A program made the position numbers and the translations under genes. The notes under the pieces were generated by a model. It ran no database searches. It had not been told where the DNA came from and worked only from the letters and a program-made list of their open reading frames with translations. A DNA stretch of 64,000 nucleotides from a virus: the IMG/VR virus record IMGVR_UViG_3300027734_000038. One strand, 5' to 3'. Numbering within the stretch: position 1 is the first letter of the stretch; every line of letters starts with the position of its first letter. Shown here one piece after another: positions 1 through 64,000 of the stretch.

Positions 1-98
1 CAGGTCGGTATTATATGATAATTATACTGAAGCGTATAATCGTTATATTTCACTGGTTAATGATGGTTTTAGTAATGCTCGTATTGAAAGGATATAAT

Positions 99-302
99 AT
101 GAAGTTTATTGCAGATAATACACGGGTGATTGGTTTATTTAAAAATGAAGCGATTATCGGTACAGTAGAATCCAGTAGAATATATGGTAAGCGTATTGTA
201 TATACGGTTAATCTGGATACTCCAATATCATTAAGGTGGCGCTCCGATCCAGTATATACCATATTAATGGGACATAATGAGATTAAAGCGGCGCCGTTGT
301 AA
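99..302 (+). CDS. hypothetical protein
   Basis: ORF 15..302; ATG at 99 preceded by AAGGA is the likelier start. Confidence 0.55.
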   Translation: MKFIADNTRVIGLFKNEAIIGTVESSRIYGKRIVYTVNLDTPISLRWRSDPVYTILMGHNEIKAAPL

Positions 303-312
303 GGATACAACA
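295..312. promoter_or_regulatory. palindromic GTTG-N8-CAAC box, copy 1
   Basis: CGTTGTAAGGATACAACA, 58 bp upstream of the -35 at 371. Confidence 0.65.
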
Positions 313-370
313 GAAAAGTAGTGGTTAGTGATTATTCGCCAAGAATAGTCATTAGAATATGCCATATTGC

Positions 371-398
371 TTGTGGTCTATTCTAATGCCTGTATAAT
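371..398 (+). promoter_or_regulatory. early sigma70-type promoter
   Basis: TTGTGG-16 bp-TATAAT followed by GG; same motif recurs at 1872, 4202, 5423, 8251. Confidence 0.75.
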
Positions 399-450
399 GG
401 TTTTTTAAATACGGCATTACTCGATTGTAAATTTTGAGAATAGGAAATAT

Positions 451-1224
451 ATGAAATTATTATCGGTCGGCAATCCCAAGACCTTAAAGGGAATGAAGCA
501 AGGTTATAATACCTATATTCTTCATTTAGCACCATATACATTATCTGGTCATAATACCTGCCCTAAAGCAACCATTGGTTGTATTGATTCCTGCCTTAAT
601 ACGGCAGGTCGTGGTGGTATGTTTAAAAAAGGCGAGAATACTAATACTATTCAAAAGGCGAGAATTCGTAAAACTCAATTATTCTATGATAATCGGGAAG
701 AGTTTATGTCTTTATTAGTAAAAGATATTCTACTTGCCATTAAGCAATCTGAGAAAAAAGGTCTTATTCCTGTATTCAGATTAAATGGCACCTCTGATTT
801 ATCATGGGAAAAGTATTCAGCAAAATTAGGTAATGTAGTATATACTAACATATTCGAGGCATTCCCTAATATTCAGTTTTATGATTATACCAAGGTGCTC
901 GGTCGTAAAGTAAAAGGCATTACTAATTATCACCTTACATTCTCTATGGCAGATGGTAATTACTTGGATTGTAAACAGGCGGTTATTGAAGGTCTTAATA
1001 TTGCGGTTGTATTTGGTATTAAGAAAGGCACCAAAATGCCTGAGAAATTCTTTAATTCTAATATGACCGTATTTAATGGTGATGAGTCTGATTTACGCTT
1101 TCTTGATCCAAAGAATAGTGTTATCGGTCTATATGCCAAAGGTAAGGCAAAGAAGGATATTAGCGGTTTCGTAAAATATCCAGTAGGTAATGATTATCAG
1201 TATACGATTAAGATTGCCGCTTAA
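451..1224 (+). CDS. GP88-family (Gene product 88-like) protein with three-Cys motif
   Basis: CPKATIGCIDSCLNTAGRG, FRLNGTSD, QFYDYTK, GDESDLRFLD motifs typical of this phage family. Confidence 0.65.
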   Translation: MKLLSVGNPKTLKGMKQGYNTYILHLAPYTLSGHNTCPKATIGCIDSCLNTAGRGGMFKKGENTNTIQKARIRKTQLFYDNREEFMSLLVKDILLAIKQSEKKGLIPVFRLNGTSDLSWEKYSAKLGNVVYTNIFEAFPNIQFYDYTKVLGRKVKGITNYHLTFSMADGNYLDCKQAVIEGLNIAVVFGIKKGTKMPEKFFNSNMTVFNGDESDLRFLDPKNSVIGLYAKGKAKKDISGFVKYPVGNDYQYTIKIAA

Positions 1225-1274
1225 TAGTTTTATAGTAACCACTAACAATATAGTGGTTATTAGTAAGATTATTA
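1222..1274 (+). other. long intergenic hairpin (about 23 bp stem)
   Basis: core TAACCACTA-ACAATA-TAGTGGTTA extends with G-U pairs and one bulge from 1222 to 1274. Confidence 0.55.
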
Positions 1275-1286
1275 TAAGGAGGTAGT

Positions 1287-1406
1287 ATGAAAACTGTATA
1301 TTGCTGTGGTGGTGAAGAATGGGAGAGTTTAGAATTGGCAATTCAATACGCCAACCATGTTTATATGACCCAAGGCATTATCCTTGGTATTGAAAAGGTA
1401 GAATAA
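1287..1406 (+). CDS. small hypothetical protein (39 aa, not in ORF track)
   Basis: strong SD AAGGAGG then ATG; MKTVYCCGGEEWESLELAIQ...; stop just before next ATG. Confidence 0.6.
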   Translation: MKTVYCCGGEEWESLELAIQYANHVYMTQGIILGIEKVE

Positions 1407-1407
1407 T

Positions 1408-1707
1408 ATGGACTTATTTGAATTAATTGATGAGGTGACAGAAATCACCGATAATTATGTTGCTCAAATGTGGCAAGTGCCGGCAAAACAATTAGGTCTT
1501 GACCATCGGTGCGGTAAACTGTTTGCAAATGCAGATTGTATTGCTGTATATAAAGCAAATGACCGTGCCTTACAGTATTATGGTGGTTTTGAATATGTTG
1601 ATTCTGAATATCGGCATGAAATGGGTGAATTTGTATTCTATTCGGCTGAAGATGATAGAGTCCAAGGTCATTTGCAAGATTATTTAAATAAAGTAGAGGC
1701 AGAATAA
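1408..1707 (+). CDS. hypothetical protein
   Basis: 99-aa ORF in co-directional early string. Confidence 0.7.
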   Translation: MDLFELIDEVTEITDNYVAQMWQVPAKQLGLDHRCGKLFANADCIAVYKANDRALQYYGGFEYVDSEYRHEMGEFVFYSAEDDRVQGHLQDYLNKVEAE

Positions 1708-1708
1708 A

Positions 1709-1858
1709 ATGAATACATGGCAATTTGTGGTAAGTGAATTAAAATCACTCCAACAAGGTTTTAATGATGACCAAGCGATTGCGGAATTGTTTGTGGAACA
1801 GAAGCTGTTGCGTGGATACAACATAACCAAAAGTAAAGACCAAGTATACCATGCCTAA
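1709..1858 (+). CDS. small hypothetical protein (49 aa, not in ORF track)
   Basis: MNTWQFVVSELKSLQQGF...; starts 2 nt after previous stop, GAGG upstream. Confidence 0.5.
   Translation: MNTWQFVVSELKSLQQGFNDDQAIAELFVEQKLLRGYNITKSKDQVYHA
1806..1823. promoter_or_regulatory. palindromic TGTTG-N8-CAACA box, copy 2
   Basis: TGTTGCGTGGATACAACA, 48 bp upstream of -35 at 1872. Confidence 0.65.
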
Positions 1859-1871
1859 CATGACAAAACGC

Positions 1872-1899
1872 TTGTGGTATTCATTGGTACCTGTATAAT
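1872..1899 (+). promoter_or_regulatory. early sigma70-type promoter
   Basis: TTGTGG-16 bp-TATAAT(GG). Confidence 0.75.
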
Positions 1900-1926
1900 G
1901 GTTTTATTAATTGATTAGGAGATTAT

Positions 1927-2208
1927 ATGTTGAAATTTGAAGGTATTGCAAAAGTTGGTGATATTATTCGTGCATACGATTTTAAACCAATGGCAGGTCG
2001 TGATGATGCTTTTATTGAAGGTGTTGTAATTGATGCTAATAGTAATGAATCGGGTTTTAGTTCTTATAAGATAAAAGTTACGGTCGATAAGTTTAAAAAA
2101 TACGAAACCAAAGTTTCTGCTAGAAACCGTGTTGAGCAGATTGCTTTTGTACCACACCAAACCAGTTTTATGGAATTTGATTTTCGTGTAATCAATTTAA
2201 GTGAGTGA
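1927..2208 (+). CDS. hypothetical protein
   Basis: SD AGGAG; 93-aa ORF directly after promoter. Confidence 0.75.
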   Translation: MLKFEGIAKVGDIIRAYDFKPMAGRDDAFIEGVVIDANSNESGFSSYKIKVTVDKFKKYETKVSARNRVEQIAFVPHQTSFMEFDFRVINLSE

Positions 2209-2218
2209 GAGGTTACTA

Positions 2219-2413
2219 ATGAGTAGAAAAATCAATCATTTTATTACTGAATTGGTTGCTGAAGATGTCAAAGATATTAAAAAGCTGAAAAAGGCGGAGT
2301 TGTTTACTTTGACGGTTCAGTTATTAGAGAATAATTATCGTGAATTGCATAATGATACTATTGTAGAATTGTATGAAAATGTTTTTCACACTTATGTAAG
2401 GAATGCAGGATGA
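2219..2413 (+). CDS. hypothetical protein
   Basis: GAGAGG SD before ATG 2219. Confidence 0.65.
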   Translation: MSRKINHFITELVAEDVKDIKKLKKAELFTLTVQLLENNYRELHNDTIVELYENVFHTYVRNAG

Positions 2414-2727
2414 ATACAATGAATTTTCGTTTAAAAGAAATAGCGATGTGCCAAGCATTAGAGAGTTATCAGGCACCAGCCAATTTTCGTTCCACTTATA
2501 AGGCAGTACCAATTGCTTTATATGAAGAAGTGAAACGGTTTATTGATTTTACCAAGTATTATGTTTGTTTTCGTGGTCCCCGCTTTAATGGTAGTTATTC
2601 TACCCGTAAGCGTGATGCTTATGCTTTTGATGTATACCAGCGTAGCGACCGTGATACCAGAGAAATTCGTATTGAGCGTGATGCCTTTAATCGTGGTGTC
2701 CGTTGGGCAAATAATAGGAGTCATTAA
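2410..2727 (+). CDS. hypothetical protein
   Basis: ATGA overlap with previous gene. Confidence 0.65.
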   Translation: MNTMNFRLKEIAMCQALESYQAPANFRSTYKAVPIALYEEVKRFIDFTKYYVCFRGPRFNGSYSTRKRDAYAFDVYQRSDRDTREIRIERDAFNRGVRWANNRSH

Positions 2728-2729
2728 TT

Positions 2730-2918
2730 ATGACACAAAGCGAATTGATTAAAAAGTTAGAACAGGCACAAAGCCTGCTTTCGGATGTTTATCATTGGGC
2801 AGATACCAAAGGTGCTGGTGAATTGAAGGTAAGTGCTCATGTTGCATCTTTGATGAGTTGTGCTGATGACTGTATTATTGAAACGATTGACTATTTAACA
2901 GGTGAAAATGATGAATAA
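2730..2918 (+). CDS. hypothetical protein
   Basis: AGGAG SD; 62 aa. Confidence 0.65.
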   Translation: MTQSELIKKLEQAQSLLSDVYHWADTKGAGELKVSAHVASLMSCADDCIIETIDYLTGENDE

Positions 2919-3102
2919 TGTATATATTGTAAAATCTGGTCAATTGGTAGATTTTAGTGGATGGGAATGGTTGAATCTCCGAGCTTTTACTGATTATGAT
3001 AAGGCAGAAGAATTTATGTGGTCAGTTGAAAAACAGATTAAACCAGAAGATTTAGGTGAAAAAGAAGATGTGCATATTGAAACATTAACATTAGAGGTGT
3101 AA
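2911..3102 (+). CDS. hypothetical protein
   Basis: overlapping start, packed early string. Confidence 0.6.
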   Translation: MNNVYIVKSGQLVDFSGWEWLNLRAFTDYDKAEEFMWSVEKQIKPEDLGEKEDVHIETLTLEV

Positions 3103-3103
3103 T

Positions 3104-3349
3104 ATGAGTGGTAATCATTTTGATGGTATGAGTGTGGACGAATTACAATCGTATTTCTCCGATTTCTATAAAGATTATTATGGTTTTCGTCCTCGTTTTG
3201 CAACACCAGAACAATGGATTAATCGTGAGTGGTTGATACAAAGCATTAATGGCATCCATGATGCTTTTGATGCTATGAAGAAAACGGCAAGTGGTCGTGA
3301 ACAGTTGCGTGCTGAAGGTTGGCAAATTGATGAAAGTGAGTTTGTATGA
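3104..3349 (+). CDS. hypothetical protein
   Basis: GAGGTG SD; SDFYKDYYGFRPR motif. Confidence 0.7.
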   Translation: MSGNHFDGMSVDELQSYFSDFYKDYYGFRPRFATPEQWINREWLIQSINGIHDAFDAMKKTASGREQLRAEGWQIDESEFV

Positions 3350-3519
3350 GTTATGATTCAGATTTCGAAAGAGTTTACATGGTTGAATTTCAATCGGGTA
3401 GGGTTATTCATATTGGCCAATATACGGTTCAAGATGTATTGGAATATTGTGCTGATGAGCATGAAGGTGAAGTTATTAAATCAATCTATGAAGAAGTTTA
3501 TAGTAAGTGGGAAGAATAA
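3346..3519 (+). CDS. small hypothetical protein (57 aa, not in ORF track)
   Basis: ATGA overlap upstream and TAATG overlap downstream; MSYDSDFERVYMVEF... Confidence 0.6.
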   Translation: MSYDSDFERVYMVEFQSGRVIHIGQYTVQDVLEYCADEHEGEVIKSIYEEVYSKWEE

Positions 3520-3809
3520 TGGCAATTAGATATTCTACCAATTGGATGGGACCAATCAGTAAACAATGGTACAATGATAGAGACCTTGAATTGTGGACTT
3601 ATTCCGCAGGTCGTATTGATTGTCGTGGTGAAGGATTGGGACCATACGGTGAAGAATTATATTTGGCACCAATGCTTACCGAAGATTGGGTCAGATTTAC
3701 TAAATGGTTGAATACATTTGAAACTGATGCAATGTGGAATTTAAAAGATTTGGTTGAATTGTATGAAAGAGTAAATCCAAAAATTACTTGGGCTGAAGGA
3801 TATGAATAA
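3519..3809 (+). CDS. hypothetical protein
   Basis: TAATG coupling at both ends. Confidence 0.65.
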   Translation: MAIRYSTNWMGPISKQWYNDRDLELWTYSAGRIDCRGEGLGPYGEELYLAPMLTEDWVRFTKWLNTFETDAMWNLKDLVELYERVNPKITWAEGYE

Positions 3810-4198
3810 TGGGTATTAGTGCATATAAAGAAGTTACAGAATGGGATAATTCGGAGTTTGTGGTGCCGAACCATACTTATTTGTTTGATGGCAAATCCAA
3901 TATTCTGGCATATGCCAAGGCGAGCAATGATGAGTTGGTGATAATGAATAAACCAATGAAGATTGATACCCGTAGGCGTAAGTTTGAGAAGGTCAGACAC
4001 CGTGCCTTGGAAGCGTTTGGTAAAACATTGGAGAGCGTGCAGGAGGCGCCCGAAGGCATTGCTGTGAAGTCCGATAGTGGTAAGACTTACTATATTACGG
4101 AAAGTAATGGAAACTATCGGTGTAATTGCGTGGGGTTTGGTTATCGTGGAAAGTGTAAGCATATAGATGTTGCTAGGAAACAACAGTCTGGTAAATAA
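3809..4198 (+). CDS. SWIM-type zinc finger protein
   Basis: C-terminal YRCNCVGFGYRGKCKHI (CxC...CxH). Confidence 0.7.
   Translation: MGISAYKEVTEWDNSEFVVPNHTYLFDGKSNILAYAKASNDELVIMNKPMKIDTRRRKFEKVRHRALEAFGKTLESVQEAPEGIAVKSDSGKTYYITESNGNYRCNCVGFGYRGKCKHIDVARKQQSGK
4168..4185. promoter_or_regulatory. palindromic TGTTG-N8-CAACA box, copy 3
   Basis: TGTTGCTAGGAAACAACA, 16 bp upstream of -35 at 4202. Confidence 0.65.
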
Positions 4199-4201
4199 TG
4201 C

Positions 4202-4229
4202 TTGTGGTATTCTGTGGTTCGTGTATAAT
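4202..4229 (+). promoter_or_regulatory. early sigma70-type promoter
   Basis: TTGTGG-16 bp-TATAAT(GG). Confidence 0.75.
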
Positions 4230-4255
4230 GGTTGTTTTAGTGAGTGAGGAATAAT

Positions 4256-5128
4256 ATGTCAGAAATTAAATATGTTAATGGAAAATACACCGCCACAATT
4301 AATGGCAAAACCGTGAAGCGTAGCAATTTGAAGCATTTAGAATATGTCCTCAAAAAAGCAGGCAAACAATCTGTATCAGAACCAACACAATCAAAATTTA
4401 CAATCAACCAACGATTTGGTTTTTTATCTGATATGATTGTAATGCTTGCCAAAGGTGACCAACCCTCCGTTGTAGTAACGGGACCTGGTGGTTTGGGCAA
4501 ATCTCATACAGTTACCACTACATTGAGAAAAGCTGGACTCAAAGATATGTCCATTCTTGATGACTATGAGATTGGCGCCCAAGTACCAAAAAATGCGTTT
4601 GTTGTAATTAAAGGTTATTCTACACCTAAAGGTTTGTATCGTACCTTGTATGAGAACCGTAATTCAATTATTGTATTTGATGATTGTGATTCAGTATTAA
4701 AAGATCCTGTATCATTGAACATATTGAAAGGTGCTTTAGATTCTTACTCAAAGCGTATCATTTCATGGCGTGCAGATATTAAAGATGAAGATTTACCGAC
4801 CTCATTTGAATTTAAAGGTCGTGTGGTGTTTATCTCTAATATGTCCTCATCACAATTAGACCAAGCAATCATTTCACGGTCTATGTCAGTTGATGTGACA
4901 ATGACAGCAACACAAAAAGTAGAGCGTATGCGTTTCTTGGTGAAAGAAAAAGATTTCATGCCTGATTTTGATTTGGTTGCAAAGAATGATGCTTTGAATT
5001 TGATTGCCAAGTTGGTTGACAATGTAAAAGAATTATCTTTGCGGACTTTGATTCAAGTAACCAAGATTCGTAAATCTAATCCTAATAATAATTGGAAAGA
5101 ATTGGCAGAATATGCCATTTGTGGATAA
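4256..5128 (+). CDS. P-loop AAA-type ATPase
   Basis: Walker A GPGGLGKS, Walker B IIVFDDCD, sensor-like VFISN. Confidence 0.8.
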   Translation: MSEIKYVNGKYTATINGKTVKRSNLKHLEYVLKKAGKQSVSEPTQSKFTINQRFGFLSDMIVMLAKGDQPSVVVTGPGGLGKSHTVTTTLRKAGLKDMSILDDYEIGAQVPKNAFVVIKGYSTPKGLYRTLYENRNSIIVFDDCDSVLKDPVSLNILKGALDSYSKRIISWRADIKDEDLPTSFEFKGRVVFISNMSSSQLDQAIISRSMSVDVTMTATQKVERMRFLVKEKDFMPDFDLVAKNDALNLIAKLVDNVKELSLRTLIQVTKIRKSNPNNNWKELAEYAICG

Positions 5129-5129
5129 T

Positions 5130-5399
5130 ATGAAAACTAGAAAATACTCAAAGACTGTAAAAGATTGGTTTAATAATTTCAAATCTTGTTATGGCAATCC
5201 GTCTATTAAAGATGAAGCAGAAAGTTTTTATAATGCTGGGTTCGATGATGGTGCAGGTTGTATGTGTAGTGCCATGAGAGAAGCAGGAGTACCATTAGAT
5301 AAAATCATTGAGGTGTATTCAAAGTTTGATCCTAAAGGTGAATCGATTAGTTATGGTATGATTATGGAAGATTGGGCAGATGAGGAATGTGTTGCTTGA
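5130..5399 (+). CDS. hypothetical protein
   Basis: ATG 2 nt after previous stop. Confidence 0.6.
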   Translation: MKTRKYSKTVKDWFNNFKSCYGNPSIKDEAESFYNAGFDDGAGCMCSAMREAGVPLDKIIEVYSKFDPKGESISYGMIMEDWADEECVA

Positions 5400-5407
5400 A
5401 AACAACG
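5390..5407. promoter_or_regulatory. palindromic GTTG-N8-CAAC box, copy 4
   Basis: TGTTGCTTGAAAACAACG, 15 bp upstream of -35 at 5423. Confidence 0.6.
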
Positions 5408-5422
5408 GACTGAAAATATTTC

Positions 5423-5450
5423 TTGACTTATGGTGCGGTACCTGTATAAT
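5423..5450 (+). promoter_or_regulatory. early sigma70-type promoter
   Basis: TTGACT-16 bp-TATAAT(GG). Confidence 0.75.
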
Positions 5451-5484
5451 GGTACATTAAATATGATTATTGTGAAAGGCGTAT

Positions 5485-6651
5485 ATGGCAGATTTAAATA
5501 AAAACGGCATTGCTTTTGTGCAGGCTGCTGAAAAGATTTTTGGTGTTGGTGCAGTATTGACCAGAGATGGTATCGCTCACGTGGTGAGTGAAACTGGCGT
5601 ACCATATCCATATTGGTTTGTTACCAAAACAGAATATCGTAATGGTCCCCGTGGTGAGTATTTGTTGCCTAATATTGGCACCAAGAAAACAGCCAAAGCA
5701 TCGGCACCTGTAGTAGAAGAAGAATTAGAAGTTGCGCTTCAGGCTCAAGTGTTAGAATTCCGTCAACCAAAAATGATTGATGAATCTGATTCTGCCGTGC
5801 CTGCTAAATGGCCTGATTATGTGCCATTTGGTTTCTATAAAGATATGAAGAATATCATTAATAGCAAGGCATTCTATCCTGTATTCGTTACTGGTTTATC
5901 AGGCAACGGCAAGACCTTGATGGTTGAGCAAGTGTGTGCTGAATTGAATCGTGAGTGTATTCGTGTGAATATCTCCATTGAAACAGATGAAACCGACCTA
6001 CTTGGTGGTCCTACTCTTATCAATGGTAATGTGGTCAATCGTGATGGTCCGGTTCTTCAGGCGATGAAGAAAGGTGCCGTATTGTTGATTGACGAAGTAG
6101 ACCGTGGTTCTAATAAGTTGATGTGTTTGCAAGGCATTCTTGAAGGCAAACCATACTACAATAAGAAAACTGGTGAAGTGGTAACACCTGCCAATGGTTT
6201 CACAGTAGTAGCAACGGCAAATACCAAAGGTCGTGGTAGTGAAGAAGGTCGTTATCTATCGCAAGTGCTTGACGATGCTTTCTTAGAAAGATTCCCAATC
6301 ACCGTAGAACAGGAATATCCTGATGCCAAAACTGAGAAGAAAATTCTTACACCGTTAATTGACGATAAAGAATTTGTTGAGAACCTTTGCCAATGGGCAG
6401 ATGTGGTTCGCCAGACTTTTGACCAAGGTGCTACTGACGAGATTATCTCTACTCGCCGATTGGTACATATTGCCAAAGCGTATGGAATTTTCAAAGACCG
6501 CATGAAAGCAATTACATTGTGCGTGAATCGTTTTGATGCCGAAACAAAAATGGCATTTTTAGATTTGTATTCAAAAGTGGATGCTACTGTCGAATCACCA
6601 GCGAATACAAGTACCACAGTTGCAAGTGCCGAAACACCGGTACAACAATAG
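5485..6651 (+). CDS. MoxR/CbbQ-type AAA+ ATPase (phage CobS-like)
   Basis: GLSGNGKT, LLIDEVDRG, ATANTKGRG, LDDAFLERF, ISTRRLVHI. Confidence 0.85.
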   Translation: MADLNKNGIAFVQAAEKIFGVGAVLTRDGIAHVVSETGVPYPYWFVTKTEYRNGPRGEYLLPNIGTKKTAKASAPVVEEELEVALQAQVLEFRQPKMIDESDSAVPAKWPDYVPFGFYKDMKNIINSKAFYPVFVTGLSGNGKTLMVEQVCAELNRECIRVNISIETDETDLLGGPTLINGNVVNRDGPVLQAMKKGAVLLIDEVDRGSNKLMCLQGILEGKPYYNKKTGEVVTPANGFTVVATANTKGRGSEEGRYLSQVLDDAFLERFPITVEQEYPDAKTEKKILTPLIDDKEFVENLCQWADVVRQTFDQGATDEIISTRRLVHIAKAYGIFKDRMKAITLCVNRFDAETKMAFLDLYSKVDATVESPANTSTTVASAETPVQQ

Positions 6652-6662
6652 TGGTAAACAAC

Positions 6663-6701
6663 CAAGGACTGGTTGCCAACCAACCGTCCTTGTGTTACAA
6701 T
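6663..6701 (+). promoter_or_regulatory. sigma70-type promoter embedded in an inverted repeat
   Basis: TTGCCA(6673)-17 bp-TACAAT(6696) with TGn extension; CAAGGAC-T-GGTTG...CAACC-GTCCTTG hairpin covers the -35. Confidence 0.55.
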
Positions 6702-6755
6702 GGCAGTTCAAGTAGTATTTTATATTATGTTTAATTTGATTAGGAGTATTATACA

Positions 6756-7097
6756 ATGGCATTAACAGTTCGCAAAGGCAAAATCAACCGTCATGAAAAA
6801 ATTACCCAAGTATTATTGAGTGGTAAGCCTGTTTCACCAGACGAAATCATGGCTGTGTTTAAAGGCACAGACCAAGAGAGCGTGCTGTACCGCCTCTCGA
6901 CCAACATCTATAACATTCGTAAAGATGGTGGTATTGTGAAAGTTATTAAATCTGGCCGTAAGGTGACAGGTTATCAGTTGGTTAACTTCACAGAGTTCGA
7001 CAAGAACGGCCGTTACCAAGGCAAAACAGTTGCTAAGGCATCACCTGCACCTGTTGCTTCAGTAAAACCCGCAACAGTCCAACCTGTTACAGCGTAA
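6756..7097 (+). CDS. putative winged helix-turn-helix DNA-binding protein
   Basis: LLSGKPVSPDEI...RLSTNIYNIRKDGGIV followed by beta-hairpin and YQL; basic; AGGAG SD. Confidence 0.55.
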   Translation: MALTVRKGKINRHEKITQVLLSGKPVSPDEIMAVFKGTDQESVLYRLSTNIYNIRKDGGIVKVIKSGRKVTGYQLVNFTEFDKNGRYQGKTVAKASPAPVASVKPATVQPVTA

Positions 7098-7104
7098 GAA
7101 GTAA

Positions 7105-7202
7105 AATATGGCCCCTCGGGAGAGGCCGCCATATTGAAGCATTTACCCGAACCGATTATTCTGGTAGCAAGGCGAAACGCCGGTAAGTGCTTCAATATGG
7201 TG
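7105..7202 (+). ncRNA. candidate structured RNA element
   Basis: CCATATTGAAGCATTTACC pairs with GGTAAGTGCTTCAATATGG (19 bp, one G-U), enclosing GGCG-AAA-CGCC hairpin. Confidence 0.5.
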
Positions 7203-7245
7203 TGTACCATAGTGTGAGTATTATATTTTATATTATGAGGATGTT

Positions 7246-7722
7246 ATGAAGAAATCTCAAGTCAAACGTATTACAGGTTTTTCTGATTATGGTGTTACTA
7301 AAGATGGTCAAGTTATTTCTTATCGTAGAAATTCTGAAGGTGTTGCTCTAACACCATCCACAAGCAATGGTTACGAAAAGGTATCTTTGCAAGGCAAGAA
7401 AGGCAAAGGAAACTTTCAGGTGCACCGATTGGTTGCTATGATGTTCTTGCGTAAGAAAAAGAATTGCAATATTGTCAATCACATTGATGGTGATAAGTTA
7501 AACAATAAATTCAGCAATTTGGAATGGACTACTCGTAGTGGTAACGCACAACATTATGAAAAGACTATTGCACCAAAATACAAAGCAGACCGAAAGCAGA
7601 AAAAACATGATGACTTGACAACAAGATTATCTATCATTTCTTATGCTCAAAGTGCTTGCACATCCAATCCTGAATTGTTCCAATCTATCGTTGCAACAGC
7701 TTTACATGGCGTAAAGTTTTAA
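7246..7722 (+). CDS. free-standing HNH endonuclease with NUMOD4-like N-terminus
   Basis: ITGFSDYGVTKDGQVIS; VHRLVA...VNHIDGDKLNNKFSNLEW. Confidence 0.85.
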   Translation: MKKSQVKRITGFSDYGVTKDGQVISYRRNSEGVALTPSTSNGYEKVSLQGKKGKGNFQVHRLVAMMFLRKKKNCNIVNHIDGDKLNNKFSNLEWTTRSGNAQHYEKTIAPKYKADRKQKKHDDLTTRLSIISYAQSACTSNPELFQSIVATALHGVKF

Positions 7723-7724
7723 TC

Positions 7725-7943
7725 ATGGACTGGATTCTAGTTTTTTACCTCAATACTCCATTGAATTATCAAGTCCATTCGGACTATAAATTGAGAGAAG
7801 ATTGCCTTTCTAAGGCAATTTACTACAATGGAGTTTTCAATACAGTTGATACAAAATTGGTTGCAGTTTGTAAACCAAAAGAGTTCAAACAGTATGCAAA
7901 GAATCAAAACAAATTAATATATAAAACATATACGGTGAGATAA
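7725..7943 (+). CDS. hypothetical protein
   Basis: 72-aa ORF, MDWILVF start, two Cys. Confidence 0.6.
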   Translation: MDWILVFYLNTPLNYQVHSDYKLREDCLSKAIYYNGVFNTVDTKLVAVCKPKEFKQYAKNQNKLIYKTYTVR

Positions 7944-8032
7944 TGAAAACTTTTATTGTTGGTATTATTATAATTGCCATTATTGCTTTTTTAGCATGGA
8001 CTTCAATGAAGCTCAATCAATCAGGAAAATAG
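7943..8032 (+). CDS. 29-aa single-TM peptide (not in ORF track)
   Basis: TAATG coupling; MKTFIVGIIIIAIIAFLAWTSMKLNQSGK. Confidence 0.45.
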   Translation: MKTFIVGIIIIAIIAFLAWTSMKLNQSGK

Positions 8033-8214
8033 TAGTGTCCATTATTCTTTTAATATTCTGTATTGCTTGTGCCTTTGGAGCTGGTCGTGAGTATGAGTCC
8101 AAAGGCACCTTAGAACACTCACCAGGAGCGCTTGGATTGCTTCTGGTTTGTTCTTTGGTACTAGGTCTCATCGTCATTGGTATACTCTCTCCTACAACGA
8201 TTTGGTTAGACTAA
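7996..8214 (+). CDS. small membrane protein (2 TM), start uncertain
   Basis: two hydrophobic segments. Confidence 0.45.
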   Translation: MDFNEAQSIRKIVVSIILLIFCIACAFGAGREYESKGTLEHSPGALGLLLVCSLVLGLIVIGILSPTTIWLD

Positions 8215-8217
8215 ACC

Positions 8218-8235
8218 TGTTGTATCCATGCAACA
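8218..8235. promoter_or_regulatory. palindromic TGTTG-N8-CAACA box, copy 5 (inverted)
   Basis: TGTTGTATCCATGCAACA is 17/18 identical to the reverse complement of copy 2. Confidence 0.7.
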
Positions 8236-8250
8236 AACATCAAATAACGC

Positions 8251-8278
8251 TTGCAATCCACCGTGGTACCTGTATAAT
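8251..8278 (+). promoter_or_regulatory. early sigma70-type promoter
   Basis: TTGCAA-16 bp-TATAAT(GG). Confidence 0.75.
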
Positions 8279-8352
8279 GGTATTTTAAAGGTTGTAATAG
8301 GGACGGGCGTTCCTTCTGGCACCATGAGACCAGTAAAACCTGCATGAGTTTT

Positions 8353-8390
8353 TGCTAGTGATACTCTTGAAACAAAACTAGCATTTTTTT
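8353..8390 (+). terminator. terminator/attenuator-like hairpin in leader
   Basis: TGCTAGT...ACTAGCA followed by T7; loop unusually long (17 nt). Confidence 0.4.
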
Positions 8391-8405
8391 ATTATGGAGA
8401 ATATT

Positions 8406-9137
8406 ATGGGAACTAGGTCACTTACATTTGTTTATGAAAAATACGGCGAAGTGCAAAAACCTGTGTGTAATATGTATCGTCAATTCGATGGCTATCCTAC
8501 GGGACATGGTGCCGAGTTAGTTGAGTTTTTAAATGGTGGTCGTTTGGTGAATGGATTGATTTACACCGAAACAGTTGAAGAAATAGTTTTCAACGGCATG
8601 GGTTGTTTGGCAGCAAGCATGGTTGCTCACTTTAAAGAATCGCCTGGCGGATTCTATATTCATCCAACCGATGTAACCGATTGTGGTCAAGATTATGAAT
8701 ATCACATCTACAATAAAGATGGACTGTATATTGAAGTATATAATTGTGGTTGTAATTTCTTTGGTATGAGTGGTGATAAAAAAGAATTGGAATTTGGTGG
8801 TTATTTAAAAGATTTTGCTAAATTTTGTTCTGATAAAGATGAATCAATAACCACTACACAAAAGAATGTGTTTGATGGAAGTAAGATTGGTAAAGATTGG
8901 TTAAAATCTGTATTGCGTGATGGTGTAGCAGTCGTAAAGTTTGAAAAGAATGATGGCACAGAGCGTGTAATGAAATGCACACTAAAGCGAGATTTGGTGC
9001 CACAAGAACCTATTGTTGAGGGTGCAATAAAGAAAACGAAAACACATTCACCTGATGTATTGCCTGTTTATGATGTTGAAGTAAATGGTTGGCGGTCATT
9101 CCGCTGGGATTCAATTAAAAGTGTGGAGATTTCATGA
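8406..9137 (+). CDS. two-domain protein with C-terminal WYL_2/Sm-like SH3 domain
   Basis: N-term MGTRSLT...YRQFDGYP; C-term VKFEKNDGTERVMKCTL...VYDVEVNGWRSFRWDSI. Confidence 0.65.
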   Translation: MGTRSLTFVYEKYGEVQKPVCNMYRQFDGYPTGHGAELVEFLNGGRLVNGLIYTETVEEIVFNGMGCLAASMVAHFKESPGGFYIHPTDVTDCGQDYEYHIYNKDGLYIEVYNCGCNFFGMSGDKKELEFGGYLKDFAKFCSDKDESITTTQKNVFDGSKIGKDWLKSVLRDGVAVVKFEKNDGTERVMKCTLKRDLVPQEPIVEGAIKKTKTHSPDVLPVYDVEVNGWRSFRWDSIKSVEIS

Positions 9138-9424
9138 GTGATAGATTTGATTTCGAACAGCAAATAGTTAAATGTTGGAGTGTAGTGGACGATTTAAAAG
9201 ACCTCGATGAAGGTATTTTTGAGGAGTGGTTAAGTTTTAATAAAGATGAGATATCAACCCAAATTCTTGGTATTGCCAATTCGTATGATGTAAGATTCCA
9301 TAAACTATGGTATTTGTTTGAAGAAGTGCATATGAATTTGGTTCGTGATAACAAATTCTTGAATGAAGAATGTACCGCATTGCGTGAACAACTGGCAGAA
9401 AAAGAAAAAGGTAAAAAGAAATGA
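9134..9424 (+). CDS. hypothetical protein
   Basis: ATGA overlap; GGAG SD. Confidence 0.7.
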   Translation: MSDRFDFEQQIVKCWSVVDDLKDLDEGIFEEWLSFNKDEISTQILGIANSYDVRFHKLWYLFEEVHMNLVRDNKFLNEECTALREQLAEKEKGKKK

Positions 9425-9600
9425 ATCATTCACCAAGACAAATGTTATATGCCATAAATGTTCGGAATTTAAAAGATATTATGATTACCTTACATTTAAA
9501 CCATTTACACCAAACTCAGCTTGACATGATTGATGAAGCTGTGTTAAAGTCGGATATGGCTGAATCAAAAACTGTTCTTAAACATATTATGGAGAAATAA
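9421..9600 (+). CDS. small hypothetical protein (59 aa, not in ORF track)
   Basis: ATGA overlap; fills gap exactly. Confidence 0.5.
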   Translation: MNHSPRQMLYAINVRNLKDIMITLHLNHLHQTQLDMIDEAVLKSDMAESKTVLKHIMEK

Positions 9601-9601
9601 A

Positions 9602-10372
9602 ATGCCTAATTGGTGTCAAAATGTGGCTTACATTAACCACGAAGATAATGATAAGATTGATTACATTGTAGAAGAATTGGGTAAGAAAGAACCTCAATTA
9701 TTCAATTCGCTTTGCCCACGACCAGCCGAACACGAAGAAGATTGGTATGGTTGGAACACTTCTAATTGGGGAACTAAATGGGATGCATCCGTATATGACC
9801 ACCACATGGAAGAAGATGGTAGATTGTATATCTCATTCGATACGGCATGGGGACCTCCAATTGGTTTCTATGAGTTTCTATATCAAAATGGTTACGATGT
9901 AGAAGCTTTCTACAATGAAGAAGGTATGGCATTCGCTGGTTGGTTTATCGATGGTGAAGATAACAACTACAATTACGCTGATATGTCTGCTGATGAAATT
10001 GAAGATGAATTGCCATCTCGATTGGATGAAATGTTTAATATTGCTCAATACAAGCGTGATTGGGAAGATGAGAACGAAGAAGATTCTGATGATGAAGAAG
10101 ATGAAGAACCAGAATATGAAATGACAGAATGGTTTGATGTTAAAACTAAACCTGTTCATACTGGTTTGTATGATATTCAATATGATAAACCAAATGCGTG
10201 GCCTTTCCCATCAAGACTTACATGGACCGGTGAGAAATGGTTAAATGACCAAGGCGAAGAACGCAAAGATGTTGGTAAGTGGCGTGGTATTACTCAGGCT
10301 GAACATGAGTCATTTTTGAAATTGGAAGAATTGAAAAAAGAATTAGATGCTTTGATTGTAGAGGAGAATTAA
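9602..10372 (+). CDS. DUF1281/YubB-like ferredoxin-fold protein with acidic linker and extra C-terminal domain
   Basis: MPNWCQN, WNTSNWGTKWD, FDTAWGPP, YNEEGMAFAG. Confidence 0.7.
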   Translation: MPNWCQNVAYINHEDNDKIDYIVEELGKKEPQLFNSLCPRPAEHEEDWYGWNTSNWGTKWDASVYDHHMEEDGRLYISFDTAWGPPIGFYEFLYQNGYDVEAFYNEEGMAFAGWFIDGEDNNYNYADMSADEIEDELPSRLDEMFNIAQYKRDWEDENEEDSDDEEDEEPEYEMTEWFDVKTKPVHTGLYDIQYDKPNAWPFPSRLTWTGEKWLNDQGEERKDVGKWRGITQAEHESFLKLEELKKELDALIVEEN

Positions 10373-10373
10373 A

Positions 10374-10607
10374 ATGGCCTCATCACAAGAAGATTCTATG
10401 TTAGCTGAACTATCAGAAGAAATTGATACAGCATTAATAAAATGGATAAGTGAATATAAAGTTCCACCATTAAATATTACTGCCGTCATCTTAGCAAGAT
10501 TAACATGGTTAGCAAAACAAACGGACTGTAAAGAAGATTTTATTTCATTGCTTCAAGCACCAAGAGAAATTTTGGAATCAGAAGAAGAACATAAACAGGT
10601 ACATTAA
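10374..10607 (+). CDS. hypothetical protein
   Basis: GAGGAG SD. Confidence 0.7.
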   Translation: MASSQEDSMLAELSEEIDTALIKWISEYKVPPLNITAVILARLTWLAKQTDCKEDFISLLQAPREILESEEEHKQVH

Positions 10608-10891
10608 TGAAAATTGTAATTAATTCTTGCCATGGTGGTTTTGGCCTAAGTGTAGAAGCGGAAGAAGTCTATCGGACTAAAAAAGGAATTACCAGTGATG
10701 ATTCTTGGTGGAGTAGAATGATTCCCCGTGATGACCCTATTTTGGTAGATATTGTGGAAACAATGGGTGAAAAGTCTTTTGGTAGTTTTGCTGAATTGAA
10801 AGTAGTTGAAATTCCAAATGATGTAGAATGGCAGATTGATGAATATGATGGTGCTGAATGGGTAGCAGAAAAACATAGAACTTGGACATAA
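10607..10891 (+). CDS. conserved phage hypothetical protein
   Basis: MKIVINSCHGGFGLS...RDDPILV...EYDGAEWV. Confidence 0.7.
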   Translation: MKIVINSCHGGFGLSVEAEEVYRTKKGITSDDSWWSRMIPRDDPILVDIVETMGEKSFGSFAELKVVEIPNDVEWQIDEYDGAEWVAEKHRTWT

Positions 10892-10892
10892 A

Positions 10893-11708
10893 ATGAAAAT
10901 TGCTTTAGCATCAGACATCCACTTGGAGTTTGGTGACTTGATATTGAAGAATGAAAAAAATGCCGAAGTATTAATACTGAGCGGCGATATCTGCACAGCT
11001 AAAGTTTTTAAACACAAACCAAAAGAAAGAGCAATGGTTAAGGATTTCTTTCGCCGTTGTTCATTTCAATTTCCTCATGTTGTATATGTAATGGGTAACC
11101 ATGAGCATTATGATTTTGATATTGCTAAGACATATGACAGACTAAAAGCAGAGTTGGCCGATTTGCCAAACATTCATTTTCTTGAAAAAGAAACATGGGA
11201 ACATGATGACATTACCTTTGTTGGTGGTACATTGTGGACTAATATGAACAAAGGTGATTCTTTGACTTTATGGCATACTGGTCAAAGAATGAATGACTTT
11301 CAGTTAATCAAGAATGGCAATCGTGGCATTTCGGGTGGCGGTTATGCTTCTCGTTGGTCGCCAGAAGATTCTGTGGAAGACCATAATAAGATGTTGGACT
11401 ACATAAAGATTGCTACTGCTGATTATGGTGGTACACCCAAGAAGTTTGTGGTCGTAACTCATCATGCACCAACAACATTAAGTATTGCGGAATGGTTCAA
11501 ACATGATAATTTAATGAATGGTGCCTTTGCATCCGATTTAACTGATTTCATTTTAGATAGACCACAGATTAAATTGTGGACTCATGGTCATATGCACAAT
11601 GTATCAGATTACATGATTGGTGAAACTAGAGTTGTTTGTAATCCAAGAGGTTATATTGGCCATGAACAACAAGCACTTAGCTTTGAATTAAAGTATATGG
11701 AGATTTAA
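10893..11708 (+). CDS. calcineurin-like metallophosphoesterase
   Basis: SDIHLE, SGDI, GNHEHY, THHAP, HGHMH, NPRGY. Confidence 0.9.
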   Translation: MKIALASDIHLEFGDLILKNEKNAEVLILSGDICTAKVFKHKPKERAMVKDFFRRCSFQFPHVVYVMGNHEHYDFDIAKTYDRLKAELADLPNIHFLEKETWEHDDITFVGGTLWTNMNKGDSLTLWHTGQRMNDFQLIKNGNRGISGGGYASRWSPEDSVEDHNKMLDYIKIATADYGGTPKKFVVVTHHAPTTLSIAEWFKHDNLMNGAFASDLTDFILDRPQIKLWTHGHMHNVSDYMIGETRVVCNPRGYIGHEQQALSFELKYMEI

Positions 11709-12059
11709 ATGGGAATGTTTGATTATATACATTATGAAGGAAGGGAGTATCAGACAAAAGATACTCCTGCTCAATCATTGGATGATTATAAGATTGAACA
11801 CGACCAAGATTCTGGTCACCAATACTTATGGCATTCAGAATATGATTCTGAGTGGGTTGATGATGAAGGCCTTTTTGGTGGTAGTGTAAAACAATACAAT
11901 CAACGCTGGGTGTGTTGTCATGAGTTTGATGGTAACATTCGATTCTATCGGCCTGCATTGGAAGATAAACATGAATCATGGAAACAGGACGCATGGATAG
12001 AATATTCTGCCTTGTTTATGGATGGTAAATTATTAAGAATCAAAGAAATTAAAAAATGA
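11709..12059 (+). CDS. hypothetical protein
   Basis: MGMFDYI...YQTKD motif; GGAG SD. Confidence 0.7.
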   Translation: MGMFDYIHYEGREYQTKDTPAQSLDDYKIEHDQDSGHQYLWHSEYDSEWVDDEGLFGGSVKQYNQRWVCCHEFDGNIRFYRPALEDKHESWKQDAWIEYSALFMDGKLLRIKEIKK

Positions 12060-12904
12060 AAAAAGTATTGGTGACAGGAAGTTCCGGTTATATCGGCCAA
12101 CACCTTGTAAAACTCCTTAGAAAGGAAAGATACGAGGTCTTTGGTATTGATAAATCTCGAGCATGGAATGATTATCTACACCGTGATAATTTTTTGCAAT
12201 TTGATATTCGTTATGATTTACCACAATGGATGTTTACATTGAATGATTGGTCATATGAGTATGATGCTGTTGTTCATTTGGCTGCATTGGTGCGAGTGAA
12301 TGAATCAGTAGAGAAACCAACAGAATACTATACAACCAATTTAAACGGCACCATCAATGTATTGGAAGATATTTCATGTAAGAACTTCATCTTTGCTTCA
12401 ACTGGTGCGGCCGCCAATCCTGTGGTGTCCTATTCGTTATCTAAACGATGTGCAGAAGATGTTGTAAAAGAATGGAGAAAAGATAAAGACTATACAATCT
12501 TCCGTTTTTATAATGTGATTGGTACTGATGGTGTATCACCAACCAATCCCGATGGTTTGTTTTCTAATCTAATGAACGCAGAAAAAACAGGCACATTTAA
12601 CCTGTTTGGTAATGATTACAATACACCTGATGGTACTTGTGTTAGAGATTATGTCCATGTTATGGAAATATGCCGTGCAATTCAGTTGGCAATCGAAACA
12701 CCAGCCAATAGTTTACAGAATCTAGGTCATGGTGTTGGTCATTCGGTATTGGAGATGGCAACCACATACCAAGAGGTAAACAATTGTAAATTTGATATAA
12801 ACTATTGCCAAAGGCGTGATGGTGATTTAGAATGTAGTGTGTTGGACAATGTATCATCCTATATGAAAGAGTTGTATAACTTTAAGGAACTAATGAAACG
12901 ATGA
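12056..12904 (+). CDS. NAD-dependent epimerase/dehydratase (GalE-like extended SDR)
   Basis: TGSSGYIG, HLAA, YSLSK (YxxxK), FRFYNV, TPDGTCVRDYVHV, RRDGD. Confidence 0.9.
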   Translation: MKKVLVTGSSGYIGQHLVKLLRKERYEVFGIDKSRAWNDYLHRDNFLQFDIRYDLPQWMFTLNDWSYEYDAVVHLAALVRVNESVEKPTEYYTTNLNGTINVLEDISCKNFIFASTGAAANPVVSYSLSKRCAEDVVKEWRKDKDYTIFRFYNVIGTDGVSPTNPDGLFSNLMNAEKTGTFNLFGNDYNTPDGTCVRDYVHVMEICRAIQLAIETPANSLQNLGHGVGHSVLEMATTYQEVNNCKFDINYCQRRDGDLECSVLDNVSSYMKELYNFKELMKR

Positions 12905-13542
12905 AAGTTTATTTAAGTAATTACCGTAACCATTGGTTATCACCTTATGTCATTCTCAAAACAATTTGTTTTTGGGAAAAAGATGAAGATAGAATTTATA
13001 ATCTAAATGATGATGTGAATAATCCATATGAGAAGTGGGTTAACTTTTTAAATCCTATTTGTGAAGTGTGGCAGAAGTTCTTAGACTTCATTCATCCAAG
13101 ATTTAACTATGTAAAAATTGACCGATGGGATACATGGTCAATGGACCACACCTTGGCCTATATTATCCATCCAATGCTAGTTCAATTAAATAAAACTAAA
13201 CACGGTGCACCTTATACTGATGACGAAGATGTGCCAGAATACTTGCGTAGCCACATGGCACAACCAAAAGAGAATGAGTGGGATACCGACAGTTTACATT
13301 TCATGCGTTGGGATTGGATTCTCAATGAAATGATTTGGGCATTTGAACAAGAACTCAAAGATGATGATGAATCACAATTCTTTGACGATTCGGAATGTGG
13401 TGACGAAAAGTTTCCATGGAATAAAGATGGCCAGTATGTAAGTAAATTGAAACTGGATACAGAAGGTTTAGAATCACACCAAAAGCGAAAGGCAAATGGT
13501 TTTAGATTATTTGGTAGATACTACCAAAACTTGTGGGATTAA
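12901..13542 (+). CDS. conserved phage hypothetical protein
   Basis: DTWSMDHTLA...WDWILNEMIWAFE...GFRLFGRYYQNLWD. Confidence 0.75.
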   Translation: MKVYLSNYRNHWLSPYVILKTICFWEKDEDRIYNLNDDVNNPYEKWVNFLNPICEVWQKFLDFIHPRFNYVKIDRWDTWSMDHTLAYIIHPMLVQLNKTKHGAPYTDDEDVPEYLRSHMAQPKENEWDTDSLHFMRWDWILNEMIWAFEQELKDDDESQFFDDSECGDEKFPWNKDGQYVSKLKLDTEGLESHQKRKANGFRLFGRYYQNLWD

Positions 13543-13544
13543 TT

Positions 13545-13781
13545 ATGATACCGTATATTGGATATGTTCAGGCTAAGAAGTCTTTGGCATTGGCAAAAGA
13601 AACAATTAAGTTAATGGATGACCCTAACAATTATATGTTAGAGGCACAGAAAGATATGCTTGAATTAGAAGTGGAACATTTCCGTGAACTATCAGTAAAG
13701 TTTACCATAGTTCTATTGACTGTGGTTGTGTTTTGTGTTACAATAGTATATCTATTCAATAAAGGAATATTCCATGTTTGA
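13545..13781 (+). CDS. hypothetical membrane-anchored protein
   Basis: C-terminal hydrophobic helix. Confidence 0.6.
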   Translation: MIPYIGYVQAKKSLALAKETIKLMDDPNNYMLEAQKDMLELEVEHFRELSVKFTIVLLTVVVFCVTIVYLFNKGIFHV

Positions 13782-14025
13782 TAAATTACACGATTGGGCT
13801 GTTAAGAATACAATTAACATTCTTATTTTTTTAATATTAGCATCTGCTATTATTACGGTTTATAATTTGGTTGATGTGGTTCGTAAACCTGCAACTATCA
13901 ATATTATTGAAGGTAGTATTCAACATCGATTAGTTTGGTCAGCTAAAGGTGAATGTTTTTTTGTCAGACCATTTTCAAATGAAACTGTATATTTAATCCG
14001 TGTTAATGATTGTGATAAGAAATGA
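13774..14025 (+). CDS. hypothetical membrane protein
   Basis: N-terminal TM helix. Confidence 0.6.
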   Translation: MFDKLHDWAVKNTINILIFLILASAIITVYNLVDVVRKPATINIIEGSIQHRLVWSAKGECFFVRPFSNETVYLIRVNDCDKK

Positions 14026-14183
14026 AACCAAATAAAGATTTTAAATTAAGTAAATCAGCAAAGCGACGTTTAGCTACCATGTCATCAAGTGTTCGTGGTT
14101 TATGGAAGAAACTATATATTGAAGCAGAGTTGGCTGAGAAACAAGCAAAGTTTGCAAAAATTCGTGAACCTAAAGGAGAGTAA
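14022..14183 (+). CDS. small basic protein (53 aa, not in ORF track)
   Basis: MKPNKDFKLSKSAKRRLA...; overlaps both neighbours. Confidence 0.55.
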   Translation: MKPNKDFKLSKSAKRRLATMSSSVRGLWKKLYIEAELAEKQAKFAKIREPKGE

Positions 14184-14185
14184 TG

Positions 14186-14455
14186 ATGAGTTTATTTGTT
14201 GAAGTGTTTTCTGTTGAAAAACAATGTATGGTGATTGTCAATTTAGATACAGTTATTGAGATTGCACCCTTAGCAATTGGTGGTTGTGCAATTTTCTTTG
14301 CTGATGGTACTGGCGGTAAAGTATCAATGCGTGTAAAAGAAGATTATAACCTCTTCAAACAGTTTGTTTTACAAACAGTATCAACGGAAGATATTGAAAA
14401 GAAGTTTGGTAAAACAAAAATCAAAGATTTAACAATGGATATTCCTAAGTTGTAA
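14186..14455 (+). CDS. hypothetical protein
   Basis: AAGGAG SD. Confidence 0.7.
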   Translation: MSLFVEVFSVEKQCMVIVNLDTVIEIAPLAIGGCAIFFADGTGGKVSMRVKEDYNLFKQFVLQTVSTEDIEKKFGKTKIKDLTMDIPKL

Positions 14456-14739
14456 TGAACGATTTATTATATAATGTATTTGATTGGATTCGTGATGATT
14501 GGAAGTCAGGTAAGGTTAGGTTCGTTGTTGAGATATTGGCATGGGCAATCTCCATTGGTTGCTCTATTACAATGGCTCTCACCGTTCCTCACCCACCGTT
14601 ACTCATACTATATCCAATTTGGATTCTCGGTTGTGCTTTGTATTTGTGGGCTGCTTTTACTCGCAAATCTTTTGGGATGGTTGCTAATTACTTGTTACTT
14701 ACTACTATTGATACAATCGGCTTAATAAGAATGTTATGA
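14455..14739 (+). CDS. small 3-TM membrane protein
   Basis: three hydrophobic helices; TAATG coupling. Confidence 0.65.
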   Translation: MNDLLYNVFDWIRDDWKSGKVRFVVEILAWAISIGCSITMALTVPHPPLLILYPIWILGCALYLWAAFTRKSFGMVANYLLLTTIDTIGLIRML

Positions 14740-15338
14740 ATATTTTTTACCTTGATAATGATCCTGTGAAGTGTGCAGAAATGCACGTTGATAAACATTG
14801 CATAAAGATGATACTTGAATATGCTCAATTACTTTCTACCGCACACCGTGTTCTTGACGGTGTTCTTACTGATGGTGTATCTCAGTCTGGTCGCAAACGG
14901 AAGCTATATGTTCTCAAAGATAGCCGTGATACGATATTGTATTCTGCCACCCATATTAATCATCCTTCTGCTGTATGGTGTAGACAATCTGATTCAAATT
15001 ATATTTGGTTAGCCAATCTATTGCGTGAGTTGTGTAAAGAATATACCTATCGTTATGGTAAAACTCATAAAGTAGAATCTGATGGTTTGTTAAAAGCATT
15101 ATATTGGAATTTACCAAACAATATACCAAAAGCCGTCAATTTTACACAACCCACACCTGCTATGCCTGATGAATGTAAAGTACCTGGTGATGCCTTACAA
15201 TCATATCGTAACTATTATGTTATGAACAAACAACATCTATGGTCATGGAAAGGCAAGATAAATAGTAGAACACCACCACCGTGGTTTAAAGAGTGGACAC
15301 AAAAAGTTCTCGAATCACTTTCTTATGGATATAGTTAA
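14736..15338 (+). CDS. pyrimidine-dimer DNA glycosylase (DenV)-family-like protein
   Basis: MNIFYLD, DKHCIKMILEYAQLLSTAH, HINHPSAVW, EYTYRYGKTH. Confidence 0.7.
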   Translation: MNIFYLDNDPVKCAEMHVDKHCIKMILEYAQLLSTAHRVLDGVLTDGVSQSGRKRKLYVLKDSRDTILYSATHINHPSAVWCRQSDSNYIWLANLLRELCKEYTYRYGKTHKVESDGLLKALYWNLPNNIPKAVNFTQPTPAMPDECKVPGDALQSYRNYYVMNKQHLWSWKGKINSRTPPPWFKEWTQKVLESLSYGYS

Positions 15339-15616
15339 TGCCTGCATATGAATTCTTAAATAAAGATACAAATGAAATTGAAACTCACATAATGAGTTAT
15401 ACTGTATATGACCAATTCAAAGTGGATAATCCACACCTAGAACGATTTATCTCAGCGAAAAATCTTCCAGTCTTTGGTGATGGTTCTCGTATGTCAGTAC
15501 CAGGAATTGGACAGCCTCACGCCGCTTTCGAAACTGGTGTAATTCAAAGAATGAAAGAAACGATTCCTGGTAATACAATGTCTGGTCACAAGACTAAAAA
15601 GCCAAGAGAATGGTAA
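15338..15616 (+). CDS. FmdB-like small protein lacking Zn ligands
   Basis: MPAYEF N-terminus; GATAAATA late-promoter-like site at 15257. Confidence 0.5.
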   Translation: MPAYEFLNKDTNEIETHIMSYTVYDQFKVDNPHLERFISAKNLPVFGDGSRMSVPGIGQPHAAFETGVIQRMKETIPGNTMSGHKTKKPREW

Positions 15617-15730
15617 TCAATAATCTACCTGCCTTACTAATCTACAAAGGAGTTAAACTTGAAAATAAAGTTGCCCCCGTAGTTAAAGCTCAAAAACTAT
15701 CCGATGATAACAATAATAAGAGGAATTTTG

Positions 15731-15895
15731 ATGAGCAAAAAAAGAGGAATGTCCAAACAACAGCGGCTATATTACGAGTATCAAAACAAGGACAAAGTAA
15801 GGCAAGAATTGGTTGAGTTTGTTAAACAAGAAAAAGCAAGAGAAAAAAGTAGTCTAAAATCATATAATCCACACGAAAGCTCGTATTTCACATAA
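15731..15895 (+). CDS. small basic hypothetical protein
   Basis: GAGG SD before MSKKRGMSK. Confidence 0.55.
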   Translation: MSKKRGMSKQQRLYYEYQNKDKVRQELVEFVKQEKAREKSSLKSYNPHESSYFT

Positions 15896-15897
15896 TT

Positions 15898-16491
15898 ATG
15901 AACCTAGATGATGTAAAGAAATATAAATGTGAAAATGAAAATTTATACGAGAATCCAATACTAGCATCAAGTATTAATCTATTACTAGATTTACCTGATG
16001 TTGTTTGTCGGATTCAAGGAACAAAATATGATTCTGCTCACGGTGAAATATTGACATCTGTGGGTAACGAATATTCAAATGTATTAACTTTGCCTGGTGC
16101 AGAACAATTGATGATATGGATTACTTCAAGAATTCAAGAATCTGCACCACCAGGTAAATCAGTAGATTATATAAAATCTTGGGCTAATAAGATGTTTTAT
16201 GGCAGTCAAGGTTTGGTCCATGCACATACACATCCAGATTTTAAAAATTCTGAGTCGGATTTTGTTGCAATATTTTATGTCCACATTCCCGAAAATAGTG
16301 GTCAATTAGTTTTTATTGATGGTGGTGAGTTTAATAAGAAGTATACTGAATATGATGAATCCAAAATGACAATTATGCAATGTGAATCTGGTGACCTAGT
16401 AATACACCCTCCTACAATTCCCCATGCAGTAACAGTTCATAATAGTCATGTACCTAGATTGTGTTTGGTGTTTGAGGGAATATATAAATAG
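15898..16491 (+). CDS. putative 2OG-Fe(II) oxygenase (TIGR02466-like)
   Basis: SWAN, HAHTHP, AIFYV, GDLVIHP..IPHAV....RLCLVF. Confidence 0.75.
   Translation: MNLDDVKKYKCENENLYENPILASSINLLLDLPDVVCRIQGTKYDSAHGEILTSVGNEYSNVLTLPGAEQLMIWITSRIQESAPPGKSVDYIKSWANKMFYGSQGLVHAHTHPDFKNSESDFVAIFYVHIPENSGQLVFIDGGEFNKKYTEYDESKMTIMQCESGDLVIHPPTIPHAVTVHNSHVPRLCLVFEGIYK
16483..16490 (+). promoter_or_regulatory. T4-type late promoter
   Basis: exact TATAAATA 30 nt upstream of the Cys-rich gene. Confidence 0.7.
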
Positions 16492-16519
16492 TCAATATAT
16501 TTGAAAAAAAGAGATTAAA

Positions 16520-16918
16520 ATGACATTACCTTCTTCTGGACCATTAACAATTAATGATGTGAATATCGAAACCGGCCGTGGTTCAGGTACGGCAACTGGC
16601 CTTGATTGGATACGAGATAATACAAAAGATAATGCCACAGCACTAGGTCAATTATATGATAGGGCTTATTATCAAAGAAATGTTGATGGCAACTGTAATA
16701 ATGGAAACTGCACTTCCAATTGTAATTGTGGTAATATTCAATGTAATAATTGTTTGATTGCTGCTACTGTAAACTGTACCAATTGTGATGCACAATCTTG
16801 GTTACAAGGAAACTGTAACTGTGCTTGTACCTATAATTGCACAACATCAGAAACCTCATACAATTGTAACTGCGCTTGTGCTTGTGCCTGTTTCGTTTGC
16901 GCTTGTGCTTGCTGGTAA
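16520..16918 (+). CDS. Cys-rich protein; candidate RiPP-like precursor/substrate of adjacent radical SAM enzyme
   Basis: 58-aa Cys-free N-terminus then 20 Cys in 74 aa, ending CNCACACACFVCACACW. Confidence 0.8.
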   Translation: MTLPSSGPLTINDVNIETGRGSGTATGLDWIRDNTKDNATALGQLYDRAYYQRNVDGNCNNGNCTSNCNCGNIQCNNCLIAATVNCTNCDAQSWLQGNCNCACTYNCTTSETSYNCNCACACACFVCACACW

Positions 16919-16942
16919 TTATTTTATAAAATTAGGATTAAT

Positions 16943-18385
16943 ATGATATTTGAAATTTTGGCTGAAAAAATTGGCGGCGACAAGGCCACATTTTATTATG
17001 ATAACGAATTTAATATTCTCAAAGACTCCAATGGAAATGTATTTGAATATCCAGAAGAAAAGAGAATGAAACAGGACAAACAACCTGTAGTTCCGTTTGA
17101 CAAAAACTCTCCACTTAAAAAATCCAAAGCAATTAAATTACTAAAGATTCAGTTAGGTCTCTCTTGTAATTATTCCTGTGATTATTGTTCTCAAAAATTT
17201 GTTGAAAGAGCACCAGAAACCAGTAAAAAAGATATTGATGATTTCTTGACCAAGTTTGATAAAATGGAATTTAGTGAAGAAAAAGGTCTAAAGATTGAAT
17301 TTTGGGGTGGTGAACCATTTGTTTATTGGAAAACATTAAAACCTTTGGCAGAAGCTTTGCGTGAGAAATTTAGCCATTGGCAAAAAGAACCGGTATTTTC
17401 TGTTATCACCAATGGTTCTATTCTTAATAAAGAAATCTGTGCTTGGTTGTATTACATGGGATTTCAAGTGTCTATTTCACACGATGGTCCAGGTCAAGCA
17501 GTTCGTGGTCCAGATCCATTTGATGATCCAGACCAAAAGAAAATTATTCTCGACTTCTATAAGATTATGAATAAGCAGAAAAGAATTAGTTTTAATTCTA
17601 TGATGAATAATAAAAATAGAAGTCGTAAAGAAGTTCATGATTGGTTTATCAAACTCACCGGTGATCCTAATGTTCCTTTGGGTGAAGGCACCATTGTTGA
17701 TGCATACGATGAAGATGGCCTAACAAATTCATTAGATTCATATCAGGATCATTTTGAATATCGTAAACTGGCTTTCAATGACATTCATGCAAACAACGGC
17801 AACATTGGTTTTGGTATGATTATATCTAAGATTGATGAGTTCACAACTAATGTATTATCACATTCTGAATCTAAATATTTGGGTCAAAAATGTGGCATGG
17901 ATGATGTTGATGTCATGGCAGTTGACTTGCGTGGTAATGTAATGACTTGTCAGAATGTGAGTCCATTAGAAATAGCCAAGAATGGTGAAAGTCATTTTGG
18001 CGGCACATTAGATAACATTGATGATATCGAAATCAAATCAGCCACACATTGGATGAATCGTGCTGATTGTGCAAGTTGTCCTGTATTGCACATCTGTAAA
18101 GGTTCATGTATGTTCCTCGATGATAAGTATTGGGAAACATCATGTAATAATGCTTACTCTGATGCTGTTGCTTTGTTTGCTTTGTCATTCCAAAAAATGA
18201 CAGGTTATGTACCTGTTCTAATTAAGAATGATAGATTACCAAAGGATCGTCAAGATATTTGGGGAACAATGTTGCAACACCAAGAAAAAACTAAAAGAAA
18301 AATTATTCCAATCAAAGTGATTTCGGAAGTAGTGGGTAAAATTGATGAAATTGAAGTTTATGGTAAATCTAAAGTAGAGGCATAA
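16943..18385 (+). CDS. radical SAM enzyme with SPASM domain
   Basis: CNYSCDYC (CxxxCxxC), WGGEP, ITNG, ISHDG; SPASM KCG...VMTC and CASCPVLHICKGSC...C. Confidence 0.92.
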   Translation: MIFEILAEKIGGDKATFYYDNEFNILKDSNGNVFEYPEEKRMKQDKQPVVPFDKNSPLKKSKAIKLLKIQLGLSCNYSCDYCSQKFVERAPETSKKDIDDFLTKFDKMEFSEEKGLKIEFWGGEPFVYWKTLKPLAEALREKFSHWQKEPVFSVITNGSILNKEICAWLYYMGFQVSISHDGPGQAVRGPDPFDDPDQKKIILDFYKIMNKQKRISFNSMMNNKNRSRKEVHDWFIKLTGDPNVPLGEGTIVDAYDEDGLTNSLDSYQDHFEYRKLAFNDIHANNGNIGFGMIISKIDEFTTNVLSHSESKYLGQKCGMDDVDVMAVDLRGNVMTCQNVSPLEIAKNGESHFGGTLDNIDDIEIKSATHWMNRADCASCPVLHICKGSCMFLDDKYWETSCNNAYSDAVALFALSFQKMTGYVPVLIKNDRLPKDRQDIWGTMLQHQEKTKRKIIPIKVISEVVGKIDEIEVYGKSKVEA

Positions 18386-19060
18386 ATGTCGTTAACTATA
18401 TCACCACAATTACAAAAAGCACTAGAGATAGCTTCATCTATTGATGAGGTTATTTCTGTTCAGGCTATCGAACCACCACAAAACATACTAGACCAAATCG
18501 AAAATAAAGATAGTGTGTATTTGGATTTTGTAATTCAAACCAAATCTGGTGAAATGCCTTTTGCTATTGTAGTACCAAAAGTTTTAGTTGATGATGTTGA
18601 TGATTCACTACATATTCCTATTAAAGATTTGTTATCATGCGGTTGCACTCAGGTTGAAGATGGTATTGGTCATATGTGTGGTTATAGTGTATTTGATAAC
18701 ATTGGTAAAATGACATATTATGTTCGTGAGTCCGACCAATACTTGGTAAAACTAATTGATGCCGAAGCACCTTCTATTTTTGAACAAACAGAAAATTTAA
18801 AGAAGTTAATAACAAAACTTGAATCGGTAGATGGTGTAAAACGAATTGTTATTGAAGAAATTGTTGATGATAGTCTAAAACAAAGTTTAGAAGCAGAACG
18901 ACCAGTAATTGTCAAAGCATATATTGATGTTAATAGTGATAAAATTATTGACCATTTTGTTTCATTTGCTGTAACAGAATTAGTTTATGATATTGAAACT
19001 AGTCATGAGTGGGCTGTAAATAATCTTATGGATATGATTGAAAAAAATAATGCACAATGA
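18386..19060 (+). CDS. acidic hypothetical protein in rSAM cluster
   Basis: starts immediately after rSAM stop; SCGC...HMCG motif. Confidence 0.75.
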   Translation: MSLTISPQLQKALEIASSIDEVISVQAIEPPQNILDQIENKDSVYLDFVIQTKSGEMPFAIVVPKVLVDDVDDSLHIPIKDLLSCGCTQVEDGIGHMCGYSVFDNIGKMTYYVRESDQYLVKLIDAEAPSIFEQTENLKKLITKLESVDGVKRIVIEEIVDDSLKQSLEAERPVIVKAYIDVNSDKIIDHFVSFAVTELVYDIETSHEWAVNNLMDMIEKNNAQ

Positions 19061-19583
19061 GAAAATATTATTTGGTACACCGGTTTGGATTCACGATTTA
19101 GATATATCAAATAGTAAACTGGAAGAAGAAGGTCGACCATATAAAACTGGTAACTACTTTGACCTCAATACACCAGAAATCAACAAATTAAAATACACAG
19201 TAAAATCTTACTGTGACCAAATAGCCGAACAATATCATTGGAATAAAAAAGCCACTTATATTGTTGGTCGGCAAAATCCAATATTTCCAGGAGAAAATGA
19301 TACGCCCCATGGTCATCACCATGCAATGATGGTTGCCGTCTATTATCTTCAAGTGCCAGAAAAATCAGGTGACATCATATTGAACGATCCTCGTGGTATG
19401 GTATTTTGGGTTGATCCACAAGTTGTCAATGATGGACCACATAAGAGTTGTCGGTCATATCATCGTATCACACCAAAACCAGGAATGTTGTTGATGTTCC
19501 CAAATTATTTAATTCACTCCGTTGAAACCAATATGAGTAATGAAATGAGATTGTCTATTATGATGGAAATTTATAATCTATGA
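19050..19583 (+). CDS. putative 2OG-Fe(II) oxygenase (TIGR02466-like)
   Basis: LFGTPVW, PHGH, VAVYY, DPRG, FPNYLIHSVETN....RLSI. Confidence 0.85.
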   Translation: MHNEKILFGTPVWIHDLDISNSKLEEEGRPYKTGNYFDLNTPEINKLKYTVKSYCDQIAEQYHWNKKATYIVGRQNPIFPGENDTPHGHHHAMMVAVYYLQVPEKSGDIILNDPRGMVFWVDPQVVNDGPHKSCRSYHRITPKPGMLLMFPNYLIHSVETNMSNEMRLSIMMEIYNL

Positions 19584-20116
19584 GTAGAATCAATTTATTT
19601 TCCACACCTGTTTGGACAATAAAGTTAAATGATGATGAATTAAATTCTAACTTATTTTCAATTGCAGGCAACTATAAAGTTGGCACCGATTATTTTGAAC
19701 AGAATAACGAGTCGGTGTTACAATTAAAAAGTCAAATTCAATCCGCTCTATCTGATGTGGCAACAGAATGTGGTTTCTCTACCAATTTTAAATTTACTGG
19801 TCGTCAGAACCCAATGATGCCAGGAAAAAACAATTCACCACACCATCATCCTGATTGTAAGTTAGTTGCTGTGTATTATGTTAAGGTGCCAGAAAAATCA
19901 GGAGATATTTTACTACATGACCCAAGAGGTTCTATATTGTGGTCAGACCCACAAGCAAGAACTGATGTTGCTTGGGAATCACACAGACCTTACCATAAGA
20001 TTACACCGACACCAGGTACATTATTAATATTTCCTGGTTATGTAATACATTCGGTTGAAACAAATCTAAGTAATGAAATCAGAATATCAATTGCAATATC
20101 TACGAGGTTCGAATGA
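19580..20116 (+). CDS. putative 2OG-Fe(II) oxygenase (TIGR02466-like), paralog of upstream gene
   Basis: LFSTPVW, PHHHP, VAVYY, DPRG, FPGYVIHSVETN....RISI. Confidence 0.85.
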   Translation: MSRINLFSTPVWTIKLNDDELNSNLFSIAGNYKVGTDYFEQNNESVLQLKSQIQSALSDVATECGFSTNFKFTGRQNPMMPGKNNSPHHHPDCKLVAVYYVKVPEKSGDILLHDPRGSILWSDPQARTDVAWESHRPYHKITPTPGTLLIFPGYVIHSVETNLSNEIRISIAISTRFE

Positions 20117-21258
20117 AATATACAATTTTAGGTGGCGGCACAGCAGGTTGGTTGACCGCACTATTTGTTAATAAACATTATCCAAACGATGATGTTACTG
20201 TAATAGCCAGTTCCGAAATTGGAATATTAGGTGCAGGTGAAGGCACCACTCCACACTTTATAAATTTTCTTAATCAGTTGGGTATCGATGAAAAAGATAT
20301 CTATGAAAACTGTAAGGCAACCATTAAAACAGGAATTAAATTCACTAATTGGAATGGCGAAGGTGATGAATACTATCACAACTTTAACTGTATAGGTCCT
20401 GATTTACACGCTTTGCATTTTGATGCCAGTTTATTGGCCAAATACTTTCAATCGTTGGCTATCTCCCGTGGTGTGAAACTAATTGATGATGAAGTGGTAG
20501 ATATAAAGTGTAAAGAGAATAAAGATGTGGAAAGTTTTATTCTGAAGTCTGGTAATGTGGAACATACCGATTTTGTTTTTGATTGTTCTGGATTTAGGAG
20601 ATTAATTATCGGAGGGCTTTACAAATCAGAATGGATAGAGTATAATATGCCTTGTAGGAGGGCAATACCATTCTTTTTACCGAATGATAATACCAATCTG
20701 CCTCAGTATACCGAATCAGTTGCAATGAAGTATGGATGGATATGGAAGATTCCTGTTCAAGGTCGATATGGTTGTGGTTATGTGTTTGATTGCACAAAGA
20801 CTACAGATGAAGAAGCCAAACAAGAGATAAGAGATTATCTCGGACACGATTTTGTATCACCCAAGACATTCAACTTTAATGCTGGTTCTTATAAAGATGT
20901 TTGGATTAACAATTGTTTAGGTGTAGGTTTATCTTCTGGTTTTATTGAACCACTAGAAGCTACATCAATATGGATTCAGATTATAACATTGAATACTTTT
21001 ATTGAATGTGATGGCAATAAAGAAAAATTGAACCACGACATGAAAGAAATGAATGAAGATATTTTAGGTTTCTTATACTATCATTACATGACAAAAAGAA
21101 CTGATAGTAAATTTTGGTCAGAGTTTCAAAAAGATAATAAGATGCCTGAAAAATTAAAAATGAGATTAGAAAATAAGTTGATTACAAATAATTTTAGTAT
21201 GTTTACCGAAGAAAGTTGGCAGACAATTAAAGAAGGAATAAATTATGTTAATTCCTAA
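20113..21258 (+). CDS. flavin-dependent halogenase, tryptophan halogenase family (shortened)
   Basis: GGGTAG, GAGEGT, ATIKTGIKF (catalytic Lys region), DCSGF, WIWKIP, FIEPLEATSI. Confidence 0.9.
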   Translation: MKYTILGGGTAGWLTALFVNKHYPNDDVTVIASSEIGILGAGEGTTPHFINFLNQLGIDEKDIYENCKATIKTGIKFTNWNGEGDEYYHNFNCIGPDLHALHFDASLLAKYFQSLAISRGVKLIDDEVVDIKCKENKDVESFILKSGNVEHTDFVFDCSGFRRLIIGGLYKSEWIEYNMPCRRAIPFFLPNDNTNLPQYTESVAMKYGWIWKIPVQGRYGCGYVFDCTKTTDEEAKQEIRDYLGHDFVSPKTFNFNAGSYKDVWINNCLGVGLSSGFIEPLEATSIWIQIITLNTFIECDGNKEKLNHDMKEMNEDILGFLYYHYMTKRTDSKFWSEFQKDNKMPEKLKMRLENKLITNNFSMFTEESWQTIKEGINYVNS

Positions 21259-21859
21259 ATGCATTGATGGTAAGTTTGAAATAATTGATGTGCTTGATCC
21301 TTGGGATTGCATTAATAATAAGTTGCTTTGGGATATAGGTTCAGTTGATAAAAATTTGATTGATTGGTTTAATATGCAAAAAATTAAACCAAAAACTGTG
21401 TTAGAATTAGGATGTGGTTCGGGAATCAATTCTATTTGGTTATCCAAACAAGGTTGTGATGTTACTGCGATAGATTTTCATGATTCAGCTTTATCAAAAA
21501 CAAAACAAATATCAGAAGAAAATAAAATAAAAATTGATTTATTAAAAATAGACTTGATTAAAGAAAAATGGCCAAAAAAAAAGTTTGATTTTATTTTTGA
21601 CCGAGGTTGTTTTCATATCTTTAATGAATTAGAATGTGAAATTTATACCTCTAAATTGATTGAGTGTTTGACATCTAGTGGAGTTTGGTTAAGTTTGATT
21701 GGAAGTAAAGAACAGTTTGAATGGTTTTGGTCGGCAACAAAAATAATCAATATGGTTGAGCCAAAATTAAAAATTTTAAGTTTAAACAAAACAACACTAG
21801 AAACAATAGATGGCCATGATGTGAAAGCGTGGGCACTATTAACCAAAAGAAAAATATAA
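21245..21859 (+). CDS. class I SAM-dependent methyltransferase (TPMT/TehB-like)
   Basis: VLELGCGSG, VTAIDF, FDFIFDRGCFH. Confidence 0.88.
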   Translation: MLIPKCIDGKFEIIDVLDPWDCINNKLLWDIGSVDKNLIDWFNMQKIKPKTVLELGCGSGINSIWLSKQGCDVTAIDFHDSALSKTKQISEENKIKIDLLKIDLIKEKWPKKKFDFIFDRGCFHIFNELECEIYTSKLIECLTSSGVWLSLIGSKEQFEWFWSATKIINMVEPKLKILSLNKTTLETIDGHDVKAWALLTKRKI

Positions 21860-21860
21860 T

Positions 21861-22529
21861 ATGACATTTAATTACTGCCCACCTAAATCATTGCCAGACT
21901 TAAAATCTGAAACCTTTCCTGACGGCAAGAGATACTATACATTGGAAGATGGTACAAAACTTCCATCAGTTACTACTGTGCTTGGCGCCCAAAAGAAGGC
22001 AGGTATTATGGCATGGCGTAAGAAGGTGGGTGAAGAAGAAGCTAACCGAGTATCGAGAATTGCAACAGGTCGTGGTACCGCAGTCCATACATTATGTGAG
22101 AATTATTTAAACAATAATGATTTAGGTTCTGCAATGCCAGATGCACTTGAAATGTTCCTATCTCTCAAGCCATTACTTAATCGTATCAACAACATACATT
22201 ACCAAGAGTGTGCATTGTGGTCCAAACAATTGGAGATGGCGGGTAGGGTCGATTGTATTGCTGAGTTCGATGGCAAGTTATCTGTGATTGACTTTAAAAC
22301 CTCCAAGCGTGCCAAGACAGAGGCACACATTGAGGATTACTTCTGGCAAACAACCGCATATGCCTTGATGTATGAGGAGATGATTGGTACACCTATTGAT
22401 GATATCATTATTATTATGGCTGTGGAGAATGACCTGCCATTAATATTTAAACAGAAAACCGCTGACCACATACCTGGATTGGTGAAAGCAATAAATTATT
22501 ACAAAGAGAGTTCTACAAAGCATAAATAA
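21861..22529 (+). CDS. PD-(D/E)XK exonuclease of T4-like phages
   Basis: PSVTTVL, RGTAVH, AGRVDCIA, IDFKTS, QxxAYA. Confidence 0.85.
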   Translation: MTFNYCPPKSLPDLKSETFPDGKRYYTLEDGTKLPSVTTVLGAQKKAGIMAWRKKVGEEEANRVSRIATGRGTAVHTLCENYLNNNDLGSAMPDALEMFLSLKPLLNRINNIHYQECALWSKQLEMAGRVDCIAEFDGKLSVIDFKTSKRAKTEAHIEDYFWQTTAYALMYEEMIGTPIDDIIIIMAVENDLPLIFKQKTADHIPGLVKAINYYKESSTKHK

Positions 22530-22585
22530 AACACCAGCAACACACAAACCGCTGGTATACACACAACACACAAAGGAGTAACAAT

Positions 22586-22858
22586 ATGACACCCTATGAA
22601 ATTCGCCTAGAATTATTAAAAATGGCGCAAGGTTTAGTATCTGATGAGTATTCATACAGCAGAAGCGCTAAACTAGAACAATGGCACACACAGGTCGAAG
22701 CCGCAAAGATTGCCGGTTTAGAATCACCTGATATTCCCGAATTGCCAAATTTCCCAACAGAAGCAGATATAGTTAAGAAGGCAGAAGCCCTCAATCTATT
22801 CGTTTCGCAAACCCCTCCACAACCTGAAGTTAAAATAAAATCGAAAACAAATTCGTAA
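22586..22858 (+). CDS. conserved phage hypothetical protein
   Basis: AAGGAG SD; MTPYEIRLELLKMA; CATAAATA at 22521. Confidence 0.75.
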   Translation: MTPYEIRLELLKMAQGLVSDEYSYSRSAKLEQWHTQVEAAKIAGLESPDIPELPNFPTEADIVKKAEALNLFVSQTPPQPEVKIKSKTNS

Positions 22859-22911
22859 TTGGAGACCAAGGCGGTCAGATGTTTGGCCGCCGTAATCAAA
22901 AAGGAAGAAAG

Positions 22912-23463
22912 ATGTATTTCAACAAAAAAATAACAAACAAGTTTTTAATCGGCACATCAATATTTTTAATTGTAATTAATTTATTGGTACCTGCTGCCCA
23001 AGCGTATGCACAAAATATCGAAACCTCATCTGAGGTCGTTAGTGCCCATTTCAATTCAGAACTACAATGTCTTGCTGAAAATGTTTACTATGAATCATCC
23101 AAAGAATCATTCGAAGGTAAACTAGCAGTAGCACAGGTCACAATGAACCGTGTAGACTCTGGTAAATTTCCATCCACAATTTGTGGTGTGGTAAAACAAA
23201 AGAGCGTCATCAATGGTGTAATGGTATGCCAGTTCTCTTGGTTTTGTAATCAAGCATATATCAAACTGGTTCGTAACCCATACCAATGGGAAGAATCTTT
23301 GGTGGTTGCGAGAAAAGCCTTGACATCCGCCATTGCCCATGATACACTATATCATTCGAAAGCAATGTATTTCCATGCCAATTATGTTAATCCCAATTGG
23401 AACTTGACAAAGGTTACACAGATTGGTAACCATATATTTTACAAAGAGAAGAATAGAATTTAA
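22912..23463 (+). CDS. cell wall hydrolase, SleB/Hydrolase_2 family, with signal peptide
   Basis: CLAENVYYES, AVAQVTMNRV, CQFSW, YFHANYV, IGNHIFY. Confidence 0.88.
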   Translation: MYFNKKITNKFLIGTSIFLIVINLLVPAAQAYAQNIETSSEVVSAHFNSELQCLAENVYYESSKESFEGKLAVAQVTMNRVDSGKFPSTICGVVKQKSVINGVMVCQFSWFCNQAYIKLVRNPYQWEESLVVARKALTSAIAHDTLYHSKAMYFHANYVNPNWNLTKVTQIGNHIFYKEKNRI

Positions 23464-23464
23464 T

Positions 23465-23686
23465 ATGCCAACTAAAGATGAGATCCGTGATTTTAGTATA
23501 TTAGTAGAAGAACTTTCAACCAGATATCGTTGCAATAGAATGGACGCAATACTACAACATTGTAAAGATACTGGTTTGGAAGTTGAAGTGGCATCCACAT
23601 TAATTTCTTCTGCATTGAAAGCAAAGATTAAAGAAGAAGCACAAGAATTAAATTTGATTAAGAAAAGTTCAAAGCTACCTATATGA
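23465..23686 (+). CDS. gp33: late promoter transcription co-activator gp33
   Basis: MDAILQHC...EVEVASTLISSALKAKIKEEAQELNLI; position upstream of gp59. Confidence 0.8.
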   Translation: MPTKDEIRDFSILVEELSTRYRCNRMDAILQHCKDTGLEVEVASTLISSALKAKIKEEAQELNLIKKSSKLPI

Positions 23687-24258
23687 TTGAATTGGTACAA
23701 GTTACCACACAAGAACAAAAGAATATTGTCAAAGAAATAATTGAAACTCATCACTCTTATGTGGCATCCAATTCATCGGTTGGTCGCAGAATAGATTGGC
23801 TGATTTATATTGATGATGGTATGTTGGGTGAGTGTATTGGTATGATTGGTGTTGGTTCATCTGTCTACCCACCACCCAAAGACATACTGAATTATCTTGG
23901 TGTATCAAAATTCCAATACAAAGACCAGTTCAATAATATCGCCAACAACTGGAGGTTCTGTTTCTCCAAATCGATTAAGAACGCAGGCACACAAGTATTA
24001 AAACAACTACGGCAGAAGGCACCAATCGCCTGGAAACAAAAGTATGGTGATGATTTAAAACACATCATTACATTTGTTGGTGCAGGTAAGAATGGTGCAG
24101 TATACTTGGCAGATAATTGGAAGAAGATTGGTGAAACGGCAGGATTGCCGGCACACAAAAGCAGTTCTATGAAATGGCATGATAATGCTGAATTGAAAAA
24201 GTTATTTGTCAAGCCAACAGGCGAAAACAAAAAGATTATATTGATTAAATCGTTATGA
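23683..24258 (+). CDS. DUF4338/DruA-like (Mom/GNAT-like) protein
   Basis: HHSY...GRRIDWLI, IANNWRF, WKQKYG...ITFV, GAVYLADNWKKIGETAG. Confidence 0.55.
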   Translation: MIELVQVTTQEQKNIVKEIIETHHSYVASNSSVGRRIDWLIYIDDGMLGECIGMIGVGSSVYPPPKDILNYLGVSKFQYKDQFNNIANNWRFCFSKSIKNAGTQVLKQLRQKAPIAWKQKYGDDLKHIITFVGAGKNGAVYLADNWKKIGETAGLPAHKSSSMKWHDNAELKKLFVKPTGENKKIILIKSL

Positions 24259-24875
24259 CAGAAAATACAGGTTTTGCGGCATACTCTTTGTGGAATGCTT
24301 TAAAGTTACATTTTACTTCCGATTCTTATGATTACTTTAAGTATAACGGAAAAACAAATGTATCTAAGCAGACATTTACCACCAACAAATCAAAATACCA
24401 ATTCTATAAATTATCTCGTAAATACGATTTGGAAGAATTAAAGAATTTCTATATTGCCAACTTTATAAAGGGCAATGGTGATTGGGTAGGTGACCTATTG
24501 CAAGATGGTGATGAGAACTATGCCAAGTGGCAAAAAACCCAACAGAGCTTGACATATACCTTTGAAAATGATATAATCTATATGTTTGATAGTGTTGATG
24601 GCGCTGAGTTCTGGCACATTGATGATTACTTCAAACCCATCGATGGTGGTTGGCCAATGTTAATTACCAAGATGATGCACGAAAAGATTTCATTAGAAAC
24701 AGTTTGTATGTTAGTTGATATACTTGGTTGTATGCCAAAATGGGAAAAACAAATTACCGAAGATATTATTTGGCCGACACACCGAAGAATTATAAAGAAA
24801 TATACACCGTTTATACAATACGATAAAGAAAAGTGTAAACAAATGTTAAAAGAGAAGATTAAACAATATGCCTGA
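24255..24875 (+). CDS. gp59: helicase loader gp59
   Basis: ALKLHFTSDSYDYFKYNGK, FYKLSRKY, ISLET, IKKYTPF. Confidence 0.88.
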   Translation: MTENTGFAAYSLWNALKLHFTSDSYDYFKYNGKTNVSKQTFTTNKSKYQFYKLSRKYDLEELKNFYIANFIKGNGDWVGDLLQDGDENYAKWQKTQQSLTYTFENDIIYMFDSVDGAEFWHIDDYFKPIDGGWPMLITKMMHEKISLETVCMLVDILGCMPKWEKQITEDIIWPTHRRIIKKYTPFIQYDKEKCKQMLKEKIKQYA

Positions 24876-25359
24876 AGTTAAGATTACTAAGATTTACCTA
24901 GACATGGACGGTGTGATTGCCGACTTTGACAAAAGGTACAAAGCTCGGTATAAAATGGAACCAAGAGAGGCAGAACAACACAAAGAGTTTGATAAGTTCT
25001 TTACGCAGTTCATTAATGATGAAGAATTTGCAACATTGGATTTAATGCCTGATGCCATGGAACTAATCAATTATTTGAGAAGTCTAAAAGTACCAACCGA
25101 GATTCTATCATCTAGTGCCTCAGAGAAAAGAGATCCACAGATTCGACCACAAAAGATGGAATGGTTGAAGAAACACAACATTGAGTTTCCTGCCATCATT
25201 GTACCAGGTAAAAGGCACAAGAAGGAATACTCAAACAAAAATACCCTATTGATTGATGATACTCCGGTAAATATCGACCAATGGCGTAGAGAAGGTGGTA
25301 TTGGTATACTTCATACCGATGCACAAACAACCATTAATATTTTGAAGATGTATGTTTGA
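24868..25359 (+). CDS. HAD-family 5'(3')-deoxyribonucleotidase-like
   Basis: YLDMDGVIADF, KMEWL, LLIDD, GGIGILH. Confidence 0.85.
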   Translation: MPEVKITKIYLDMDGVIADFDKRYKARYKMEPREAEQHKEFDKFFTQFINDEEFATLDLMPDAMELINYLRSLKVPTEILSSSASEKRDPQIRPQKMEWLKKHNIEFPAIIVPGKRHKKEYSNKNTLLIDDTPVNIDQWRREGGIGILHTDAQTTINILKMYV

Positions 25360-25384
25360 CAATGGATAAATATTATGATATAGT
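25356..25384 (+). promoter_or_regulatory. composite gp32 promoter (sigma70 plus embedded late-type site)
   Basis: TTGACA-17 bp-TATAGT with TGn extension; GATAAATA at 25365 in the spacer. Confidence 0.6.
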
Positions 25385-25457
25385 AGTTGATTATGAGCAG
25401 TAATTTGAAAGTAGTTTATATTCCGTTAATACTCCGTTTAATACGAAAGGCAACATC

Positions 25458-26348
25458 ATGAGTTTTGCAAATCTAAAACGCCAATCTGGCAATCTCGATA
25501 AATTATCTAAAGCAATCGAGGCACTCTCCCAAACATCCGAAGGCAGTTCAGAGAAATCTGATAACTTTTGGCGTCCAGAAGTAGACAAAGCAGGTAATGG
25601 CATGGCCACTATCCGTTTTCTTCCAGCATCCGAAAAAGATGGTGAAGATGGTCTACCTTGGGTAAAAATCTTCTCACATGGTTTTCAAGGACCTGGTGGT
25701 TGGTTAATTGATAATTGTTTGACAACAAAGAATCAACAATGTCCTGTGTGTGAACACAACTCTACATTATGGAATTCAGGCATCGAAGCGAACAAAGATG
25801 TAGTTCGTAAACAAAAGCGTAAATTGAATTACATCGCCAATGTGTATATTGTTTCTGACCCTAAGCATCCAGAAAACGAAGGCAAAATCAAACTGTTTAA
25901 GTTTGGTAAGAAAATCTTTGATAAGGTTACTGAAGCCATGAATCCACAGTTTGAAGATGAAACACCAATCAATCCATTTGATTTATGGAAAGGTGCTAAC
26001 TTCAAGTTGAAGATTCGTAAGGTAGAAGGTTATCAGAACTATGATAAGTCTGAGTTTGATTCACCATCTGCATTATCTGATGATGATGGTAAGTTGGAAC
26101 AAATCTGGAAGGATTCTTTCTCACTTAAAGAATTGACTGATGACAAAGAGTTTAAGTCTTATGATGTTTTGAAGCAACGCCTTGACAAGGTACTCGGTTT
26201 GAATGGTGAAGCACCAAAGACAACTGTAGAACAAGTTAAAGCAAAAACCTTTGATGCACCTAAGGCAAAAGCAGAAGATTCACCATTCAAAGAATCATCC
26301 GAAGATGATGATATGGCTTACTTTGCGAAGTTGGCTGAAGAAGATTAA
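25458..26348 (+). CDS. gp32: single-stranded DNA-binding protein gp32
   Basis: DKAGNGMATIRFLP, HGFQGPGGW, CPVC, GANFKLKIRKVEGYQNYDKSEF, acidic tail. Confidence 0.95.
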   Translation: MSFANLKRQSGNLDKLSKAIEALSQTSEGSSEKSDNFWRPEVDKAGNGMATIRFLPASEKDGEDGLPWVKIFSHGFQGPGGWLIDNCLTTKNQQCPVCEHNSTLWNSGIEANKDVVRKQKRKLNYIANVYIVSDPKHPENEGKIKLFKFGKKIFDKVTEAMNPQFEDETPINPFDLWKGANFKLKIRKVEGYQNYDKSEFDSPSALSDDDGKLEQIWKDSFSLKELTDDKEFKSYDVLKQRLDKVLGLNGEAPKTTVEQVKAKTFDAPKAKAEDSPFKESSEDDDMAYFAKLAEED

Positions 26349-26380
26349 ACCATAACTCCTTTCCTTAGAAGTTGGTTTAG

Positions 26381-26403
26381 ACCCACCGAAAGGTGGGTTT
26401 TTT
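26381..26403 (+). terminator. rho-independent terminator
   Basis: ACCCACC-GAAA-GGTGGGT then T run, between convergent genes. Confidence 0.85.
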
Positions 26404-26408
26404 ATTGG

Positions 26409-27680
26409 TTAAACTACTCTGGTGCTGAATAATATCATACTCTGAAATGTCGGTTCTTGATTTCTAACGGATGGCATAGAAATTTTTGTACCAGTCTTAT
26501 CGTAACTCTTGACTGAATTATTATTTACAACAGTAGTAGGATCAGTTTTACTTTGTGGTATACTCAAGTCTAAGTTTTGATTTTGTGCAACATTTAGTGC
26601 TTGACCTGTAGATGAACTCTCAACTGCTGGTGGTTCACCCATAGGAGCACTTGGTGCTGGTGCAGAACTTGGAGATGATGTGATTGGTTCTGGTGTCTTT
26701 ACACCAGAAATTTTTTCGTAAGTATCTCTTTGTTTTTTATAATCTTCAACGGCTTCTAAAGCACCAGGTCCTCGTTTAGCAAAGCCTTGTAGTTGTTGGT
26801 CGTTAAGTTTATCACCTTCATTTTGATATTGCTGAAAATCTTGAATTTCAGCCATCGTTCTTTCATATTCTGGCATCTTCTTGCGTGCTGCAGCTTCATC
26901 TTTAACACCAGCCAAACCACCAACACTTTCAGCTTGTTTTAGTCCCATACTTAACTCTGAATTGGCATCTTCATAACCACTCTTATCAGAGAATAGTTTC
27001 CAAAATAAAACACCTAATGCAACAGAACCTAATATGGCTAATCCCACAGGACTAAATGCAAAGAATTTGGCTACAGTAGCCAATGTTGTAAATGCGGTTT
27101 TAGCTAAAGATAAACCTCCGAATACCGATAACACATCATCTAAAAAATTATTTCTGTTTTCTTCAACTTTTTCAGCTGTTGGCTTTTCTTTAACTCCAAT
27201 AGGTTTACCTGTAATTGCAGCAATCAAAGCCTTATGTTGCCTATCTTTTTCTAATTTGTTTTCTTCAGCAAAAGAATTTTCAGAATCTCTCTGTTTAATC
27301 TTTTCTTCATTTGATTTTTGCATAAACTCATAAATTTTCATTAGAATATCTAATGTTTCATTCTCACCTTCCAGTTTTCCTATTTTTGTTGCTGTGCTGC
27401 CACTATCATCTCTTAATTTTGATCCTGAGAATCGAGCAATATCTTCTTTACTACGACCAAACAATTTGCCTAATGCTGCTGGTGCAAAATTAGATCCACC
27501 AGTTACAAACTTGGCAATATTCAAAGGATCAAATTTCTCTTTGAATCCTTTCATTCTTGCTTGACTTTTTAATGAAATGGTTTTTTTAAGTGATTTACCA
27601 AAACCACCTTCCTGTTCACCTAAAAGAGAACCAAAAGATTTCTTCCTAATTCCTTCAGCCTGTTGATAATTCATATCCAT
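26409..27680 (-). CDS. tape-measure/baseplate-hub-like protein (paralog 2)
   Basis: helical, central hydrophobic segment, TTVVNNN C-terminus; downstream of gp26/gp51. Confidence 0.55.
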   Translation of the reverse strand: MDMNYQQAEGIRKKSFGSLLGEQEGGFGKSLKKTISLKSQARMKGFKEKFDPLNIAKFVTGGSNFAPAALGKLFGRSKEDIARFSGSKLRDDSGSTATKIGKLEGENETLDILMKIYEFMQKSNEEKIKQRDSENSFAEENKLEKDRQHKALIAAITGKPIGVKEKPTAEKVEENRNNFLDDVLSVFGGLSLAKTAFTTLATVAKFFAFSPVGLAILGSVALGVLFWKLFSDKSGYEDANSELSMGLKQAESVGGLAGVKDEAAARKKMPEYERTMAEIQDFQQYQNEGDKLNDQQLQGFAKRGPGALEAVEDYKKQRDTYEKISGVKTPEPITSSPSSAPAPSAPMGEPPAVESSSTGQALNVAQNQNLDLSIPQSKTDPTTVVNNNSVKSYDKTGTKISMPSVRNQEPTFQSMILFSTRVV

Positions 27681-27683
27681 TTT

Positions 27684-29171
27684 TTATCCTTGAACTTTCT
27701 TTTGATATGCACTTTTATCATCACCACTTTGTGGTCTTGGTATTGTTTTGGTTGTTTGTTGTGTATTGGTGTTATTATTAATTATGACTGGAGGTTCACT
27801 ATCATTTGATTTAACTTTTAAATCTTTGTTTTCTTTTGAAACGGAATCAATTTGTGAACCTACATCGACATTAGATAAAGCCTGTAAATCTTGTGATTGA
27901 ATTTGTTCGGCCATTTCAGCACGTTTGATTGCTTTTGAACCATCTGTATCGGCAAAACCTACCGCTTTATTTACTTCGGAAATATTCTCTAATTGCTCAG
28001 GTTTCTTGTTCTTATATTTTAAAAAGAACCAAGGAATAGCCTTTGCAGCAACTGCTGGATCATTTAATAAATCAGGATTACTAACAACATCTATACCAGT
28101 ATATTTTTTAATTGATTCGTATTGGTTTTTGCCTGTATGTTGTAAAAATCCACGACCTCTGTATTTCCATCCGTCACCCGGTTGTGAATTTCCATCTGTC
28201 TTTGCGTAAACATGATTAGCCAAAGCTTCAGGATTCTTAACAAGGGTTTGTGCAAACTCCAATGACGGTATACGATTCTTACCAAAAGTTTTTTGTATAG
28301 CCTCAGGAGTAGAATAGTTTAAATTTTCACTTCTTGGTATAAAATTAGATTCGGCTTGAACCTGAGATAATATGTTGGCCTGTGCCTTACTTGATAATCC
28401 AGCGGCAACCAAAGCAGAAACAACTGTACCAGCACCGCTTGGTAATTTACCTATCTTAGGTGCTTGAGTAACTTTACTTGGTGCTTTTACTGCTGGAGGT
28501 TTTGCAGGTGTTGGTGCTGCAACCTCTGGTGCCTTTTCGACCTTAGGTTTTACTTCTGGTGCTTTTTCTGCTTTAGGTTTTACTTCTGGTGCTTTAGTTG
28601 GTGCTTTTGGTGTTTCTTTAGCTGGTGCTTTGCCTTTACCTGATGGTATTGCAGGTTTTTCTGCTTCAGGTTTCTTTTCTTTAATCTTTTCTTTTTTGGC
28701 AGCTGGTTTTTTTCTACCAGTAAGAGCTCGTATCAGCTGTTCGTTGCGGTCTTTTTCTTCTTTGAATTCTTCTTCTTTTTGATTGCGTTTCAGTTGGTCT
28801 TGTAGTTTTTCATCTTCTGCATTTCGCATCATCATTCTATAAATTAAACCAAGAGCATCCGAAACGGAAGAACTCGCACCACCTTGTTCTATTCCACCAA
28901 GACCGGTGGTTCTTTTTTTTCTGACATCAGCAAATCTTTCCATCGAAGCCTGGTCTCGACCAAATACTTTACCATAAATGGCTGCACCAGTTTTACCACC
29001 AACTGCACGTGCAATATTCATTGGATCAAATTTCTCTTTGATTCCAGTCATTTTAGCTTGTGTTTTTTGAGAGATTGCAGATTTTAAAGATGCGCCAAGG
29101 CCACCTTCTTGTTCACCTAGAAGTGAACCGAAGGACTGTTTACGGATCTTTTCAGCCTTTTCGTAATCCAT
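27684..29171 (-). CDS. tape-measure/hub-like protein with GH19 (chitinase/lysozyme) domain
   Basis: AESNF...ENLNYS, LANHVYA, GDGWKYRGRGFLQHTGKNQY; Pro/Lys/Ala linker. Confidence 0.75.
   Translation of the reverse strand: MDYEKAEKIRKQSFGSLLGEQEGGLGASLKSAISQKTQAKMTGIKEKFDPMNIARAVGGKTGAAIYGKVFGRDQASMERFADVRKKRTTGLGGIEQGGASSSVSDALGLIYRMMMRNAEDEKLQDQLKRNQKEEEFKEEKDRNEQLIRALTGRKKPAAKKEKIKEKKPEAEKPAIPSGKGKAPAKETPKAPTKAPEVKPKAEKAPEVKPKVEKAPEVAAPTPAKPPAVKAPSKVTQAPKIGKLPSGAGTVVSALVAAGLSSKAQANILSQVQAESNFIPRSENLNYSTPEAIQKTFGKNRIPSLEFAQTLVKNPEALANHVYAKTDGNSQPGDGWKYRGRGFLQHTGKNQYESIKKYTGIDVVSNPDLLNDPAVAAKAIPWFFLKYKNKKPEQLENISEVNKAVGFADTDGSKAIKRAEMAEQIQSQDLQALSNVDVGSQIDSVSKENKDLKVKSNDSEPPVIINNNTNTQQTTKTIPRPQSGDDKSAYQKKVQG
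28521..28595 (-). repeat. 30-bp coding tandem repeat (KAPEVKPKxE)
   Basis: about 2.5 copies in linker of GH19-containing protein. Confidence 0.7.
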
Positions 29172-29174
29172 TTA

Positions 29175-29369
29175 CTATTTCTTTTGTCTTTCTCTTATCT
29201 TTTGATTTTCTTCTTCAATATACGAAATCAACAAGGAAATGTAAATGTCCCTTTCCCAAGGTATCATGTTTTCAAGTTCGGTCAAGCTATACTTATGGTG
29301 TTGCATCAACGAAAAATTCGTTTTATAGTAATTCTTTAAATTGTCATGACGAAATGTTAACCGAAAAAA
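29175..29369 (-). CDS. gp51: gp51-like baseplate hub assembly protein (not in ORF track; probably reached by -1 frameshift)
   Basis: FFRLTFRHDNLKNYYKTNFSLMQHHKYSLTELENMIPWERDIYISLL; first ATG only at 29306. Confidence 0.8.
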   Translation of the reverse strand, partial: FFRLTFRHDNLKNYYKTNFSLMQHHKYSLTELENMIPWERDIYISLLISYIEEENQKIRERQKK

Positions 29370-30082
29370 CTTTCAAGTCCTTCTACTTCAATTTTATGTT
29401 GAAAACCACATTTACCACATTTAATATCCAATGTTTCTTTTAACTTTGGTAGTTTATTAAAGAATTCTTCTACTTTAGCAAACTGTTCTTGATTCATACC
29501 TTCAACAAACTCTAACATCTCACCCGGTTGTGCTTCATGACCATAATAGAACTGTTCGCCATCATAAATGTATTCGATACTATTAGCAATCATGTTGAAT
29601 GTAATATCAGTAATATCTTCATACTTTAATGAATCTTGTACCATACCAAACTCAGGATATTTCATTTTGATTGATACGGTGTTAGTTAGTTTAATTTCAG
29701 GATTAACAGAAGGATCAATCTGCACCTTTAGTTCTAACAGATTGATATCTTTTTCCATGATGTTGCCGCACTCTTTATCATCCACCTCATTGTTGCAACG
29801 ATATCGGGATTGTACCGATTCACCCACCGATTTGGCACGAAGATTGATAAAGTAGTATTCTACATCAATGATAGGCAGTTTATCAATATCAACACCTTCT
29901 GTCAAGGTGCAGTTGTAAAGAATATCTCTCACATTCTGTTGAATTGTATTTGATTCATTTGATTCGACTGCCATCAAAAGATTCTTTTGTTCTTTTACAA
30001 GAAAAGGTCTATATTTGATTCTTTTCTTTGATATTGGCAATTCTATTTCATATGTTGGGACGTCTAACTTGGGTAAAGCCAT
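29357..30082 (-). CDS. gp26: baseplate hub assembly protein gp26
   Basis: MALPKLDVPTYE, YRPFLVKEQK, LRAKSVGE, CGKCG, EGLESFF. Confidence 0.88.
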   Translation of the reverse strand: MALPKLDVPTYEIELPISKKRIKYRPFLVKEQKNLLMAVESNESNTIQQNVRDILYNCTLTEGVDIDKLPIIDVEYYFINLRAKSVGESVQSRYRCNNEVDDKECGNIMEKDINLLELKVQIDPSVNPEIKLTNTVSIKMKYPEFGMVQDSLKYEDITDITFNMIANSIEYIYDGEQFYYGHEAQPGEMLEFVEGMNQEQFAKVEEFFNKLPKLKETLDIKCGKCGFQHKIEVEGLESFFG

Positions 30083-30105
30083 TTTATTTTCACTCCATTT
30101 TAAAA

Positions 30106-30771
30106 TTATCTACGGAAAGTAGATGCTACATCATTTATAAGATTATTTACTCCAGTGCCAGCAGCACCAACAGCATTACCACCAAGACCACCAATAATAT
30201 TGTTGACTGCGTTGATACCAGCATCGACCAACTCCATACCAAGTGCTTGTAGAGAATTGTTCTGCCAATAGGTATATGCAAAAGTTACATTGAGTTTATG
30301 GTAACCATCAGACGACCAATCTAAATCCATTTGATTTATCGAAATAGGATAAGCATCATAAAGATTAACAGAATAAGATATTTGATTGGTGACATCATAT
30401 TGATTGACCGTGATGACTGTTGAATAATCACCTTTGTATCGCATATTGTTGTTATATAAAGGATTGATATAGTTTAACCATGCATCAAAGAAAATCTTTT
30501 GTGTCATGTCATCATCAACGATAAATGTCATATCAATATCACCATAGGTGTTTAGATATGGATACTTTTCAATTGGTCCGTATGTTTTTTGTTCAGCTGT
30601 AGCAAATGTTCTACCAGGTAATTGTGCATTTTCACAACGATAGTTAAGAGATTTAGCCGATTTAATGTATGGTATCAATGTCAAAGGAATAGGAATATTC
30701 ACATCAAATTTATGTGGACGAGATAAATCTTTTTGAAAACTGGATTTAAAATCGTTAATATTACCAGCCAT
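30106..30771 (-). CDS. tail-tube-fold protein (gp19/gp54-like)
   Basis: CENAQLPG, FFDAW, LYDAYPISI, LNVTFAYTYW. Confidence 0.7.
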   Translation of the reverse strand: MAGNINDFKSSFQKDLSRPHKFDVNIPIPLTLIPYIKSAKSLNYRCENAQLPGRTFATAEQKTYGPIEKYPYLNTYGDIDMTFIVDDDMTQKIFFDAWLNYINPLYNNNMRYKGDYSTVITVNQYDVTNQISYSVNLYDAYPISINQMDLDWSSDGYHKLNVTFAYTYWQNNSLQALGMELVDAGINAVNNIIGGLGGNAVGAAGTGVNNLINDVASTFRR

Positions 30772-30780
30772 TTTAGTTCC

Positions 30781-31365
30781 TTATCGTATCTGTTCTAGTG
30801 ATTCTTGCCATACTTTAGCAGCGGTAGCTTTCCTAAACTGTTGTATTGGCAAGAATGCCGCTATGTCCCACTCATTTGGCTGCACGGCAAGTATTTTTGA
30901 TTGAACATGGTTCATCAAATACTTTTTAAAGCATGGTTTAAACTCTTTAAACCGTCTGGAGGCGTTTAATATGTCATAGGTCACATTCATACGCTGAATA
31001 TCTTTATTGCCGTCAACCACCGCAAAATCCATCAATTTATCCAAAAAGGCGACTCGATACTGAATTGGTAAATAATGTAGGTTCAGACCAGTAAATCCAT
31101 CTGCCTCAATGTTTAATACCAATACCAAAGGGAATCGGTCATAATATGGTAAATCTGATTTTGTCTTTGGATCATAATAGAAGAAATATAATCCGCCATT
31201 ATAAAAATGATTACCTCTATTCTCCCGAGCAATCGTAGAAGCGATTCCTGTAGGATTACTAAGGTCACCAATCTTTTTGGTCATCCAACGATAAGAGTCA
31301 CGGCTCATCGTTTGAAGTTCCGAAGCAGTTTTTTGTTTTGCGAGTTGTGTTAGTTTAGATGCCAT
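30781..31365 (-). CDS. gp2: DNA end protector protein gp2
   Basis: YFFYYDPKTK, LPYYDRFPLV, GLNLHYLP, PCFKKYL. Confidence 0.9.
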   Translation of the reverse strand: MASKLTQLAKQKTASELQTMSRDSYRWMTKKIGDLSNPTGIASTIARENRGNHFYNGGLYFFYYDPKTKSDLPYYDRFPLVLVLNIEADGFTGLNLHYLPIQYRVAFLDKLMDFAVVDGNKDIQRMNVTYDILNASRRFKEFKPCFKKYLMNHVQSKILAVQPNEWDIAAFLPIQQFRKATAAKVWQESLEQIR

Positions 31366-31376
31366 TTATTATTTAG

Positions 31377-31811
31377 TTACAGTCCTAGATGGTCTTCCGT
31401 AAGAACTTGAAACTCCCACCCACGGTCCAAACAGAACTCGGTGGCTGCTTTCCATTTAGATTGATTGACACCCCAAGTGGCCACCTCTTGAATGTATTGT
31501 TTAGTGATTCGTTTGCGTGGTTCTGGTGGTTGTGATTGTTTCTTTGGTTTGACCTCTATCATCATTGTTTTCAGTTTACCATCTCTGGTTTTCATTTTTA
31601 CAATGAAGTCTGGAAAGTAACGATGCCAACGACCATCAACAGGTGAAAGATAAGGAACAATCAATTCTTCAGATGCCCACGAGATAATACTTGGATTTTT
31701 GTCGAGCCAATTCATCACCTTTGCTTCCCATGATGAGCGGTAGATGATATTGTTATAATCCCCAATGTATTTTTGAGGGTTGGAGGGTGTAAATCGTCCG
31801 GAATACGCCAT
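31377..31811 (-). CDS. gp4: head completion nuclease gp4
   Basis: NPQKYIGD, YRSSWE, WASEE, HRYFPDF, IEVKP, NQSKWKAA. Confidence 0.92.
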   Translation of the reverse strand: MAYSGRFTPSNPQKYIGDYNNIIYRSSWEAKVMNWLDKNPSIISWASEELIVPYLSPVDGRWHRYFPDFIVKMKTRDGKLKTMMIEVKPKKQSQPPEPRKRITKQYIQEVATWGVNQSKWKAATEFCLDRGWEFQVLTEDHLGL

Positions 31812-31850
31812 AAATATATTATTATGTATCTTTCTTTTTAGGACAACCTA

Positions 31851-32780
31851 ATGGCTATCATTTCTATACCAACATCCATCGGTGGTGTATCAATACCAGG
31901 TAATATCATTAATGGTCCCCTTGGAGCATTGTTTGGTAATAAATTTCGTTCAAACAGTTATCAATATCCTAGAGATTTAGGTTCAGCAACAAAAGGTCAT
32001 ATTGTTCAATTTTCAGTTAATGAAATTGACCCCATTACTTATGAAGAAGCCAAAACATTTATTAATAAATCAACATCAATTGAAGGCGTAAAAGAACAAT
32101 TTAATTCCATTAAAAACTTTTTTAGTGGTGATGCACAAAAGACTTTAAATTTCAAACCAAAGAAGAAACGAAAAGTTGCAACCATTTCTCTATATATTCC
32201 CGATACCTTAAATTTTCAATATACTTCTGGTTATGGTAATTTAAGTTTAGTAGAAGTAGCAAATGAAGTGGCTGGTGTTGTATCAAATGTACCAGTAGTA
32301 GGCACTTTAGGTAAAATAGCCAGTCTTGGACTAACAGTTGCACAATCTAATGCAGCCAAACTTGCACTCTCTACACAAGGCCTTGCAATTAATCCACAAC
32401 AACAATTATTATTTGAGGGTATTGATTTTAGAACCTATCAAATGGCATTTACTTTCACACCATATTCACGCCAAGAAGCTGAAACTGTGAAAGAAATTAT
32501 CAAACTGTTCCGTTATCATGCTGCACCACAAATCACAACGGCAGCTGCTGGTATGTTTTTTGTACCACCATCAACATTTGATTTGGACTTTTTGTTTAAT
32601 GGCCAAAGAAACAATAATGTAACAAGAGTTGCAGAAAGCGTCATTGAAAATATTGATGTGAACTATGCACCTAATGGTTGGGCTGCACACGATGATGGTG
32701 CTCCGGTACAAACAACACTAACAATCAATTTTAAAGAAATCGAACTCATCGACAAAGATAAAATTAAGGCAGGATATTAA
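31851..32780 (+). CDS. gp48: baseplate tail-tube cap gp48
   Basis: YPRDL, ISLYIP, NPQQQLLFEGIDFR, VNYAPNG, FKEIELI; CATAAATA at 31809. Confidence 0.8.
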   Translation: MAIISIPTSIGGVSIPGNIINGPLGALFGNKFRSNSYQYPRDLGSATKGHIVQFSVNEIDPITYEEAKTFINKSTSIEGVKEQFNSIKNFFSGDAQKTLNFKPKKKRKVATISLYIPDTLNFQYTSGYGNLSLVEVANEVAGVVSNVPVVGTLGKIASLGLTVAQSNAAKLALSTQGLAINPQQQLLFEGIDFRTYQMAFTFTPYSRQEAETVKEIIKLFRYHAAPQITTAAAGMFFVPPSTFDLDFLFNGQRNNNVTRVAESVIENIDVNYAPNGWAAHDDGAPVQTTLTINFKEIELIDKDKIKAGY

Positions 32781-33379
32781 TGCAATATTTTGATACTTTA
32801 CCAAAAATAATTGAAACCGACAATGTTGGAGTTTCAAGGGTATTCACCAATATTATGGCACGAGCCAGTATTATACCTGATGTATTAAAGAATCCTCTTG
32901 TTTACTACTCATATGATATACAAGAAGGTGATACACCAGAAATCATTGCATACAAATACTATGGTGATTCTTATCGGTATTGGATTGTTCTATTTGCAAA
33001 TGAACTATTAGACCCACAATGGTCATGGCCAATGGATTCTACAGTATTTGATAACTACATGGCAGAAAAATATCCGTCTGGTAATACAACAACTACAGTT
33101 TACAGTTATGAAAAGAAATTAACTCAAACAGATAATTCTACCAATACAGTAACAATTAACACAATTGATGTAAATCAAACAGAATACAATACCATTGTTG
33201 AAAATACACAAACATATTCTATCGGTAATTCTACTGTGACTGTTGCAACCACAAAAAGAATCATTACTATCTATGATTATGAGTATGAGTTAAACGAATC
33301 AAAAAGAAAGATAAACATATTGAACTCGGTCTATGTTGACCAAATGGAATCACAATTTAAATCATTGATGTCACAATAA
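32780..33379 (+). CDS. gp53: baseplate wedge subunit gp53
   Basis: YF..LP, YDIQEGDTPEIIAYKYYGD..RYWIVL, YEYELNESKRKI. Confidence 0.88.
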   Translation: MQYFDTLPKIIETDNVGVSRVFTNIMARASIIPDVLKNPLVYYSYDIQEGDTPEIIAYKYYGDSYRYWIVLFANELLDPQWSWPMDSTVFDNYMAEKYPSGNTTTTVYSYEKKLTQTDNSTNTVTINTIDVNQTEYNTIVENTQTYSIGNSTVTVATTKRIITIYDYEYELNESKRKINILNSVYVDQMESQFKSLMSQ

Positions 33380-33380
33380 T

Positions 33381-34769
33381 ATGGAAAATAATCAACAAGT
33401 TCCAGTAGTTGAATCTCCTGGTGCTTATTACCCTCAAGACTTTTCGATACAGACACTCAATCTGTTGACCGCTAGTGGCCAACGATTTGAGTTAAAGAAA
33501 CTAATGGTTGAACTGTCATATTTTGAGGACATTTACAGTTTTGTTACTTCTGGTTATATTACATTGGTTGATGCACAAGGATTCTTAGAACTCTTTCAGT
33601 TAACCGGTAATGAATATATTGAAATCAACTTTGGTAAAATACGAACAGGTGACAACTCGACCGACCAATTGTTTAGAATCTATAAAACTAGTGATAGAAA
33701 ACCTAGTGGTAACATGAATAGTGAGGTATACACTCTTTACTTCTGTTCTGAAGAATTGTTACTATCGGAACAAACTAAAATCAGTAAATCATATACTGGC
33801 ACAGAAATATCCAAAATCATTGAAAATATTTTGGTTGAAAAATTAAAAGTAAAGAAGAAAAATATACAGGTAATAGAACAGACAATTGGTATGTATGACT
33901 TTGTTCTGCCTCGTTTAAAACCATTTGAAGCTATTAGTTGGTTGTCCACTTATGCAAGGCCAAAGATAACAGGCACAATAGGTGCTGATATGTTATTTTT
34001 TGAAACCAAGAATGGTTTTAATTACAGGTCATTACAGTCCATGTTCAAAGAACCAATTTATAGTACCTATCGATATCAGGCCAAGAACATTGAAGATTCA
34101 ATACAGGACTTTCAAGAAAAGACTATCACAGTATTGGATTATGAATTTGTCAAAACCTATGATGCACTAGAAGATATTAATTCTGGTACATTTGCCAATA
34201 AATTAATTTCAATTGACCCATTGGCAAGAACATATAAAACCATCGAGTTCAATTATAGTGATTATTTTGAAAAGAAAAAAACATCTTCTCTTAATAAAAA
34301 TGATGTATTGGTGCCATTAAAAAATAGATTAGGTAAAACACAAAACGAATCTTATGATTCTCGTATCAAAGTATCAACTTCTAATGCTTCACAGAATCAA
34401 TTACAATATGTTAAAAATATTCCTGGTTCTGTTGCAAAAGATATTGCCGTTGAAAATTATATACCTTTAAGAACAGCACAACTTGGTCTGGCGAATTATA
34501 CTGTAGTTAAGATTACCATACCAGGTGATCCTGGTATTACTGCTGGTCGAACTATTAATTTCAATCTATTGACATTGAAACCTTCAAGCAACAAAAAAGA
34601 GTTGGATAGATACTATTCAGGAACATATTTGGTGAGTGCTGTAAGACATATTATTAGTTCTGGTGGTGCATATCAAACAGTTTTAGAAATTACTAAAGAC
34701 AGTTCACCAACAGCGTATTCACAGATTAATAATAATAGTCCAGAATTTAGGAAAGCGGTAGATGAATAA
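33381..34769 (+). CDS. baseplate hub protein (gp27-like)
   Basis: YFEDIYS, FFETKNGFNYRSL, IPGDPGITAG, SGTYLVSAVRH; between gp53 and gp5. Confidence 0.65.
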   Translation: MENNQQVPVVESPGAYYPQDFSIQTLNLLTASGQRFELKKLMVELSYFEDIYSFVTSGYITLVDAQGFLELFQLTGNEYIEINFGKIRTGDNSTDQLFRIYKTSDRKPSGNMNSEVYTLYFCSEELLLSEQTKISKSYTGTEISKIIENILVEKLKVKKKNIQVIEQTIGMYDFVLPRLKPFEAISWLSTYARPKITGTIGADMLFFETKNGFNYRSLQSMFKEPIYSTYRYQAKNIEDSIQDFQEKTITVLDYEFVKTYDALEDINSGTFANKLISIDPLARTYKTIEFNYSDYFEKKKTSSLNKNDVLVPLKNRLGKTQNESYDSRIKVSTSNASQNQLQYVKNIPGSVAKDIAVENYIPLRTAQLGLANYTVVKITIPGDPGITAGRTINFNLLTLKPSSNKKELDRYYSGTYLVSAVRHIISSGGAYQTVLEITKDSSPTAYSQINNNSPEFRKAVDE

Positions 34770-35838
34770 TTTTTTAGGTAAAGACGGATTTAATTGGTGG
34801 TATGGTGTCGTTGAGGACAATGCTGATCCTTTAAAGGCTGGTCGTGTGCGTGTTCGTATATTTGGTTATCATAGTGACAACCTACAAGAACTACCCACTA
34901 AAGATTTACCATGGGCTCAGCCATCATTATCACCTAGTAATTCAAAGACATTTAGTCCACCACGATTAGGTGATTATGTCATGGGATTCTTTTCTGATGG
35001 AGAGTCAGCACAGGCACCAGTCATTATGGGCGTGTTTCCTGGTTTTGAAGCATCTTATGATAAATCAAAAGGTTTCTCACCTCAAAGTAATTTAAAACAA
35101 GCAACACCGCCAGCAGGTCAAATACAATATCAAGTGGGTCAACCAACATTGGCACCGTTGGCACGAGGTGTTGTGGCAAATACAGCCATTTCACAAGCCA
35201 ACGACAATTTAGCTCATGTGTGTGATTTTGTGGGTGATATGCAAAAAAATATTAATCTTAAAAAATACACTAAAGCTATAGCTCAACAAATTAGAAAAGC
35301 CATTCGTGCCGTTTTAAGAGCATTAGGTCTAGGAGATGCTACAGGACAAACTTCTTGGTTATTAAATACACTCAAATCAATTAAACGAGAAGTTGATTAT
35401 ATTAATAAACAAATTTTACAACCTATTTTGGATTTTCAGAAGTATGTTGTGGCTTATATTGCAAAATTGAGAGAAATTTTACAATGGATTTTAAGTTTGC
35501 CTGCTAAATTTTTAGCATTGTTACAAGATTGTTTGGCAAGAATAATTAAAGCTATTGGAAATGTTTTTAAAGATATTGGTGCTGGTCTTTCAGATGGTTT
35601 ACAAAGTTCTGGTGACTTTGATGCAATACTTAAAGAGGCTAAATCTTTGGCAACTACTGTCGGAGATACAGTAAAATTAACTGCGGCTGTAGGAGCTGGC
35701 ACAGTTGCAATAGTGGGTTCAGCAACAGCAGGACTTTTAGTACCAACCAGTCAAGCAGAATTGGATGCGGCTAATGCGACCATTGCAGCATATGAAGCTC
35801 CAGCACAACCAAAAATTATACAAGATTCGGCACCTTAA
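34762..35838 (+). CDS. gp5 N-terminal OB-fold protein
   Basis: FNWWYGVVEDNADPLKAGRVRVRIFGYH, LPWA, VMGFFSDG. Confidence 0.85.
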   Translation: MNNFLGKDGFNWWYGVVEDNADPLKAGRVRVRIFGYHSDNLQELPTKDLPWAQPSLSPSNSKTFSPPRLGDYVMGFFSDGESAQAPVIMGVFPGFEASYDKSKGFSPQSNLKQATPPAGQIQYQVGQPTLAPLARGVVANTAISQANDNLAHVCDFVGDMQKNINLKKYTKAIAQQIRKAIRAVLRALGLGDATGQTSWLLNTLKSIKREVDYINKQILQPILDFQKYVVAYIAKLREILQWILSLPAKFLALLQDCLARIIKAIGNVFKDIGAGLSDGLQSSGDFDAILKEAKSLATTVGDTVKLTAAVGAGTVAIVGSATAGLLVPTSQAELDAANATIAAYEAPAQPKIIQDSAP

Positions 35839-35840
35839 TT

Positions 35841-36614
35841 ATGGCAACTATACCACAATCACCATCTGACAATCTTTGGACCGAGCCAGAATCGGCCGCA
35901 ACAGTTGAAAACCCACCAATTTATCCATATAATACTATACAACAAACGGAGTCTGGTCATTCCTTTGAGATGGATGACACTCCAACGAGAGAACGAGTAA
36001 GATTACAACACCGTTCAGGTACTTTTTTAGAAATGCATCCTAATGGTGATGAAGTGCATAAGGTGTATGGTACTGGTTACGAAATACATCTAAAAGGCAA
36101 AAATGTTCTGATTAAAGGTACTTGTAATATTACTGTTGAAGGTCATGCCAATATGGATGTTAAAGGTGATTATAATTTACAGGTGGCAGGTGATTACAAT
36201 GTATTAGTGGGTGGTAAAACCAATCATCGGTCTGTGCGTGATATATCTTTATCGTGTGATGATGACATATCGATTGCGGCCAATGAAAACTTTGGAGGTT
36301 CAGTTCGTATAGCGGCATCTGACCATGTTCTTGTTGATTCTGATTTGGTGGTAGCTGGCTCTGTTGCAGCCGATTTAGTTACGGCTGAAAGTCGTATCAA
36401 TGCTGGTACTGGTGTATATGCAGGTCCTTTAGGAGTTTATTCTTTAGGTCCTATTACATCATTAACTTTGGTGACATCACCTCTTGCACAATTTGGTATT
36501 ATGAATGCCGTATTAATGTCTGATATTATTAATAAAGGTATTTACAATACACATATACACAATTCACCAAAAGGACCGACCAGTCCACCTTTGACACCTT
36601 TTTTTGGAGTTTAG
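35841..36614 (+). CDS. gp5 C-terminal beta-helix spike protein
   Basis: YPYN...TESGHSFEMDDTP..ERVRLQHRSGT, VxG repeats, HIH tip motif. Confidence 0.85.
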   Translation: MATIPQSPSDNLWTEPESAATVENPPIYPYNTIQQTESGHSFEMDDTPTRERVRLQHRSGTFLEMHPNGDEVHKVYGTGYEIHLKGKNVLIKGTCNITVEGHANMDVKGDYNLQVAGDYNVLVGGKTNHRSVRDISLSCDDDISIAANENFGGSVRIAASDHVLVDSDLVVAGSVAADLVTAESRINAGTGVYAGPLGVYSLGPITSLTLVTSPLAQFGIMNAVLMSDIINKGIYNTHIHNSPKGPTSPPLTPFFGV

Positions 36615-36617
36615 ATA

Positions 36618-37424
36618 ATGGCATCAGTTAATAATGCAACAGGAGTATTTGCAACACTAGGTTATAATTTTAGTGACCCAAATAGTGATGTAATAAATCT
36701 CTCTGCAAACACCGTGGCTCATCTTAATTCGATGCCGGCGTTTATTGAAACATGGCAGGCTCAAGACATAGCTAACAACACAGTTGGTGGTTATTATCAA
36801 AATCCTGTGAATTCCAATACCAGTTCAATCATTACAATTTCACAAACCATGATAATTGTGGCAAATACTGGTGCCAGTCAAAACATTGCAAATTGTAATT
36901 TAATTATTACAGCTGCAAATGGTTTGTATAATAACACGAGTTCTTTTTTAGCTCACACCAATAGAATATCAGGAGTTACACCATTTGTAGGACAAGATGT
37001 TGTGAATCCATATTATGATACGGCTATGGGATTAGGTAAAACTGCCTTGTATATTACCAATCAAACTGACAATATAACCAATACTTCACCCATTTTAGGT
37101 AGTTTCACTAGTATATTGATTGGACCACAAATAGGTTCAGCAAATGTTACTTTATCCAACAATCTTGTAACTTTGACGAATGGTGTAACGGCCAACAATT
37201 TAACAGAGGCACAGATATCACAGATTCTATCTGATATATCAAATACTAACACACTTTTGGTAACCAGACAAAATGCTGATGTAACCTATTATACTAATTT
37301 GCGTAGTTTTGTAGACAACTACAATTCCGTCAAAAAATTCAGTAATATGGGTGAAACGGAGACCTATTTGGTCAACAATTTTGTTGGTACTGACAAAATA
37401 AAAGAAAGAATAAATCCTCAATAA
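36618..37424 (+). CDS. hypothetical virion protein
   Basis: Asn/Thr-rich 268-aa ORF between gp5 and gp25. Confidence 0.7.
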   Translation: MASVNNATGVFATLGYNFSDPNSDVINLSANTVAHLNSMPAFIETWQAQDIANNTVGGYYQNPVNSNTSSIITISQTMIIVANTGASQNIANCNLIITAANGLYNNTSSFLAHTNRISGVTPFVGQDVVNPYYDTAMGLGKTALYITNQTDNITNTSPILGSFTSILIGPQIGSANVTLSNNLVTLTNGVTANNLTEAQISQILSDISNTNTLLVTRQNADVTYYTNLRSFVDNYNSVKKFSNMGETETYLVNNFVGTDKIKERINPQ

Positions 37425-37427
37425 AGC

Positions 37428-37503
37428 AAAATTTGATTTTTTGTGTTCCGGCCTCGAATTTTTTTGTCGTCAATTCAAATACTAAAAAAAGCAATTTTAC
37501 TCC
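37428..37503. repeat. 76-bp intergenic dispersed repeat, copy 1
   Basis: about 78% identical by hand alignment to 54713-54787; shared GTTCCGGCCTC and ATTTTACTCC. Confidence 0.8.
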
Positions 37504-37511
37504 TAGAGCAG

Positions 37512-37519
37512 AATAAATA
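37512..37519 (+). promoter_or_regulatory. late promoter-like site
   Basis: AATAAATA just upstream of gp25. Confidence 0.55.
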
Positions 37520-37524
37520 AGAAG

Positions 37525-37920
37525 ATGGCACTAACAATAACAAAAATATACTCCGATATCGATTTCACTTTTACCAAGAAACCGGTAACGGCCGATGTAG
37601 CCCTTAGTTACGATGACCAAGCGGTCATTCGTTCTATCCGTAACCTATTGTTGACGAATCACTTTGAAAGACCTTTTAATCCAGATTTAGGTTCAAATCT
37701 TAATGCCTTACTGTTTGAAATGGTATCACCTCTAACGGCCGCATCGTTGGAAAGAGAAATCAATACGATGATTGACAATTATGAACCAAGAGCCAGAGTA
37801 AATCAAGTGATTGTGACTCCTCTTCCAGACAATAATGCTTATAATGTCTATCTCAGTTTCTATATTGAGAATGCCACATTACCGACAACAGTAACCCTAC
37901 TTTTAGAGAGAAATAGATAA
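37525..37920 (+). CDS. gp25: baseplate wedge subunit gp25
   Basis: YSDIDFTF, SIRNLLLT..FERPFNPDLGS, YEPRA. Confidence 0.92.
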   Translation: MALTITKIYSDIDFTFTKKPVTADVALSYDDQAVIRSIRNLLLTNHFERPFNPDLGSNLNALLFEMVSPLTAASLEREINTMIDNYEPRARVNQVIVTPLPDNNAYNVYLSFYIENATLPTTVTLLLERNR

Positions 37921-37921
37921 A

Positions 37922-39997
37922 ATGGCAGGTGCTAATTCCAACATCCAAATGACCGATTTGGATTTCAATACAATTAAGAATAATCTAAAGACATACTTAC
38001 AATCGCAAGATGTATTAAAAGATTATAACTATGAAGGTTCTGCACTTTCTACTTTATTAGATATTCTTGCTTATAATACACAATATAGTGCATATTATTT
38101 GAATCAAGTGGGTAATGAGATGTTTTTGGACACAGCCATCCAAAGAGGATCAGTCATTTCTCATGCCAAACTATTAAACTATACACCACGGTCAGCCATT
38201 GCACCTACAGCCATAATTGATTTACAAGTAAACCAGGTAACTGGATCTTCATTGACATTACCAAAGTTTACTCAGTTTATGTCAGAAGCCATTGAAGGTG
38301 TAAATTATAACTTTGTTACTGCTGATTCATACACAGAAAATACTTCTGGTGGTGTGGTCAATTTTAATAATATTACTTTGAAACAAGGTTTGGCAACAAC
38401 ATTAAACTTTACTGTTGATTCTATCAATAACCCATCGTATACATTTGAAATACCTGATGAGAGTGTAGATACATCAACAATTACTGTTACAGTTCAACAA
38501 TCATCTTCAAATGCTGCCTCTGAAGTATATATTTTGGCCACTAATTTCTTGGCACTCACAGGCGATTCTAAAGTATACTTTTTACAAGAGAGTTTAACAA
38601 ACACCTATCAAATCTATTTTGGTGATGGTATTATTGGTAATAAATTAGTTGATGGTAATATTGTAGTCGTATCGTATGTAGTAACATCAGGCACTTCTGC
38701 GGCTGATGCCAATAATTTTGTATTGATGGATTCAATTTCAGGTTATTCAAATACATCTGTTTTCCCTGTAACAGCAGCAACAGCAGGTAACGATAGAGAA
38801 ACAATTGAATCTATTAAATTTCAGGCACCTAAATCTTATGCAGCACAAAACCGTGCCGTCACTAAAAACGATTATATTACCGCCATTCAACAGAATAGTT
38901 TAGGTATCTCATTTGATGCGGTAAGTGTATGGGGTGGTGAAGAAAATTCTCCTCCTGTATATGGTCAAGTGTTTATTTCTTTAAAGCCAACAGGTGCTTT
39001 TAGTTTAACTCAATCACAGAAACAACAAATTACATCACAAGTTTTAATTCCTATTTCTGTAGTAACAGTTACACCTACAATTGTTGATCCTGATTATACA
39101 TACATTCTTTTAACAGTTAATGTAATATATGATCCAAACAAAACAAATCAAACATCAACACAATTACAGTCAGGTATTAAATCAGCAATACAAGCATTTA
39201 CAAATAATACATTAAATACTTTTAATTCTACATTCAATACTTACGATTTACTGAATACAATTCAAACATACAGTACCTCTGTAATTACTAGTGAATACTC
39301 CATGAAACTGGAGAAAAAGTTTTTACCTAATTTAACTACACCAACAACATATAATCTTTATTATAATACTCCACTTCAAGCAGGTCGTTTCTTGAGTGGT
39401 GTGGGTAGTTCACCTGGAATGAGTTTTAGAGATCCATCCAATTTGGCCAACACCATTGACGGTGTTTACATTGAAGAAGTACCAACATCAACCAATGGAG
39501 TTGAATCGATTTCGATTTTAAATCCTGGTTTTTCTTATCAAAGCGCACCAACAGTTACTATCATGGGTGATGGTACAGGTGCAACAGCAACAGCTGAAAT
39601 ATCTGGTGGTTCTATACAAAGTGTTAAAATTACCAATGCAGGCAATGGATATACCAGTGCAATTGCAATGGTGACACCGGCTGCCGGTGATACAACAGGT
39701 CAATTAGCATCTCTTGTTGTTAATTTGCAAGGCCGTTATGGCACACTTAGAACATATTATTTTGATAGTTCTGGTGTTAAAACTATTTTCAATTCAAATA
39801 TTGGTACAATTGATTATCAAGAAGGTATCATTACATTAAACTCATTTAATCCCCTTACAATCGATAATGATTTTGGTCAACTATCTGTAATGGCCACACC
39901 AACTACAACAATTGTTTCTTCTTCATACAATCGAATTATTACTGTTGATCCTTTTGATCCAACAGCAATAACCGTTAACGTTACCGCCAAATCATGA
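37922..39997 (+). CDS. gp6: baseplate wedge subunit gp6
   Basis: LDFNTIKNNLK, DYNYEGS, LAYNT, FGDGIIG, QNRAVTKNDY, WGGEEN. Confidence 0.92.
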   Translation: MAGANSNIQMTDLDFNTIKNNLKTYLQSQDVLKDYNYEGSALSTLLDILAYNTQYSAYYLNQVGNEMFLDTAIQRGSVISHAKLLNYTPRSAIAPTAIIDLQVNQVTGSSLTLPKFTQFMSEAIEGVNYNFVTADSYTENTSGGVVNFNNITLKQGLATTLNFTVDSINNPSYTFEIPDESVDTSTITVTVQQSSSNAASEVYILATNFLALTGDSKVYFLQESLTNTYQIYFGDGIIGNKLVDGNIVVVSYVVTSGTSAADANNFVLMDSISGYSNTSVFPVTAATAGNDRETIESIKFQAPKSYAAQNRAVTKNDYITAIQQNSLGISFDAVSVWGGEENSPPVYGQVFISLKPTGAFSLTQSQKQQITSQVLIPISVVTVTPTIVDPDYTYILLTVNVIYDPNKTNQTSTQLQSGIKSAIQAFTNNTLNTFNSTFNTYDLLNTIQTYSTSVITSEYSMKLEKKFLPNLTTPTTYNLYYNTPLQAGRFLSGVGSSPGMSFRDPSNLANTIDGVYIEEVPTSTNGVESISILNPGFSYQSAPTVTIMGDGTGATATAEISGGSIQSVKITNAGNGYTSAIAMVTPAAGDTTGQLASLVVNLQGRYGTLRTYYFDSSGVKTIFNSNIGTIDYQEGIITLNSFNPLTIDNDFGQLSVMATPTTTIVSSSYNRIITVDPFDPTAITVNVTAKS

Positions 39998-42804
39998 CTA
40001 TTGCTAGCGGCCAAAAAACATCACTATTAATACCATCACAGCTTCCCGAATTTGTTCGGGATGACCCGGCGTATGCTAATTTTGTATTATTTCTACAGGC
40101 ATACTATGAATGGTTGGAACAAAATAATAATGTAGAAGATAGAACAAAGAACATTTTAAATTATACCGATATTGACCAAACATCGGCTGAATTTTTAGAT
40201 TATTTTTATGAAGATTTTCTATCTTATTTTCCTGATGAAATTCTAGCAGACAAACAAAAGGTTGCTAAGATTGCAAGAGACCTTTATCAGTCAAAAGGTA
40301 CACAGGCGGCATATCGTTTTCTTTTCAGAACATTATACAATACTGATGTGGAATTCTTTTATACCAAAGATGCCGTTCTTCGTGCATCATCAGGTAAATG
40401 GTACATTGCAAAAAGTTTAAAATTAGATTCAGATAATGTAAACTTCTTAGATTGTGTCAATTATCGAATCTTTGGTGAAACATCTAAGTCTATTGCAACA
40501 ATTGAAAATGCAATTATTTCTGGTAACAAAATAGAATTATTCATTTCTGATATTCAACGACTGTTTCAGTCTGGTGAATTTGTTCGTGTAGTTGATGTTA
40601 ATAATCAAGATATCTTATTTGATGGTCAACCACTCATCGCAAAAATTGTAGGTCAGATTAGTCAAATTCGTATTAACCCAAATTATCGTGGGTTATTATA
40701 CCAACCAGGTGATCCAGTTATTGTATATGGAGGATTGAATTCGGCTAATGGTGAAGGTGCTACGGCTACTGTAGGTGAAACTACTTCTGGATCAATTCAG
40801 CGTATTAAATTAGAAACTGGAGGTTATGGTTATCGTAGTAATCCAAACACCATTATTACAATATCAAATGCTCCTGGTGCCGTTGCAGTTGTTGGAAGTT
40901 TAAGTCCCTCAGCAAATAGTATTGCTAATGTTACTTTTGTACCAACAGATGTTATTTCTTTAAAACGATTAACACAGATAGGTGCAGCAGATTATGCTTT
41001 CTCTAATGTGGCTTTGGCTAATGCGAACACCACATTGGCCAATGCATTTACATATACTGGATTTTCTGCATTTCCTATTTCTTCTGTTTTAGTAGAAAAC
41101 TCTGGTGGAGGAATTTCTTCTATACCATCAATTGATGCTACCTCACAATACACAACCGATGTGTCGGGTAGTTTAGCTAACTTGAAAAATTTAGGTATTT
41201 TGGCACCAATACAAATTATTTCTGCTGGTCGAGGTTATCAAAACAATGATATTATTCTATTTACTGGTGGCTCTGGGCTAGGCGCCAATGCCAAAGTAAG
41301 TTCTGTAGGAAGTAATGGACAAATATTATCCATTCAATACACATACCCATCACAAAGATTAACATATCCATTAGGTGGATTAGGTTATCGTGGTGATGCT
41401 TTGCCATCTGTAACTGTATCATCTGCCAACGTTGCAGCTGCAAATGCTGTATTGGTAGTTCCTGGAATATTAGGTGATGGAGCAACTTTCTCATCAATTG
41501 TGGATCGTGTTGGTTCAATTACATCAATTAATATTTTAAATGCTGGTGAAGATTATGTAGCTACACCAAATGTTTCACTTAAAATTCAAGACATTGTTGT
41601 AGCCAATTTAACAATTAATACTGTGCCTGTTGCTGGTGATATTGTATATCAAGGTGTAACATTAGCTAACTCAACTTATCAGGCCACAGTAGATTCAACT
41701 TCATTATTAACACCTTTTGGCAATCCATTACAATCACTATACCGTTTAAGAGTATATGGTTATACAGCATCTCCTAATCCAAGTCAAGTTATTCGTATTG
41801 CAAATAGTTCAACCATAATGTCTATGACTGGTGCCTATTCAACCATCAATACTGCAACACGATTTGATTCTACAGGTTTAATTACATATGGTGATGGTAC
41901 TGGTCGTGCAGATGCTTCATTCTTAAATGGTCTGGTAATTAGCCAAGGACAATACCTTGATACAACTGGTCAACCAAGTTCATTTGATGTTCTACAAAGT
42001 GAAATCTATAACAATTTTACATATCAAATTACATTAGAAAAAGAAATTGCAAAGTATAGAGATACATTGCTGAACTTACTACATCCAACTGGTATGAAGG
42101 TCATTGGTCGGTATGCAATGAAATCTAATGATGCAATTGATTTGACTACCGTTTCAGCATTAGACACAGGTTTCCCATTAGGTTATTATACTGGAGATCC
42201 TGGTTCTTATGTGACCATGAGTTCAACATGGACGAATTACAGTAATAATATTGTTAACTTTAAATCACTTGTTGGTGCCAACTTACAAAATATTGTATTA
42301 CCAAATAGTAGTTTGGCCATTACATTGACCAATGGATTCCAAATATTCTCTGAAGTGGCTGAGATTTATGGTAACGGAGCCAACAATGTTGTTCTCAAAG
42401 ATAATGTTTGGTTGACCTATGCAAATGTTGCCTATGTGACAGCAAATGCTGGTAGTAACGTCATAAATATAACATCATTGACAGGTTCTTATAACATTGT
42501 TAACGGTGGCGCTTACAGTAATACACAGTATCCACTTAAAGATATCGTGTTTGCTGGTGATAAAGTGCTGGTAGCCAACAATACTGAAAAAACGGTACAA
42601 AGTGTTAACTGGACTGGTGGTACAGTTACTTTGACCAGTAATTTGGCCAACACAGTTAATTCATTGATGTCGGTACAGAGAACAGTTAATACAACAGATG
42701 TCATTATATACGGACCTGTTGGCCAACAATATTCACCTGAGTTAATTACACAGGATGGAGATACAATTGCAACACAAGATAACAACGTCATTACACTAGG
42801 GTAA
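39994..42804 (+). CDS. baseplate wedge protein (gp7-like)
   Basis: QLPEFVRDD, FLQAYYEWLE, SKGT, LLHPTGMK; follows gp6. Confidence 0.7.
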   Translation: MTIASGQKTSLLIPSQLPEFVRDDPAYANFVLFLQAYYEWLEQNNNVEDRTKNILNYTDIDQTSAEFLDYFYEDFLSYFPDEILADKQKVAKIARDLYQSKGTQAAYRFLFRTLYNTDVEFFYTKDAVLRASSGKWYIAKSLKLDSDNVNFLDCVNYRIFGETSKSIATIENAIISGNKIELFISDIQRLFQSGEFVRVVDVNNQDILFDGQPLIAKIVGQISQIRINPNYRGLLYQPGDPVIVYGGLNSANGEGATATVGETTSGSIQRIKLETGGYGYRSNPNTIITISNAPGAVAVVGSLSPSANSIANVTFVPTDVISLKRLTQIGAADYAFSNVALANANTTLANAFTYTGFSAFPISSVLVENSGGGISSIPSIDATSQYTTDVSGSLANLKNLGILAPIQIISAGRGYQNNDIILFTGGSGLGANAKVSSVGSNGQILSIQYTYPSQRLTYPLGGLGYRGDALPSVTVSSANVAAANAVLVVPGILGDGATFSSIVDRVGSITSINILNAGEDYVATPNVSLKIQDIVVANLTINTVPVAGDIVYQGVTLANSTYQATVDSTSLLTPFGNPLQSLYRLRVYGYTASPNPSQVIRIANSSTIMSMTGAYSTINTATRFDSTGLITYGDGTGRADASFLNGLVISQGQYLDTTGQPSSFDVLQSEIYNNFTYQITLEKEIAKYRDTLLNLLHPTGMKVIGRYAMKSNDAIDLTTVSALDTGFPLGYYTGDPGSYVTMSSTWTNYSNNIVNFKSLVGANLQNIVLPNSSLAITLTNGFQIFSEVAEIYGNGANNVVLKDNVWLTYANVAYVTANAGSNVINITSLTGSYNIVNGGAYSNTQYPLKDIVFAGDKVLVANNTEKTVQSVNWTGGTVTLTSNLANTVNSLMSVQRTVNTTDVIIYGPVGQQYSPELITQDGDTIATQDNNVITLG

Positions 42805-42807
42805 CAA

Positions 42808-45384
42808 ATGTCCACAGTAAAAATTACAGACCTGCCAGTCATATCAAGTTTAGATGCCAATACAGGCAACACCATTCTTGTTGGTGTAGATTTATCATCT
42901 GATGTCACAGGAAGAATTTCTGCTACCGTTCTTGCAGACGGCCTGTATGAAAACAAATCTCTTAAAGTTGGTCTACCTGATATTATATTTCCAAATGTGA
43001 TTGCACAATTTGCTGGTTCAGGTAATCCATATCTACAAGTTAATGCACAGAATACTGATAAAAACAGTTCAATAGATTATGTAGCAACTGCTGATATTGG
43101 CACAACTGCCAATAACTTTATTGATATGGGTATGAATAATTCATTATATAATGATCCAAATTTTTCTGCACAAAAAGCCTTAGATGGTTATTTGTATGTT
43201 CACGGTTCAGTCGATTCATCTTCTGATGGTAATTTAATTATTGGTACCGTATCATCTGGTGCCAATGTGGTCTTTGCTGTAGGCGGTCAAAAGTCTGCCA
43301 ATGTTGTGGCTACTATTTCTCGTTATGGTCTTTCAATGAATGGTGCAAGTTACATTAAATTTGCTGATGGTTCTATTCAGTCTGTTGCAGCTGCACCAGC
43401 AAGTTTATCTCAAGGTGCATATAATACCGCCAACTCAGCATCATCTAATACAGTTCTTATTCAAGGTGTCAATGCTACACAGAATACGAACATTACAACA
43501 GCCAACAATCATGCATGGGCAGCATTTACTAAAGCCAATAATGCTTTGGCTAACACATCAGGTACTTTTGCTGGTGATTTAACCATAACTGGCAATTTAA
43601 TAATTAGTAATACTGCAACAATCAACGGAACATTAACTCCGACTCTTAGTGCAAATGGAAATGTATCAGCATACGCATCAAAACATCTTGTAGAATACAA
43701 TCCAACCACAAAAGCACTTACTTACTCTAGCACACCTGATGCATCTAGTCCTTACATAACAGGATATAGTCAAGAAATCCATGTGAGTCCCGTGGCATTT
43801 AATGATAGTGGTAAAGGTACAATTGGTGATCCAGTAAAAACAATTGCTCGAGCAATACAACTAATAGCTCCTGCTTTTGAAACAACATCTGTTAATCAAA
43901 GAAAAACAATTGTTTTACATCCAGGCGATTATGCAGAAAATGTAACAATTAATACTCAGTATACCGTTTTAACCACACATGAGTTAATAGGTAAAAACAC
44001 AACTCTTTCTGGTACTTTAACTCTTACAACAGGTTGTACCGTTGATGGTCTAAAGATGAGCAATCTTGTTATTTCAGGAACTTCTGCAAATGGTTCGGTT
44101 GATATTATTGGTTGCACAGTAACGACTGCGGCAACAAAAACATCATCTGCATATACAAATTTTAGAGGATGTGATTTATCTTCATCTACATTAAGTATTA
44201 CTGGTACTGGTACAGTTGTAATGGTTGGTGGTAATTATTTTAGCGTTACTGTAAATAATGCCGCTGCATCAGTTTTGGCCAAAGCAGTTGTTAGTATGGG
44301 ACCAGTGACGCTGACGGCAGGAACAATGCAGATTTCTGACACGCTGATTTATGCTGCCACTAATATAGCTAATGCCATAACACAAAGTGCTGGATCGGTA
44401 TTAACATTAAATAATAGTCAGACACTAATACCAGACCTTTCAAATGTATCAAGAAACAGTTTTGGTGGATTTTATTCCATACTACATTCTGTTTATGATA
44501 AACCAAACTCTACTTTTGGTGGTACATCACTAAACGCAATTGATTATAGTCAGTATATCAATGCTGATAATTTAAATGTTCAAGGCAACGCAACAGTCAA
44601 TGGCACCGTTGTTCTAGCCAATTCAAACTTCTTAGCAACAGAAGCTGCCTTTAGAATCACCGCATCAGGAAGTTCACAAACTCCAACACAAGCCGGCACA
44701 CTAATGCAATTGACTGGCAAAGCAAACACGCCAGCCAGGATATTGATTGATTCCATTGGTATATCAAATACGGCATATTCTCTTATTGCTGGTAGAACTG
44801 CCAGAGGCACAGTAGGTGCACCAACAGCGACACAGAACAATGATATTCTGTTGCGTATTGCTGGTAACTCATATGGCGATACAGGATATGCACCATTTGG
44901 TGATGCAAGAATCGATTTTGTTGCTACTGAAAATCATTCAGACACAAATCGTGGGTCCAGAATAAGATTTTGGAACACACCAACGGGTTCAAATGTTGTT
45001 AATGAAATTGCTTCATTCAATGGTGATTCTGTAACTTTCACCGGTACTGTGGCACCAGTAAAAGGATTCATTTATACACCAAACATATATCCAAGTGCTC
45101 AAACGGCAGTTACTATAAGCTTTGCAAACGACTCAGTTGTTCGTGCTCAGACTTCAGCAGGCTTGGCTGTAACACTTTCAAATTTTGTTGTAGGTAAATC
45201 AGTTGAAGCTTGGATTACTAATACTGCTGGTGGTGGTCAAACATTTACTCATGGATGTTCTGCAACTAATTCAACAGTTAATTCAACTACATATAGTATT
45301 CCGGCAACATCAACTATTTTTGTAAAATACTGGTGTATGGATGGAACATTAGCAAATACTTTTGTAGCTATTACACACGCTTAA
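42808..45384 (+). CDS. tail fibre/spike-like protein with internal beta-helix module
   Basis: MSTVKITDLP N-terminus; HVSP...GTIGDPVKTIARAI...VLHPGDYAENV. Confidence 0.6.
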   Translation: MSTVKITDLPVISSLDANTGNTILVGVDLSSDVTGRISATVLADGLYENKSLKVGLPDIIFPNVIAQFAGSGNPYLQVNAQNTDKNSSIDYVATADIGTTANNFIDMGMNNSLYNDPNFSAQKALDGYLYVHGSVDSSSDGNLIIGTVSSGANVVFAVGGQKSANVVATISRYGLSMNGASYIKFADGSIQSVAAAPASLSQGAYNTANSASSNTVLIQGVNATQNTNITTANNHAWAAFTKANNALANTSGTFAGDLTITGNLIISNTATINGTLTPTLSANGNVSAYASKHLVEYNPTTKALTYSSTPDASSPYITGYSQEIHVSPVAFNDSGKGTIGDPVKTIARAIQLIAPAFETTSVNQRKTIVLHPGDYAENVTINTQYTVLTTHELIGKNTTLSGTLTLTTGCTVDGLKMSNLVISGTSANGSVDIIGCTVTTAATKTSSAYTNFRGCDLSSSTLSITGTGTVVMVGGNYFSVTVNNAAASVLAKAVVSMGPVTLTAGTMQISDTLIYAATNIANAITQSAGSVLTLNNSQTLIPDLSNVSRNSFGGFYSILHSVYDKPNSTFGGTSLNAIDYSQYINADNLNVQGNATVNGTVVLANSNFLATEAAFRITASGSSQTPTQAGTLMQLTGKANTPARILIDSIGISNTAYSLIAGRTARGTVGAPTATQNNDILLRIAGNSYGDTGYAPFGDARIDFVATENHSDTNRGSRIRFWNTPTGSNVVNEIASFNGDSVTFTGTVAPVKGFIYTPNIYPSAQTAVTISFANDSVVRAQTSAGLAVTLSNFVVGKSVEAWITNTAGGGQTFTHGCSATNSTVNSTTYSIPATSTIFVKYWCMDGTLANTFVAITHA

Positions 45385-45390
45385 TAAATA
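45383..45390 (+). promoter_or_regulatory. late promoter-like site
   Basis: AATAAATA upstream of gp8. Confidence 0.55.
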
Positions 45391-45396
45391 CATACT

Positions 45397-46761
45397 ATGG
45401 CAAATAAAGACCTTCTAACATATAATGCAAAAGTAACTCAAGTTGAGCAGGACTATTTTGCTCCTGTGGCCTCGGTTACTGGTACTACCACACCAGTTAG
45501 CACACTCTATTGTTTTATGTCCCGTGTTTTACCATGGACAAATGATATTGATCCGCCACAACCAACTCAAGACCAAAAATCATTAAAGCAAATTTACAAA
45601 AATATATTTGCCGTTAAAAAAATTAATTCATCAGGTATTAGTCCTGTTATTCAAAGGATTGATTGGGATTCTGGTGAAAAATATGATTATTATCAAGATG
45701 ATGTTGATATGTTTGCACTCAATCCATCAGGCACATTGGTAAAACGATTCTATATTCGTAATCGATATGACCAAGTGTTTAAGTGTTTGTGGAATAACAA
45801 TGATGCTGACTCAACCGATGAACCATTTTTCCAACCAGGTACTTACGGCACCAATAACATTTATAAAGGTGCTGATGGTTATAAGTGGAAGTATATGTAT
45901 ACCATTGATGTGGGTCGTAAAACAACATTTATGGATGCAACTTGGATGCCAGTTCCTGTGGTCAAAACAGCACCATCACCAAACGATACATCATCGGGAT
46001 ATGGTGACATTGAAGTAATCAATGTGGTGACTGGTGGTTCTGGATATGATCCAGCAAACTCTGTTGTTAATCTTATTATTACTGGTGATGGAACCGGCAC
46101 CACAGGTACTATCTCAACTTCTAATGGTATCATTACTGATATTGTTGTAACCAATCCAGGATCCGATTACACTTTTGCAAATGTGTCTGTGACTTCAGCA
46201 GCAGGTTCAAACGCAACCTTCATCGCTCCTGTCAGTCCTATTGGCGGTCATGGTTACGATTCTGTATCTGAATTGGGTTGTTCTCATGTAATGGTGACTG
46301 CTGAATTTAATGGCAGTGAAGATGGATTAATACCAACAGACATCGATTTCAGGCAAGTTGGTTTGTTGGTCAATCCTACTGCACTTAGTACCTACCCCAA
46401 TCCAGCCAACGGCAGCATTTATAAGACTTCAACTGACTTTGTAGTGGCACCTGGATTTGGTAGTTATACTTCTGATGAAGTTGTTTATCAAGGTTCTTCT
46501 GCAAATACCGCAACATTTACTGGTACTGTATTAAGCTTTGATGCAGGATCCAATGTATTACGCTTGATAAATACATCAGGTACACAAACACTCAATGCAC
46601 CAATTTTTGGTGCTTCGTCATCAACAGCAAGAACAGTATTAAGTGTTAGCACCCCAGATTTTATTACTTTCTCCGGATTCATGACATATATTGAAAATAG
46701 AGAAAGTATTCAGAGAAGTGCAGACGGAATAGAACAATTTAAATTTGTATTAGGATACTAA
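45397..46761 (+). CDS. gp8: baseplate wedge subunit gp8
   Basis: RIDWDSG, VFKCLWNN, DGYKWKYMYTI, GGHG, DFRQVGLLVNP, YIENR. Confidence 0.88.
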   Translation: MANKDLLTYNAKVTQVEQDYFAPVASVTGTTTPVSTLYCFMSRVLPWTNDIDPPQPTQDQKSLKQIYKNIFAVKKINSSGISPVIQRIDWDSGEKYDYYQDDVDMFALNPSGTLVKRFYIRNRYDQVFKCLWNNNDADSTDEPFFQPGTYGTNNIYKGADGYKWKYMYTIDVGRKTTFMDATWMPVPVVKTAPSPNDTSSGYGDIEVINVVTGGSGYDPANSVVNLIITGDGTGTTGTISTSNGIITDIVVTNPGSDYTFANVSVTSAAGSNATFIAPVSPIGGHGYDSVSELGCSHVMVTAEFNGSEDGLIPTDIDFRQVGLLVNPTALSTYPNPANGSIYKTSTDFVVAPGFGSYTSDEVVYQGSSANTATFTGTVLSFDAGSNVLRLINTSGTQTLNAPIFGASSSTARTVLSVSTPDFITFSGFMTYIENRESIQRSADGIEQFKFVLGY

Positions 46762-46764
46762 AAA

Positions 46765-49700
46765 ATGCCGCTTAATTTTAATGTTGAACCATATTATGAT
46801 GACTTTGATCCTGCCAAAAATTATCACAGGATCCTATTCAAACCTGGTTTTGCCGTTCAAGCTCGTGAACTAACACAATCACAGACTATTCTACAAGACC
46901 AAGTTACTAAATTTGCTGACAACATTTTTAAACAGAATACACCTGTAACTGGCGGACAATTAACAACCAATTTTCAATGTAGTTATATTAAACTACAAGA
47001 AACTTATAATAATGCAGCCATTAATGTTGATGAATTTAACAATAAAGTTATTCAAAATGCTTCTGGTTCAGTATTAGCCAAAGTTATTGCAGTTGTTGAA
47101 GCCACCGGTACAGGCGGTGCTGGTGATCCACCTACATTAATTGTTTCGTATAAATCAGGTGAACAGTTTCAAAGCAATGATGTTATCTATGACAATGGAT
47201 CCAATCTGGCTGCACAAGCCATCAGCGCTAATGCTACAGGTTTAAGTTCAGCAGTTTCAATTGCACAAGGTGTGTTCTATGTTTCAGACAACTACACAAG
47301 GTCTGATGGTATTACAATTTCTACTGGTGCATTTGTTCAAGTTAATCCTCAAACAATTGTTGTTGACAAATATGACAACACACCAACAAATCGTGTTGGT
47401 TTAAATATTACAGAAACAATTGTTGATTATGTTAATGATCCTTCTTTATTAGATCCTGCTATTGGTGCTTCTAACTATCAGGCGCCTGGTGCTGACCGAT
47501 ATAAAATTACTTTAACATTAGAAAGTCGTTCACTATCATTTGGTGACGATGATAGCTTTATTGAATTACTTCGTGTTGAAAATGGTCAGACTGTCAAGTT
47601 GGTTAATGAAACAGTTTACAATGTAATTGATGATTACTTTGCCAAGCGTACCAATGACACTAATGGTGACTTCATTGTTAATGATTATAATTTGACACCA
47701 AAAGCCAATACAGTTAATTCTGCCGAATATGATTTAGGTATTTCAAAAGGTATTTCTTATGTTCGTGGATATCGTTTAGAAAATCAATCTGATGTAACCC
47801 TAACAAACGACCGAGCAAGATTACAATCTGATGTAACCAACAATCCAACTTTTGTTGACTATGGTAACTATTTCTATGTCAATTCAGCCAATGGTGTATT
47901 TGATGTTACAACTTCGCCTCAAATTGATTTTCACACAGTAGACAAAACAGCTATCGTAACAACAAATCAATCATCATACAATTCTACTCGTGCAGCTACA
48001 GCTTATATTCGTAGCATGGTGTATGATAGCACATCAAACACAGCCAATGGTTCTGCATATGTTTATAAGGCGTATGTTTACAATATTCAAAATCAAACAT
48101 TATCAGCCAATGTTTCACAAATTGCACCAGTCAATGCAAACAATAGTTATATAAGATTGCCTAGTACCAATCAGTTTTCAAATGTGGCCAATGCCTATAC
48201 TGGAGTAACAGTCAGTATTGATTCAGGTACTTCTGCTGGTGATTTCAGAACAATTACAACCTACGATGCAGCTGCTAAAATTGCATATGTTGACCAACCA
48301 TTTACTGTAACATTGGCCAACAACTCGGTGTTTACTCTCCGTTTTGATACTACTGACTTTGAAACAATGATTAAGAGTACCTCTGGTACACCTTATTCTA
48401 TTACAGCCAATGCTGCAATTAATAATTTAAATAAAGTAAACAATGTTGCAGAAGGTGATGTTGTTTTACAAAACCCAAATGCACCAGAACTATTGTTTAC
48501 AATTGGTAACCCTTTTGTATCGTATGCAAACAATTCTTCATACACCACATCACAGGTGTTCCGTAATGTTTCGTTCACAACATCAGGCGGAAACATTGTT
48601 GCTCAACTAACATTTGGTTCTGCACCTACATCAACACTTCGTTTCTTAGGTAACGGCACATTATCATCTGATGCTGTGTCACAAAACTTTCAAATTATTG
48701 TTACTAATCCATTATCAAGTGGATTAAGAGTTGGTCAATTGTTACCATGGAATCAAGGTAGTAGAACTTGTGCAATCACAGGTTCAGGTGGTACAGCTAC
48801 ATTCACAACACCAACATCTGATTTAGGTCCATTCACCGCAACAATCATTGCTAAGGCTTTTGTTAGTAATGGTAATGACACTAACTTTGTATTGAAAGCC
48901 AAAAATCTGGTTGAAGGTAATACAACAGGCGTAAACATTACAGGCACAACTGTTGAAACATATACCAAAGTTGATTTAACAAATGGTCAAGTGTATGTTG
49001 CAAATACTGGAATTGTTGCTCCTGGTCAACCACAAAAACTATACATTACAGATGCAAAACGTATAGTTAAAATTATTGATACAAAATCTCCTGGCACAGC
49101 TGCAACAAATGCCATGTTGACCAATCCAATCTATGATGTTACATCTAGATTCACATTTGATAATGGTCAACGAGATTCATACTATGACTTCGCTAGTATT
49201 ACATTAGGCGTGGGTCAACCACAAATTGATGGTAATTTATTGGTTATATTAGATTACTATTCGACCACTGGTGGTGACGGATACTATTCTGTCATGTCTT
49301 ATTTGTCACCAGTATCATCTGCACCAGAGAGTTATGCTGAGATTCCATCTTACATGGCTTCTAGTGGCAATTACTATCAGTTAAGAGATTCTTTGGACTT
49401 TAGACCATCATTAATTAATGCTCAGAGTTCATTTATAATCCGGACTTCAAGTTCTGGTTCAGGTGCAGCAGGCGCATATATTCCTGTAGATTTAACTGAA
49501 TTTGAATCTGATTATGGATTCTATCTTGGTCGTTTTGACAAATTAGTATTAAGTAAAGACCGTGCATTTGAAATTGTTCAAGGCACACCATCGACCAATC
49601 CAATTCTACCAATTGAACCAGATGGTTCGTTGGTGATTGCAAATCTTTACCACGACCCATACACCGCATATATTCCAGGTGAAGCCACAGGTGTATTGCC

Positions 49701-52700
49701 AAGTTTATCTATTGAGCGTGTTAAACACAAGCGTTGGTTGATGCGTGATATTTCTGATTTAGAAACTCGTGTTAACAATATTGAATACTACACAGCACTC
49801 AATATGTTAGAAAAAGGTGCATCTTCTTTACAGATTCCTGATGGTAACGGATTAAATCGTTTCAAAAATGGTATTTTAGTTGATGACTTCTCTAGTTATG
49901 CTGCAGCTGATACTGCTAGTTCCGATTATTTGGCAACAATCAATCGTAGAACAAAACAGATGACTGCATCACAAGATGTGCAAAACTTCCCATTGCAATC
50001 ATTGTCACTAGTATATAATATGGGCCAGTTGGATGCTACAAGTGCAAACAATCTTGGTTATAATATTTCTCAGAGCTCTACATCAAACTTCTTTACATTA
50101 CCATACTCCACATCTAATGTGGTAACACAAAGAATTGCTTCACGCACAGTTAATTTAAACCCATTCTCTGTATCATTGAATTCTGGTGTATTAACACTCA
50201 GTCCTCCAATGGACAATTGGGTTGATACACAAAAATCACCTGACCTGTTGATTGTAGATCCAAATTTACAAGTATATCGTGCAAGTGACCAAGTTAATGT
50301 GTTACAAGTAGGTGATTGGAAAACAACTGTTGCAACATCAACCGATAATGTGGTTGCGGCTGGTCGTAACTGGCGTGTCAATCAGGTTACCACATATACA
50401 ACAGAACAACAAAAGGTTGTGTTAGGTAACTACGACAAACTTAATTCGAGTTATGTTGAAACTGCTGGTTTCATTACTGATGTTAGTATTTTGCCATATA
50501 TCCGTTCACAATTCTTATTCTTTAACACTTATGGTCTAACAGTTAATACCAATGTTAATGCGTATTTTGATGGTGTAAGTGTTAATAAGTATGTTCGCAA
50601 ACCAAATATCATTGAATTGACCGGTGTAACTGGTTCATTTAAAGACGGTGATATTATTGGTTATTATTCTGCTGGTAATTTTAGACCTGCTGCCAAAGTT
50701 GTTTCTTACTATGTTAATCCAGCTGCCAATACAACTGCTCGCCTCTATGTTGTTGGTGATATTGTTGGTCAAACATTTACTGCGGGTGGCGTATTACAAA
50801 ATGCTCAATTTAATGCTGCTGGTCAATATCAGTCAACTACAGCACAAGGAACCATTGCATCGTTTAGACATAACTCTGGTCAAGTCGTTAATGCCAATAC
50901 ATCAACATCTATTACATTAGGTGCCACAGCATCTACAACTGATATCTATACAGGTAACACAATTTATATTATTAATGGCACGGGTGTTGGCCAATCTGCA
51001 ACTATTACTGCATACAATGGTGCAACTAAGTTGGCAAACCTAAGTTCTTCTATTACAACTGCCAATGGCGACATCTATTCAATTGGTACAATGAAAACCA
51101 ATGAAGCGGGTATGATTTCGGGTATCTTTGCATTACCAGGCGGAGTATTCCATACAGGTCAAAGAACATTTAGAGTTGATAACTCAATTGGTGGTAATAT
51201 TAGTTCTGCACAGACTTTTGCAGAGGCCACATTCTATGCTTCTGGTTTACAACAGACTAAACAAGGTGTAAACTATGCATCTTCAATTGACTCTGCCAAG
51301 AATACTTTCACACAAAGTAATGAAAGAACCAACATCACTTCTTATACTTACACAACAGTATGGGATCCAGTTGCACAAACATTTATTATTGATAAAGAAA
51401 ACTATCCAAATGGTGTCTTTGTTGATTCAATTAAATTATTCTTTGCAACAAAAGCTGATGAGTTCTCACCAGTAACATTGTCTATTGTTGGTACACTAAA
51501 CGGATATCCAAATGGTGAAACATTGGATAATTCTCAAGTTACATTGACATCAGAGAATATTAATGTATCAAGCAATCCACATTATTTGGATCCTACCACA
51601 TATACTGTGTTTAAGTTCCCAGCACCAGTATATTTGGAATCTAACAAATTATATGCTGTTATTGTAAAATGTCCAACATCTAATGATTACACAATTTATA
51701 CTGCACAAAATGGTGACACAGCAATTTCATCTTCTGTTAAGAATTTGCCAAGTGACCCAACACCAACAACAATAACAAAGATTAACTCTGCACCATATGT
51801 TGGTTCATTATTCTTATCACAGAATTCACAAACATGGACTGCGGATCAAAACGAATCAATGATGTTTACAATGGATCGTTGTGTGTTCTCTGTTGGCACT
51901 CAACCTACATTACAGTTTGTAGTGCCAAATCGTTTACCATATCGTAAATTAACAGAACAAGATATTTCATACTATCTAAGTCCAAACACGATTAATACAT
52001 CCATCTCCTCGGCAGCCAATACTAATGTGGTCGTTGATGCATTTAATATTTCAACATCTGACTTTGTGCCGGGTAGCACATCACTCAGTTACACATATGG
52101 TGCCACATTAAATTCAACTAAGACAGCTGCACCAACACAGTCAGTTACTCCTGGTAAATATGGTACACCAATGTATGATGACATCTATCTAAATGATGGA
52201 TTAGGTGAGCGTGTATTGGCAGCTAACTCTAATACATCATTCTCATTGTATGCTAACATGACCACAGTAGATGATGCTGTGTCACCAATGATTTCAGATG
52301 ATGGATTAGGTGTATATACTATCACATGGAACATTAATAACTTAGAGTTATCTAATAGTATGATTACTGTGGCCAATGGTGGTTCTGGTTACAATGTCAA
52401 TACAACTTCCGTAACCATTACATCTAATACAGGTACTGGTGCAACAGCAACTGCCAATGTAGTTGGTGGAATAATTAAGAACATTTATATTACAAATGGT
52501 GGTTCTGGTTATGCAACAACACCAGTGATTACAGTTGCAGATGCCAACTCCTCACCAGGAATTGGTGCAACAGTTACAGTAGCAGGCGAAACATCACCAG
52601 CTGGTGGTAACGGCCAAACACGATACATTACTAAGAAAGTTATTTTGGATCAAGGATTTGATTCAGGTGATTTACGAGTATACTTTACTGCTTATCGTCC

Positions 52701-53028
52701 AGTCAATACAAACATCTATGTTTACTATAAGATTCTTTCTAGAAGTGATACACAGACATTTGATTCAGGCAACTGGCAGTTAATGTCGTTAATTAATAAC
52801 ACTAGTTCATTGTATTCACCAACAAGAGATAGCACTTATGAATTTGTAGCTGCACCTGGTGCTGATGGTGTTGCACAGAACTATGTTGAATATACTAGTG
52901 GTGTAACAGGTCAAACATACAACAATTTTAGTCAGTTTGCAATCAAGATTGTATTGGCAACATCTGATAAGACAGCAGTACCATTCTTATCAGATATTCG
53001 TGCAATCGCTTTACCATCGGCGGTGTAA
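46765..53028 (+). CDS. giant virion structural protein (DUF4815/VrlC-like)
   Basis: PYYDDFDPAKNYHRILFKPGFAVQARELTQSQTILQ, APGADRYKI, RFKNGILVDDF, DPVAQTF. Confidence 0.8.
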   Translation: MPLNFNVEPYYDDFDPAKNYHRILFKPGFAVQARELTQSQTILQDQVTKFADNIFKQNTPVTGGQLTTNFQCSYIKLQETYNNAAINVDEFNNKVIQNASGSVLAKVIAVVEATGTGGAGDPPTLIVSYKSGEQFQSNDVIYDNGSNLAAQAISANATGLSSAVSIAQGVFYVSDNYTRSDGITISTGAFVQVNPQTIVVDKYDNTPTNRVGLNITETIVDYVNDPSLLDPAIGASNYQAPGADRYKITLTLESRSLSFGDDDSFIELLRVENGQTVKLVNETVYNVIDDYFAKRTNDTNGDFIVNDYNLTPKANTVNSAEYDLGISKGISYVRGYRLENQSDVTLTNDRARLQSDVTNNPTFVDYGNYFYVNSANGVFDVTTSPQIDFHTVDKTAIVTTNQSSYNSTRAATAYIRSMVYDSTSNTANGSAYVYKAYVYNIQNQTLSANVSQIAPVNANNSYIRLPSTNQFSNVANAYTGVTVSIDSGTSAGDFRTITTYDAAAKIAYVDQPFTVTLANNSVFTLRFDTTDFETMIKSTSGTPYSITANAAINNLNKVNNVAEGDVVLQNPNAPELLFTIGNPFVSYANNSSYTTSQVFRNVSFTTSGGNIVAQLTFGSAPTSTLRFLGNGTLSSDAVSQNFQIIVTNPLSSGLRVGQLLPWNQGSRTCAITGSGGTATFTTPTSDLGPFTATIIAKAFVSNGNDTNFVLKAKNLVEGNTTGVNITGTTVETYTKVDLTNGQVYVANTGIVAPGQPQKLYITDAKRIVKIIDTKSPGTAATNAMLTNPIYDVTSRFTFDNGQRDSYYDFASITLGVGQPQIDGNLLVILDYYSTTGGDGYYSVMSYLSPVSSAPESYAEIPSYMASSGNYYQLRDSLDFRPSLINAQSSFIIRTSSSGSGAAGAYIPVDLTEFESDYGFYLGRFDKLVLSKDRAFEIVQGTPSTNPILPIEPDGSLVIANLYHDPYTAYIPGEATGVLPSLSIERVKHKRWLMRDISDLETRVNNIEYYTALNMLEKGASSLQIPDGNGLNRFKNGILVDDFSSYAAADTASSDYLATINRRTKQMTASQDVQNFPLQSLSLVYNMGQLDATSANNLGYNISQSSTSNFFTLPYSTSNVVTQRIASRTVNLNPFSVSLNSGVLTLSPPMDNWVDTQKSPDLLIVDPNLQVYRASDQVNVLQVGDWKTTVATSTDNVVAAGRNWRVNQVTTYTTEQQKVVLGNYDKLNSSYVETAGFITDVSILPYIRSQFLFFNTYGLTVNTNVNAYFDGVSVNKYVRKPNIIELTGVTGSFKDGDIIGYYSAGNFRPAAKVVSYYVNPAANTTARLYVVGDIVGQTFTAGGVLQNAQFNAAGQYQSTTAQGTIASFRHNSGQVVNANTSTSITLGATASTTDIYTGNTIYIINGTGVGQSATITAYNGATKLANLSSSITTANGDIYSIGTMKTNEAGMISGIFALPGGVFHTGQRTFRVDNSIGGNISSAQTFAEATFYASGLQQTKQGVNYASSIDSAKNTFTQSNERTNITSYTYTTVWDPVAQTFIIDKENYPNGVFVDSIKLFFATKADEFSPVTLSIVGTLNGYPNGETLDNSQVTLTSENINVSSNPHYLDPTTYTVFKFPAPVYLESNKLYAVIVKCPTSNDYTIYTAQNGDTAISSSVKNLPSDPTPTTITKINSAPYVGSLFLSQNSQTWTADQNESMMFTMDRCVFSVGTQPTLQFVVPNRLPYRKLTEQDISYYLSPNTINTSISSAANTNVVVDAFNISTSDFVPGSTSLSYTYGATLNSTKTAAPTQSVTPGKYGTPMYDDIYLNDGLGERVLAANSNTSFSLYANMTTVDDAVSPMISDDGLGVYTITWNINNLELSNSMITVANGGSGYNVNTTSVTITSNTGTGATATANVVGGIIKNIYITNGGSGYATTPVITVADANSSPGIGATVTVAGETSPAGGNGQTRYITKKVILDQGFDSGDLRVYFTAYRPVNTNIYVYYKILSRSDTQTFDSGNWQLMSLINNTSSLYSPTRDSTYEFVAAPGADGVAQNYVEYTSGVTGQTYNNFSQFAIKIVLATSDKTAVPFLSDIRAIALPSAV

Positions 53029-53029
53029 T

Positions 53030-53251
53030 ATGGCAATTGTAAAAATACCTGGCACAACTTATGTAAGGGATACAAATACTATGGCTCTTATTAACACCGA
53101 TGTTGCTGGATTAGAAGATTATAGAATGAAATCGACTCTGATTAATAACCAAAAATCAGAAATAAATAAAGTAAAAAATGAAATCAATGAAATCCGAGGT
53201 GATGTAAAAGTTATCAAAGAATTATTGATGCAATTATCTGGAAAACAATAA
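53030..53251 (+). CDS. small coiled-coil virion-associated protein
   Basis: YVRDTNTMALINTD...heptad C-terminus; ATG 2 nt after previous stop. Confidence 0.7.
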   Translation: MAIVKIPGTTYVRDTNTMALINTDVAGLEDYRMKSTLINNQKSEINKVKNEINEIRGDVKVIKELLMQLSGKQ

Positions 53252-54714
53252 TGGCTAATACAGTTTCTTATCTAAGTTTTGCTAATACATTTGGTGATTG
53301 GGTCGTTGTAACGAATTCTCTGGCACGAGAGAGTAACGACTTTGCGGCCAATAATTATGTTAAGCCAACAGGTACACTCTTTTTAAATTCACCTTCATTA
53401 GGCTTACAAGTAGCAAATAATGCCATTGTTGCTGGTCAATTACAGGTACAAGGTACTGGTTCTGGTGCTTATGTTCAAAACAACTTGCGAGTTGATGGCC
53501 AAGTTACTTTTCAAAATACTACATTAGGATTAACCAATACTGGTGATATGGTAGTAGGTGGTAGTTTATCTGTTGGTGGAAACTTTATTATTACAGGTAG
53601 TACCATCAATAGTTCTAATAGTTTTACATTAAATGCAAATAATATTGTTGGTAGTAATACAACATTCAATGTGTATCGTGGTTCATCTGGTGCCAATGCT
53701 TCTATTTTATGGAACGAAAGTGTTGACCAATGGCAAATTTTAAATCTTACAGATTCAACATACTATAAGATTTTAACAACTAGTGATGTAACATCGTCAT
53801 TATTATCTACAAGTTCTAATACAGCGGCTTCAGCATCAGCAGCTAATACATTGAACACTTCAATTGCAACACAAAATATTGCATTGCAGAGCATTATTAC
53901 TACTGCAAACACTTCTATGAAGTCGTATGTAGATAATGCCAACACATCCATGAAATCTTATGTGGATTCCAATTTTGGTTTAATTTCTGGCATTAATGCA
54001 ACACAGAACTCATCAATCATTATTGCACAAGGTGTAGATAATACTCAAAATACACAGATTTCTGGTATTCAAGGTGTGGATGACACACAAAATACTCGCA
54101 TGAGTATCATTGAAGGTGTGAATGTCACTCAAAACACTAATATTACTTCTGTTAATAACTTTGCTGGTGGTGCTTATACAACTGCTAATGGTGCAAATGG
54201 TCTGGCCGCAGGTGCTTTTGCAGCTGCTAACACCAAAGTCGCTTCAATTACTGGTACAACCAATCAGGTTACTGTAACCGGCACAACTACACCAACATTA
54301 TCTTTACCGCAAAGTATTAATACTGGTGCATCCGTTCAGTTTGGTTCATTTGGCGTAGGTACAGCTGCATCCGGCACAACTGGTGAAATCCGTGCTACCA
54401 ATAACATTACTGCTTACTACTCAGATGATAGACTTAAAACCAAATTAGGCAATATTGAGAGTGCATTAGATAAAGTGTTGTCATTAAATGGTTTCTACCA
54501 TGAAGCCAATGAAACAGCACAAGCATTAGGTTATCAAGTAGTTCGTGAGGTCGGTGTGTCAGCACAAGAGGTCAATGCAGTTCTACCAGAGGTTGTGGCG
54601 CCTGCACCAATTGATCCTCAGTATATGACAGTTCGGTATGAAAGATTAGTTCCTTTGTTAATTGAAGCAATCAAGGAATTGAAGTCGGAGATAGATGGTT
54701 TGAAGAAATCCTAA
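53251..54714 (+). CDS. tail fibre with C-terminal intramolecular chaperone (peptidase S74)
   Basis: AYYSDDRLK, GVSAQEV..VLPEVV, VRYERLVPLLIEAIKEL. Confidence 0.88.
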   Translation: MANTVSYLSFANTFGDWVVVTNSLARESNDFAANNYVKPTGTLFLNSPSLGLQVANNAIVAGQLQVQGTGSGAYVQNNLRVDGQVTFQNTTLGLTNTGDMVVGGSLSVGGNFIITGSTINSSNSFTLNANNIVGSNTTFNVYRGSSGANASILWNESVDQWQILNLTDSTYYKILTTSDVTSSLLSTSSNTAASASAANTLNTSIATQNIALQSIITTANTSMKSYVDNANTSMKSYVDSNFGLISGINATQNSSIIIAQGVDNTQNTQISGIQGVDDTQNTRMSIIEGVNVTQNTNITSVNNFAGGAYTTANGANGLAAGAFAAANTKVASITGTTNQVTVTGTTTPTLSLPQSINTGASVQFGSFGVGTAASGTTGEIRATNNITAYYSDDRLKTKLGNIESALDKVLSLNGFYHEANETAQALGYQVVREVGVSAQEVNAVLPEVVAPAPIDPQYMTVRYERLVPLLIEAIKELKSEIDGLKKS

Positions 54715-54787
54715 AATTCGAAATTTTGCGTTCCGGCCTCAAAATTTTTTGCCGCTGATTCAAAGTTCCAAAAAGCGATTTTACTCC
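54713..54787. repeat. 75-bp intergenic dispersed repeat, copy 2
   Basis: homologous to 37428-37503; followed by ACTAAATA at 54802. Confidence 0.8.
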
Positions 54788-54838
54788 ATGGAGTTAGACT
54801 AACTAAATACCTAAGAAACATTATATACAGGATATAAG

Positions 54839-55180
54839 ATGGCAGCAGCATATCAAGAACTATTTCTAGAACAAGGTACAACATTTACCACCAATATCAC
54901 ACTAGATGATATTGATGGACTCCCTTTCAATTTGACTGATGTTATCGCTAAAAGTCAGATTCGTAAGTCATACTATTCGGCCAATGTAACCGCTCAGTTT
55001 ACTACCACTATTAATTCTCCTAATACAGGAGTTATTCTATTGTCTTTATCAGCACCAGTCACAGCCAATATTGCGGCTGGCCGATATGTATATGATGTAG
55101 CAATTAAAGATACCGCTAATACTGTAACTAGAGTATTAGAAGGAGTCGTGAATGTTATTCCTCAAGTCACTAAGTTTTAA
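54839..55180 (+). CDS. fibre adaptor-like protein (BppU N-terminal-like fold)
   Basis: LEQGTTF, SQIRKSY, GRYVYDV, RVLEG. Confidence 0.6.
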   Translation: MAAAYQELFLEQGTTFTTNITLDDIDGLPFNLTDVIAKSQIRKSYYSANVTAQFTTTINSPNTGVILLSLSAPVTANIAAGRYVYDVAIKDTANTVTRVLEGVVNVIPQVTKF

Positions 55181-55189
55181 GGAACTTTC

Positions 55190-55411
55190 ATGCCAGGACA
55201 AGTAATCGGAACAGTTAATGTTCAAGTAAACAAACAACAAAACCAGACTGTTCGTCAGTTAAATTATGGTATACGGTCATTACAAGGTTCTACAGACCTT
55301 TCGTTGGTCAACGTTCAAAACGATGATGTGATTGCTTATCAAGCAAATACGAATAGTTTTATTGTTAAATCCGTTCAAGATGCTGTGGACTTAGATGCAG
55401 GATTCTTCTAA
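55190..55411 (+). CDS. small fibre-associated protein
   Basis: ends LDAGFF. Confidence 0.65.
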   Translation: MPGQVIGTVNVQVNKQQNQTVRQLNYGIRSLQGSTDLSLVNVQNDDVIAYQANTNSFIVKSVQDAVDLDAGFF

Positions 55412-55608
55412 TGGCTAATACAGTCGTTCAGATTCTTCGTTCATATGCCAATACAGCACCAAAAAGTTTAGAAGATGGTGAGTTAGCGTATTCCTTTGTT
55501 TCCAATACGCTTTTTATTGGAACAGCGAATAGTCAAATCATTCAAATAGGCGGTCCAAATTATATTGCCAACGTCACCATTAATACGGTAGACGGTGGTG
55601 GATTTTAA
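55411..55608 (+). CDS. small fibre-associated protein
   Basis: QILRS...SLEDGELAYS; ends VDGGGF. Confidence 0.7.
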   Translation: MANTVVQILRSYANTAPKSLEDGELAYSFVSNTLFIGTANSQIIQIGGPNYIANVTINTVDGGGF

Positions 55609-55650
55609 TAAATAGAACTGATGGTACCATAATAATAAGAGAGAAAATAG

Positions 55651-57426
55651 ATGGCCAATACTAATATTTTAATTAAACGCTCGACCACAACTGGCGTTCC
55701 CGTCAGTTTACAAGCTGGTGAGTTAGCGTATTCATACCTATCCAATACAATCTTTATTGGAACACCAGGTGGAAATGGTGTTGTTAACGTTGGAGGTCAA
55801 TATTATACTTCTCAAGTTGATGCAGCTACCAGTTCAAATACTGCTAGCACATTAGTCAAGCGTAATGCGAATGGTCAATTCTCTGGTCGGTTAGATGGTA
55901 TTGCTGGTAAAGCTGATGTAATTACCAATGCAAGAAACTTCTCTATTTCTGGTGGTGATATCACTGCCTCAGCACAAAGTTTTGATGGTTCGGCCGCTGT
56001 CACTTTAAGTGCTTCTCTTAATGCAGTACCTTCTCTCGGTGCTGGTACTTACGGTTCTCAAACACAGATTCCAATCATTCAAGTGGCGGCCAATGGTCGT
56101 GTAATGAATGTTACAACTTCAACCATTTCTACAACTCTCTCTACTGCTGCTGATTCTGGAACTGGTTCTGTTAATCTATTAAACGATACATTAAGATTTG
56201 TTGGTGCTGAAGGTATTACAACATCAGACTCTAGCAATACAGTCACATTTAATGTTGATGATACAGTTGTTCGTTCTAATGCCTTTACTGGTGGCACACA
56301 GACAATCAACACCAATTTAACGATTGGTTCAGGAAAAGATTTAACTGTTACGGGTAACTTAATCGTTACAGGTAACGTAGTATCAGAAAACGTTACGCAA
56401 TTTGCTATTCAAGATCCATTACTTGTTCTTGGTATTGGTAACTATTTTTCTGATACAAAAGATATTGGTTTCGCAGCACACTATAATGATGGTTCGAATG
56501 CTCACACCGGTTTGATTCGTGATTCTAATGCTAGTAAAGAATATTATTTCTTTGAAGGTTATATACCCGACCTTGATGCAAACAACAACGTAAATATTAC
56601 CGACCCATCATTTAGAAAATCAAATGTTCATGTTAACTACCTTAAAGGTAATGTAGTTGCAAACACAATATCAACCGATACAATCACCACAACAGGTAAT
56701 GTAACAATTGGTGGTAATTTAGTAGTTGCTCAAGACATTGTAATTGATGACCTACAAGTTGATGTAATTACTGCAAATACATTAACACTCACCAATGCTC
56801 TTACAGTACCAAATGGTGGTACAGGTAAAACATCATTCACTTCTGGTCAAATTATTATTGGTTCTGGTGTAAATGGTCTTACACAGATTGCTAACTCAAC
56901 TGTTGCTGTTGGTCAAACTTTTGGATCCGCATCTTCTGTTGCTGCATTTCAAACTGATGTATATGGTCGTGTAGTTTCTGTAACGAATACTGCAATCAGT
57001 ATCGATACATCACAGATTACTTCTGGTACATTACCTTATACTCGTGGTGGTACAGGTTCCACAACTTACACAACAGGTGGTTTGTTAATTGCTGGTCCTT
57101 CTGGATTTGCATCACTCGCAAATACAACTTATACATTAACTGGTGCTCTTGCTTCCAATAATACAATCACAAGTATTACTGTTGATGCATATGGAAGATT
57201 CACTGCTGCAACCGGTTCTGCAATTTCTGGTTTAACTGTAGGTCAAGGTGGTACAGGACTCTCAACGATTACACAAAACGGTATCACATATGGTAACGGA
57301 ACAGGAAATCTAGGTGTAACATCAGCTGCAGGTGGCGCAGACCAAACTTGGTCAAATCAAATACTGACAGTTACTAATGCTGGTGTGCCTGTATGGACAA
57401 CTGCTTTAGACGGAGGCCAGTTCTAA
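55651..57426 (+). CDS. tail fibre protein
   Basis: IKRS...SLQAGELAYS N-terminus, V.NGGTG repeats, VDAYGR; ends LDGGQF; AATAAATA at 55607. Confidence 0.8.
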   Translation: MANTNILIKRSTTTGVPVSLQAGELAYSYLSNTIFIGTPGGNGVVNVGGQYYTSQVDAATSSNTASTLVKRNANGQFSGRLDGIAGKADVITNARNFSISGGDITASAQSFDGSAAVTLSASLNAVPSLGAGTYGSQTQIPIIQVAANGRVMNVTTSTISTTLSTAADSGTGSVNLLNDTLRFVGAEGITTSDSSNTVTFNVDDTVVRSNAFTGGTQTINTNLTIGSGKDLTVTGNLIVTGNVVSENVTQFAIQDPLLVLGIGNYFSDTKDIGFAAHYNDGSNAHTGLIRDSNASKEYYFFEGYIPDLDANNNVNITDPSFRKSNVHVNYLKGNVVANTISTDTITTTGNVTIGGNLVVAQDIVIDDLQVDVITANTLTLTNALTVPNGGTGKTSFTSGQIIIGSGVNGLTQIANSTVAVGQTFGSASSVAAFQTDVYGRVVSVTNTAISIDTSQITSGTLPYTRGGTGSTTYTTGGLLIAGPSGFASLANTTYTLTGALASNNTITSITVDAYGRFTAATGSAISGLTVGQGGTGLSTITQNGITYGNGTGNLGVTSAAGGADQTWSNQILTVTNAGVPVWTTALDGGQF

Positions 57427-57463
57427 ATAGTAACTATATAATTTTTTATGATAGGAGTTTGAG

Positions 57464-57985
57464 ATGGATAACCAAAAGTATTTGAATTATTATGTTGAAA
57501 TAATGACTGGCACAATGACTGATGCCGTGATTAGAAATATTTCATTACAGGCTAATGCAAGAGTTACTGAAGAAGTAATTGATGAACAATCAAAAACAAT
57601 TGAGAAATTAAAAAATGATTTGGAAAATGTTAATTCTGGTAAAGACGGTACAATTAAAGGTCATTTAGATACTATTAATAGTTTAAATAATCAGCTGTCT
57701 GAACTAAACAAAATGAAAGGTGATTACGAAACTGTCAAACATCAAGTTGACCATGTAAATACTTTTAGAAGTGAATTGGTTAAAGAACGAGCAGAGCATT
57801 TAAAAACTCGTAAAGAATATGAAAACACTATTAAAGGATTGAATGAACAAATTGAATACTTGCAATTAACTCCTGCCAAGCGTAAAAAGATTGACGAAGA
57901 AAAAAATAAAGTGGTAGAAGTAATAGAACAATCTTCTGTTTTACCTATCATAGATGACCTAACAAAAGATGGCGGAAGTTTTTAA
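57464..57985 (+). CDS. coiled-coil protein
   Basis: heptad-rich; AGGAG SD; ends KDGGSF. Confidence 0.75.
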   Translation: MDNQKYLNYYVEIMTGTMTDAVIRNISLQANARVTEEVIDEQSKTIEKLKNDLENVNSGKDGTIKGHLDTINSLNNQLSELNKMKGDYETVKHQVDHVNTFRSELVKERAEHLKTRKEYENTIKGLNEQIEYLQLTPAKRKKIDEEKNKVVEVIEQSSVLPIIDDLTKDGGSF

Positions 57986-57989
57986 ATAG

Positions 57990-59024
57990 ATGGCAAATAC
58001 AACTTTACAGTTAAAAAAATCAGGCGCAACAGGTAATGTACCATCATCACTATCATATGGTGAGTTGGCGTTAAACTACGCTGATGGAAAACTGTATTAT
58101 AAGGCCGCTAATGGCACCATCACTTATATTCAAAGTGGTACATCAACAGATTCGTTTGCAACAATCAATGCAAACAGTTCTTTAATTCTTGCTACATCAC
58201 CTACTGATACACTTTCGATACGTCCTGGTAATAATATTACCATATCGACAGATACAGTTGGTAAATCAATTACAATTAATTCTACTGCTACTGGTGGTAG
58301 TGGTGATGGTACCGACCAGTTTGCTCGCAATACAGCTAACGCAGCCTTCAATCAAGCCAATGCGGCGATTGACTTAGCACAGTCTGCTTATAATTATGCA
58401 AATACAATTCCAGGTGGTGGCGGTGGTACATTAACAGTTTCAAATGATACTACATCTAACACAGCAAGATTTATTAACTTCACAAGTAATACTTCTGGTG
58501 CAATCAGCACCATTAATACTTCTAGTAATAATTTAACTTATGTTCCAGAAACAGGAACATTAAAAACTTTAGCATTAAATGTAACAGCCAATACCAATAT
58601 CTCAGCGAATAGTGCAACTGTGGTTGGTACCAGTCAACAAGTCTTGGATAGTTTTTCCACAGAACTGTATCGTGGTGCGTTCTATCAGATTCAGATGGAA
58701 ACACCAGGTGGTTTTCAAGTTTTAAATATTAGTATTGTTAACTCCGAAAGTAGTGCTCAAGTTACTACCTTTGGTGATGCATATAATGCCTCAGTTTTGG
58801 CAACTTTTGATGCAAGTGTTTCGGGTGGTTTAGTTCAACTCAAAATTACTCCAACACAATCATCTACAACAGTATCATATTTAAGACACGCATTAGTCAA
58901 ACTAACGGCAGGTATTCCTACTGGTGACATGGGTTTCGTTGCGGATCCAACCACAGCAACCTTTGATGCCGGATTTGACTTAGATGCAACCACTTCTACT
59001 TACGATTACGGTTTTGTGAGCTGA
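57990..59024 (+). CDS. tail fibre protein
   Basis: QLKKS...SLSYGELALNYADGKLYY N-terminus. Confidence 0.75.
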   Translation: MANTTLQLKKSGATGNVPSSLSYGELALNYADGKLYYKAANGTITYIQSGTSTDSFATINANSSLILATSPTDTLSIRPGNNITISTDTVGKSITINSTATGGSGDGTDQFARNTANAAFNQANAAIDLAQSAYNYANTIPGGGGGTLTVSNDTTSNTARFINFTSNTSGAISTINTSSNNLTYVPETGTLKTLALNVTANTNISANSATVVGTSQQVLDSFSTELYRGAFYQIQMETPGGFQVLNISIVNSESSAQVTTFGDAYNASVLATFDASVSGGLVQLKITPTQSSTTVSYLRHALVKLTAGIPTGDMGFVADPTTATFDAGFDLDATTSTYDYGFVS

Positions 59025-59064
59025 TAAATACAAGATAATACAGATATTTTAGGATATAATAAAG

Positions 59065-60612
59065 ATGGCCACACAATTACAACTGAGAAAAGGTAATACC
59101 GCACAGACCGCAGTCTTTACAGGTGCAGTCGCTGAGGTTACTGTTGATACTGACCAAGATACCGTTGTTGTCCATGACGGCACAACTGTTGGCGGTAACT
59201 ATATTGTTACTAAAACACAATTACAAAGTAACGTATCGATACTACAAGGTATCAACACTACACAAAATACCAATATTACAGCTGTCAACGGATATGCCGC
59301 TGGTGCTTTCAATGCAGCCAATGGTGCCAATGGTTTAGCTGCCGGTGCTTTTGCAGCTGCCAATACCAACGCCACAAATATTACAATCATTCAAGGTGTA
59401 AACACCACACAAAATACCAACATTACCGCAGTAAACAACTATGCTGTTTCTGCATACAATCAAGCTAACACCAATGCAACCAACATTACAGCAGTAAATG
59501 GTTTTGCTCAGTCAGCATTTAATACTGCCAATGGTGCGAATGGTTTGGCTGCAGGTGCTTTTAATCAGGCAAACTCGGCATATTCTTATACTACACAAGT
59601 AGAAGCTATTGCACAAAATGGATGGAACAAAGCTAATGCTGCTTTTAATTCGTCCAATGCAGTAAATGGTTTTGCCGTATCGGCCTACAATCAGGCAAAC
59701 GCATCTACTCTTTTAGCACAATCAGCCTACGACACAGCCAATCTAAAGTTCAATACTTCTGGTGGTAATATTAATGGTTCAGTTACTATTACAGCTAATA
59801 ATAATTTAACTGTTACTGGTAACTTATATGTTCTAGGAAATACAACATCATTTTCTACACAAACATTTGATGTAGTTGACCCAATGATTCTGTTGGCAAC
59901 AGGAAACTATACAACTGATACATTAGACATTGGTTTTGCAGGACATTATAATAATGGTTCCAATGCTCATACAGGTTTGTTCCGAGATGCAGCAGGCACT
60001 AAAGAGTGGTACCTATTTGAAGGTTATACTCCTGAAGTTACTGGTAATAACAACATTAATGTTGCTGACAGTTCATTTAGAACATCCAATGTAAATGTTA
60101 ATTATGTAAAAGGTAATCTAATTGCTACAACAGCAATTGTTGGTGACCGTAATATACTAAATTATACACAGTCAGCTTTTGATACTGCCAACACGGCCAA
60201 TACAAGAGCATATGCTTCTGTTGCCAAGTCTGGCGATACAATGACTGGTGCATTGACTGGTGTAACAACACTTGGTACAACTACAATTAGTTTATCTCAT
60301 GTAGATGCCACAAGTAATACATTATTAACATCATCTACATCACAAGTTTCTGTTGATGCATGGCCAACAGCCACATATCGTTCTGCCAAATACTTTGTTC
60401 AAATTTCTTCTGGTACTGATTTTCATATTATTGAATTAAATCTACTTCACAATGGTACTACAGTATTCTTGGCACAATATGGTGAAGTATTAACTAGTTC
60501 TTCTTTAGGAACATTTGATGCTGATATTTCTGGTTCAACAGTTCGTCTATTGTTTACTGGTGTAAATGCAGTATCAACAGTCAAACTTTTAAGAACTGTG
60601 GTGGATGCATAA
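59065..60612 (+). CDS. tail fibre protein with Mtd-like N-terminal domain
   Basis: QLQLRKGNTAQ..VFTGAVAEVTVDTD..TVVVHDGTTVGG; GATAAATA at 59023. Confidence 0.8.
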   Translation: MATQLQLRKGNTAQTAVFTGAVAEVTVDTDQDTVVVHDGTTVGGNYIVTKTQLQSNVSILQGINTTQNTNITAVNGYAAGAFNAANGANGLAAGAFAAANTNATNITIIQGVNTTQNTNITAVNNYAVSAYNQANTNATNITAVNGFAQSAFNTANGANGLAAGAFNQANSAYSYTTQVEAIAQNGWNKANAAFNSSNAVNGFAVSAYNQANASTLLAQSAYDTANLKFNTSGGNINGSVTITANNNLTVTGNLYVLGNTTSFSTQTFDVVDPMILLATGNYTTDTLDIGFAGHYNNGSNAHTGLFRDAAGTKEWYLFEGYTPEVTGNNNINVADSSFRTSNVNVNYVKGNLIATTAIVGDRNILNYTQSAFDTANTANTRAYASVAKSGDTMTGALTGVTTLGTTTISLSHVDATSNTLLTSSTSQVSVDAWPTATYRSAKYFVQISSGTDFHIIELNLLHNGTTVFLAQYGEVLTSSSLGTFDADISGSTVRLLFTGVNAVSTVKLLRTVVDA

Positions 60613-60618
60613 TAAATA
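60611..60618 (+). promoter_or_regulatory. late promoter-like site
   Basis: AATAAATA upstream of oxygenase/glycosyltransferase pair. Confidence 0.55.
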
Positions 60619-60647
60619 GTTTTATCATGTAAAAAAGTGAGGTTGTT

Positions 60648-61223
60648 ATGAGAGGTGAATGGTGTTATTTTGGGAAGTATTTTACTCCCGAGCAGTGCAG
60701 TAGAATATTAGAAAATGGATTAAAAATACCGGCACAAGACGCCAAGTTAGGCGTTGCCGGTATGAATGATTATAGTAATGATTCGTTCCGCAAATCCAAA
60801 ATCCGTTTTATTCAATCTGATAACCCCGATTTTAAGTGGCTCTTTGATGAGTTATTAAAAATGGGTATGCAGGCCAATAAAGATTGGTTCAATTTTCATA
60901 TTACCAATCTATCATATATTCAATTAGCCGAATACGATGAATCATATCAAGGTGAATACAAGAAACACCATGATGTGTTTTGGGTAAACAATGATAGTTA
61001 CCATCGTAAACTTACCTGTGTAATTCAACTTACAGACCCATCAGAGTATGAGGGTGGTGACCTAGAGTTGTTTGAACTATCTGAATATCCAAACAAAGAC
61101 GAACTACGCCAGCAAGGCACAGCAATCTTCTTCCCGTCTTTTATTCCACATCAAGCACATCCAGTAACAAAAGGTAAACGATATAGTATTGCAGTATGGT
61201 TTGAAGGAGATAAGTGGAAATGA
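60648..61223 (+). CDS. 2OG-Fe(II) oxygenase, prolyl-4-hydroxylase/PKHD-like
   Basis: HHD (HxD), RKLTCVIQL, YEGGDL, FPSFIPHQAHPVTKGKRYS. Confidence 0.88.
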   Translation: MRGEWCYFGKYFTPEQCSRILENGLKIPAQDAKLGVAGMNDYSNDSFRKSKIRFIQSDNPDFKWLFDELLKMGMQANKDWFNFHITNLSYIQLAEYDESYQGEYKKHHDVFWVNNDSYHRKLTCVIQLTDPSEYEGGDLELFELSEYPNKDELRQQGTAIFFPSFIPHQAHPVTKGKRYSIAVWFEGDKWK

Positions 61224-62356
61224 GATTTCATATTTTAGGATTACCCCATACTGTATCATCAAAAGAATATAATGCGTGTGCATATACTCAGAAAGTGGTT
61301 AAATTTGGTAAGATGATGACTGAAAGAGGTCATGAAGTGATTCATTATGGCCATGAAGAATCGGACTTACCATGCACAGAACACGTTACTGTATTGTCTA
61401 CTGAAGATTGGAAGAAAACATATGGTGACCATGACTGGCGTAAACACTTCTTTAAGTTTGACACCAACGACCATGCATATCAAACTTTCTATCGTAATGC
61501 TATTGAAGAAGTAGGTAAACGCAAACAAAAGAATGACTTTATTCTTCCGTTTTGGGGTTCAGGTACTCGACCAGTCTGTGATGCACATCCAGATTTAATC
61601 TGTGTAGAACCAGGAATTGGTTATGCAGGTGGCCATTGGGCACGATTTAAAATCTTTGAATCTTATGCCATCTATCACGCATACTATGGACTAGATTCAG
61701 TAGGTACTTGTAAGCAAGACTGGTACGATGCAGTTATTCCAAACTACTTTGACCCCGAAGATTTTGTATATACACCAGAGGAGAAAGAAGATTACTTTCT
61801 ATTTCTAGGTCGTGTATATGAGGGTAAAGGAGTTAATATTGCGGTACAGGCAACTGAAGCCATTGGTGCCAAGTTAATTATTGCCGGACAGAACTCACTC
61901 AAAGATATGGGTTACAAAGAAGTACCATCTCATGTTACTGAAATTGGTTATGCGGATGTGGAAACTAGAAAGAAGTTGATGTCCAAAGCCAAAGGTGCAT
62001 TTGTGGCATCGTTATACACCGAACCTTTTGGAGGCGTTCAGGTCGAGTGCCTTTTCTCAGGTACGCCTACGATAACAACTGATTGGGGTTCGTTCACGGA
62101 GAACAATATCCATGGTGTTACGGGGTATAGGTGCAAGACCTTTGAACAGTTTACTTGGGCAGCTAAGAATATTGACAACATTAAACCACAAGCCTGTAGG
62201 GACTTCGCACTAAATAACTTTAGTCTGGATGTGGTAGCACAGAAATATGAAGAATATTTTCAGTCAGTATTAAATGTTTATAATGGTGATGGATGGTATG
62301 AAAAGAATGATAACCGGACCGAATTGGACTGGTTAACCAAATATTATCCTGCCTAA
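61220..62356 (+). CDS. glycosyltransferase, GT-B/GT4-like
   Basis: FLGRV...KG, IAGQ, EPFGGVQVE...SGTP.ITTDWG, GVTGY. Confidence 0.88.
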   Translation: MRFHILGLPHTVSSKEYNACAYTQKVVKFGKMMTERGHEVIHYGHEESDLPCTEHVTVLSTEDWKKTYGDHDWRKHFFKFDTNDHAYQTFYRNAIEEVGKRKQKNDFILPFWGSGTRPVCDAHPDLICVEPGIGYAGGHWARFKIFESYAIYHAYYGLDSVGTCKQDWYDAVIPNYFDPEDFVYTPEEKEDYFLFLGRVYEGKGVNIAVQATEAIGAKLIIAGQNSLKDMGYKEVPSHVTEIGYADVETRKKLMSKAKGAFVASLYTEPFGGVQVECLFSGTPTITTDWGSFTENNIHGVTGYRCKTFEQFTWAAKNIDNIKPQACRDFALNNFSLDVVAQKYEEYFQSVLNVYNGDGWYEKNDNRTELDWLTKYYPA

Positions 62357-62393
62357 ATATAATATAAACCAACCTTGGGGAAAGTGAACCGAA

Positions 62394-63533
62394 TTGGCAA
62401 CCAGCTCAAACTTTGTCGTTAAAAATGGCCTATCCGTAGGCGCAAATGCCGTTATTGCAGCTAACGGTGCGTGGATTGGTGCCAACACAAACCTCATCGG
62501 TGCAACTGGTCCTACAGGTGCCACAGGTCCACAAGGTGCAACTGGTTTTGGTGCTACTGGTGCTACAGGTATTATTGCACCTTGGATTTATATCACATCT
62601 ACAACCTCTGCGGTTGCAAATACTCAATATATCGCCAATACTGTTGGTGGTTCTTTCACTCTCACACTTCCATCTACACCAGTTTTAGGTACAACCATTG
62701 TTGTTACTGATGGTGGAAATTGGGGTAATAATAATCTCACAATCGGTCGTAACGGAAAAACAATTGAAGGTGATGCTTCTGATTTAATCTGTGATGTAGG
62801 TCAGACAACTATTCAGTTAATCTATGATAACATTACATGGCAGACAACTGCAACTATTGGTTCAAAAGGTGCTACTGGTATTACTGGTGCAACTGGTGTG
62901 CCGGCTGCATGGGCATATATCACAGCTAATACAAATGCTGGTGCCAACTCTCAATACATTGCTAATACAACAGGCGGTGCGTTTACATTAACACTACCTG
63001 CAACACCAGTAATTGGCACAACAGTAACAATTACCGATGGTGGTGATTGGGGTGTAAACAATTTAACTATTGCAAGAAATGGTTCTACAATTGAAGGTGT
63101 TGCTGATAATGTGGCGTTGAATCTTCCGTCAACATTAGTATACTTCATATATACTGGTACAACTTGGCAAGTAGTTACGACTGCTGGTTCACAAGGTGCC
63201 ACAGGCGTTACTGGTCCAACAGGACCTTCAGGCACAAATGGTGCCACAGGTTTAACCGGACCAACCGGTCCTACAGGTCCTACCGGTCCAACAGGACCTA
63301 CAGGTGCTACAGGTGCAGGCGCAACAGGTGCCACAGGTCCTGCCGGTCCATCAACAGTATCTTCAGGTGTAATTACTCTTTCAAGTTCTACACCATTTGT
63401 TTTAAATGCCAACACAATTACGGCAGATTACACAATTCCTGGTGGTTACAATGCCTTCAATGCTGGTCCAATGACTATTGCTACTGGTGTGAATGTAACG
63501 ATTGCTACTGATGCTAATTGGGTAATCATTTAA
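62394..63533 (+). CDS. collagen-repeat tail fibre protein (TTG start)
   Basis: NFVVKNGL N-terminus; G-P-T/G-A-T triplets; two copies of ANTxGGxFTLTLP module; CCTAAATA at 62352. Confidence 0.8.
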
Positions 63534-63542
63534 GGATAAAAT

Positions 63543-63923
63543 ATGGCCGGCACATTAACATTAGACACATTAAAAACAAGCTCAGGAGTTCTTGCAACTC
63601 AGAATGGCATGACTGGTATTGCTAAGGCATGGGTAAATTTTTCTGTTGCAGGATCGGCTTGTTCTGTAGTTTCTTCCTTTAATGTTTCTTCTGTTACATA
63701 CAATTCAGCTGGAAATTTTACTATTAATATGACAACTGCAATGCCAAATGCAAATTATACAGCAATAATAGGATCAGTAAATACTTTTGGAAGTGGTGTT
63801 TATTACGGAACTGGTGTTTTTGGAACCAATACTACAAGTAGTTTTAGTATGAGGATGGTTGGTGGTAATGGCAGTTATATTGATGGATTAAATAACGGTT
63901 ATGCAGCAGTGTTCAGTTCATAA
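63543..63923 (+). CDS. small fibre-associated beta-sandwich protein
   Basis: AKAWVNF, SFNVSSVT, GNFTINMTTAMPNANY. Confidence 0.7.
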   Translation: MAGTLTLDTLKTSSGVLATQNGMTGIAKAWVNFSVAGSACSVVSSFNVSSVTYNSAGNFTINMTTAMPNANYTAIIGSVNTFGSGVYYGTGVFGTNTTSSFSMRMVGGNGSYIDGLNNGYAAVFSS

Positions 63924-63932
63924 GGATAAACA

Positions 63933-64000
63933 ATGGCAGGCACACTAACTCTCTCAACATTATCTGATGGTACAAATAGTACCTCAGCAACTAATGCCAT
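63933..64000 (+). CDS. partial CDS, probable paralog of upstream gene (truncated by window end)
   Basis: same TAAGGATAAA leader and MAGTLTL start. Confidence 0.55.
   Translation, partial: MAGTLTLSTLSDGTNSTSATNA

What the first reader, a model, noticed from the sequence alone, without database searches (positions are those of the whole stretch)
16483..21859. Phage-encoded RiPP-like modification operon: Cys-rich substrate, radical SAM/SPASM, oxygenases, halogenase, methyltransferase
Seen: seven co-directional genes, six of them abutting or overlapping (18385/18386, 19050/19060, ATGA at 19580 and 20113, 14-nt overlap at 21245). The first is a 132-aa protein with a Cys-free 58-aa N-terminus and a 74-aa C-terminus holding 20 Cys. 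It is followed by a CxxxCxxC + SPASM enzyme, an unknown protein, two TIGR02466-like oxygenases, a Trp-halogenase-family enzyme and a SAM methyltransferase. Established: SPASM radical SAM enzymes next to Cys-rich leader-core peptides install thioether crosslinks (sactipeptides, ranthipeptides), and halogenases, 2OG oxygenases and methyltransferases are common RiPP tailoring enzymes. Inference: this is a complete peptide/protein maturation pathway carried by a lytic T4-like phage, inserted among core replication genes. I know of no characterised example.
Basis: partly seen in the sequence, partly recalled or inferred. Interest (0 to 1): 0.95.

Follow-up and report, generated by a model that had tools for sequence, protein, structure and literature searches.

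The report
Enzyme cassette maturing phage fibre tip
This freshwater phage carries a widespread set of enzymes that most likely cross-link, and in this lineage also halogenate and hydroxylate, a small cysteine-rich protein at the tip of its tail fibre, a kind of virus-particle chemistry I could not find described in any paper.

Summary
All coordinates and motifs check out, but the substrate is probably not a leader-core peptide. The 132-aa protein has a folded N-terminal module shared with gp38-type adhesins and sits behind a T4 late promoter. In relatives it is fused to tail-fibre S74 chaperones or Hint domains. The rSAM/SPASM family pairs with a C-terminal (Asn/Ala/Asp-Cys)n tract in 117 of 121 clusters, often on bona fide tail fibres. 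An rSAM-blind search for NCNCNCNC-stop found the enzyme in 36 of 36 assessable loci. The halogenase belongs to a dedicated clade always found with this rSAM and a Trp-ended substrate. The 2OG oxygenases, including 15898-16491, and the 224-aa gene are co-inherited. The methyltransferase is a passenger: no homologue in 659 loci, and deleted in a near-identical population. Best model: late-stage RiPP-like maturation of a virion fibre-tip protein, probably Cys-to-Asn thioethers plus Trp halogenation; the chemistry is inferred, not shown. This scan already reported the rSAM plus NCNC fibre-tip pairing on other DNA. New here are the halogenase-Trp link, the gp38-type module and the exclusion of the methyltransferase.

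The parts
15898..16491 (+).
   Evidence: close homologues in 26 of 27 halogenase-bearing rSAM loci vs 4 of 140 without
16483..16490 (+). T4-type late promoter TATAAATA, ending 29 nt before the substrate ATG
   Evidence: Core ATAAATA lies 21-50 nt upstream of 46/89 substrate genes vs 25/926 other ORFs. In this genome it precedes ORFs I read from their sequence as sheath, tube and scaffold, plus the tail-tube cap and fibre-like genes
16520..16918 (+). 132-aa Cys-rich substrate, probable small fibre-tip/adhesin-type virion protein, ending in Trp
   Evidence: homologues are fused to Peptidase_S74, Hint or a CSKIIC domain directly after the Cys tract
16520..16675 (+). Residues 1-52: folded three-helix N-terminal module shared with gp38-type Gly-rich adhesins; probably not a RiPP leader
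   Evidence: AF2 pLDDT about 85. A Cys-free profile retrieves PF05268/PF21722 proteins at E 2e-5 to 9e-5, which match phrog_2056 'tail fiber; host specificity'
16694..16915 (+). Residues 59-132: Asn/Cys-rich tract ending in alternating x-Cys repeats and a terminal Trp; presumed modification site
16943..18385 (+). Radical SAM/SPASM maturase: C75/C79/C82 plus seven SPASM Cys (317, 336, 376, 379, 385, 389, 401)
   Evidence: 2910 relatives at E<=1e-30; phrog_1802
18386..19060 (+). 224-aa accessory protein, tandem duplication of a ~100-aa alpha/beta domain; probable chaperone or substrate presenter (inferred)
   Evidence: Mutually exclusive with two other accessory types across 411 loci. No convincing fold match
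19050..19583 (+). 2OG-Fe(II) oxygenase (PF13759), probable tailoring hydroxylase
   Evidence: 31 of the 39 newly fetched loci at E<1e-20 carry the rSAM
19580..20116 (+). 2OG-Fe(II) oxygenase (TIGR02466/PF13759), probable tailoring hydroxylase
20113..21258 (+). Flavin-dependent Trp-halogenase-family enzyme, 381 aa. Keeps GxGxxG, the catalytic Lys, WxWxIP and EPLE, but lacks about 50 residues of the PrnA 105-157 insert; probably acts on the substrate's terminal Trp
21245..21859 (+). Class I SAM methyltransferase; passenger gene, NOT part of the conserved cassette
   Evidence: No homologue in 659 loci; missing from loci with 91-94% identical rSAMs; contig in run X7 joins 21286 to 21844; GC 0.28
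53251..54714 (+). S74-chaperone tail fibre; candidate docking partner of the substrate (inference only)
   Evidence: PHROG tail-fibre hits; 63% identical over 128 aa to the fibre abutting the substrate gene in L068; an S74 fibre abuts the cassette in 10/55 clusters

Best explanation
A late-expressed cassette that matures a virion fibre-tip protein in RiPP-like fashion. (1) The 132-aa protein is made late and joins the tail-fibre apparatus through its N-terminal module. It is either a gp38-like cap on an S74-processed fibre or a very short fibre of its own. Structural homology and promoter are shown; virion location is inferred. (2) The rSAM/SPASM enzyme recognises the C-terminal x-Cys tract without a leader. 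It most likely binds a substrate thiol at an open auxiliary-cluster site and abstracts a beta-H from Asn (or Ala/Asp) to form Cys-S-C(beta) thioethers; in an alternating NCNC run every Asn has a Cys at i+3, the NxxC spacing. The pairing is shown; the chemistry is inferred (about 50%). (3) The 224-aa protein acts as chaperone or presenter (inferred). (4) In this clade a dedicated halogenase modifies the terminal Trp, and 2OG oxygenases hydroxylate tract residues, probably Asn/Asp; co-inheritance is shown, the reactions are inferred. The product would be a rigid, chemically decorated tip for receptor or metal binding. The methyltransferase is not involved.
For: Forward linkage: tract partner in 117/121 rSAM clusters with >=3 kb flank. 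Reverse, rSAM-blind: 36/36 loci with an NCNCNCNC-ended ORF and >=3 kb downstream carry this rSAM family; five non-coding pattern matches do not. Partners in distant clades are tail fibres by PHROG. Cultured phages JWF and RSP15 have the rSAM in the tail module, behind fibres with NCxC-type ends. Direct homologues carry S74 or Hint right after the tract; S74 is the auto-cleaved fibre chaperone (PMC7917993). The N-module is shared with GP38-domain proteins. Late promoter enrichment 52% vs 2.7%. Seven SPASM Cys, as in protein-cross-linking CrpC (PMC13692751); best PDB sequence hits include 5WGG (CteB from my own knowledge). NxxcB accepts Asn, Ala, Gln and Asp (PMC9389541), the alphabet seen before Cys here (the search pattern favoured Asn/Asp). 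Halogenase clade of 37 rows (SH-aLRT 96): 35 sit with the rSAM and 2 are truncated; all 33 with a visible substrate have Trp at or near the tract end; 41 outside clusters have no rSAM.
Against: No biochemical or proteomic data. No maturase model passes its cut-off (best PapB 80 vs 340), so the reaction type is open. The Cys tract is unmodelled (pLDDT 30-45). In this genome the cassette is 30 kb from the fibre genes. The halogenase/Trp association rests on only 2-4 changes on the rSAM tree and is not significant by independent pairs. Trp-ended S74 forms L438 and L440 lack a halogenase, and Trp before the S74 cut may be a junction relic. Loci are not independent samples. 2OG genes are common in T4-like phages; this genome has another at 60648. 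S74 fusion implies a trimer while gp38 is a cap, so the architecture is unresolved.
Confidence: 0.68

Rival explanations
1. Same virion substrate, different chemistry: the x-Cys tract is a metal or Fe-S binding ladder (like His-x-His iron sites in fibre needles), and the rSAM loads or remodels it, oxidises Cys, or makes C-C rather than thioether links.
For: CxC repeats on a three-fold axis could bind metal (own knowledge of T4 gp37). Cys far outnumber plausible acceptors near the end of the tract. Anaerobic sulfatase maturase and cyclophane-synthase models also hit weakly.
Against: Seven rather than eight SPASM Cys fits thiol-binding thioether synthases (PMC13692751). The strong Asn/Ala/Asp bias next to Cys fits a beta-carbon acceptor.
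Confidence: 0.17
2. One reading: a leader-core RiPP precursor whose released core acts as a free peptide (host takeover, anti-competitor or metal scavenging).
For: Small size, Cys-free N-terminus, and several typical RiPP tailoring enzyme families in one operon, away from the tail genes.
Against: The N-terminus is a folded adhesin-type module. The same tract is on 300-680 aa tail fibres with unrelated N-termini. S74/Hint fusions and the late promoter point to the virion. No protease or exporter recurs among neighbours. No PqqD/RRE model hit.
Confidence: 0.08
3. The rSAM-tract pair is real, but the halogenase and oxygenases are ordinary T4-like morons acting on small molecules or capsule, linked only by descent.
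For: Cyanophage clusters of halogenase, 2OG oxygenases and methyltransferases are described as secondary-metabolite or capsule systems (PMC7824862). Few independent changes on the tree. Most rSAM clusters lack a halogenase.
Against: The halogenase clade never appears without the rSAM and a Trp-ended substrate, although the cassette sits in varied genomic contexts. 2OG genes also flank the rSAM in 18/37 long-fibre clusters and in non-T4 tail modules such as L443.
Confidence: 0.25

Closest known systems
NxxcB/NxxcA, PapB/PapA, CteB/CteA (ranthipeptide rSAM/SPASM maturases)
   Same: rSAM + SPASM enzyme next to a Cys-rich substrate; Asn/Asp acceptors at short spacing (PMC9389541); PapB is the best NCBIfam hit, 5WGG among the best PDB hits
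   Different: Far below every cut-off; no shared leader; substrate is a phage structural-type protein with the motif at its C-terminus
CrpC/CrpA of Methanococcus voltae (TIGR04463) and QhpD/QhpC
   Same: Seven-Cys SPASM enzyme installing thioethers in a protein rather than a peptide, with an accessory partner (PMC13692751); QhpG-like flavin partner hit weakly
   Different: TIGR04463 scores 39 vs cut-off 525; cellular rather than viral; CrpC uses an RRE; the paper does not mention phages
gp37/gp38 tips of T2-like phages (S16)
   Same: S74-processed fibre plus small adhesin with N-terminal attachment domain (PMC7917993); the N-module here is shared with PF05268-bearing proteins; L059 holds both a Gly-rich and the Cys domain
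   Different: Cys tract replaces the polyglycine domain; no structural match to solved gp38 was reported; some homologues carry their own S74; gp38 needs no modifying enzyme
Flavin-dependent halogenases PrnA, BrvH, VirX1 (cyanophage Syn10), MibH
   Same: Fold and catalytic motifs; VirX1 is viral with an open active site (PMC8407142); MibH halogenates peptide Trp (own knowledge)
   Different: Dedicated clade tied to a Trp-ended protein; the window enzyme lacks the PrnA 105-157 insert; the table in PMC8407142 lists no biosynthetic product for VirX1

Membership tests
Ranthipeptide/sactipeptide RiPP | rSAM with CxxxCxxC and a SPASM domain | tested here: met
   PF04055 and TIGR04085 above cut-off; ten conserved Cys
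Ranthipeptide/sactipeptide RiPP | Cys-rich substrate co-encoded and co-inherited | tested here: met
   117/121 forward, 36/36 reverse
Ranthipeptide/sactipeptide RiPP | Conserved cleavable leader on a short precursor | tested here: not met
   N-termini are unrelated across the family; here a folded adhesin-type module
Ranthipeptide/sactipeptide RiPP | RRE domain on or beside the maturase | tested here: inconclusive
   No PqqD hit; N-terminal extension about 58 aa does not align with maturase models; the rSAM was not folded
Ranthipeptide/sactipeptide RiPP | Thioether cross-links in the product | not testable with these tools
   Needs MS
Named maturase families (PapB NF047865, CcpM TIGR04068, TIGR04463, SCIFF TIGR03974) | Score above curated cut-off | tested here: not met
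   80/340, 66/500, 39/525, 51/425
gp38-type adhesin | Polyglycine receptor-binding domain (PF05268) | tested here: not met
   No Pfam hit for the 132-aa protein
gp38-type adhesin | N-terminal attachment domain | tested here: inconclusive
   Sequence homology to the N-module of PF05268 proteins; weak BFVD hits to Gp38-domain proteins at E 2-3; no solved-structure match
gp38-type adhesin | Present at the fibre tip of the virion | not testable with these tools
   Needs virion proteomics or cryo-EM
Flavin-dependent halogenase | GxGxxG, catalytic Lys, WxWxIP, FxEPLE motifs | tested here: met
Flavin-dependent halogenase | Halogenation activity and substrate | not testable with these tools
   Needs assay

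The most novel reading that the evidence does not exclude
A large group of freshwater phages build their host-recognition tip as a multiply modified protein: leaderless rSAM thioether staples along an Asn-Cys ladder, hydroxylated residues and a halogenated C-terminal Trp. This would make a halogenated virion protein the natural product of one clade of phage halogenases.
Probability: 0.33. Interest if true: 0.93.

Novelty: new variant of a known kind. Interest (0 to 1): 0.82.

Why it matters
Phage receptor-binding proteins are assumed to be plain polypeptides folded by chaperones. If hundreds of phage lineages cross-link and decorate their fibre tips enzymatically, host recognition, virion stability and recombinant work on such fibres need rethinking. 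It would also give a testable natural substrate for phage halogenases and PF13759 oxygenases, long listed as auxiliary genes of unknown purpose. A leader-independent rSAM that reads a short C-terminal tag would be a useful protein-stapling tool. Cultured carriers exist (JWF, 2-1, RSP15), so the core claim can be tested now.

Tried and rejected
Homotrimer prediction of the 132-aa protein: no answer, score 0.01; not used as evidence either way. Fold searches of its monomer model: nothing in PDB or VIA; BFVD hits to gp38-domain proteins too weak alone. tblastn of the substrate against cultured phages: no match. ESM Atlas: uninformative for the N-module and the 224-aa protein. The 224-aa model has best VIA Z 5.3, so no family assigned; it is not homologous to the other accessory family (hhalign probability 0.2%). 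Independent-pairs test of halogenase vs terminal Trp: too few events to be significant. 'Trp always brings a halogenase' rejected (L438, L440, L234). Four 'halogenase without Trp' cases are divergent flavoproteins lacking WxWxIP; L154 remains a true exception. Methyltransferase as pathway member rejected. Two RNA runs hold short contigs over the rSAM and neighbours, but contigs cannot show transcription. Sigma-70 scan at chance level. Ten literature searches found no paper on rSAM maturation of virion proteins (among them); the library lacks most subscription journals.
Full report
Observation. The rSAM passes PF04055 and the SPASM model TIGR04085 but no named maturase model (best PapB, 80 vs 340 bits). 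The two oxygenases are PF13759, the halogenase is PF04820 at 312 bits, and the last gene is a class I methyltransferase. The genome held is a 108-kb T4-like contig, probably partial, and the stretch occurs in freshwater metagenomes.

The enzyme is part of a large family: 2910 relatives at E<=1e-30 and 400 clusters at 50% identity. It occurs in viral contigs and in genomes and MAGs of Limnohabitans, Polynucleobacter, Burkholderia and Alphaproteobacteria, often in prophage-like tail modules. In cultured phages JWF and RSP15 it lies in the tail module. JWF gp028 is a fibre with an NCNCDCNC run followed by a Hint domain, and RSP15 ORF048 ends in a short NCQC motif.

Forward test: 117 of 121 rSAM clusters (85% identity, at least 3 kb flank) have a protein with an x-Cys tract at its end or just before an S74, Hint or CSKIIC domain. 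In distant clades these are 300-680 aa proteins matching PHROG tail-fibre families. Reverse test without the enzyme as query: a DNA pattern for NCNCNCNC-stop gave 53 viral loci. All 36 with a real ORF and at least 3 kb downstream carry this rSAM family; five non-coding matches do not. Several of these loci are near-identical, so the counts overstate independence. The carriers have unrelated N-termini, so the shared signal is the C-terminal tract, not a leader.

The 132-aa protein looks like a virion part. Many direct homologues continue into Peptidase_S74 right after the last Cys, the auto-cleaved chaperone of fibre tips (PMC7917993). Others continue into Hint or a 170-aa CSKIIC domain. Residues 1-50 fold confidently into three short helices. 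A profile of this Cys-free part retrieves Gly-rich GP38-domain proteins, and L059 combines the module, a Gly-rich domain and the Cys tract in one chain. An S74 fibre gene abuts the cassette in 10 of 55 clusters, and in L448 the order is large baseplate-type protein, S74 fibre, substrate, rSAM. The late-promoter core lies upstream of 46/89 substrate genes against 25/926 other ORFs, and in this genome it marks structural genes. I took the promoter lead from note e1-5632181 and tested it. Homology to the solved S16 gp38 attachment domain was not shown, and it is open whether the protein is a cap or a short trimer.

Chemistry is inferred. The SPASM domain has seven conserved Cys, the pattern that leaves an open iron in the protein-cross-linking enzyme CrpC (PMC13692751). 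The residue before Cys in the tracts is mostly Asn, then Ala and Asp (the pattern was biased to Asn/Asp). NxxcB makes a Cys-Asn beta-thioether and tolerates Ala, Gln and Asp (PMC9389541), and an alternating NCNC run is itself an NxxC motif. I put thioether formation at about 50%, with metal loading or another radical reaction as the main alternative.

The other genes differ in status. The 224-aa protein is a tandem repeat of a ~100-aa domain, sometimes split into two genes. It, a second accessory family and the fused CSKIIC domain never co-occur (74, 137 and 146 loci), which suggests one chaperone-like role filled three ways. 2OG oxygenases lie within 2.5 kb of the rSAM in 70 of 117 clusters. 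Of the 39 newly fetched loci with close homologues, 31 carry the rSAM; several of the rest are truncated and at least two are true exceptions. The upstream 2OG gene at 15898 tracks the halogenase (26/27 vs 4/140).

The halogenase keeps all catalytic motifs and lacks about 50 residues of the PrnA insert. Motif-complete halogenases coincide with a Trp-ended substrate in 16 clusters, with one exception each way among 129. A search from the halogenase side, seeded with cassette halogenases, shows a 37-row clade. In it 35 rows sit with the rSAM, two are truncated, and all 33 visible substrates have Trp at or near the tract end, whether free or released by S74. Forty-one outside clusters have no rSAM. 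This is one clade and only 2-4 changes on the rSAM tree, so it shows co-inheritance, not co-evolution by test. Trp-ended substrates without a halogenase exist. I rate Trp halogenation of the substrate at about 55-60% given a virion substrate.

The methyltransferase is a passenger. It has no homologue in 659 loci and none in cultured phages. It is missing where the rSAM is 91-94% identical, and a contig of a near-identical population joins 21286 to 21844. Close relatives instead often carry a B12-type rSAM between the 15898 homologue and the substrate, which this genome lacks.

Comparison. The system works like ranthipeptide or CrpC-type protein thioether maturation but fails the leader criterion and every family cut-off, so I do not file it as a ranthipeptide. 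No paper found describes it. This scan has reported the rSAM plus Cys-ladder fibre tip on other genomes several times; I reached the same reading before looking, and those notes are not counted as support. The halogenase-Trp link, the gp38-type module and the three exclusive accessory types were not in the notes returned. Verdict: real, widespread and undescribed in the literature searched; a new variant of RiPP-like protein maturation, applied to a virion protein; interest 0.82.

Noticed in passing
L010:6028-7548 and many relatives: A ~500-aa B12-binding-type radical SAM gene sits in or beside the cassette in many relatives but is absent from this window; possibly a C-methylating tailoring enzyme.
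   Followed up: partly
L019:2856-3758 and 146 loci: A ~170-aa domain starting with CSKIIC follows the Cys tract, with no Pfam, PHROG or NCBIfam match. It stands where S74 or Hint stand in other homologues, so it may be an undescribed self-cleaving chaperone.
   Followed up: partly
L018:4378-5819, L022:4641-5420: CSKIIC-type loci carry fatty-acid-desaturase-like (PF00487) and Asp/Asn beta-hydroxylase-like (PF05118) genes beside the rSAM instead of a halogenase.
   Followed up: no
L068:10495-11682, L177, L331: A divergent flavoprotein clade lacking the halogenase motifs sits at the halogenase position in loci whose substrate ends in NCNC with no Trp.
   Followed up: partly
L437:10928-12403, L444:10406-11881: Halogenase-clade members that have lost WxWxIP; L437 and L601 carry two tandem halogenase-family genes.
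   Followed up: no
L009:2978-9242 (Ralstonia jumbo phage RP12): Three rSAM genes follow a 65-aa ORF ending in an NCNCAC tract that is not among the annotated features, next to virion structural genes; the next gene looked heme-oxygenase-like from memory.
   Followed up: partly
L330, L333, L341, L343, L354: Tandem arrays of 80-170 aa proteins, each ending in NCNCNC, served by one rSAM.
   Followed up: no
genome G000 C1:63543-87563 (begins at window 63543): A long array of some 30 small fibre-like and collagen-like genes, far more than in T4.
   Followed up: no
L093:8682-9629: A TRAP-transporter solute-binding protein (DctP) recurs beside the rSAM in ten clusters.
   Followed up: no

What the first reader, a model, noticed from the sequence alone, without database searches (positions are those of the whole stretch)
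16483..16693. The Cys-rich substrate looks like a late-expressed, virion-docked fibre-tip protein rather than a secreted peptide
Seen: an exact T4 late promoter TATAAATA (16483-16490) lies 30 nt before its ATG, and the cluster has no protease, transporter or double-Gly leader. From memory, the N-terminus MTLPSSGPLTINDVNIETGR...ALGQLYDRAY resembles the M(A/T)LPxSGxISxxxVNxELG...LxxxYGK module that begins many small phage proteins encoded next to S74-chaperone tail fibres. That module is reminiscent of the gp38 adhesin anchoring region. This window has such a fibre (53251-54714) with no such gene following it. Inference: the N-terminus is a fibre-docking domain and the Cys-rich part is an enzymatically crosslinked or decorated receptor-binding tip, i.e. 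RiPP chemistry used to build a virion adhesin.
Basis: partly seen in the sequence, partly recalled or inferred. Interest (0 to 1): 0.88.

Follow-up and report, generated by a model that had tools for sequence, protein, structure and literature searches.

The report
Radical-SAM-paired cysteine-rich phage fibre protein
An uncultured T4-like marine phage makes, from a late promoter, a small protein that joins a widespread tail-fibre-associated N-terminal module to a conserved Asn-Cys-rich head always paired with a radical-SAM enzyme, so it is most likely an enzymatically modified part of the virus tail fibre, not a secreted peptide.

Summary
TATAAATA lies at 16483-16490, 29 nt before the ATG of a 132-aa protein (16520-16918). 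Its 7-mer core occurs 13 times in the window (32 expected), always on the gene strand, and mostly before structural genes. The core sits 27-39 nt upstream of the homologous gene in 42 of 79 related loci (chance about 0.2%).

The N-terminal 55 residues are a real, widespread module. A profile finds 721 protein clusters, always from residue 1. Their C-terminal parts include Gp38 adhesin, PA14, F5/8-C and fibrinogen-like domains. In cultured phages these genes typically abut a tail-fibre gene.

The Cys/Asn-rich head pairs with a SPASM radical-SAM enzyme in 79 of 80 viral loci and 6 of 6 genome loci. Relatives fuse it to self-cleaving S74 or Hint domains, or place it directly after an S74 fibre. 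In Achromobacter phage JWF a real tail fibre ends in the same ladder plus Hint, two genes upstream of the enzyme.

Not supported:
- homology to the gp38 anchor (hhalign 0.2%);
- a host-specific receptor-binding role, since the head is more conserved than the anchor;
- docking on fibre 53251-54714, which remains untested.

No expression or virion data exist for this phage. The scan reached similar readings on other genomes. I found no paper describing it.

The parts
16483..16490 (+). T4-type late-promoter motif TATAAATA (the NATAAATA class of T4-like cyanophages)
   Evidence: Exact match. The core is depleted and found only on the + strand. It is conserved 27-39 nt upstream of the homologous gene in 42 of 79 loci. 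Consensus as described in PMC2984593.
16520..16918 (+). CDS for the 132-aa N-module plus Cys/Asn-rich protein (20 Cys)
   Evidence: ORF. There are 269 near-length and 313 longer homologues.
16520..16684 (+). N-terminal module, residues 1-55: the proposed anchor/adaptor domain
   Evidence: AF2 pLDDT 81-86. The profile finds 721 clusters, always N-terminal. It matches the first ~55 positions of phrog_26817 and phrog_26746.
16688..16915 (+). Cys/Asn-rich head, residues 57-132, with NC dipeptide ladder; the proposed radical-SAM substrate
   Evidence: Invariant Cys and Asn columns. Mean pairwise identity 70% for residues 57-107. AF2 pLDDT below 50.
16943..18385 (+). Radical SAM/SPASM enzyme, the obligate partner
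   Evidence: Pfam PF04055, NCBIfam SPASM TIGR04085, best family PapB at E 1.6e-22. CxxxCxxC and the 7-Cys SPASM motif were read in the sequence. Adjacent in 79 of 80 viral loci and 6 of 6 genome loci.
15898..16491 (+). 2OG-Fe(II) oxygenase upstream; possible tailoring enzyme
   Evidence: PF13759. An oxygenase lies nearby in about 56 of 80 loci.
18386..19060 (+). 224-aa unknown protein whose start abuts the radical-SAM stop
   Evidence: No family hit. A homologue is present in 7 of 80 loci.
19038..20116 (+). Two further 2OG-Fe(II) oxygenases
   Evidence: PF13759, E 1e-19 and 2e-20.
20113..21258 (+). Trp-halogenase-family flavoenzyme
   Evidence: PF04820, E 6e-93. Present in 19 of 80 loci.
21245..21859 (+). 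SAM-dependent methyltransferase
   Evidence: PF13649 and related families. Not found in any of the 80 loci.
53251..54714 (+). 487-aa tail fibre with C-terminal S74 intramolecular chaperone; candidate docking partner, unproven
   Evidence: PF13884 at residues 391-449. SDDRLK motif at residue 391. The tip and chaperone are 50% identical to a fibre that flanks the cluster in L070.

Best explanation
ORF 16520-16918 encodes a small tail-fibre-associated virion protein, transcribed late from a T4-type promoter.

Residues 1-55 are a widespread N-terminal phage module. I infer that it anchors interchangeable C-terminal heads to the phage's own fibre or tail.

Residues 57-132 are a conserved Asn-Cys ladder. 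I infer that the adjacent SPASM radical-SAM enzyme modifies it in the cytoplasm before assembly. The most likely product is Cys thioether cross-links, by analogy with PapB, CrpC and QhpD. The neighbouring oxygenases, halogenase and methyltransferase may tailor it further.

Relatives carry a self-cleaving S74 or Hint domain exactly where this protein ends. The 132-aa form therefore corresponds to their mature product and is probably trimeric.

Shown: the motif, the family, the architectures and the gene linkage. Inferred: late transcription, presence in virions, docking, and the chemistry.
For: Promoter:
- exact TATAAATA, with the core depleted and strand-exclusive;
- it sits before baseplate and tail genes;
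- it is conserved 27-39 nt upstream in 42 of 79 loci against 0.24% by chance;
- NATAAATA is the described cyanomyovirus late promoter (PMC2984593).

Enzyme coupling:
- a radical-SAM homologue is adjacent in 79 of 80 viral loci and 6 of 6 genome loci;
- the enzyme is of SPASM peptide-maturase type.

Fibre link:
- relatives carry a C-terminal S74 chaperone fused at ...CACACFW|SDDRLK, or a Hint domain at ...C|CF.AGT;
- the gene starts at or overlaps the stop of a tail-fibre gene, S74-type in nearly all, in L041/42/44/46/47/53/57/58/61/79/33 and in the Polynucleobacter, Paraburkholderia and Hyphomicrobiaceae loci;
- in L065 and L070 the whole cluster is flanked by S74 fibres;
- in Achromobacter phage JWF a 483-aa tail fibre ends in NCNCDCNCNC plus Hint, two genes upstream of a 41%-identical radical-SAM gene, within the tail module.

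N-module:
- 721 clusters, always from residue 1;
- heads include PF05268 Gp38 adhesin, PF21722, F5/8-C, PA14/GLEYA and fibrinogen-C;
- in cultured phages the gene abuts annotated tail fibres;
- none of the 41 N-module phage records is among the 11 records with a radical-SAM homologue, so the module is not a RiPP leader.

Precedent: SPASM enzymes cross-link protein substrates (CrpC/CrpA, PMC13692751).
Against: - There is no expression, proteomic or structural datum for this phage or this family.
- In the window the gene sits about 37 kb from the S74 fibre, among non-structural genes.
- The head is more conserved than the anchor, unlike typical receptor-binding proteins.
- The commonest relatives (about 300 aa) carry a helical C-terminal domain with a hydrophobic last helix. 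This could mean membrane tethering rather than virion incorporation.
- The N-module shows no homology to the S16 gp38 anchor, and no solved or predicted structure matches it.
- The enzyme scores far below every curated family cut-off (80 bits against 340 for PapB), so its chemistry is open.
Confidence: 0.6

Rival explanations
1. It is a fibre-assembly or maturation factor rather than a retained virion part. The small protein would act on the neighbouring fibre, as T4 gp38 or Tfa-type chaperones do, and then leave. The Cys ladder would bind metal or Fe-S and cooperate with the radical-SAM enzyme.
For: The position directly downstream of fibre genes is the classical place of tail-fibre assembly genes. 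The head is strongly conserved, as expected for a catalytic or assembly role. AF2 cannot fold the head alone.
Against: S74-type fibres carry their own chaperone. The ladder is fused to the C-terminal end of a real fibre in JWF. Relatives have their own S74 or Hint domains, which fits a structural product. N-module relatives carry adhesin-type heads.
Confidence: 0.14
2. It is a RiPP-like product released or acting inside the host. The N-terminal 55 residues would serve as a leader recognised by the radical-SAM enzyme, and the Cys-rich core would be the active, modified peptide or protein.
For: The architecture is leader-like plus Cys-rich core, next to a SPASM enzyme and tailoring enzymes. CrpA has a comparable 47-residue N-terminal region.
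Against: No protease, transporter or signal peptide is present. The N-module occurs on hundreds of proteins with no Cys core, in phages that lack the enzyme. JWF has the ladder and the enzyme without the N-module. The core is conserved rather than hypervariable. S74 fusions and fibre adjacency point elsewhere.
Confidence: 0.08
3. It is a virion fibre part whose Cys ladder coordinates metal ions along a trimer axis, analogous to the His-x-His iron sites of the T4 gp37 needle. It would carry no covalent cross-links, and the enzyme would perform another modification or act on another target.
For: Alternating C-x-C strings place the Cys residues on one face of a strand (sequence). S74 fusions imply a trimer. 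The gp37 comparison rests on my own knowledge of that structure.
Against: The near-obligate adjacency of a peptide-maturase-type SPASM enzyme is hard to explain without a substrate relation.
Confidence: 0.1

Closest known systems
CrpC/CrpA of Methanococcus voltae (SPASM radical-SAM enzyme installing ranthionine cross-links in a Cys-rich protein; PMC13692751) and QhpD/QhpC
   Same: A SPASM enzyme is encoded next to a Cys-rich protein rather than a short peptide. The N-terminal region is Cys-free and the C-terminal region holds repeated Cys motifs. There is no export machinery. TIGR04463, the CrpC family, is among the enzyme's weaker hits (E 3e-10).
   Different: The context here is phage and tail fibre. 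The repeat is an Asn-Cys ladder, not C-x-x-Q/D. The N-module is shared with proteins that have no such enzyme. Relatives have self-cleaving S74 or Hint ends. No biochemistry has been done.
PapB/PapA (freyrasin) and SCIFF ranthipeptide systems; NxxcB/NxxcA Cys-Asn beta-thioether
   Same: PapB is the best NCBIfam match (E 1.6e-22). The enzyme has the full 7-Cys SPASM motif. The substrate has seven N-x-x-C spacings.
   Different: The score is far below the family cut-offs (80 against 340 bits). The substrate is a 132-aa conserved protein. No leader protease or transporter is present.
T2/S16-type Gp38 adhesin at the tip of the long tail fibre (PF05268)
   Same: Both are small two-part proteins with an N-terminal attachment part and an unusual repetitive head. 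Relatives are encoded directly after the distal fibre gene. One N-module protein (P0367) carries a true PF05268 head (E 1.1e-9).
   Different: The window protein has no PF05268 hit. The N-module is not detectably homologous to the S16 gp38 N-terminus. The head is Cys/Asn-rich rather than Gly-rich, and it is conserved rather than hypervariable.
S74 (endosialidase-type) intramolecular-chaperone fibres, PF13884
   Same: Relatives carry this domain at the same SD.RLK junction as the window's own fibre. The 132-aa form ends where cleavage would occur.
   Different: The window protein itself has no chaperone domain.

Membership tests
T4-type late promoter (TATAAATA / cyanophage NATAAATA) | Exact octamer a short distance upstream of a gene, on the coding strand | tested here: met
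   Motif at 16483-16490, 29 nt before the ATG. The spacing matches that of other sites before structural genes.
T4-type late promoter (TATAAATA / cyanophage NATAAATA) | Motif class is non-random in the genome and conserved at orthologous positions | tested here: met
   13 of 13 copies on the + strand, 13 against 32 expected. Present in 42 of 79 loci at 27-39 nt upstream against 0.24% by chance.
T4-type late promoter (TATAAATA / cyanophage NATAAATA) | Late transcript start a few bases downstream; dependence on gp55/gp33 | not testable with these tools
gp55 and gp33 were not searched for.
RiPP precursor with SPASM maturase (ranthipeptide/SCIFF type) | Adjacent radical-SAM/SPASM maturase | tested here: met
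RiPP precursor with SPASM maturase (ranthipeptide/SCIFF type) | Dedicated leader that goes with the maturase; leader protease and exporter | tested here: not met
   The N-module occurs widely without the enzyme. The cluster holds no protease or transporter.
RiPP precursor with SPASM maturase (ranthipeptide/SCIFF type) | Enzyme reaches a curated family cut-off | tested here: not met
   Best hit is PapB at 80 bits against a cut-off of 340.
Gp38 adhesin (PF05268) | Pfam GP38 domain | tested here: not met
   No Pfam hit for the window protein. It is met only by the N-module relative P0367.
Gp38 adhesin (PF05268) | N-terminal attachment domain homologous to gp38 | tested here: not met
   hhalign of profile A2 against S16 gp38 gave probability 0.2%. 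Only one gp38 sequence was used.
Gp38 adhesin (PF05268) | Gene directly downstream of the distal fibre gene | tested here: not met
   Not so in the window. It is so in many relatives.
N-terminal module of phrog_26817 / phrog_26746 | Match to the first ~55 profile positions, at the protein's N-terminus | tested here: met
   The window protein alone matches weakly (E 0.0036). The family profile A2 retrieves these proteins, and they hit both PHROGs at E 1e-6 to 1e-11.
S74 intramolecular-chaperone fibre proteins (PF13884) | C-terminal PF13884 domain with SD.RLK cleavage motif | tested here: not met
   Absent from the window protein. Present in relatives P0019/24/29/35/79/99/105/113.
Protein-substrate SPASM systems (CrpC/CrpA, QhpD/QhpC) | Three-cluster SPASM enzyme plus an adjacent Cys-rich protein | tested here: met
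   CxxxCxxC, Cx13Gx4C, Cx2Cx5Cx3C and a final C were read in the sequence. TIGR04085 hit. Adjacency shown.
Protein-substrate SPASM systems (CrpC/CrpA, QhpD/QhpC) | Thioether cross-links demonstrated in the substrate | not testable with these tools
   Needs mass spectrometry.

The most novel reading that the evidence does not exclude
Phages of many lineages use RiPP-type radical-SAM chemistry to build a covalently cross-linked Asn-Cys knob on a virion fibre. This knob is one of many interchangeable heads carried by a universal N-terminal plug that seats on a fibre tip, possibly the tip exposed after the S74 chaperone is cleaved off. It would be the first enzyme-installed cross-link in a phage host-recognition organelle.
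Probability: 0.4. Interest if true: 0.88.

Novelty: new variant of a known kind. Interest (0 to 1): 0.75.

Why it matters
If true, phage tail fibres would be a second natural setting, after CrpA- and QhpC-type proteins, where SPASM radical-SAM enzymes modify whole proteins. It would be the first case of enzyme-installed cross-links in a phage adsorption apparatus.

It would also reinterpret the puzzling cyanophage islands of oxygenases and halogenases. These have been read as secondary-metabolite clusters (PMC2984593 gives the phage background; PMC2938197 gives that reading). They might instead be machinery that modifies virion proteins.

Finally, it defines a widespread N-terminal module that marks small fibre-associated proteins with swappable heads. 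That is useful for annotating receptor-binding genes.

Tried and rejected
- Complex prediction of three copies of the fibre tip (residues 296-390 of ORF 53251-54714) with three copies of the N-module gave no answer. It counts neither for nor against binding.
- Fold searches with the AF2 model gave nothing. BFVD returned only a family member, plus non-significant rows that included two Gp38-domain proteins at E 1.9-3.9. VIA-align against 48,161 PDB chains returned no match.
- PDB sequence searches with both profiles found nothing meaningful.
- hhalign against S16 gp38 was negative.
- tblastn of the whole protein against 50,697 phage records found only a weak N-terminal hit. Megablast of the cluster found nothing.
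- The Atlas search of the helical C-terminal domain was uninformative. Foldseek against the PDB for that domain showed only chance-level helical matches.
- Sigma-70-like sites in 15300-22700 are at chance level, 39 against 36.7 expected.
- I tried to identify the N-module protein in the published virion proteome of the Erwinia Eneladusvirus phages. The table lists only masses. A 20.8-kDa hypothetical protein matches the computed 20.77 kDa, but this is a match by mass only.
No expression test and no look-up of further contig contexts was therefore possible.
- Literature searches for a description of this system found none.

Full report
**What is there.** The window belongs to an uncultured viral record of 108 kb, estimated 64% complete. 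It is a T4-like phage whose gp32 is about 57% identical to that of Synechococcus myoviruses. ORF 16520-16918 encodes 132 residues. The N-terminal 55-58 residues are Cys-free. The C-terminal 75 residues hold 20 Cys, most of them preceded by Asn. TATAAATA lies at 16483-16490, overlapping the stop codon of the upstream 2OG oxygenase gene, with 29 nt between the motif and the ATG.

**The promoter.** One copy of the octamer is not in itself more than chance: 8.7 are expected. The signal is in the class of sites.
- The core ATAAATA occurs 13 times against 32 expected, and all 13 copies are on the + strand.
- Nine copies lie 12-92 nt before a gene start. Five, including this one, lie 36-43 nt before it.
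- The genes downstream include a baseplate tail-tube cap, baseplate wedge subunits, a tail protein and gp32.
- The core lies 27-39 nt upstream of the homologous ATG in 42 of 79 related loci. This includes loci where the radical-SAM gene comes first and the motif sits in the 31-46 nt gap between the two genes.
- From the motif density in those loci (0.18 per kb), chance predicts 0.24%.
- The loci without the motif are those where the gene abuts the radical-SAM gene or a fibre gene, and so is probably co-transcribed.

NATAAATA is the described late promoter of cyanomyoviruses (PMC2984593). Sigma-70-like sites in the region are at chance level. Late transcription is therefore well supported as an inference, but it has not been measured.

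**The protein family.** Homologues are abundant in metagenomes: 269 of near length and 313 longer, at 50-90% identity over both halves. They come in four architectures:
- stand-alone proteins ending in CACAC(W) or an acidic/Gly tail;
- fusion to an S74 intramolecular chaperone, with the junction just before SD.RLK;
- fusion to a Hint domain, with the junction before CF.AGT;
- fusion to a helical domain of about 170 residues of unknown family.

The window protein ends exactly where S74 or Hint self-cleavage would leave the mature product. The window's own fibre (53251-54714) has the same SDDRLK junction. As far as I know, S74 domains occur only in trimeric fibres and spikes, so a trimeric, fibre-like product is the natural reading.

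AF2 gives a confident small domain for residues 1-55 (pLDDT 81-86). It gives no confident fold for the Cys-rich part (pLDDT below 50). That would fit a fold that depends on cross-links, metal or oligomerisation.

**Coupling to the enzyme.** A homologue of ORF 16943-18385 (54-94% identical) lies next to the gene in 79 of 80 IMG/VR loci, on either side. The one exception is a contig that ends 210 bp after the gene. The same holds in 6 of 6 loci from bacterial genomes and MAGs.

The enzyme has the CxxxCxxC motif and the full seven-Cys SPASM motif (read). It hits TIGR04085. Its best family matches are peptide and protein cross-linkers: PapB, CcpM, QhpD-type, SCIFF and TIGR04463. All score far below their curated cut-offs. 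It is a new subfamily whose chemistry is inferred, not shown.

CrpC/CrpA (PMC13692751) shows experimentally that such enzymes can install ranthionine links in a Cys-rich protein.

**Link to tail fibres.**
- In several unrelated, non-T4-like groups of viral contigs, the gene starts at or overlaps the stop codon of a 211-779-aa tail-fibre gene inside the structural module. The radical-SAM gene follows downstream, immediately in most of these loci. Most of these fibres end in an S74 domain.
- The same order, S74 fibre then Cys-rich gene then enzyme, is seen in Polynucleobacter, Paraburkholderia and a Hyphomicrobiaceae MAG.
- In the T4-like relatives L065 and L070 the whole oxygenase/Cys/enzyme/halogenase cluster is flanked by S74 fibres on both sides. 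The tip and chaperone of one of these is 50% identical to the window's fibre.
- In cultured Achromobacter phage JWF, the enzyme's 41%-identical homologue sits in the tail module. Two genes upstream is a 483-aa fibre that ends in an Asn/Asp-Cys ladder followed by a Hint domain.
- In Ralstonia phage RSP15 the enzyme follows a side tail fibre that ends in NCQCGN, and a 2OG-type oxygenase.

**The N-terminal module.** I built a profile from residues 1-54 of 39 family members and searched it against 1.84 billion representative proteins. It found 721 proteins at E up to 0.001, almost always from residue 1, in proteins of 38-1154 residues.

Their C-terminal parts include a true Gp38 adhesin domain (P0367, PF05268, E 1.1e-9), the Gly_rich_2 domain, F5/8 type C, PA14/GLEYA and fibrinogen-C. 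These are domains of the binding kind. The module corresponds to the first 55 positions of phrog_26817 and phrog_26746, both of unknown function.

In 41 cultured phage records such genes typically abut an annotated tail-fibre gene. Examples are BUCT194, Pasto, vB_VpaP-MS02, PhiImVa-1, ORM_20, the Yersinia, Serratia and Erwinia Eneladusviruses, and HTVC008M. In pEa_SNUABM_47 the preceding fibre is of S74 type. That fibre's mass (58.8 kDa) appears in the published virion proteome. A 20.8-kDa hypothetical protein in the same table matches the module protein's 20.77 kDa, but by mass only.

None of these 41 records is among the 11 with a radical-SAM homologue. JWF has the ladder and the enzyme without the module. 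The module is therefore not a RiPP leader. It is an independent unit that goes with fibres.

**What is not supported.**
- The module is not detectably homologous to the N-terminus of S16 gp38 (hhalign probability 0.2%). No solved or predicted structure matches it. The gp38 analogy is one of position and architecture.
- The Cys-rich core is much more conserved than the module: 70% against 42% mean pairwise identity. This is the reverse of a typical receptor-binding protein. It argues for a constrained structural or chemical role rather than host-specific recognition. The variable module may be what adapts to each phage's own fibre.
- The commonest relatives carry a helical C-terminal domain with a hydrophobic last helix. 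That domain also ends DUF4815-type phage proteins. Its role is unknown and could involve a membrane.
- Docking on fibre 53251-54714 remains untested.

**Verdict.** The protein is most likely a late, fibre-associated virion protein whose head is a radical-SAM substrate. Whether that head binds a receptor, and which part of the tail it docks on, is open.

Other agents of this scan reached similar readings on other genomes. I found no paper that describes the system.

Noticed in passing
window 1-64000: ATAAATA is depleted 2.5-fold (13 against 32 expected), and all 13 copies are on the + strand. This looks like selection against stray late promoters.
   Followed up: partly
window 54839-55180: The 113-aa gene right after the S74 fibre matches phrog_3304, 'L-shaped tail fiber protein assembly' (E 1e-22). 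The fibre does therefore have a small follower gene, of a different kind.
   Followed up: partly
L027 (IMG/VR 3300032245_000902) against window 15338-22529: The flanking genes are 98-100% identical to the window's. The Cys-rich protein is only 48% identical, is of the 300-aa type, and has the radical-SAM gene upstream. The cassette appears to be swapped within an otherwise near-identical genome.
   Followed up: no
P0121 residues 128-304; BFVD A0A6J5LIK6, A0A6M5C7S3: The unknown helical C-terminal domain of the 300-aa relatives also ends larger phage proteins, including a DUF4815 protein (Foldseek E 3.5e-10). It may be a third kind of removable C-terminal module of tail proteins.
   Followed up: partly
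window 60648-62356: Another 2OG-Fe(II) oxygenase, with its own ATAAATA site at 60612, and a glycosyltransferase lie among the structural genes.
   Followed up: no
L044 11863-12482, L046, L047, L053, L092 8910-9260: In the non-T4-like loci the radical-SAM gene is followed by one or two small proteins of about 100 aa with similar ends. They may correspond to the halves of the window's 224-aa unknown (18386-19060).
   Followed up: no
L088 (Ralstonia phage RSP15) 2431-6341: A side tail fibre ending in NCQCGN is followed, after one further unknown gene, by a protein with an HxD...H oxygenase-like motif and then the radical-SAM gene. This looks like a minimal version of the same theme in a cultured Ackermannviridae phage.
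   Followed up: partly
L083 (Pelagibacter phage HTVC008M) 6001-10764: An N-module protein follows a 1068-aa protein in the structural region. It lies beside four oxygenase genes (two 2OG-Fe(II), two phytanoyl-CoA dioxygenase) but no radical-SAM gene.
   Followed up: no
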